From an uncultured bacterium (GTDB lineage: Bacteria > Patescibacteriota > Saccharimonadia > Saccharimonadales > Saccharimonadaceae), in NCBI GenBank assembly GCA_964293235.1, contig CAXYYW010000001.1, positions 1 to 27,101 on the forward strand: 27,101 nt of DNA, read 5' to 3'. Below, one piece after another: positions 1-27,101 of the stretch. Position numbers and translations under genes: made by a program. The notes beneath the pieces are model-generated. The model searched no databases, was not told where the DNA came from, and worked only from the letters and a program-made list of their open reading frames with translations. Within the stretch, counting starts at the first letter, position 1; each line of letters begins with the position of its first letter.

Positions 1-2
1 GC

Positions 3-482
3 CTGTACCCTCAGCAGCTACGTGAGAAACAGAAGGTTCGTCGTTTGTACGGCCTCCTCGAGAAACAATTCTCACTGCTCATGAAAGAAGCAACCCGAAC
101 CGAAGGTAAATCAGGTGAAGTCCTCTTACAGCTCCTTGAGCGTCGCATAGACAATGCCATTTACCGCTCAGGATTTGCGCTGTCACGTCGCGCTGCTCGT
201 CAGCTCGTCAGCCACGGCCACTTCATGCTGAATGACCGACGCGTTGATATTCCATCAATCCGCCTCAAAGCCGGTGATGTTATCACCGTTCGCCCAAAGA
301 GCGTTAACAGTGGTTACTTCAAAGGACTTGATGAAATCATCAAGGACGCAAACCAACCAAGCTTCGGCTGGTTAAAGAGTGACCCAAAGAAAATGACCAT
401 CACAGTTACTGGTTTGCCAGCTCGAAGCGAAGCAGAAGCTGACATCAATGAACAATTAATCGTTGAGTACTACTCACGCTAA
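3..482 (+). CDS. rpsD: 30S ribosomal protein S4 (5' truncated by window edge)
   Basis: The frame is open from base 3 (LYPQQLREKQKVRRLYG). It carries LLERRIDNAIYRSGFA and the S4 RNA-binding motif ARQLVSHGH, and lies directly upstream of rpoA. Confidence 0.98.
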   Translation: MYPQQLREKQKVRRLYGLLEKQFSLLMKEATRTEGKSGEVLLQLLERRIDNAIYRSGFALSRRAARQLVSHGHFMLNDRRVDIPSIRLKAGDVITVRPKSVNSGYFKGLDEIIKDANQPSFGWLKSDPKKMTITVTGLPARSEAEADINEQLIVEYYSR

Positions 483-502
483 ATAAGGGAAGGGCAAGTA
501 CA

Positions 503-1426
503 ATGTCACAAGCAATTCACAATCCAACTCTGGCCAGCGTCGACGAACACAGCGCCACGAGCGCATCATTCGTCATCGAGCCACTTCACACCGGCTACGG
601 CATGACACTCGGCAATAGCTTACGACGAGTTCTTCTCTCGAGCGTTCAGGGTGCTGCTATCACGTCATTCCGCGTCGAAGGCGTCACTCACGAGTTCACG
701 ACCGTTCCTGGTATCGTCGAAGATGTCGTTGATATCATGCTGAACATCAAGGCTATCCGCCTCCGCTCAGCCAGCGACGAACCAGTTGAAGTCAGTCTCG
801 AGAAAAAAGGCGCCGGTACCGTTACTGCAGGCGATATTAAACTCACCGCCGATGTCGAAGTTGTCAATCCAGACGCAGTCATCTGCACCATAGACGACCC
901 GAAAGCTTCTATAAAGATACATTTCGTCGTCGAGTCAGGCCGCGGCTATCGCACACTTGAAGAGTCAAGCAACAAGCGCATCCATAGCGATATGATTGCA
1001 CTCGATGCCTTCTTCAGCCCGGTGCAGCGCGTCCGCTACAAGGTTGAGAAGACTCGTGTCGGCCAAAACACCGACCTCGACAAACTCATTATTACAGTCG
1101 ACACTGACGGCTCGATTGCACCAAAAGACGCATTTGAAGAAGCCGCCGCTATACTCGTCAACCAATACACCGCGCTTGCAGGTTCAACAACCGTTGAGGC
1201 TGCTCCAAGCCTTATTGGTGACGATGACGATGCAAGCAATAAACTCATGATGCCTATCGAAGAAATGGGGCTCAGCGCTCGCACAACGAACGCGCTCATC
1301 AACAACGATATCCGCACTATAAACGACCTCGTAACCCTGAGCGAAACAGATCTTCGTGAACTCAAGGGCTTTGGCAGCAAAGCACTCGACGAAGTAAAGG
1401 ACGCTCTCGCGGGGATGGAGTTCTAG
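503..1426 (+). CDS. rpoA: DNA-directed RNA polymerase subunit alpha
   Basis: Motifs EPLHTGYGMTLGNSLRRVLLSS, HEFTTVPGIVEDV and alpha-CTD LSARTTNAL...KGFGSKALDEV; canonical S4-alpha-L17 order. Confidence 0.99.
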   Translation: MSQAIHNPTLASVDEHSATSASFVIEPLHTGYGMTLGNSLRRVLLSSVQGAAITSFRVEGVTHEFTTVPGIVEDVVDIMLNIKAIRLRSASDEPVEVSLEKKGAGTVTAGDIKLTADVEVVNPDAVICTIDDPKASIKIHFVVESGRGYRTLEESSNKRIHSDMIALDAFFSPVQRVRYKVEKTRVGQNTDLDKLIITVDTDGSIAPKDAFEEAAAILVNQYTALAGSTTVEAAPSLIGDDDDASNKLMMPIEEMGLSARTTNALINNDIRTINDLVTLSETDLRELKGFGSKALDEVKDALAGMEF

Positions 1427-1429
1427 CCT

Positions 1430-1975
1430 ATGCATCGACACGGATATAAAGGTCGTAAATTCGGCCGTGAGACCGACCAGCGTCGCGCCCTTCTCAAAGG
1501 GCTTGCGACCAGCCTGTTCGTCTACGGTTCTATAGAAACGACTATTCAGAAAGCAAAGGAAGTTGTTCCGTACGCGGAAAAGCTTATCACCAAAGCGAAG
1601 CGCGGTGATCTGCACAACCGCCGTCAGGTTATAGCTGGCCTTTCAACGCCCGACGCCGCTCAAAAGCTTGTCGATGAGATTGCGCCAAAGCTTTCAGGAC
1701 GCACGAGTGGGCACCTTCGCATAGAACGAACTCGCTTGCGAGTCGGTGACAACGCCCAAATGGCGCGCATTAGCTTCGTTGACGACCTACAGGGCGCCGC
1801 GAAGACTGAAAAGGCCGAGAAGCACGAGACGCCAAAGGCTGAAGTTAAGACTGCACACGATCCTAAGAAAGCAAGCACGACTGCAAAGGCAGCAGCTCCA
1901 AAGACCGTTAAGGCCGAGGACAAGCATTTGTCACACAAGCCAGCCGTGACTGTCAGAAAGAGCGCGGAGCGCTAA
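1430..1975 (+). CDS. rplQ: 50S ribosomal protein L17 with Lys/Ala-rich C-terminal extension
   Basis: MHRHGYKGRKFGR, IETTIQKAKE, RLRVGDNAQMA; about 60 aa low-complexity K/A/E/T tail. Confidence 0.98.
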   Translation: MHRHGYKGRKFGRETDQRRALLKGLATSLFVYGSIETTIQKAKEVVPYAEKLITKAKRGDLHNRRQVIAGLSTPDAAQKLVDEIAPKLSGRTSGHLRIERTRLRVGDNAQMARISFVDDLQGAAKTEKAEKHETPKAEVKTAHDPKKASTTAKAAAPKTVKAEDKHLSHKPAVTVRKSAER

Positions 1976-1976
1976 T

Positions 1977-2408
1977 ATGAAGACGTTTTCACTAAAACAG
2001 GCTGATATTTCCCGCAAATGGGTAGTCGTTGATGCCTCTGAGGCGCCTCTTGGCCGCCTTGCGACATTTATTGCGACTCGTTTGACCGGTAAATACAAGC
2101 CGACCTTCACGCCACACGTTGACGATGGTGACTATGTTGTCGTCGTAAACGCAGACAAGCTTATTGTGACTGGCAATAAAGAGACCGCAAAGGTTTACTA
2201 CCGTCACAGTAGCTACCCAGGTGGCCTCAAGGAGCGCACACTCAAAGAAGCGCGTGAGCTCAATTCTGCTCAGATTATCGAAAAAGCAGTCAAGGGCATG
2301 GTTCCTAAGAACAAGCTTGCTGCTGAGCGCATGGCACGTCTCCGCGTCTTTGGTGGCGCTGAACACACCCATGAAGCACAGAAACCAGTCAAACTGGAGG
2401 TCAAATAA
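1977..2408 (+). CDS. rplM: 50S ribosomal protein L13
   Basis: WVVVDA..PLGRLA, KPTFTPHVDDGDYVVVVNA, YYRHSSYPGGLK. Confidence 0.99.
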   Translation: MKTFSLKQADISRKWVVVDASEAPLGRLATFIATRLTGKYKPTFTPHVDDGDYVVVVNADKLIVTGNKETAKVYYRHSSYPGGLKERTLKEARELNSAQIIEKAVKGMVPKNKLAAERMARLRVFGGAEHTHEAQKPVKLEVK

Positions 2409-2409
2409 T

Positions 2410-2811
2410 ATGGCAAAGTCAAATGATTACTTCTACGGCCTTGGTCGTCGCAAGAGCGCGACAGCCCGTGCCCGCCTCATAGGTGGCAAGGGTGCTATCG
2501 TTATCAACGGCAAGCCTGCTGAGGAATACCTCGACGGTAACACAACACTTCTCGCCGAACTCACCGACCCACTCGCCCTCATAGGCAAGCAGAAAGAGTT
2601 CGACGTCAGTCTCGTTATCAGCGGTGGCGGTACCAGCGGCCAAGTCGACGCAGCCAAGAGTGCTATAGCAAAAGCTATCGCCGAGATGGACGAAACGCAG
2701 CGTGGTACGCTAAAGAAAGCCGGACTCATGAAGCGTGATCCTCGTGAAAAGGAACGCAAGAAGTACGGTCTTCGCTCGGCTCGCAAGCGCGAACAGTTCT
2801 CAAAGCGTTAG
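2410..2811 (+). CDS. rpsI: 30S ribosomal protein S9
   Basis: Start is the ATG at 2410, 1 nt after the rplM stop with GGAGGT upstream, not the ORF-track 2221. YGLGRRKSATAR, GGGTSGQ, RDPREKERKKYGLRSARKREQFSKR. Confidence 0.99.
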   Translation: MAKSNDYFYGLGRRKSATARARLIGGKGAIVINGKPAEEYLDGNTTLLAELTDPLALIGKQKEFDVSLVISGGGTSGQVDAAKSAIAKAIAEMDETQRGTLKKAGLMKRDPREKERKKYGLRSARKREQFSKR

Positions 2812-2826
2812 AAGTCGCAATACAAC

Positions 2827-2859
2827 ACAACAACGGCCTCGAACAGAGGTCGTTGTTGT
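2827..2859. terminator. Probable bidirectional intrinsic terminator
   Basis: ACAACAACGGCCTC-GAACA-GAGGTCGTTGTTGT: 14-bp stem with one G-T pair, between convergent rpsI and the 66-aa ORF. Confidence 0.8.
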
Positions 2860-3059
2860 TAGTTGAGCGCTATCCAGCCCATGGCCCGCCTCACAAGTTC
2901 TGGTGACGGGTCTTTTTCCGGTTTCGGGTATAAAAAACGCCGCTCATACTGAGCGGCTTGGGTGAGAACTGCTTCAATCATTTCGGGCGGCGGCATGTGT
3001 ATATCGACTGCCGACCTATCTATATTCGATACTGGGGGAGCGTTCGTGTCATATTCCAT
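2859..3059 (-). CDS. Small hypothetical protein (66 aa)
   Basis: GGAGGT lies 3 nt upstream of the ATG. It has its own consensus promoter and ends in the terminator hairpin. No family recognised. Confidence 0.65.
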   Translation of the reverse strand: MEYDTNAPPVSNIDRSAVDIHMPPPEMIEAVLTQAAQYERRFLYPKPEKDPSPELVRRAMGWIALN

Positions 3060-3076
3060 AGCACCTCCATACTTTC

Positions 3077-3105
3077 ATTGTAGCATAAACGCCATGTGTT
3101 GTCAA
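3077..3105 (-). promoter_or_regulatory. Sigma70-type promoter for the 66-aa ORF
   Basis: Minus strand TTGACA (3105-3100), 17-nt spacer, TACAAT (3082-3077) preceded by TGn (extended -10). Confidence 0.75.
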
Positions 3106-3164
3106 CATTCCATGAAACAAAATAATCTAGTTTTCAAGTGCTGCCTCTGTTATACTAAATCAAA

Positions 3165-3908
3165 ATGTTTGAGAAGTTAGAGGTAAATGCCCTGAAGCCC
3201 ATCGCGTCTTATCTTAGACCTGATTTGGTTATCGACAAGGCCCATAATCTAACTGTCGACGCGCTTGATACGCTTCACGAGACAAAGCCTGTGGGACTTA
3301 TCATATTTGATGTTGACAGCACACTTGAAGATTATTGGCGCAAAAAGGAACCTAATGATCCGGATCAAAAGCTACTGGCAGAAACGATTGAATTATTAGA
3401 GAGACTACGCTCCGCAGGCTTTACACTAGCCATTGCATCAAACTGTGACGACGTGCGCGGAGAAGAATTGAAGCGGATATTTAAGGGCCTGGTTGACGTT
3501 ATTGCCACCCCAAAAGACGCACGTGAACACGGGGCACGCTGGGGGAAGAAGCCCACAACCGGTATGTATGAGTATATCCAGATAGCCCTGAGTGAGAGGA
3601 AGAACATGAACCTAAGGTTTAGTCCTTCGCAGACGCTTATGGTAGGAGACCAGCTACTAAAGGATGTCTTGTTTGGTAGGCGTGCACATGTTAAGACTAT
3701 CCTCACTGACAAATTCGGTGAACATGACCATCCTAGCGTAGAGAAATACCAACGTGAGCATGAGAGAAGGCTACTCCTGGCCATGGGGCTCTCCGCCGTT
3801 GATGGACAAGTGGTATTCCCAAGCAAACTCACTCCAACGAAAGAATGGGTCAAAGCACAATCTGGACTTATTCTCCCGGCCGAGTTAGCGGAAACAGATG
3901 AATATTGA
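3165..3908 (+). CDS. HAD-superfamily hydrolase, YqeG-like (subfamily IIIA)
   Basis: HAD motifs IIFDVDSTL (DxD), IASN, KKP, MVGDQLLKDVLFG. Confidence 0.85.
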   Translation: MFEKLEVNALKPIASYLRPDLVIDKAHNLTVDALDTLHETKPVGLIIFDVDSTLEDYWRKKEPNDPDQKLLAETIELLERLRSAGFTLAIASNCDDVRGEELKRIFKGLVDVIATPKDAREHGARWGKKPTTGMYEYIQIALSERKNMNLRFSPSQTLMVGDQLLKDVLFGRRAHVKTILTDKFGEHDHPSVEKYQREHERRLLLAMGLSAVDGQVVFPSKLTPTKEWVKAQSGLILPAELAETDEY

Positions 3909-3941
3909 GGCATCTCGCGAAGTCAGGGTACAATAGAACAC

Positions 3942-4361
3942 ATGAGAATTTTTTACACTGATGGTTCGGCGAGCCCGAATCCTGGCCCTGGAGGCTACGC
4001 TGTTATAGAAAACGGCAAACCTATCGCTCTCGGCAGCGAGAACGGCGAAACAACGAACATCCGCATGGAAGGCATGGCGCTTATACAGGCACTCAAACTA
4101 GCTGGTGACGAAGAGGTCACTATACATACCGACAGCGAGTTTTGGATAAATGTTATCACCAAATGGGCGCCCGGTTGGGAAGCAAAAGGCTGGAAAAAGT
4201 CCGGCGGCCCCATAAAAAACCTCGACATCGTCCAGGAAGTCTACGCGCTCTTTCATCACAGCCGCGCCGTTCTCACCTGGGTACGCGGCCATGAGGGCGA
4301 CGAAGGCAATGAAGCAGCTGACGAGTGGGCTAACAAAGCCCGCGAAGGCGCGAGGCTATAG
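3942..4361 (+). CDS. rnhA: Ribonuclease HI
   Basis: YTDGSASPNPGPGG, TTNIRME, HTDSE, WVRGH..GNEAADEWA; all four acidic catalytic residues are present. Confidence 0.96.
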   Translation: MRIFYTDGSASPNPGPGGYAVIENGKPIALGSENGETTNIRMEGMALIQALKLAGDEEVTIHTDSEFWINVITKWAPGWEAKGWKKSGGPIKNLDIVQEVYALFHHSRAVLTWVRGHEGDEGNEAADEWANKAREGARL

Positions 4362-4428
4362 GTTATTCTACGTAGGCTGCCCGACGAAGCTTCTGTCAGA
4401 TAAATAGTACTAGCATTGTCTTGCAGTC

Positions 4429-4449
4429 TTGCAGGGTTCAACCCTGCAA
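4429..4449. repeat. Perfect intergenic palindrome (REP-like hairpin)
   Basis: TTGCAGGGTT-C-AACCCTGCAA, 10-bp arms; as a hairpin it is an 8-bp stem with a TTCAA/TTGAA loop. Confidence 0.7.
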
Positions 4450-4511
4450 AGAGGAATTGAGGCAGGATTTCGTCATTGCGAAGGCTATTGAGATTCAATA
4501 TACTAAGAAAA

Positions 4512-5171
4512 ATGCCAAAAAAATCACCAAAAAACAGAGATCACAGACTATATACGTTTTTCTATCTATTGCTTTGTATTTTAGCGTGGTGGGTCATTTG
4601 GATTAGCACCCAAGCTTTGTTTATAGTCGATGTCCCATTTTTGAGCGACTTCCTGCTTCGATCAGAAAATACTACGACAAATTTCGCAATTTTGACGGCA
4701 TGGATATGCACTACTGGTCTAATCGCCACTCTTCTCTGGTCGCGCTGCTCAAACGGTGACTTCTCATTTCTTAAAACGCCGCGTTGGCGATGGGTCGTGA
4801 TTGGATACGTACCGATTTTTATCGCCGCAATTATCATCACAGTTGCGCGTGAGCCGTTCGGCATTCCAGGTTGGCTGTGGGCACCTAGCCTGCTCGTTAC
4901 AACCTTTTATCAAGATATCTTAACTTTCGGATTCTTACAAACGTCGCTAGAAAAGCGATTGCGTCCGTTAACTGCCGCACTACTGACAGCGTTCGTGTTC
5001 TTTGCTGGGCATTTCTGGCTTGTAGGCAACGCGCCGTCATTCCTTGACCCGCAGGTCTATCTGTTCGCCATTGGTTTTCCAGTTATGGCATTCTTACGCT
5101 ATAAAACGAAAACCATCTATGTAACAAATATGCTCCACAGCGCTTTTCATATATTCTCAGGGCTTATGTAA
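4512..5171 (+). CDS. CPBP (CAAX protease/Abi) family membrane protein, degenerate motif 1
   Basis: Multi-TM protein with QDILTFGFL (cf. EExxFRG), FFAGH (FxxxH) and HSAFH (HxxxN). ATG 4512 is preferred over TTG 4476 because TATACT lies 7 nt upstream. Confidence 0.7.
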   Translation: MPKKSPKNRDHRLYTFFYLLLCILAWWVIWISTQALFIVDVPFLSDFLLRSENTTTNFAILTAWICTTGLIATLLWSRCSNGDFSFLKTPRWRWVVIGYVPIFIAAIIITVAREPFGIPGWLWAPSLLVTTFYQDILTFGFLQTSLEKRLRPLTAALLTAFVFFAGHFWLVGNAPSFLDPQVYLFAIGFPVMAFLRYKTKTIYVTNMLHSAFHIFSGLM

Positions 5172-5180
5172 TTTCCCAAC

Positions 5181-5201
5181 CTAAAAGGATGAACCTTTTA
5201 G
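5181..5201. terminator. Hairpin between convergent genes (terminator and/or REP-like element)
   Basis: CTAAAAGG-ATGAA-CCTTTTAG, perfect 8-bp stem. Confidence 0.65.
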
Positions 5202-5206
5202 ATGAG

Positions 5207-5383
5207 TTACTCTACATAGCCCGCTTGACGTAATTTCCAGTAGATAAATATCCCTATAAAACCGCCGACAACAGAGCCGAATATACTCGAAAAGTCCATC
5301 ATGCTCGCCCCAAACAGCGTCGGCACCCATGCGCCAATAGTTCCAGCAACACCGATGATGATATACATAAGTGCTTTTGACAT
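5207..5383 (-). CDS. Small two-helix membrane protein (58 aa)
   Basis: MSKALMYIIIGVAGTIGAWVPTLFG...FIYWKL; two Gly-rich hydrophobic segments. TATACT lies 6 nt upstream of ATG 5383. Confidence 0.7.
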   Translation of the reverse strand: MSKALMYIIIGVAGTIGAWVPTLFGASMMDFSSIFGSVVGGFIGIFIYWKLRQAGYVE

Positions 5384-5453
5384 AGGTCTAGTATACACCC
5401 ATAAAACGCCTATGCTTTGAATCATTCTGCGTCTGGAATATAATCAGGGAATT

Positions 5454-6044
5454 ATGGCAAATCCAGAACAATCACAGGTGGGACGAATCAAGGAGACGCT
5501 TCGAATAGTTGATCCACTCAGAAGAACCACAGTTTTCGGTACGGCGGGAATAGCGTTACATCTTGCTCCGTATGAATGGCCAGCGAAGTAAGTTTCTGAT
5601 GCCGCCCTAATGACTGATACCTCTCAGTTTTATTTTATGCGCGCAAGGTTAGAGAGGGACCCGTACATTTCGAGAGTCGCTCTTAATCAAGAACGTAATG
5701 AATATAAAATTCCGATTGGTGAAGCGAAGCTGGATATAGTGCCCAAGGAACAGTTTGGACTACTCCCAGTGAATGTCGTTTCAGGCATTCAAGACAATCA
5801 ATACCCTATGAGTTGGCACGAAGCTTATGGACAGAGGGTTGAAGCTGGGGGCGAGTTTACCCTACCACTGGAAACGTTGTTGATGTGGAAAATTATGGCT
5901 GGGCGTGACAAAGATATCGCCGCCGTTGAACTTCTGACTAACTTCGCTTCACTCAATGGACTTATAAAGTTATCGGCGGCAAGAGGCTTGCGAGAGGCAA
6001 TTGAGTCTCAGCGCGCATTCCAGACCCCGGCTGAAGTCAAATAA
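5454..6044 (+). pseudogene. Nucleotidyltransferase-like gene interrupted by in-frame TAA at 5589-5591
   Basis: ATG 5454 (TATAAT upstream) is in the same frame as ORF 5610..6044. The joined product has TVFGTAGIALHL...K*VSDAAL and a C-terminal LETLLMWKIMAGRDKD, resembling minimal pol-beta-fold NTase families. Confidence 0.6.
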
Positions 6045-6079
6045 GATATATAACCATTTATGAGATATAATAGTCTTTG

Positions 6080-7171
6080 ATGAAAGACGTTATCTTGACT
6101 GGCATTCGTGCCAACAATGACCTGCATATCGGCAACTATTTTGGGGCAATGCTGCCTATCATAGACATGGCGAAGAGTAAGGCTGACGAGTATCAGGTCA
6201 ATATGTTTATACCTGACTTGCACAGCTTCACGACACCTGTTGAGTATGGCAAACCGCTTCACGATGCCATACTGAACAACGCGCGCGTTTTTGCCGCTGC
6301 TGGCCTGCCGTTCGATAACGATAACATAAACCTCTACCGTCAGAGTTACATACCCGCTCATAGTGAAATGACATGGATTCTTGATTGCTTCACTGGTTTC
6401 GGTGAGATGAGCAGAATGACGCAGTTTAAAGATAAATCAAAAACTTTCACGGAACATATGGGAGCAGAGGAGTACAACCCCTCGCGCGAGGTAGATATAA
6501 CAGGCCTACAAAGGCAATTCGTTTCAGTCGGTCTCTTTAACTATCCTATCCTTATGGCCGCAGATATCTTACTCTACGGGGCGAAATACGTGCCGGTAGG
6601 GGAAGACCAGACGCAGCACCTTGAGTTTACACGCGATATCGCAGAGCGCATGAACAGCAAGTTTGGTGAGCTTTTCGTCGTACCTGAGCCGGTCAAGAAG
6701 CAGCACGAATTTTTCGGCAAAGATCAGGGCCTCCGTATAAAAGACTTGCTCGACCCGAGCAAAAAGATGAGCAAGAGCGACGACACTGGCGCGGGTGTTA
6801 TATTCCTGAGCGACAGCCCTGAAGATGCAAAGAAAAAGATTATGCGCGCGACAACTGACAGTGAGGCGCATGTCCGTTATGACAAGGAAAAGCAGCCGGG
6901 TATAGCAAACCTCATAGACATACTCGCACTCCTACGCGGCGCAAAACCGGGTGATGTGGCGGCTCAGTACGAAGGTATGGAGAGATACGGTGAGTTCAAA
7001 GGCATTGTCGCGGACGAAATGGCGAAATTCCTCGAAGAGTTCCAAAAGAACCTCGCTGCAGTTGACGATACCGCTGTTCTCGCAAAGCTTGAGAAATCAG
7101 AAACGGCTATGAACGCTCAAGCAAACGAAACACTGCTCCGCGTCCAAAAAGCCGTTGGCCTCCGCGCATGA
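6080..7171 (+). CDS. trpS: Tryptophanyl-tRNA synthetase
   Basis: TGIRAN..HIGNY (HIGH), MTQFKDK, YPILMAADILLY, VPVGEDQTQH, KMSKS. Confidence 0.98.
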   Translation: MKDVILTGIRANNDLHIGNYFGAMLPIIDMAKSKADEYQVNMFIPDLHSFTTPVEYGKPLHDAILNNARVFAAAGLPFDNDNINLYRQSYIPAHSEMTWILDCFTGFGEMSRMTQFKDKSKTFTEHMGAEEYNPSREVDITGLQRQFVSVGLFNYPILMAADILLYGAKYVPVGEDQTQHLEFTRDIAERMNSKFGELFVVPEPVKKQHEFFGKDQGLRIKDLLDPSKKMSKSDDTGAGVIFLSDSPEDAKKKIMRATTDSEAHVRYDKEKQPGIANLIDILALLRGAKPGDVAAQYEGMERYGEFKGIVADEMAKFLEEFQKNLAAVDDTAVLAKLEKSETAMNAQANETLLRVQKAVGLRA

Positions 7172-8016
7172 GACTTGATGCATATATGGCAGAGTATTGG
7201 CCAGAATACTCCCGTTCAACATGGCAAAAATACATAGAAATGGGCGTCGTTGAGGTAAACGGTGAGATCGTTACATCTGTTCGTTACAAACTTGGCGAAG
7301 ATGACGAAGTAACCATCCAAATGCTACCAGTAGCGTCATTTGACGAAGAAACGCTACCTGTAGTGTACGAAGACGAGCACGTCGTGGTCATAAATAAGCC
7401 CGCTGGAGTGCTTACGCACGCAAAAGGCGCGCTGACAGAAGAGTTCAGCGTCGCCGAGTTTGTGCGGCCGAAGATGACCGAGCCTGACGAGACAAATCGT
7501 CCAGGCATAGTCCACCGGCTCGACAGAGCGACAAGTGGTATCATCATAGCCGCAAAAGATAACAAGACAAAACGGCTACTGCAGAAGCAATTCCAGGACA
7601 GGAAGGCTCACAAGACCTACATAGCCGTCGTGAAGGGAACTCCGAAGCATCCTGAAGCGAAGATTGACCTGCCTATAGGCCGAAACCCGAAAGCGCCAAG
7701 CAGCTTCCGCGTCGATGCCAAGGGCAAGCCCGCTGTGACGACCTACAAAACACTTGCAAGTAACGGCACGTACAGCGTTATTGAACTAAAGCCTGAGACC
7801 GGCCGAACGCATCAGCTCAGAGTGCATCTCGCATACATAGGTTGCCCAATAGTCGGCGATACGCTCTATAACGGCAGCAAAAGCCCCATAGGTCGCATGT
7901 GCTTGCATGCAAAAGAACTTGAGATAACCATACCTGTCAGCCAGCGCAAGACGTTTGAAGCACCACTCCCTGATGACTTAGCGAAGTTTGTCGAGGAAAT
8001 TAGGCATGAAGCTTAG
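7168..8016 (+). CDS. rluD: RluA/RluD-family 23S rRNA pseudouridine synthase with S4 domain
   Basis: N-terminal S4-like RLD...SR; NKPAG, HRLDRATSG (catalytic Asp), TGRTHQLRVH, GCPIVGD; ATGA overlap with trpS. Confidence 0.9.
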   Translation: MRLDAYMAEYWPEYSRSTWQKYIEMGVVEVNGEIVTSVRYKLGEDDEVTIQMLPVASFDEETLPVVYEDEHVVVINKPAGVLTHAKGALTEEFSVAEFVRPKMTEPDETNRPGIVHRLDRATSGIIIAAKDNKTKRLLQKQFQDRKAHKTYIAVVKGTPKHPEAKIDLPIGRNPKAPSSFRVDAKGKPAVTTYKTLASNGTYSVIELKPETGRTHQLRVHLAYIGCPIVGDTLYNGSKSPIGRMCLHAKELEITIPVSQRKTFEAPLPDDLAKFVEEIRHEA

Positions 8017-8836
8017 CAAACTTGCTCTGGCACCCGAAACCAAGACGTTGCTTGACGCGTATGTACGCAGCCCCAAACAGGGTATGCTGCTAACTGGGCC
8101 GAGCGGATGCGGCCTATTTACCGTATCTCATGCACTTGCGCAGGAAGTCGTCTCACACCCAACGAACATCTTGACCGTTCAGCCAGATGAAAAGGGAACT
8201 ATACCCATAGAACGCGTGCGGGCACTCTATGTCGAAACGCGTTCAACACGCACCGAACGCTACGTCGTGCTCATAGATGACATGGACAGCATGAGCCAGG
8301 ACGCGCAAAACGCGTTTCTTAAGCTCCTTGAGGAGCCCGTCAACCACGTTCACTTCATACTGACAACCCATGAACCGGAGCGCTTGCTTGCCACCATCCA
8401 GTCCCGTGTTCAAACTATGGAGGTCGGGCGAATATCGTCGACCGATAGCCAGTCGCTCCTGCGCGCGCACCACGTCACCGACGCGGCAAAGCTGCAACAG
8501 ATGCTCTTTATAGCCTCAGGGCTGCCAGCAAAGCTTGTACGACTTGCAGATGACCCAGACTATTTCGAATCGCAGGCGAAATATGTGCGACTTGCGCGAG
8601 ATTTTCTGACGGCAAATAGTCACGAGCGCCTCAAGCTCATTAGCCAAATAAGTGGTCGAGACGAGGCGAAAACGTTCGTGGAAACGGTGGCGTCAGTACT
8701 ACAATTTACCTCAAATCGCGATGCGAAAACGGCGGGCAATGCCCCAGCCGATACTCTTGAAACCGTCGCTACTCGACTCGCCGGAAACGGCCACGTGCGC
8801 ACACAGCTCATGTATCTTGCGTTAAATGTAGTATAA
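8006..8836 (+). CDS. holB: DNA polymerase III clamp-loader subunit delta'
   Basis: LLTGPSGCG (degenerate Walker A), VVLIDDMD, AQNAFLKLLEEP, ATIQSR. Start taken at ATG 8006, overlapping the rluD end. Confidence 0.85.
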   Translation: MKLSKLALAPETKTLLDAYVRSPKQGMLLTGPSGCGLFTVSHALAQEVVSHPTNILTVQPDEKGTIPIERVRALYVETRSTRTERYVVLIDDMDSMSQDAQNAFLKLLEEPVNHVHFILTTHEPERLLATIQSRVQTMEVGRISSTDSQSLLRAHHVTDAAKLQQMLFIASGLPAKLVRLADDPDYFESQAKYVRLARDFLTANSHERLKLISQISGRDEAKTFVETVASVLQFTSNRDAKTAGNAPADTLETVATRLAGNGHVRTQLMYLALNVV

Positions 8837-8845
8837 TAGACTGCA

Positions 8846-9502
8846 ATGTTAGGTCTCTTAGTTATTGCAGCATTCGGTGTTTGGGCGCTTTTGTACCAAA
8901 GGCCGCTCGATGAAGTCGGCAACGAGTTGCCGTCGAAAATGTCCGAACGTATGGATAGGCTCTGGGGTATTGCTTCGGAAAGCATCAAAGACCGCAAGTA
9001 TCTTCGGGCAGAAAAAGCACTTCTGACCATATTGCGCGTCGATGAACGCAACGCAACAGCCTACAACCGCCTCGGCATCCTCTATGCGAAGCAACGGGCG
9101 TATCAAGACGCTATAGAATGTTTTGAAATTGCCCAGAGCCTTGAGCCAAGCGCATCAAGTCTGCATAATGTCGGACTTATCTACTACGAAACAGGGGTGT
9201 ACGACAAAGCAGCACTCGCGTTTGAGCAGGCTCTTGAAATGGAAAGTGGGCTGGCGGCGCGTCACATAGCCTACGCAAAGGTTCAGGAAAAGCTTGGCGA
9301 CAACAAAAAAATGATTGCGAGTCTTGAGCGCGCAGTCGAACTAGAGCCAAATCCGCAGAGCCTTGGAATCCTGGCAGACGCGTACGAAAGATCAGGGCAA
9401 GATGAGCTTGCTGGTCAACTGAGGACGAAGGCCCAAAAGATGATTATCCCCGCCGGCGCCCCAAAACGCATCGTCCAGCCGCCACGCAGAATCGTCATGT
9501 AA
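8846..9502 (+). CDS. Membrane-anchored tetratricopeptide repeat protein
   Basis: N-terminal TM helix followed by TPR consensus units (AYNRLGILY, SLHNVGLIYY..A..AFEQAL). Confidence 0.85.
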   Translation: MLGLLVIAAFGVWALLYQRPLDEVGNELPSKMSERMDRLWGIASESIKDRKYLRAEKALLTILRVDERNATAYNRLGILYAKQRAYQDAIECFEIAQSLEPSASSLHNVGLIYYETGVYDKAALAFEQALEMESGLAARHIAYAKVQEKLGDNKKMIASLERAVELEPNPQSLGILADAYERSGQDELAGQLRTKAQKMIIPAGAPKRIVQPPRRIVM

Positions 9503-9514
9503 GCAATAACCGTG

Positions 9515-9548
9515 AAAAGAAAAGAGCCCTTAAAGGGCTATTTTCTTT
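9515..9548. terminator. Bidirectional intrinsic terminator
   Basis: AAAAGAAAAGAGCCCT-TAA-AGGGCTATTTTCTTT between the convergent TPR gene and tRNA-Tyr; U-tracts on both strands. Confidence 0.85.
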
Positions 9549-9633
9549 GGTGCTGGGAGTAGGATTCGAACCTACGAAGGCGAAAGCCATTAGATTTACA
9601 GTCTAACGTGTTTGACCGCTTCACTATCCCAGC
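9548..9633 (-). tRNA. tRNA-Tyr(GUA)
   Basis: GCTGGGA/TCCCAGC acceptor stem, TTAGA-CTGTAAA-TCTAA anticodon arm, long variable arm, GGTTCGAATCC T-arm, encoded CCA; uninterrupted. Confidence 0.97.
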
Positions 9634-9648
9634 TTGTCGGAGCATCGT

Positions 9649-10026
9649 CTATTTTACCTCATATCTGGCGAACTTTCCAGCCTCGATATTAATCGAATTT
9701 CGATTCTCAAGCAGCGTCCATGGTATAAGAAACTTTCTGTTATTGCCCGTATATATGAATAACAAATCAAAATCGCCATCAGAATACTTTTTTGCAGTGT
9801 AATACGACCGATTGCCACCCATCGTCCTCAAAGCTGCCTTGTATCTCTTTTCCTTAGTATAGAAGCCAGCGTACTTGACTTGAACTCTATGTAACATGCC
9901 ATCTAGTTCAACGACTAGATCATACGGTTTTTTATCTCCTATTGGCAAACACACCTCGTATCCATTAGACATAAAATACGCGATTGCATTTGCTGCGGCG
10001 ATATCGCCTTTTTCTTTAGGTTTCAT
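9649..10026 (-). CDS. Free-standing PD-(D/E)XK endonuclease-family protein (group I intron-associated / I-Ssp6803I-like)
   Basis: KGDIA...GYEVCLPIGDKKPYDLVVELDGMLHRVQVKY...YSDGDFDLLFIY matches the PDDEXK_5-type layout (D8, D36, Q49, K51). Confidence 0.85.
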   Translation of the reverse strand: MKPKEKGDIAAANAIAYFMSNGYEVCLPIGDKKPYDLVVELDGMLHRVQVKYAGFYTKEKRYKAALRTMGGNRSYYTAKKYSDGDFDLLFIYTGNNRKFLIPWTLLENRNSINIEAGKFARYEVK

Positions 10027-10075
10027 ACAACTATAATAGCAGAGTATATTGCTGTTATCGAAGCAAAAAATAAAA

Positions 10076-10152
10076 TGGAGCCGCTTCTCGGGATCGAACC
10101 GAGGACCTACGGTTTACAAAACCGTCGCTCTGACCATCTGAGCTAAAGCGGC
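10076..10152 (-). tRNA. tRNA-Thr(UGU)
   Basis: GCCGCTT/AAGCGGC acceptor stem, ACGGT-TTTGTAA-ACCGT anticodon arm, GGTTCGATCC T-arm, encoded CCA; uninterrupted. Confidence 0.97.
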
Positions 10153-10170
10153 AGACTCAAGTGCTGTAGT

Positions 10171-10208
10171 ATTGTATCAAAATCGCCTCTGATATGCCAG
10201 TGGCATAT
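10171..10208. promoter_or_regulatory. tRNA-Thr promoter plus overlapping 17-bp palindrome
   Basis: Minus-strand extended -10 TGATACAAT (10179-10171). ATATGCCA-G-TGGCATAT at 10192-10208 covers the expected -35 region. Confidence 0.55.
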
Positions 10209-10251
10209 AGTTCTTGACAGCACTTTCATTATTTCATGTTATGATTACTTC

Positions 10252-10524
10252 ATGAAAGGTAAGAAGCTCTTTGTTGGAACAGGTATATTCCTGCTTGTCA
10301 TTGCGGCCATACTGTTAATCTTTGGGTTTATAGCCATATCTTCGCTACTCGGATTCGTCATATTTCTGTGTGGCATATTCGTATTCCTTATCGGTATAGA
10401 GCTCGTTATCCATCCAAATCTCGAGGATTTTCTACAAGTTATATTTGGCATCATCAACTTCTTTTCGTTCGGGCCCTGGGTAGACCCGCCATCTCCAGCG
10501 AAGAAAAAAGACGATAAAGATTAG
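10252..10524 (+). CDS. Small membrane protein (90 aa)
   Basis: Two to three hydrophobic helices and a basic C-terminal tail; TGtTATGAT lies 6 nt upstream of the ATG. Confidence 0.7.
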   Translation: MKGKKLFVGTGIFLLVIAAILLIFGFIAISSLLGFVIFLCGIFVFLIGIELVIHPNLEDFLQVIFGIINFFSFGPWVDPPSPAKKKDDKD

Positions 10525-12275
10525 TCTTGCGACAATATGAGTGCTTTGTGCGCCGCGAGGGGGACGGTGATAGTCTGTGCGCCGTCTGTCTCGGCAACGA
10601 GTACGAACGACTCACTGGAATCAGACTTGTAGCCACTCCACGATGAGTTGAAACGCACTGTCCACGAGCCCGCAACTGGCACCCAGAGTTTATACTCGTC
10701 AAAGTTACCATCTCCAAAATTAAGAACAACATAGGTGTCATCTCTCGGGCCGCCCTTGTCCCAGCGGTGATATGCAAATACTTTGTCTTTTTCGTTAATG
10801 TGGAAGAGGTTGACGCCACGGCCCATGAGACCGGCGGTATTGTTATAGAGGTTAAGCCGAAGGTCTATAAGATGCTGGTGGGCAAGCACGATCCCATTGA
10901 ACTGTTCGGTTTTTGGCCATTCGAGTTCTTTCCAGTCACTAAAATCACCGTCCTGCATAAATTCCTCACCCTGTACGAGCATGGGAATACCTGGAGCTGT
11001 CAAGGTGGCCGCGCTGGTGACGAGTGTGTGCTGACGCGCCTCCGCGCTTTCACCGTTGCCTGGTGTCACTGCCTCGTTCAGACGCACCTGGCCGTTGGCT
11101 GCAGTGTCATGAGAATCGGTGAAGATAACTTTCTGAAACGCGTCACCGTTATAATTCGCGAGGAGCTCATGGCTAAAATCAACAGGGAAAGGCACAGAAA
11201 GCCCCGAGAGTGCCCGCATACTGTGCGGAAAGTTCAGACCCCACTGCGCATCAAAACCACAGCCACCTTCGCGCACAGGCTTCGTGAGATACGAATTCAC
11301 CGAGCAATCCTCTGCAATCATCACAGCACCTGGGTTAATACGGTGCGCAAGCCGGGTCATGGCCCCGAGGAGCTGCCATGCATCACCTATATCGTGAGCC
11401 GGGTCATCGTTTTGGCCCATACTGTTTCGCATATATATAGTCGAATCAAGCCTCAGGCCGTCAAGCCGATATTCACCAAGCCACATAGTGACATTATCGA
11501 GAAAGAACTGCCGCACTTCCGGCCGTCCATAATCTGGGCGGGCACCCCACGGCGTGTCACCGCGCTCGTCATTATAAAAGTAGATTCCACCCCGACCATT
11601 TTCGCTCCAGCCGTCGAATTGCCAGAGGTCGGTCGCACTAAAATGGTTATAGACGACGTCGGCGATAACGCCTATACCTCGGGCATGCGCTGCTTTAACA
11701 AATTCCATAAGTCCGAGACGGCCGCCATATGACGGCTCAACTGAGAAAATGTGGCTCGTGCTATAGCCCCAGCCATGATCGGCGGCCATAGTCGTGACGG
11801 GCATAAGTTCTATCATGTTAATACCAAGGTTAGACAGGTAATCGAGCTTTTTTATAGCGTCTGAAAAGGTTCCCGGCGTTGACGCATCAGGACGATTGAA
11901 TGTTCCAACATGTAGCTCATAGTACACTTGCTGTTCTTTTGGAACAGGCATGAACAGGTCATCACCCCAGTCGAAGTCATGCGCCGCCACAACCGACATG
12001 CCACCCTCGGCCGCCGTCAACACTCGTGCACGTGGATCGTTACGCCTGAGTATGCCGTTTTCGGTCTCTATAATGTACTGGTAGCCAAATCCTGCCGTAG
12101 CGCCTTCTACAAAAATACTCCAGTACCCATCATTTTCACTTTCAAGTGACGTTCCTTGGTTATCGTATGTCTCCGTTACAAGCCTGACGCCTTTCGCAAA
12201 AGGAGCCCATACGCGGAATAACGCTCCGTTGTGGCGAAGCGTGACCCCCAGGTCTTTTTTTACCTGATATTTCAC
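10521..12275 (-). CDS. GH13 alpha-amylase family enzyme, GlgB-like (branching enzyme / trehalohydrolase-like) with CBM48-like N-terminus
   Basis: FRVWAP, YELHVGTF, ELMPV, WGY, DVVYNH, GLRLDST (nucleophile), IAED (acid/base), SHD; no signal peptide; GTG start. Confidence 0.9.
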   Translation of the reverse strand: MKYQVKKDLGVTLRHNGALFRVWAPFAKGVRLVTETYDNQGTSLESENDGYWSIFVEGATAGFGYQYIIETENGILRRNDPRARVLTAAEGGMSVVAAHDFDWGDDLFMPVPKEQQVYYELHVGTFNRPDASTPGTFSDAIKKLDYLSNLGINMIELMPVTTMAADHGWGYSTSHIFSVEPSYGGRLGLMEFVKAAHARGIGVIADVVYNHFSATDLWQFDGWSENGRGGIYFYNDERGDTPWGARPDYGRPEVRQFFLDNVTMWLGEYRLDGLRLDSTIYMRNSMGQNDDPAHDIGDAWQLLGAMTRLAHRINPGAVMIAEDCSVNSYLTKPVREGGCGFDAQWGLNFPHSMRALSGLSVPFPVDFSHELLANYNGDAFQKVIFTDSHDTAANGQVRLNEAVTPGNGESAEARQHTLVTSAATLTAPGIPMLVQGEEFMQDGDFSDWKELEWPKTEQFNGIVLAHQHLIDLRLNLYNNTAGLMGRGVNLFHINEKDKVFAYHRWDKGGPRDDTYVVLNFGDGNFDEYKLWVPVAGSWTVRFNSSWSGYKSDSSESFVLVAETDGAQTITVPLAAHKALILSQD

Positions 12276-12320
12276 GTCTACCAGTATGGAAGCATAAGCG
12301 CTATTTGTCTAGAGGTCTGA

Positions 12321-14519
12321 CTATTCGTGCTTGATAGTAATCTTTTTCAACCATTTCGGGCCCCACCAACTCGCTTTGCCAAAGAGCTGCATAACGGCTG
12401 GGACGAAGAATATGCGGACAAAGAATGCATCGACAAGCACTGCAACGGCCATACCGACACCGATTTGTTGTATGAGCGAGATATGCGATGTCGCGAACGC
12501 TGAAACGACGACAAACATGAGTAGGGCGGCGGCCGTTATGATAGGCCCGGTCTTTGCAACACCACCAACAATAGCTTCATGCGGATCTCCAGTTTGGTCG
12601 TACAGCTCATGCATACGGCTATAGAGAAAGACAGAGTAGTCCATAGAGAGGCCAAATGCCATGACGAAAACAAGTATAGGGATAGAGAGGTCGAATCCCG
12701 TGGCTGTTGTCATACCAAGCAAATCAGCACCCCAGCCAAACTGGAATATCATAATGAGAACGCCCAGAGATATGAAGAGCGCAACACTGTTGATGAGAAT
12801 CGCTTGGAGCGGAAGAAGCACCGAACCAAGCGACAAGCTTAGCACGACAACCATAGCAACCGCGATGATGCCTATAGCATAGGGCGCACGCCGTTTGTAT
12901 GTATCGAGCGTGTCCTGAGAACGAGCGGCCATACCAGTCACGGCAACGTGTACGCCATCACCGTAATTGGCCGACTGAAGCTCACTTATTACCCCTCGTA
13001 TGCGGCTATCGCTCGACTCATAGGACGGTACAATTTCAACCCGCGCATACGTACCACTCACGTATTTCGCTGCGCTTTTCTCTAACAGAGCTGCCTGCTG
13101 GGGTGCTTGTAGTTTCAAGCCTGCAATCATGTACGGCATTTTCGTGCAGTCAGGCATGTTCTCCGACGGGCTATAGGCTCCTTGCACGCTATCGACACCA
13201 TCGAGCTCTGATATAGTCTTCGACAAACTGCACGGCTCAGTGATTGAGGGCTCCTTGTCGAACGTTGCGAGCACGGTCAGCGTCGGCGTTTTTATGTCAA
13301 ATTGTTCACTCATGACCTTGCCAACATGGTAGGCGCTTTGGTTGCTTGGCAATGTGCGCCAATCAAACGTCGATGTCTGGAAGTGTCCAACTGGCCAAAA
13401 GAGCCCGGCTATAATGGCAATACCTGCTGTGAGCGCGACAAACGGGTGCTTTGTGACAGCAACCGCAAGTTTGTTCCAGCCCTTCGCAACACTTTTGCGA
13501 GGCTTCATAGCCCATTTGTCTATAGATTTACCTATAAGCTGAAGGGCGGGCGGCAGGAGGAGACTCGAGATAATCACCGCCACAAAAACGGCTGCTGCTC
13601 CGCCAATGCTCACGCTCGCCATGAACCCGACAGGGAAGACGAGAAGGGCAAGCAGACAGATGATAACCGTGAGGCCGCTAAAGAAGACTGTTCGTCCTGC
13701 CGTTTTGGATGTCATACGCGCAGCTTCGGCTGGACTATTGCCTTCATGAAGTTGTTCGCGGAAGCGATTCACCATGAGCAACGAATAATCTATAGAAAGC
13801 CCAACACCCAGGATAGTGATGATATTAAGCGTATAAGTATCGATACCCACGAAATGATGAATGATTCGCGCAACCGCAAGTGCGCCGAGAATAGTCAGGA
13901 TACTCATAGCAAGTGGGATAGCAGCCGCTATAGGTCCCCTAAAGAACCAGAACAGGAGCACGGCAAGTATTGGCAAGCTTATCATCTCCGCCATACTTAA
14001 GTCTTCTTTTGCTTGATTCATGGTCTGTTTTTGTCCGACCAATGTACCGCCTATAGACACCGTAAAGAGATCGCTGTTGGCTGAGCCGCTGAAATTCGTA
14101 AGTGACTTGTACTGTTCATCGCCCGTACCGTCAAGCGTCACAACGGCGTAGGTGTCGTGGCCATCTCGTGATACAAACTGGTCCAGCCCTGTTGTGTAGT
14201 AACTTGTTGTAGAGGCAGGATTCAGGTCCTTAAGCAAGCGGGTGACTTCGGCTGTATACTTCTCGCTACGCACATTTGCGGTGCGGTCTTTTGCCTCAAA
14301 CAGCACAATAGACGTCTTCGTGTCATCTGTGCCAAATATGTCTTTCACGCGTTGGTTCGTCTGTTCCGACGGGGTGCCCTTCGCGAAAAAGTTGTCATTT
14401 GCATCGCTGAGCATGCTAAATAGCCCAAGTCCATACGCGCCGGCACCAAGGAGAATCACCAGGCCCACAGCGAGCACTGACTTCGCATGATGCGATAAGA
14501 ATCGTGTAAGAATATTCAT
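12321..14519 (-). CDS. MMPL family (RND superfamily) membrane transporter
   Basis: Two repeats of a TM-loop-5TM architecture with GLSIDYSLLMVNRFRE and GLSMDYSVFLYSRMHE, TAGRTVFFSGLTV and TGPIITAAA. Confidence 0.93.
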   Translation of the reverse strand: MNILTRFLSHHAKSVLAVGLVILLGAGAYGLGLFSMLSDANDNFFAKGTPSEQTNQRVKDIFGTDDTKTSIVLFEAKDRTANVRSEKYTAEVTRLLKDLNPASTTSYYTTGLDQFVSRDGHDTYAVVTLDGTGDEQYKSLTNFSGSANSDLFTVSIGGTLVGQKQTMNQAKEDLSMAEMISLPILAVLLFWFFRGPIAAAIPLAMSILTILGALAVARIIHHFVGIDTYTLNIITILGVGLSIDYSLLMVNRFREQLHEGNSPAEAARMTSKTAGRTVFFSGLTVIICLLALLVFPVGFMASVSIGGAAAVFVAVIISSLLLPPALQLIGKSIDKWAMKPRKSVAKGWNKLAVAVTKHPFVALTAGIAIIAGLFWPVGHFQTSTFDWRTLPSNQSAYHVGKVMSEQFDIKTPTLTVLATFDKEPSITEPCSLSKTISELDGVDSVQGAYSPSENMPDCTKMPYMIAGLKLQAPQQAALLEKSAAKYVSGTYARVEIVPSYESSDSRIRGVISELQSANYGDGVHVAVTGMAARSQDTLDTYKRRAPYAIGIIAVAMVVVLSLSLGSVLLPLQAILINSVALFISLGVLIMIFQFGWGADLLGMTTATGFDLSIPILVFVMAFGLSMDYSVFLYSRMHELYDQTGDPHEAIVGGVAKTGPIITAAALLMFVVVSAFATSHISLIQQIGVGMAVAVLVDAFFVRIFFVPAVMQLFGKASWWGPKWLKKITIKHE

Positions 14520-14555
14520 ACCTCCATGATACCCTGCTTAAAACAGCTTTGCTGA

Positions 14556-15776
<1,221 letters not shown>

Positions 15777-15799
15777 TTGTGTAGCAGTACGCTTAAAGC

Positions 15800-16420
15800 A
15801 TGAAAAGAGTCAGGAGTAAACGAACACGATATAGCCTCGCGATAGTTGCCGGGGTTATTGTTGCCGTAGTAACAGCGCTATATGGCAATCTTGAATACGT
15901 TCCGCTACTTAGCTGGGACGCGGCCGCACTTGTAATATTTGGTGTTATAGCACTTGATATGAGAGGCGCTGACGCGGAAAAGACCCGTGTCGTGGCGCGA
16001 CGCGATGACATGAATCACTCTCTCAGCGATATCATCGTACTCACCGCAAGTCTCGTCAGTATTGGCGCTGTTGTTTACCTTTTAGCTAGTAAAGATACCT
16101 CTATAGTTCACGTTGGGTTCGGGCTTGCGAGTATCGTCATCTCATGGGCGACGGTCCATATGCTCTACGCACTTCGCTACGCGGCCATGTACTATTCAGA
16201 CCCCGAAGGTGGCGTGGATTTTAACAGCAAAGGACAGCCCCGCTTTTCCGATTTTCTCTACATGGCTTACACGCTCGGCATGACGTATCAGGTTGCTGAC
16301 ACCGACCTCACAACGTCTGCGTTTCGTAAAGTTATACTCGGCCACGCAGCACTCTCATTTGTCTTCGGCACCACCATCATTGCGACGACAATTAACTTTA
16401 TAGCTAGCTTGAGCAAATAG
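15800..16420 (+). CDS. DUF1345-like membrane protein
   Basis: SWATVHMLYALRYAAMYY, PRFSDFLYMAYTLGMTYQVADT, RKVILGHAALSFVF. Confidence 0.8.
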   Translation: MKRVRSKRTRYSLAIVAGVIVAVVTALYGNLEYVPLLSWDAAALVIFGVIALDMRGADAEKTRVVARRDDMNHSLSDIIVLTASLVSIGAVVYLLASKDTSIVHVGFGLASIVISWATVHMLYALRYAAMYYSDPEGGVDFNSKGQPRFSDFLYMAYTLGMTYQVADTDLTTSAFRKVILGHAALSFVFGTTIIATTINFIASLSK

Positions 16421-16458
16421 GGGAAAACTGCTACAATTTACGGCGTTGCTCGGGTTAT

Positions 16459-16534
16459 GCCGCGATAGCTCAGCTGGTAGAGCGCATCCATGGTAAGGAT
16501 GAGGTCCCGGGTTCGAACCCCGGTCGTGGCTCCA
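16459..16534 (+). tRNA. tRNA-Thr(GGU)
   Basis: GCCGCGA/TCGTGGC acceptor stem, CATCC-ATGGTAA-GGATG anticodon arm, GGTTCGAACCC T-arm, CCA; TGcTACAAT promoter upstream. Confidence 0.97.
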
Positions 16535-16552
16535 TGAATAGTTAATTTAACC

Positions 16553-16581
16553 TTGCAGTATATGTGATTATGGTTTACTAT
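16553..16581 (+). promoter_or_regulatory. Sigma70-type promoter for the 50-aa ORF
   Basis: TTGCAG (16553-16558), 17 nt, TACTAT (16576-16581). Confidence 0.6.
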
Positions 16582-16613
16582 AAGGTTTAGAGCTAAGTTA
16601 ATCCACCATACAA

Positions 16614-16766
16614 ATGCACCTTACACCAAAACATCGCACCAAAACACTCGCCACGGTTCTCATGACTGTGGTTTTAGTTATTTCTGGGTTCTTTGTACTG
16701 CTCTCCGCAAAGGCCATGCCAAACCCCGACGGCCCAGTTATAACCACGACTGACGTTTCGAGATAA
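16614..16766 (+). CDS. Small secreted or membrane-anchored peptide (50 aa; not in ORF track)
   Basis: MHLTPKHRTKTLATVLMTVVLVISGFFVLLSAKAMPNPDGPVITTTDVSR*: basic n-region, long hydrophobic h-region, A-K-A motif. It fills the tRNA-rpmG gap. Confidence 0.6.
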   Translation: MHLTPKHRTKTLATVLMTVVLVISGFFVLLSAKAMPNPDGPVITTTDVSR

Positions 16767-16814
16767 GTTACAGTTTACTCTCTGTTACATCTGTGATAGA
16801 ATGGTTCACTAGTT

Positions 16815-17021
16815 ATGGCAAAGAAGAATACAAAACGGAAGTTGGTTGGTCTTGTGTCGACAGCGTCTGGACACAGGACGTACTATACCGTTAAGAACAC
16901 CCAGACGACAACTGAGAAGCTGAGTCTCAAGAAGTACGATCCTATCACGCGCAAGCATGAAGTCTACGAAGAGACGAAGAAGAATTTAGGACGTAACGAA
17001 GTCAAAGCTCGGAAGTCTTAG
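16815..17021 (+). CDS. rpmG: 50S ribosomal protein L33 (Cys-free type, C-terminal extension)
   Basis: YYTVKN...EKLSLKKYDPITRKHEVYEE; TGaTAGAAT promoter upstream and terminator downstream. Confidence 0.95.
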   Translation: MAKKNTKRKLVGLVSTASGHRTYYTVKNTQTTTEKLSLKKYDPITRKHEVYEETKKNLGRNEVKARKS

Positions 17022-17035
17022 CGATTGTTCGATAT

Positions 17036-17061
17036 AAAAGAGCGCCTGACGGCGCTTTTTT
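17036..17061. terminator. Bidirectional intrinsic terminator
   Basis: AAAAGAGCGCC-TGAC-GGCGCTTTTTT between convergent genes. Confidence 0.9.
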
Positions 17062-17063
17062 GG

Positions 17064-17771
17064 TTACTCTTCAATCGTCGTTTGGCTCACCACGGTACCA
17101 CCATCGAGCTCGTCGGCAAGCCAAATGCCAGCTTTTAGCATACGCTCCAGCTGGCTGAGTGACGGATGCGAAGAGAGGAAATACACGTAGAGCACATCGT
17201 CATGCCACTCGAAGTCGAACGACGAGAAGTGATGCGCTATGACGGCTGCGCGTTCATGTGTCAGTAGGACGGGTAACTCAAGTGTAGCGGCGGCAGAGAG
17301 CCGGACGACATATTTATTTGGAAACAACGGGTCGTAATCTGAGAGAAAATTGAGGGGCAATTCACTGAACTCACGCTTTTTCATGGCAAGTGATTCATAG
17401 AATCCGCGTTCATGACGTGAACGACCCTCTATGTAGACTGGCGGCAGGTGCACAGACTCTTTAAGATCTAGCGCAAGGATATTCCATGTATAATTTTCCC
17501 GCTTTTTATAGGTTGACGAGTGGATGGTATCAGACCGCTGCAAAAATATCAGGTCACGGCCATACGCTGTGCCGACAAGATAGTGCGAGTCGCGCTGCGT
17601 ATTCGACACGGTAATGCCTTTAACGAGTCTCGACTCATCGTCACGGCCAACTGAACCGAAATACACGAGATCATAACGCTCAGCAAAGCGCCGCGTCACA
17701 GCCGAGCTACGAATAAAATTGCGTAGCTGCTGCAATGTTAGTGCTTTCAATAGCCGTTTCGATCGTTTCAC
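17064..17771 (-). CDS. Hypothetical protein (235 aa), last gene of the glucan operon
   Basis: GTG start overlaps the GH15 stop (GTGA); ends at the terminator. No family recognised. Confidence 0.75.
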   Translation of the reverse strand: MKRSKRLLKALTLQQLRNFIRSSAVTRRFAERYDLVYFGSVGRDDESRLVKGITVSNTQRDSHYLVGTAYGRDLIFLQRSDTIHSSTYKKRENYTWNILALDLKESVHLPPVYIEGRSRHERGFYESLAMKKREFSELPLNFLSDYDPLFPNKYVVRLSAAATLELPVLLTHERAAVIAHHFSSFDFEWHDDVLYVYFLSSHPSLSQLERMLKAGIWLADELDGGTVVSQTTIEE

Positions 17772-19696
17772 TTGCCACCCTTCGTTTGAGTATAGTCAAT
17801 CATAGCACTAATCAGCTCAGCCTGGCTCCAAACCAGAGGTGAAAGTGACGTCACTGTGTTTGTTTCGGGATTGACTTGCTCTGGGAGCATACCGGCGGGG
17901 CTCTGAAGTGCGAGTACCGCATCTAACGTCGCCTTTGCCGCTGCTACTTCATCACGCTCAAGCGCAATTTCTGCCATCCAGAGCGAAACGATAGGCCAAT
18001 TGTTTGGTTTTGAGGCATCACCGTAGTAGTTGTCACCTTCAAAACGTGGACACAGGGGCCCGTCACCAAATGTCGTCCTTAGGGTTGCAAGCGACGCCTC
18101 AATCTCTTCGCTTTCAAGCTCAAATAACCCATACATAAACGCGCCATAGAGGCTTGAAACATCAAAGGTGGTATCGAACTGCTTCGTACCATCTGCAGCG
18201 CGTTGGAAGCCCTTGTAGAAATACCGCCGTGAACTGTCATAGAAACAGCTACTTGCGCTTTGCATGGCCTCCGCGGCGGCACGCCAGCGCACGCCATCGG
18301 CGCTTCGACCATAGACATCGGCCAACTCACTCGCTTCAATCAGCGCAGCATAGGTTATAGCTGTTGTATAGGTATGTGTCAGGTAACTATGCTCCCATAA
18401 ATCATATGACGGAAGCGGTAAACCCTCATCTTCTGTATAGCCAGCGAGGAAGTTTGCCGTAGGCTCAACCAGCGATTCATAGTACCGCGCAATAAATGAC
18501 TGGTCCGCTACCTGTCGGTAGTATTGTCCCAGCAAGAATAACACGGCCGCTGTTTCATCTGCCTGTATGGGTGGTCGCACCGAGTTATCAGGGTGAAGGT
18601 AGGGGAGCCATGTCGAGCCGAGCGATCCGTCAGCGCGGTATTTGTGCGATACATATCCATCGTCTTGCAACCCCCTGACGGCAAAGTCAAAGAAATTGAT
18701 AAGTTCGGACGTATAACCAAGCCTGAGGAGCGGCCATAGTGTGTACATAGCGTCACGTGGCCAACAAAAGTTATATGCGTCATCTTGCGGATGATTTCTG
18801 AGGCTACTGTCAAGGCTCGCCATAACTGCACCACGCGCGTCAATATGTGCTGCTATAACAAGTAGCGACTCGTCGACTGCCGCACGGTAGCGTTCATCGA
18901 GCTGAGATGACATCCGAGCTTTGCTTACCCATTTCTTCCAGTGAACAGCCGTCCGCGCCAAATAGTGCATGGCTCCGTTGTCAATATACTCGCCAAACAG
19001 CTCCTCAGCTCCGTACACCGTCTCCGATGCCACCAGAACATATGACGCAAGTACCGAATCATAGGCGCCCACACTCAGCTTCAGCCCCATGACAGAATCG
19101 ACCCGACCATTCTCGACCATGTTCTTTGCGAGAGTACCGTCTTCGGCATCCATAAACGTCCCGGTCCCGTTCGACGAGTCATACGTGCCAATACTATAAT
19201 CGTCAAAATCAACACCGTAAGACTCGAGGCCCACCATAAAGACACGGTTTCCTTTGTAGTGCATGATGGCCGGGATATCCGGTCGGTACTGCGCCGTATC
19301 ACTTGAGGCAGAATCACCAATCATAAACGCCTGATGACAATACAGCGTTACCTCACGCGCATCGTCACGTGTATTTATGACGTGAATACTCCGAATAAAC
19401 ATCGTCGTCGCTTGATCAATAGCATCAGTTAGCTCAACACGAAGCCCAAGAGAATCATTCGTTGCAATTGTATGGCCAACCATTGTCGTGTCATGATACC
19501 GCGCTGTTACACTCCATTCGCCGCTGTCAAGCCATGACAAATGTCCATCGGTATAGATTCCAATTTTGTGCGGCAACCCGTGGGGGGGAAGGTGGTTCTC
19601 CAGACCGACATACGGATAGTACAGGTCATGAACGAGCCCGAACTCATTGAGCCCAACGTGCATGTGACCATTGCCAAAAACAAGTGATTTAGCCAT
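17768..19696 (-). CDS. GH15 glucoamylase-like glycoside hydrolase
   Basis: GAVMAS, YNFCWPRD, QADETA, YDLWE (general acid), LPEQV (general base), PLVWSQA. Confidence 0.9.
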   Translation of the reverse strand: MAKSLVFGNGHMHVGLNEFGLVHDLYYPYVGLENHLPPHGLPHKIGIYTDGHLSWLDSGEWSVTARYHDTTMVGHTIATNDSLGLRVELTDAIDQATTMFIRSIHVINTRDDAREVTLYCHQAFMIGDSASSDTAQYRPDIPAIMHYKGNRVFMVGLESYGVDFDDYSIGTYDSSNGTGTFMDAEDGTLAKNMVENGRVDSVMGLKLSVGAYDSVLASYVLVASETVYGAEELFGEYIDNGAMHYLARTAVHWKKWVSKARMSSQLDERYRAAVDESLLVIAAHIDARGAVMASLDSSLRNHPQDDAYNFCWPRDAMYTLWPLLRLGYTSELINFFDFAVRGLQDDGYVSHKYRADGSLGSTWLPYLHPDNSVRPPIQADETAAVLFLLGQYYRQVADQSFIARYYESLVEPTANFLAGYTEDEGLPLPSYDLWEHSYLTHTYTTAITYAALIEASELADVYGRSADGVRWRAAAEAMQSASSCFYDSSRRYFYKGFQRAADGTKQFDTTFDVSSLYGAFMYGLFELESEEIEASLATLRTTFGDGPLCPRFEGDNYYGDASKPNNWPIVSLWMAEIALERDEVAAAKATLDAVLALQSPAGMLPEQVNPETNTVTSLSPLVWSQAELISAMIDYTQTKGGK

Positions 19697-20906
19697 TGTC
19701 AGGGATCCTCTGCTCGCCGTGTTCGAAGACGCGATAGCGAATATCGCGAATTGCGTTCAGGTAGCAGAGAAAGCCGTCGTATGGCGAGCTATACGGGCTA
19801 AAGTAGGCATGAACATTCCCATCATCGAACCATTTCGTAGATAAATAATAGAGGTGGTCCGATGTTTGCAACAGACGCCAGTCATGAATCAGCTCATCGT
19901 CGCCAGTCCTTAGAACGCTATCTTCAAGGTTATACAGGGCATTGGCCGCTTCTTGCTGCATGGCGTTGCCGACCCAGGCGGACAAGTCGCGCTCGTTATC
20001 GGCCCACGTAACAGTGCCGGGCATATCCACCGCGTCATGTATACGATGTGTCGCAAGTGCCTCGGAGAACGTTGCGGCGCGATTACCCGCGGCACACCAT
20101 GAATGGAAGAACTCTTCTATAAAGTCAAATATGCCCGTATCGGCCCACTGATGCTCGCCGAAGGTCTCAAAGTCCATGAACAAATTTATGAGCTTTTCTT
20201 CCTCAGGCAGCGCGTCAATCCACGCTTTGTACTTCTCGGCAGTCAGTGGCCACTCGGCCCATTGACGGTTTGAGAAACGGAACGCCAGGTCATCACTCAG
20301 ACGGTAATCCTTCAAGAATAGCGCTGTTTTGGTCGCATCCATGGGTGAATAGAGGTAGTGAGAGCTACGCCAGTTTAGAACCGGATCCCAGCCCTCTGTT
20401 AGAACGGCTGCATAACCTGCCTCTTCGGCCCAGCGGCCAAGATCGTTGTTATAGGCCAGCTCAGTATTGCGAAATACCGTCGGCTTAACAGCGAAATGCC
20501 GCTCAAGAGCTTCCTCATGCATCTTAACCTGTTTTTCAAACTCAAATTTACTGTAGAAAAAGGCCAGGCTGTGAAAGTATGTTTCCGCTGCAAGTTCAAC
20601 TCTCCCTGTTGCAACGAGTTCCTTGATGTCACTAAGGAGTGCCTGGTCGTACTCTTCACACTGCTCAAGGAATACGCCTGACAGGCTAAGGTTGACCGAA
20701 AAATTCGGAACATCGGTGATAAGGCGCTTCAAAAGCGCGATCATGGGTCGGTAGGATTTGTGTGCAACCTTATTAAATATCGCTTGATTATCGGTTCTGT
20801 CTTCATACGAGGCAAAGTAATCATGCCTCTCACCAATATCAAAAACAGTGTACGGCCGAATACGCTTTGGCTGATGCATTTGCAGGTAGAAAACAACGTC
20901 ACGCAT
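19689..20906 (-). CDS. GH57 alpha-amylase/amylopullulanase-type enzyme
   Basis: MHQP, ETYFHSL, FRNTEL (nucleophile), FMDFETFGEH, QTSDHLYY. Start taken at ATG 20906 (ATGCGTGA overlap with the GT4 stop). Confidence 0.92.
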   Translation of the reverse strand: MRDVVFYLQMHQPKRIRPYTVFDIGERHDYFASYEDRTDNQAIFNKVAHKSYRPMIALLKRLITDVPNFSVNLSLSGVFLEQCEEYDQALLSDIKELVATGRVELAAETYFHSLAFFYSKFEFEKQVKMHEEALERHFAVKPTVFRNTELAYNNDLGRWAEEAGYAAVLTEGWDPVLNWRSSHYLYSPMDATKTALFLKDYRLSDDLAFRFSNRQWAEWPLTAEKYKAWIDALPEEEKLINLFMDFETFGEHQWADTGIFDFIEEFFHSWCAAGNRAATFSEALATHRIHDAVDMPGTVTWADNERDLSAWVGNAMQQEAANALYNLEDSVLRTGDDELIHDWRLLQTSDHLYYLSTKWFDDGNVHAYFSPYSSPYDGFLCYLNAIRDIRYRVFEHGEQRIPDNG

Positions 20907-22086
20907 GCACACCACTCCGTGCCATTCCGTGGTATACATTCAGGCAGCGTTCGGCCACTTGCTGCCATGATAGCTTCTCGAGCTGACTGGTTGCATTTGT
21001 GACCATGGCCTCCTGCAACCCCTTGGAAGAGGCGACATTGACGATAATGTCGGCCAGACGGTCGGTATCCCAGTAATCGTACTTTAGCGAATGCGTCAAA
21101 ACTTCGGCCACACCGGACTGATGTGTCATAACGACAGGCGTTCCGTGCGCGGCGGCTTCAAGGGCGGTAATGCCAAACGGCTCCGAGATAGAGCTCATCA
21201 CAAATACATCGGCCATTTCGTACAATTGCCGCCAGGCAGCTCCGCGAACAAAGCCTGTGAATATAACTTGGTCTGCTATACCGAGCTCAGATGCTCGAGC
21301 TATAAGCTCATCACGCTGCTCACCACTCCCAGCGACAACAAAGGCAAGACGGTTATAGCGATAGTAGGCTTTTGAAGCTGCTTCAAGGAATTGCATAAGG
21401 CCTTTTTGGAGCGTCAGGCGACCAACCGCCGCGACAACAGATGTCCCTTCTTGTTTCAACATGTCGATATATCGATAGGAGACACGGTCCGCAGGGGAAA
21501 GCTCATCAAGAGAGTAACTGTTATGCACAACGTCAATCTTTTCAGCAGGAATATGGTACGTCTGGACAATAAGACGCTTCGTGTAATCGCTGACTGCAAT
21601 AATCCTATCAGCCATAAGGAGGCCATGCTGCTCGACTTCGTGAATAAACGGGTTACCATACCCGCCACCGGAACGGTCAAATTCAGTGGCGTGAACATGT
21701 GCTATGAGCGGTACGCCACTTATCATCTTCGCGTGGACACCAGCATCGAGCGTTAGCCAGTCATGCGCATGTATGAGGTGCGGCTTTTCATGTGTCTTCA
21801 AATAATGCTCGACGAACTGCTTGTAGTCACTCTGAATTGTTTTGATCGAGCTCACGTCTTTATTCTCATAGCTCAGTTTATAAACATCTTTATGATTTTC
21901 TTCTGTCGGCGTGACTGGAAGAACATTCATAAAATCAAAGCCGCTGTGCGGCTCTGTGGTCGAAGGGAGTACGAAATCAATCTGGACGCCATACGACGCC
22001 AATGCCTTCGAGAGCTGATAGCAGGCAACGCCAAGGCCGCCGCTATTGTGTGGAGGCAGCTCCCACCCTAGCATCAAAATCTTCAA
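20899..22086 (-). CDS. GT4 family glycosyltransferase (glycogen-synthase-like)
   Basis: MKILMLGWELPPHNSGGLG, HAHDW, HVHATEFDR, GRLTLQKG, EPFGITALEA; TTG start. Confidence 0.92.
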   Translation of the reverse strand: MKILMLGWELPPHNSGGLGVACYQLSKALASYGVQIDFVLPSTTEPHSGFDFMNVLPVTPTEENHKDVYKLSYENKDVSSIKTIQSDYKQFVEHYLKTHEKPHLIHAHDWLTLDAGVHAKMISGVPLIAHVHATEFDRSGGGYGNPFIHEVEQHGLLMADRIIAVSDYTKRLIVQTYHIPAEKIDVVHNSYSLDELSPADRVSYRYIDMLKQEGTSVVAAVGRLTLQKGLMQFLEAASKAYYRYNRLAFVVAGSGEQRDELIARASELGIADQVIFTGFVRGAAWRQLYEMADVFVMSSISEPFGITALEAAAHGTPVVMTHQSGVAEVLTHSLKYDYWDTDRLADIIVNVASSKGLQEAMVTNATSQLEKLSWQQVAERCLNVYHGMARSGVHA

Positions 22087-22152
22087 CTGCTCTACCTTCC
22101 AGAATTACTTGTTTATATTGGTTACGCTTACAGTATAGCCGCCTCAAGGACT

Positions 22153-23379
22153 CTATGCAACTCTTGAAGAGTTGTTGTTTTTCTGACATAACTCACATGT
22201 AAACTCTTCGATTTCGCGCTCGCTCAGCCATAAATTTAAAGCGGGGCCAAATGGCAAAATATCCTGATATCCAACGAAGTCCGCGACCTTACGTACCACT
22301 GCAGCCGCAAGCCCCGCAAAACGTAGCGGGCCACGCTCGAGCACGGCCCACTGATGCCCCACGGGCACAACCGAAAAGGGGAGTGTCGGCATATATACCT
22401 TCGGTGTTTTTTTCGCCTGGCGCGCCGCAATGACACGCGCCACGTACTTCCCCTCAGAAATAGCAGTCTGCGCCAGCCCGGCGTATTTGGTCGCGGCATT
22501 GTCGCCTATAACAAAAATATCAGGCCGCGCTTCGAGATATTCATTTACCACGACAATTCCACGCTCGTTCAGGCGAAATACATCGCTATTTCTTGCATAA
22601 AACGGATGATTACTCACTCCGGACGTCCAGACGACCGTTTCTGTCGGGATGGTACGCTCGCCGGCGACAAGTGTCTCGTCATTGAGCCGCTTTACCGTCG
22701 TCCCGAGCAATACGTGAACTCCTAGAGCTTGCAACCGCTTGAGAGCTGCTGCCGATGACTGCTGGCTCATCCGCGGCAAAACACGAGGTGCAGCCTCTAT
22801 GAGCGTAATGTTAACCCTGTGCTGTTTCAGACCGTGCCACGCGCCTATTCTGAGCAAATAATCTTTGAGTGAGGCCGCAAGCTCAACGCCGGTCGGGCCC
22901 GCACCAACCACGACATAGTGTTTGTCGAAGTGTTTTGTCGTCACGAGCTCATTATGCAAGTGACGTCGAAACGCTCGTATGCCCTCTGGCGACTTAATGC
23001 TCCAGCTTCGTTCTTTCAAGCCACCTATACCAAAGTAGTTCGTGACAACACCAAGTGCAAAGATAACCGAGTCGTACTGGTATTGTCCCTTTTTCCCAAC
23101 AACCAACTTACGGGAAGCATCGAGACCAACGACCGCATCATGTATGAGCGTAACTCTAAGATTCTCAAAAATCTTCGACAGTGGAATGGAGGATATTTCG
23201 CGAGATGCGCCAGTTGCGGTCGCGTAGAGCAAAGGGTAGTACACAAGTGTGTCTTTATCTGAGACAAGCGTAACGCGTACCCGTGGGTTCTTCGCAAGCT
23301 CCCGGGCAGCGCTCACACCACCGAAACCGCCACCGACAACGACCACATTAAAATATTGGCCTTTTCTCGCTCTCGTCAT
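22153..23379 (-). CDS. ndh: Type II NADH dehydrogenase (NDH-2)-like FAD-dependent oxidoreductase
   Basis: Two Rossmann motifs VVVVGGGFGG and VVVGAGPTGVELA, plus FALG, VVWTSG and IFVIGD. Start taken at ATG 23379 (TATTAT 6 nt upstream). Confidence 0.85.
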   Translation of the reverse strand: MTRARKGQYFNVVVVGGGFGGVSAARELAKNPRVRVTLVSDKDTLVYYPLLYATATGASREISSIPLSKIFENLRVTLIHDAVVGLDASRKLVVGKKGQYQYDSVIFALGVVTNYFGIGGLKERSWSIKSPEGIRAFRRHLHNELVTTKHFDKHYVVVGAGPTGVELAASLKDYLLRIGAWHGLKQHRVNITLIEAAPRVLPRMSQQSSAAALKRLQALGVHVLLGTTVKRLNDETLVAGERTIPTETVVWTSGVSNHPFYARNSDVFRLNERGIVVVNEYLEARPDIFVIGDNAATKYAGLAQTAISEGKYVARVIAARQAKKTPKVYMPTLPFSVVPVGHQWAVLERGPLRFAGLAAAVVRKVADFVGYQDILPFGPALNLWLSEREIEEFTCELCQKNNNSSRVA

Positions 23380-23421
23380 AGGGCTATAATACACCACATA
23401 ACCGTAAGGGGGATAGGGCAC
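23380..23421. promoter_or_regulatory. 42-bp divergent promoter region ndh / cydA
   Basis: Plus-strand TATAAT (23385-23390) and a purine-rich AAGGGGGA before the cydA ATG; an overlapping minus-strand TATTAT lies 6 nt before the ndh ATG. Confidence 0.6.
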
Positions 23422-24741
23422 ATGCAGGACGCAGCAACGCGCGTACTCATAGGAGACTCACTCGGGTTTCACATATTTTTCGTCATGATAGGCATTGGCC
23501 TTCCGCTCCTCATTGCCATCTTTGAATTCATTGCCCTGAAACGCCAAGACAAACAACTCTACGAGCACATTCGCCGCTGGACAGTCGCTGCTGCGGTGTT
23601 CGTTGTCGCCGGTATCGTCTCGGGAACCCTCATAGCGGTCCAGCTCGCGCTCATCTGGCCACAGTGGATGGCATTTACGAGTAAAGTCGTCGGCCCGGCA
23701 TTTATGTTTGAGGGCTACTTCTTTCTCATTGAGGCTGCATTTCTCTCGTGGTACGTGCTCAGTTGGGGCAAGATAACCGGCTTCAAACACTGGCTTATTG
23801 GCCTCGGCGTTGTTGTTGGGTCACTCGGTTCCGCCGTGGTTATTACGCTCGTTAACTCATGGATGAATGAGCCGACCGGATTCACGCTCGTCAACGGAGA
23901 ACCGACAAACGTTAATATTCAGGCCGCGCTCTTTACCTCAACAGGGTTCGTGACGGTTTTTCACTCGATACTCTCATACATTACAACCGTGTCTCTCGTC
24001 GTGGCGGGTTTGTATGGTGTAGGCTATGTCCGCTCGAAAACTGCGTCTAAAAAGGAGGCTTTTCAGTTTATTGCGCTACGGCTGGCCGTCGTTGGCCTTG
24101 TCTTCGGTGCGGCAACAGCGATATTTGGTGATATGACAGCAAAAAATCTCTTGGTCAAAAATCCTCAAAAGCTCGCAGCCTACGAGCTCCAAATGAAGAC
24201 TGAGTCTGGAGCTCCATATAGAATAGGGGGTGTCTACGATGAATCAACAGGCACCGTAAAAGGCGACATAGAGGTTCCGTACCTGCTCAGCTTCCTTGCA
24301 ACCGGCAATCCAAATGGCACAGTTGAGGGGCTTGACGCGACGAGCAAATCAGATTGGCCACCGCTCGTTACACATTTGCTGTTCGATATCAAAATGGCAA
24401 CCGCTATCATGACGCTCATCATACCGCTCGCGCTCCTTGTACTCTACCTCAAATCCATACGACATAAATTTGGCTGGCTCCGTGGCTTCATGTGGCGGAT
24501 ACTGCCACTTGCTGGCATTACGGCGTTTATTACCGTCGAGCTTGGCTGGATTATGGCGGAACTTGGACGCCAGCCCTATGCCATACAGGGGATTATGCTC
24601 ACGGAAAATTCGTATACGGACGACCCAAGCGTTATAGCCTTTGGCTATCTGTTCCCAATTGCTTTCGTTATGCTACTCATAGCAACGTTCGCTGCACTTC
24701 CCATAGCACTCAAGCATTTCAACAAGAAGGGAGCGTACTAG
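23422..24741 (+). CDS. cydA: Cytochrome bd ubiquinol oxidase subunit I (short Q-loop type)
   Basis: SLGFHIFF (His19 equivalent), FEG...LIE (E99/E107 equivalents), NSWMNEP, FHSIL (His186 equivalent), QKLAAYE (K252/E257 equivalents), ELGWIMAELGRQPY. Start taken at ATG 23422. Confidence 0.95.
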   Translation: MQDAATRVLIGDSLGFHIFFVMIGIGLPLLIAIFEFIALKRQDKQLYEHIRRWTVAAAVFVVAGIVSGTLIAVQLALIWPQWMAFTSKVVGPAFMFEGYFFLIEAAFLSWYVLSWGKITGFKHWLIGLGVVVGSLGSAVVITLVNSWMNEPTGFTLVNGEPTNVNIQAALFTSTGFVTVFHSILSYITTVSLVVAGLYGVGYVRSKTASKKEAFQFIALRLAVVGLVFGAATAIFGDMTAKNLLVKNPQKLAAYELQMKTESGAPYRIGGVYDESTGTVKGDIEVPYLLSFLATGNPNGTVEGLDATSKSDWPPLVTHLLFDIKMATAIMTLIIPLALLVLYLKSIRHKFGWLRGFMWRILPLAGITAFITVELGWIMAELGRQPYAIQGIMLTENSYTDDPSVIAFGYLFPIAFVMLLIATFAALPIALKHFNKKGAY

Positions 24742-24742
24742 T

Positions 24743-25261
24743 ATGGTCGTCACGCTATATTCGCTACTTCTTATACTTGTTCTCTTGTACGCAGCAGGGT
24801 TCTTGTACGAAACGATCATGAGCTTTATGCGCCTCAACACGACGAAAAAGGAAGTATACCCGAAGGCAAGTTGGGAAATCATCCATACGACTCTCGTTGT
24901 AGCCTTCGCAACGTTTATGATTACTCACGGTCCAATGCTTCCAGAGCTTGCACCGCTCATTATGGTACCGTTTATGATTGCCCTCCTTGGCTTTTTCCTT
25001 CGTGCGACGTTCCAAGTACTGATATTCTTCGGAAGGGAAGACCCAAGAAAACACAACTGGCTCGACTGGGGCTTCGCATTAAGCCACCTTGTTATACTCG
25101 CACCATTCCTCTATGGAGTTAGCGCGACAGTTATCTACCTCGCGACACATCCTCTAAATGTGCTCACGGGCATGTTTGCATGGTTTATCCCAGGGCTTGT
25201 TGTTTGTATCGGCATCGTCCTTGCGCCGGTCGTGTATGTATTCGCCAAGCAACGTCGCTAG
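24743..25261 (+). CDS. cydB: Half-length cytochrome bd subunit II-like protein (172 aa, about 5 TM)
   Basis: Begins 1 nt after the cydA stop. WEIIHTTLVVAFATF...P...MVPFMIALLGFFLRATF follows the CydB N-terminal pattern (WE/D..xxLV...FP...L...RG.AF). Confidence 0.65.
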   Translation: MVVTLYSLLLILVLLYAAGFLYETIMSFMRLNTTKKEVYPKASWEIIHTTLVVAFATFMITHGPMLPELAPLIMVPFMIALLGFFLRATFQVLIFFGREDPRKHNWLDWGFALSHLVILAPFLYGVSATVIYLATHPLNVLTGMFAWFIPGLVVCIGIVLAPVVYVFAKQRR

Positions 25262-25287
25262 GGCGCGACATATGGTATCCTTAGCAT

Positions 25288-25611
25288 ATGGGAAAAGATG
25301 TGTCTAAGCCAGAATTTCTTATAGCACAACGCGAGTTTCAAGCCGCAATGGCCGTCGCACTTGTTGTCCTGTCGGGCGGTGCTGTGTTTTATCACTTCGT
25401 AGAAGGATTTTCCTGGCTTGATGCCTTTTATTTCTGCACTATAACTCTCACGACCGTTGGCTATGGCGATTTCTCGCCCCATACTTACGCTGGCAAGTTA
25501 TTCACTATTTTCTACATCCTCATAGGCATTGGTATCATCGCGACGTTTGCGAACCTACTCCTGAGAAACGCCGCGACCAAACGCCGCTTACGACGCTCTC
25601 GGGGAGACTAA
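25288..25611 (+). CDS. Minimal two-TM potassium channel (KcsA/Ion_trans_2-like)
   Basis: WLDAFYFCTITLTTVGYGDFSP contains the TTVGYGD selectivity filter; no RCK domain. Confidence 0.92.
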   Translation: MGKDVSKPEFLIAQREFQAAMAVALVVLSGGAVFYHFVEGFSWLDAFYFCTITLTTVGYGDFSPHTYAGKLFTIFYILIGIGIIATFANLLLRNAATKRRLRRSRGD

Positions 25612-25647
25612 ACGTCACATTGAGCTTGTGCTAGACTAGGTACTGTT

Positions 25648-27101
25648 ATGAGTATTGCGGCACGGAGGTTGCAAAGAACAAAGTTCTCGCCGAGCGGATC
25701 GGACGCGCTCGTGGTCGGCACAGGCAGCCTCACCATAGGTACTGCAAGTTATACTGTCCCGTCGGATGGCACAGCGCGGTTTGTTAGTCCAAGTGGCCTC
25801 AATACTAATGCTGGTACCGAAGCGTCGCCATGGCAAACCTTTGAATACGCGGCTGCAAATACAGCCGCTGGCGGCACTATCGTGCTCCGCGCAGGAACTT
25901 ACCACGAAGGCAAGGTGTTTATAAACAGTTCTAGCAACACAAATTCCGGGTATGTCGCTATATCTACTGGCAATGCAAACATCACCATACAAAACTACCC
26001 TGGAGAGGAAGTATGGTTCGATGGATCAAGCGTCATTTCGAGCTGGACAGTCAGCGGTGCCTACTGGTACACATCCTGGACGCCGTTTCGACGAGACCTA
26101 TACACTTGGGCCTCAACGTATCCCGTCCCCGTCGATGATAATAATACGACCAACGGCTGGGCATCATTGGACAATTCAACCGTCGGCTGGACGTATGTTA
26201 ACTACGGGAACACGACGAAAGCCTGTGCTGGTCGTCCTGAGCGTGTCTGGAAACGCGTGAAAGGCAGCACAGACGAAAGTGCGTGGGTTGCACTGACCCA
26301 AGTTGAGTTTCTTTCTGATATGGGAACCGACTTGTTCTACGGCGACGCCTACAATAATAGACTGTATATAGGGGCCGATCCGTCGGCATATGATATCCGC
26401 GTCACCGACAAGCAGACACTGTTTAACAGCATAGGTGCCGCCACAACCATACGGGGCATCGGATTTCGCCGTTACGCGCCGTCATTGCCGCAGTGGGGTT
26501 GCATAAAGTTCCACAGAGGTCACGCAACAATTGAAAACTGTACGTTTGAGAACATATCGGGAGTTGCAGTGTCTTGCATTGGGTCGAGTACGAATTCCGG
26601 ATTAGACAGTATGGGCGCGAACAATATTACGTTCAATCGCTGTAGCTTCCGCAATCTTGGCGACCTTGGTCTGCATATCGATCAAATCGACTATGCAAAT
26701 GTAACCGACTGTCGCTTCGAGTATTGCAACGACAAGCTGTTCAACCCTGCACCTTCCGCAGGGGCCGTCAAAATATCCAAAACTCGCTATTTTACAGGGA
26801 CCCGGAATCTCTATGCCTATACCTATACCGGCAAAGGCTTCTGGTCGGATGTGGACTGCCAAACTGTATATGAAATTAACAGCGACTTCATAGGTTGCGA
26901 GCAGCGCGGAGCGGTTTATGAGATGTCAAACGACGTCCATGTCATAGGCTGTCGCTTTAAGGACTTGGGTGAAAATGCCATTACCTTCATGGACTCTGAA
27001 GGCAGCGAGGTCTGGAACTGCAGCTTCTATAACATAGGTTTGCACCGTGGTGAAGTCATGGGTGCAGATACCTGTAGTTGCGCCGGTATAGCGGTGTTCA
27101 C
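25648..27101 (+). CDS. Right-handed parallel beta-helix (pectin-lyase-fold) protein, 3' truncated by window edge (not in ORF track)
   Basis: Open frame of at least 484 codons. FVSPSGLNTNAGTEASPWQT, GTIVLRAGTY and ITIQNYPGEEVWFDG are followed by PbH1-like repeats (ATIENCTFEN, ITFNRCSFRN, VTDCRFEY, VIGCRFKD, VWNCSFYN). Confidence 0.85.
   Translation, partial: MSIAARRLQRTKFSPSGSDALVVGTGSLTIGTASYTVPSDGTARFVSPSGLNTNAGTEASPWQTFEYAAANTAAGGTIVLRAGTYHEGKVFINSSSNTNSGYVAISTGNANITIQNYPGEEVWFDGSSVISSWTVSGAYWYTSWTPFRRDLYTWASTYPVPVDDNNTTNGWASLDNSTVGWTYVNYGNTTKACAGRPERVWKRVKGSTDESAWVALTQVEFLSDMGTDLFYGDAYNNRLYIGADPSAYDIRVTDKQTLFNSIGAATTIRGIGFRRYAPSLPQWGCIKFHRGHATIENCTFENISGVAVSCIGSSTNSGLDSMGANNITFNRCSFRNLGDLGLHIDQIDYANVTDCRFEYCNDKLFNPAPSAGAVKISKTRYFTGTRNLYAYTYTGKGFWSDVDCQTVYEINSDFIGCEQRGAVYEMSNDVHVIGCRFKDLGENAITFMDSEGSEVWNCSFYNIGLHRGEVMGADTCSCAGIAVF

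Follow-up and report, generated by a model that had tools for sequence, protein, structure and literature searches.

The 442-nt insert that separates tRNA-Thr(UGU) from tRNA-Tyr(GUA) in the window (the whole stretch of 27,101 nucleotides that was analysed) appears to be a homing-endonuclease element that lacks an intron and belongs to the I-Ssp6803I (PDDEXK_5) family. It contains a sigma-70-type promoter (-35 box, 17-nt spacer and extended -10 box), an ATG and a 125-aa ORF that runs to 15 nt before tRNA-Tyr. The reading favoured here, which is probable but well short of certain, is that of a free-standing, self-regulated homing endonuclease that would target the anticodon arm and reside in a resistant allele.

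The arrangement tRNA-Thr/nuclease/tRNA-Tyr, proposed in an earlier sequence-only reading, was confirmed. ARAGORN, Rfam and the ORF coordinates agreed on two intact tRNAs of the same strand, with a single long ORF between them. On the minus strand, tRNA-Thr(UGU) comes first; 49 nt separate its 3' end from the ATG of the ORF, and 15 nt lie between the stop codon and the 5' end of tRNA-Tyr(GUA), which is followed by a terminator. Both spacings are as first noted. The TATTAT box described upstream of the ATG was also found to be real, and it is conserved across related loci. The features were the following:

10171..10200, minus strand: promoter-like site 5' of tRNA-Thr, CTGGCA-18-TACAAT with TG (motif scan)
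10076..10152, minus strand: tRNA-Thr(UGU), CCA encoded (ARAGORN; Rfam, 70 bits)
10065..10075, minus strand: T-run (TTTTATTTTTT) directly 3' of the tRNA-Thr CCA, left boundary of the 442-nt insert, possibly a terminator tail
10056..10061, minus strand: -35 box of the nuclease promoter (TCGATA), 17 nt upstream of the -10 box; consensus across loci TTGAnA
10039..10055, minus strand: 17-bp 5-7-5 pseudo-palindrome ACAGC-AATATAC-TCTGC, which fills the promoter spacer exactly; proposed operator and anticodon-arm mimic
10033..10038, minus strand: -10 box TATTAT, extended by a preceding TG, 6 nt before the ATG
9649..10026, minus strand: PD-(D/E)XK nuclease gene, 125 aa, PDDEXK_5 / I-Ssp6803I family (Pfam, PDB, AF2)
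9651..9679, minus strand: candidate internal tRNA-Tyr promoter TGGAAA-17-TAAAAT, which extends over the final codons GTA AAA TAG
9634..9648, minus strand: 15-nt gap from the nuclease stop codon to the start of tRNA-Tyr; 0-30 nt in relatives
9548..9633, minus strand: tRNA-Tyr(GUA) (ARAGORN; Rfam agrees)
9590..9606, minus strand: tRNA-Tyr anticodon arm TTAGA-CTGTAAA-TCTAA, proposed resistant variant of ACAGA-CTGTAAA-TCTGT
9515..9539, minus strand: intrinsic terminator 3' of tRNA-Tyr, a 6-bp GC-rich hairpin and a T-run (motif scan)

This tRNA-Tyr gene was the only one among the 34 tRNAs found by ARAGORN in the whole assembly. An equivalent terminator followed tRNA-Tyr in all same-genus loci, and a TAnAAT box was present 10-20 nt 5' of tRNA-Thr in every same-genus empty allele. 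A group I intron at the locus, already denied in the sequence-only reading, was ruled out by the Rfam search, which gave no match to RF00028 in 9300-10400 even at E<=1, both tRNAs being intact. The reading as an integrase or att-type island was rejected as well, since the flanking duplication was absent; the only repeats in the flanks were two short ones of 11-12 nt, no more than expected by chance. The gene had also been called AT-rich, and a GC content of 0.39-0.43 was indeed obtained across 9500-10400 versus 0.50-0.58 in the flanks. The low-GC stretch takes in the small ORF 10252-10524 too.

The protein was identified by homology and by its predicted structure as an I-Ssp6803I-type PD-(D/E)XK nuclease. 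Its only Pfam domain, PDDEXK_5, matched the PF11645 HMM with 84.8 bits (cut-off 26.1, E=7e-24), and the sequence matched I-Ssp6803I itself (PDB 2OST) with E=4e-10. The AF2 model (pLDDT 87.8) had 2OST_A as its top PDB match (TM 0.84, 132 columns, E=2e-10), and the core motif D36...Q49-x-K51 aligned identically to 2OST. These three residues were invariant in 57/57 clade members; among 150 family representatives, the D was present in 149, the Q in 129 and the K in 142. The window protein also has the conserved D31, while position 11 in helix 1 is an Ala (V/I/A/L/T across the clade). L108 and L109, which are intron-borne, have a Glu11, but it was missing from 128 of the 150 representatives, 125 of which have D/E31 (Fisher p = 1e-10). 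A lack of Glu11 is thus the rule in the family, with compensation by D/E31, and for this reason the objection that its absence raises is mitigated. Furthermore, the nuclease is under purifying selection (dN 0.17-0.26, dS saturated). A tetramer cutting a long pseudo-palindromic site, as expected for the family, would fit the 17-bp palindromes described below.

About 100 related loci were covered by the comparison. The ORF lay 0-30 nt upstream of tRNA-Tyr(GUA), or overlapped it, in 55 of the 59 informative loci across Patescibacteria, and about 12 related loci had an ORF that reached 6-10 nt into the tRNA. These tRNA-Tyr-linked loci occur in Saccharibacteria, Berkelbacteria, Parcubacteria and Microgenomates, and the linkage recurs in 55/63 independent loci, far beyond chance. 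As upstream neighbour, 21 loci had a tRNA-Thr(UGU) of the same strand and another 3 had one of the opposite strand; 6 loci had tRNA-Thr(GGU) there, and around 33 had no tRNA. The homologs are overwhelmingly tRNA-linked, an outcome of the proposed check that favours the sequence-only reading, but the home assigned to them earlier, the Thr-Tyr spacer, has to be corrected: what stays constant is the position just 5' of tRNA-Tyr. Of the 63 copies, 5 or 6 (~8%) were pseudogenes, located at this site as well. A sister clade of the nuclease adjoins tRNA-Ser(UGA). Both L108 and L109 showed a group I intron and served as positive controls for the intron search; intron-borne and free-standing forms therefore coexist in the phylum.

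Empty Thr-Tyr alleles, which the sequence-only reading had proposed to look for, were found in seven same-genus genomes, where 3-67 nt separate the two tRNAs, and also in a metagenome contig of run X4, which leaves out exactly 9634-10075. No homolog was found in any of the 8 same-genus genomes searched; the nearest relative by RpoA was G001 (93% identity). In an evenly drawn sample of the order, the clade was carried by 16/401 genomes (~4%), G000 included. When the empty spacers were searched for relics of the element, that of G001 aligned with the upstream module at p ~0.09 and the others gave no alignment.

The promoter module was the same in all host clades: a -35 box, a 17-bp 5-7-5 palindrome, an extended -10 box (consensus TGyTATAAT) and the ATG 6-7 nt further on. 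With the -10 box only 6 nt before the ATG, the nuclease mRNA is probably leaderless. CAG-N9-CTG was present in 40/62 upstream regions versus 0.25 expected from shuffles, and the two arms of the palindrome correspond to the ACAGA/TCTGT form of the tRNA-Tyr anticodon arm. An RNA structure in this module was rejected, RNAalifold having returned no consensus pairs on 50 upstream-module sequences, and the module was therefore read as a DNA element. A resemblance of the operator to the resident tRNA-Tyr was also rejected, the local alignments of each operator with its own tRNA being at chance level (3.6% of loci at p<=0.05); on the same grounds, a look-alike of the tRNA 5' end in L078 and L036 was dropped. 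By its sequence, then, what the operator resembles is the anticodon arm of non-carrier alleles, not the resident tRNA.

As for the transcription of tRNA-Tyr, it had been argued that no promoter fits into the 15-nt spacer and that the tRNA is probably processed from the nuclease transcript. This was not safe, given that the candidate promoter TGGAAA-17-TAAAAT overlaps the last codons of the ORF. The motif gaggtaaaat (gagataaaat in L026) was found in every close relative whose junction was inspected, and codons 123 and 125 were each represented by a single codon in all 10 sequences, although synonymous sites elsewhere were saturated. From the promoter-like motif and these fixed synonymous codons, tRNA-Tyr may have a start of its own inside the nuclease ORF. 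In 8 related loci, a clear hairpin and T-run terminator stands at the position equivalent to 10065..10075, between tRNA-Thr and the module, so that at these loci the transcription of tRNA-Tyr must begin inside the element. The RNA-Seq-labelled runs containing the locus are probably DNA.

The anticodon arm itself was then compared between carriers and non-carriers. ACAGA..TCTGT was the arm in four same-genus empty alleles, G001 among them, and in the X4 contig the changes 9590 T>A and 9591 T>C turn the window sequence into TCTGT. Counted regardless of phylogeny, and with a target motif picked by eye and search patterns chosen after the carrier loci had been inspected, the 17-mer ACAGACTGTAAATCTGT was present in 77 of 385 non-carriers (20%) and in none of the 16 carriers or 55 carrier loci, a depletion that is weak if taken alone (0.8^16 = 0.03). 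The sister clade has the operator ACGGT-N7-ACCGT; counted in the same way, the matching tRNA-Ser(UGA) arm was found in 181/379 other genomes (48%) versus 0/22 carriers. The site was present in G062, the one genome with a homolog that is not tRNA-Ser-linked. Together, these comparisons suggest that the nuclease targets the anticodon part of the tRNA-Tyr gene and carries a look-alike of its target in its own promoter.

In the mechanism that we propose, a multimeric enzyme, like I-Ssp6803I, would recognise the 17-bp Tyr anticodon stem-loop ACAGA-CTGTAAA-TCTGT and cut there. This break would lie some 40 bp away from where the element inserts; its repair from an occupied allele would copy the element into the 5' flank of tRNA-Tyr. 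Occupied alleles would be resistant because both half-sites have been removed by compensated changes in the anticodon stem; the arm here reads TTAGA..TCTAA. The promoter spacer would act as a decoy of the target, with the same arms and a different centre, where the protein would repress its own synthesis in the manner of I-TevI. Transcripts of tRNA-Tyr would start either at the element promoter, with the tRNA then released by RNase P, or at a second promoter over the last codons. The lineage would be old in Patescibacteria, where its persistence would reflect a mix of vertical inheritance, exchange now and again among related genomes, decay and loss.

For the decoy, Edgell et al. are said to have reported in 2004 that I-TevI binds an operator which resembles its homing site and overlaps its own promoter, with autorepression as the outcome. 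By analogy, this enzyme may serve as a model for the window palindrome, although it is a GIY-YIG, intron-borne protein of phage T4. To our knowledge, hardly any homing endonuclease other than I-Ssp6803I has been of the PD-(D/E)XK type, and I-Ssp6803I itself has been described solely from within a tRNA intron.

I-Ssp6803I (2OST), from a group I intron in the tRNA-fMet of Synechocystis, shares family, fold, YD...QVK core and small size with the window nuclease. Its target is the anticodon stem-loop of tRNA-fMet, a 5-7-5 pseudo-palindrome (PMC2175346, Table 1) with a length of 17 bp (PMC3424549), which is the type of target predicted for the window nuclease. The two differ in that I-Ssp6803I is intron-borne and associated with tRNA-fMet, whereas the window gene lies in the 5' flank of tRNA-Tyr, has Glu11 replaced and possesses its own promoter with a target-like palindrome. 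SegB of phage T4, the analogue named in the sequence-only reading, is a free-standing GIY-YIG enzyme encoded in the T4 tRNA cluster that recognises a conserved tRNA-gene motif and whose homing brings the neighbouring tRNA region along (PMC2330249). The likeness, a free-standing gene among tRNA genes, is one of function only: SegB is a phage protein of another fold (a GIY-YIG catalytic domain is absent from the window protein), its motif is the T-psi-C region and not the anticodon arm, and an operator mimic is undescribed for it. Additionally, LAGLIDADG endonucleases have been described in rRNA introns of CPR bacteria, with site-specific, patchy and partly horizontal spread (PMC11270868, which mentions neither tRNA nor PD-(D/E)XK enzymes). 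These enzymes share the host group but are intron-borne, have a different fold and are associated with rRNA, not tRNA. Literature searches turned up no description of tRNA-flanking PD-(D/E)XK endonucleases in CPR bacteria.

The history of the element was approached through pairs of loci. In L066 and L069, the ORF and tRNA-Tyr were 93-100% identical (93-97% for the element) and the promoter region ~83%, versus 68-88% (about 77%) for the 2.4-kb upstream flank; this would be the sole clear recent exchange found. In the pair L052/L055, the ORF was as diverged as the flanks, and the nuclease showed 65-78% aa identity to its nearest sampled relatives, similar to RpoA (69-74%). From these values and the saturated dS, much of the history looks vertical, as do the other locus pairs. 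Recent transfer into G000 was not borne out, since synonymous sites were saturated against all sampled relatives and identity was close to that of RpoA. The comparison of the nuclease tree with the taxonomy was not used as evidence, the protein being too short, 6/54 branches starred and the MAG labels unreliable. Hence, the earlier view of a selfish invader was retained for the tRNA linkage and the empty alleles but had to be amended: given the synonymous saturation between relatives, the element is not simply a recent invader and is, judging from these divergences, old and partly vertically inherited.

The same values can be turned in favour of a domesticated DNA-binding protein, the second alternative raised in the sequence-only reading. 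A former homing endonuclease without cutting activity would now occupy the palindrome of its promoter, as a repressor or a roadblock, and so tune the transcription of both its own gene and the adjacent, sole tRNA-Tyr gene. Strong purifying selection over saturated synonymous distances, an RpoA-like divergence and a conserved palindrome that coincides with the promoter spacer are all in line with this, as are the missing Glu11 of the intron-borne forms and the sister Ser clade, in which the motif Lys is replaced by Arg in 17/22 members. Even the depletion of matching arms in carriers could be produced by a pure binder, because it would block tRNA transcription. Nevertheless, we consider domestication unlikely: only about 4% of the genomes sampled in the order have the gene, it was not found in any of the 8 nearest relatives, roughly 8% of its copies are pseudogenes, and a mere binder need not keep D36, Q49 and K51 invariant. 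The lack of Glu11 follows the family rule, with D/E31 in compensation, and both the L066/L069 exchange tract and the constant placement at a tRNA 5' flank in unrelated contexts, which homing predicts, count against it. Of the two original alternatives, the free-standing, SegB-like selfish nuclease tied to tRNAs was the better supported, by its linked homologs and the empty alleles.

Decidedly unlikely in our view is an ancient resident without present mobility, which would have entered early in the patescibacterial lineage, descended vertically with repeated loss and been kept mainly as the promoter of the only tRNA-Tyr. Nuclease clades do roughly track host tRNA-Tyr types, and the saturated dS, the L052/L055 pair, the single tRNA-Tyr gene and the terminators that, in 8 loci, set element and tRNA-Tyr apart as a single transcription unit agree with it; the faint resemblance of the G001 spacer to the module would be a relic of loss. 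But dozens of clean, independent losses leaving spacers of 3-21 nt would be needed, and the purifying selection on catalytic residues, the depletion of operator-like arms in carriers and the L066/L069 tract would be unexplained. A defence nuclease that cuts phage or plasmid DNA bearing tRNA genes with the matching anticodon arm, the host tRNA being protected by its stem changes, is very improbable: the PD-(D/E)XK fold is that of restriction enzymes and carriers avoid the presumed site, but there is no methylase or partner gene, defence does not need a fixed position beside the cognate tRNA gene, the family prototype is a homing enzyme and no phage link was seen.

The self-regulated homing endonuclease may extend beyond this locus. 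A wider proposal, held tentatively and rated a little below an even chance, is that intron-less nucleases of the I-Ssp6803I type form a whole family in Patescibacteria. Each would be encoded just 5' of the tRNA gene whose anticodon stem-loop it cuts (Tyr(GUA) and Ser(UGA) seen, possibly Thr(UGU)) and would have a 17-bp decoy of that stem-loop in its own promoter spacer, and an arms race with compensated stem changes would then shape tRNA evolution. With such a decoy, specificity would be readable directly from the genome. The CAGT-type operators in L115 and L116, which match the tRNA-Ser arms of hosts with the CGGT-type enzyme, give a hint of specificity switching.

The I-Ssp6803I family thus also lives without an intron, beside and not inside its presumed target tRNA gene, across many bacteria with ultra-small genomes. 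If the decoy-operator reading is true, the DNA targets of dozens of 125-aa nucleases could be read from their promoters, which would be useful for enzyme discovery, and part of the puzzling anticodon-stem variation between close relatives would be explained. In that case, a selfish element may control the transcription of an essential single-copy tRNA in a minimal genome.

The insert of 442 nt (9634-10075) that held the nuclease gene and its promoter module had a GC content of 0.39-0.43, compared with 0.50-0.58 in the flanks, and a T-run lay directly 3' of tRNA-Thr. The features were arranged as follows:

10200..10171, minus strand, promoter-like site, the first feature, followed by tRNA-Thr
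10152..10076, minus strand, tRNA-Thr(UGU)
between tRNA-Thr and the ORF, minus strand, 49-nt spacer
10061..10033, minus strand, window copy of the nuclease promoter module
10026..9649, minus strand, 125-aa ORF
9679..9651, minus strand, second promoter-like site TGGAAA-17-TAAAAT, overlapping the last codons of the ORF
between the ORF and tRNA-Tyr, minus strand, 15-nt spacer
9633..9548, minus strand, tRNA-Tyr(GUA)
about 9539..9515, minus strand, terminator (hairpin and T-run)

The host assembly, obtained from wastewater or sludge and belonging to the Saccharibacteria within the Patescibacteria, comprised 861 kb in 181 contigs, was about 90% complete and contained one PF11645 gene and one tRNA-Tyr gene. 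The low-GC stretch continued beyond tRNA-Thr (0.38-0.44 there) over a 90-aa plus-strand ORF (10252-10524) that had hydrophobic segments and no Pfam match. Two further plus-strand genes, for a class I Trp/Tyr-type aminoacyl-tRNA synthetase (6077-7171) and a queuine tRNA-ribosyltransferase (TGT; 14583-15776), lay less than 5 kb from the tRNA-Tyr locus. TGT acts on GUN anticodons, including that of Tyr; the closeness of both genes to this locus is probably a coincidence.

The sequence-only reading had placed the gene inside a Thr/Tyr pair. Its association with tRNAs was borne out in 63 loci taken from species-representative genomes, all of them Patescibacteria: tRNA-Tyr(GUA) was found directly 3' of the ORF, on the same strand, in 55, and the other eight comprised four loci truncated by contig ends and four genuine exceptions. 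Thr was not a fixed partner, since the 5' neighbour was Thr(UGU), Thr(GGU) or no tRNA at all. The constant partner of the nuclease gene is tRNA-Tyr. The distance from stop codon to tRNA-Tyr was 0-30 nt, and in about 12 loci the stop lay 6-10 nt inside the tRNA gene. These overlapping ORFs (L035, L036, L037, L039, L043, L054, L063, L075, L078 and others) took U8-A9-G10 of the tRNA as a TAG stop, and the ORFs of L051, L060, L082 and L083 extended still further into tRNA-Tyr. Were RNase P to cut at the 5' end of the tRNA, the mRNA of an overlapping ORF would lack a stop codon.

The ORF protein matched Pfam PDDEXK_5 (E=7e-24) and I-Ssp6803I (2OST; E=4e-10), and 2OST was also the best structural match (TM 0.84) of its AlphaFold model (pLDDT 87.8). 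It belongs to the I-Ssp6803I family, but the intron location of the prototype has no counterpart here. D36, Q49 and K51 did not vary across 57 clade members. Position 11 was Ala in the window protein, whereas it was Glu in the intron-borne L108 and L109. Glu11 was absent from 128 of 150 family representatives, 125 of which carried D/E31; conversely, the acid at 31 was missing in 13 of the 22 with Glu11 (Fisher p=1e-10). Because most members lacking Glu11 have D/E31, and the window protein has D31, the loss of Glu11 would not speak for an inactive enzyme. Canonical 149-aa members in L108 (1501-2118) and L109 (1501-2099) had a match to a group I intron (RF00028) on their 3' side and, on their 5' side, an apparent tRNA-fMet 5' half broken at the anticodon loop, so Patescibacteria also contain the classical form that resides in introns. 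A 133-aa homolog with Glu11 (L110, G747:C102), ending 0 nt from tRNA-Thr(UGU), may represent a third tRNA-specific clade. A full-text literature search returned no description of tRNA-flanking PD-(D/E)XK endonucleases in CPR bacteria, and the closest functional analogue of the window element is T4 SegB (PMC2330249).

Empty Thr-Tyr alleles, which the same reading had proposed to look for among relatives, were found. No homolog was detected in the eight same-genus genomes, the closest relatives by RpoA (81-93% identity); in seven of them tRNA-Thr and tRNA-Tyr were 3-67 nt apart, with a single promoter 5' of Thr and a single terminator 3' of Tyr. The nucleases closest to that of the window (65-78%) came from genomes that were farther off by RpoA (69-74%), and a Tyr-clade gene (the window's nuclease and its homologs beside tRNA-Tyr) occurred in 16 of 401 genomes of an even sample of the order, in many families. 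Additionally, the DNA metagenome X4 contained a contig of depth 30 joining 9633 directly to 10076, omitting exactly the 442-nt insert, together with an occupied contig of depth 3.6. The 67-nt spacer of the nearest relative (G001, L009) aligned weakly with the window's -35/operator region (p about 0.09) and the 21-nt spacer of G008 (L007) started with TGCTATACT, the module's extended -10; both may be traces left behind by elements that have been lost.

About 50 of 62 loci shared a promoter module consisting of TTGAnA, the 17-nt spacer AACAGCAnTATACTCTG, TGyTATAAT, 6-7 nt and ATG. RNA structure in this module was not conserved across the compared loci. As the ATG is placed at the expected transcription start, the nuclease mRNA is probably leaderless. 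In eight loci a terminator separated tRNA-Thr from the module; with tRNA-Thr isolated in this way, the tRNA-Tyr transcript of those loci must start inside the element, as we infer from this arrangement. It had been claimed that no separate tRNA-Tyr promoter would fit in the 15-nt spacer. This argument is weakened by the candidate site at 9679..9651, within the ORF end, whose underlying codons were unusually fixed, so that an independent tRNA-Tyr start is conceivable.

The promoter spacer contained a palindrome with the 5-7-5 geometry of an anticodon stem-loop, and CAG-N9-CTG was present in 40 of 62 upstream regions (0.25 expected from shuffles). The prototype I-Ssp6803I targets the anticodon stem-loop of tRNA-fMet (PMC2175346, Table 1). 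We infer from sequence that the nuclease would target the tRNA-Tyr anticodon arm, matched by the palindrome as a putative operator. The operator arms ACAGc/TCTGy corresponded to the ACAGA/TCTGT arm of tRNA-Tyr in four same-genus empty alleles; in the window arm, TTAGA/TCTAA, two base pairs had changed in a compensated manner. The empty-allele contig of X4 differed from the window tRNA-Tyr in four letters, two listed ones restoring TCTGT. With search patterns, here and for tRNA-Ser, chosen after the carrier loci had been seen, and uncorrected for phylogeny, the exact 17-mer occurred in 77/385 non-carrier genomes of the order sample (74/382 without the unpublished G372, G374 and G384, with the same outcome), in 0/16 carriers and in 0/55 carrier loci. 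Through this operator the nuclease would repress its own promoter; the autorepression of I-TevI is a parallel. The reversed palindrome CTG-N9-CAG of L041, L060 and L073 was shaped like the anticodon arm of tRNA-Thr(UGU), CTGT-TTTGTAA-ACAG. Two of these three loci, L041 and L073, adjoined tRNA-Thr genes and were among the four lacking a following tRNA-Tyr.

A sister PDDEXK_5 group at about 36% identity (L088-L107, L114-L116 and L004, from elsewhere in the order or phylum) adjoined tRNA-Ser(UGA) in 19 of 20 loci. Its genes were mostly divergent from this tRNA (60-90 nt start to start), frequently with tRNA-Ser(GCU) on the other side, and Lys51 of the motif was Arg in 17 of 22 members. The upstream palindrome was ACGGT-N7-ACCGT, and the tRNA-Ser arm CGGT-CTTGAAA-ACCG was present in 181/379 other genomes, including that of the window (178/376 without the unpublished G295, G340 and G374, with the same outcome), but in 0/22 carriers, 19 of them verified as tRNA-Ser-linked; the chance of this, without phylogenetic correction, was 0.52^22, about 6e-7. 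G062, whose homolog was not tRNA-linked, kept the site. At the level of sequence, the Ser clade replicates the arm depletion in Tyr-clade carriers. In L115 and L116 the palindrome was CAGT-N7-ACTG, equal to the tRNA-Ser arm ACAGT..ACTGT of seven genomes hosting the CGGT-type enzyme, which may reflect a specificity switch or an arms race. The window tRNA-Thr(UGU) anticodon arm (10115-10131, minus strand), ACGGT-TTTGTAA-ACCGT, had arms identical to the Ser-clade palindrome and differed from those of the same genus (ACTGT/ACAGT or GCTGT/ACAGC).

Comparison of the window gene with its nearest sampled relatives gave saturated synonymous sites and a dN of 0.17-0.26. Between L052 and L055, ORF divergence equalled flank divergence. 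Between L066 and L069, the ORF was 93-97% identical, tRNA-Tyr identical, the promoter region about 83% and the upstream 2.4 kb 68-88% identical; the homology stopped exactly at the tRNA-Tyr 3' end, so that the tRNA gene marks a rearrangement or the edge of an island. Five or six pseudogene copies occupied the same site. These comparisons suggested that the element has been both mobile and inherited, and the L066/L069 tract, together with the decayed copies and the cleanly empty sites, fits the cycle of gain, decay and loss of homing endonuclease genes.
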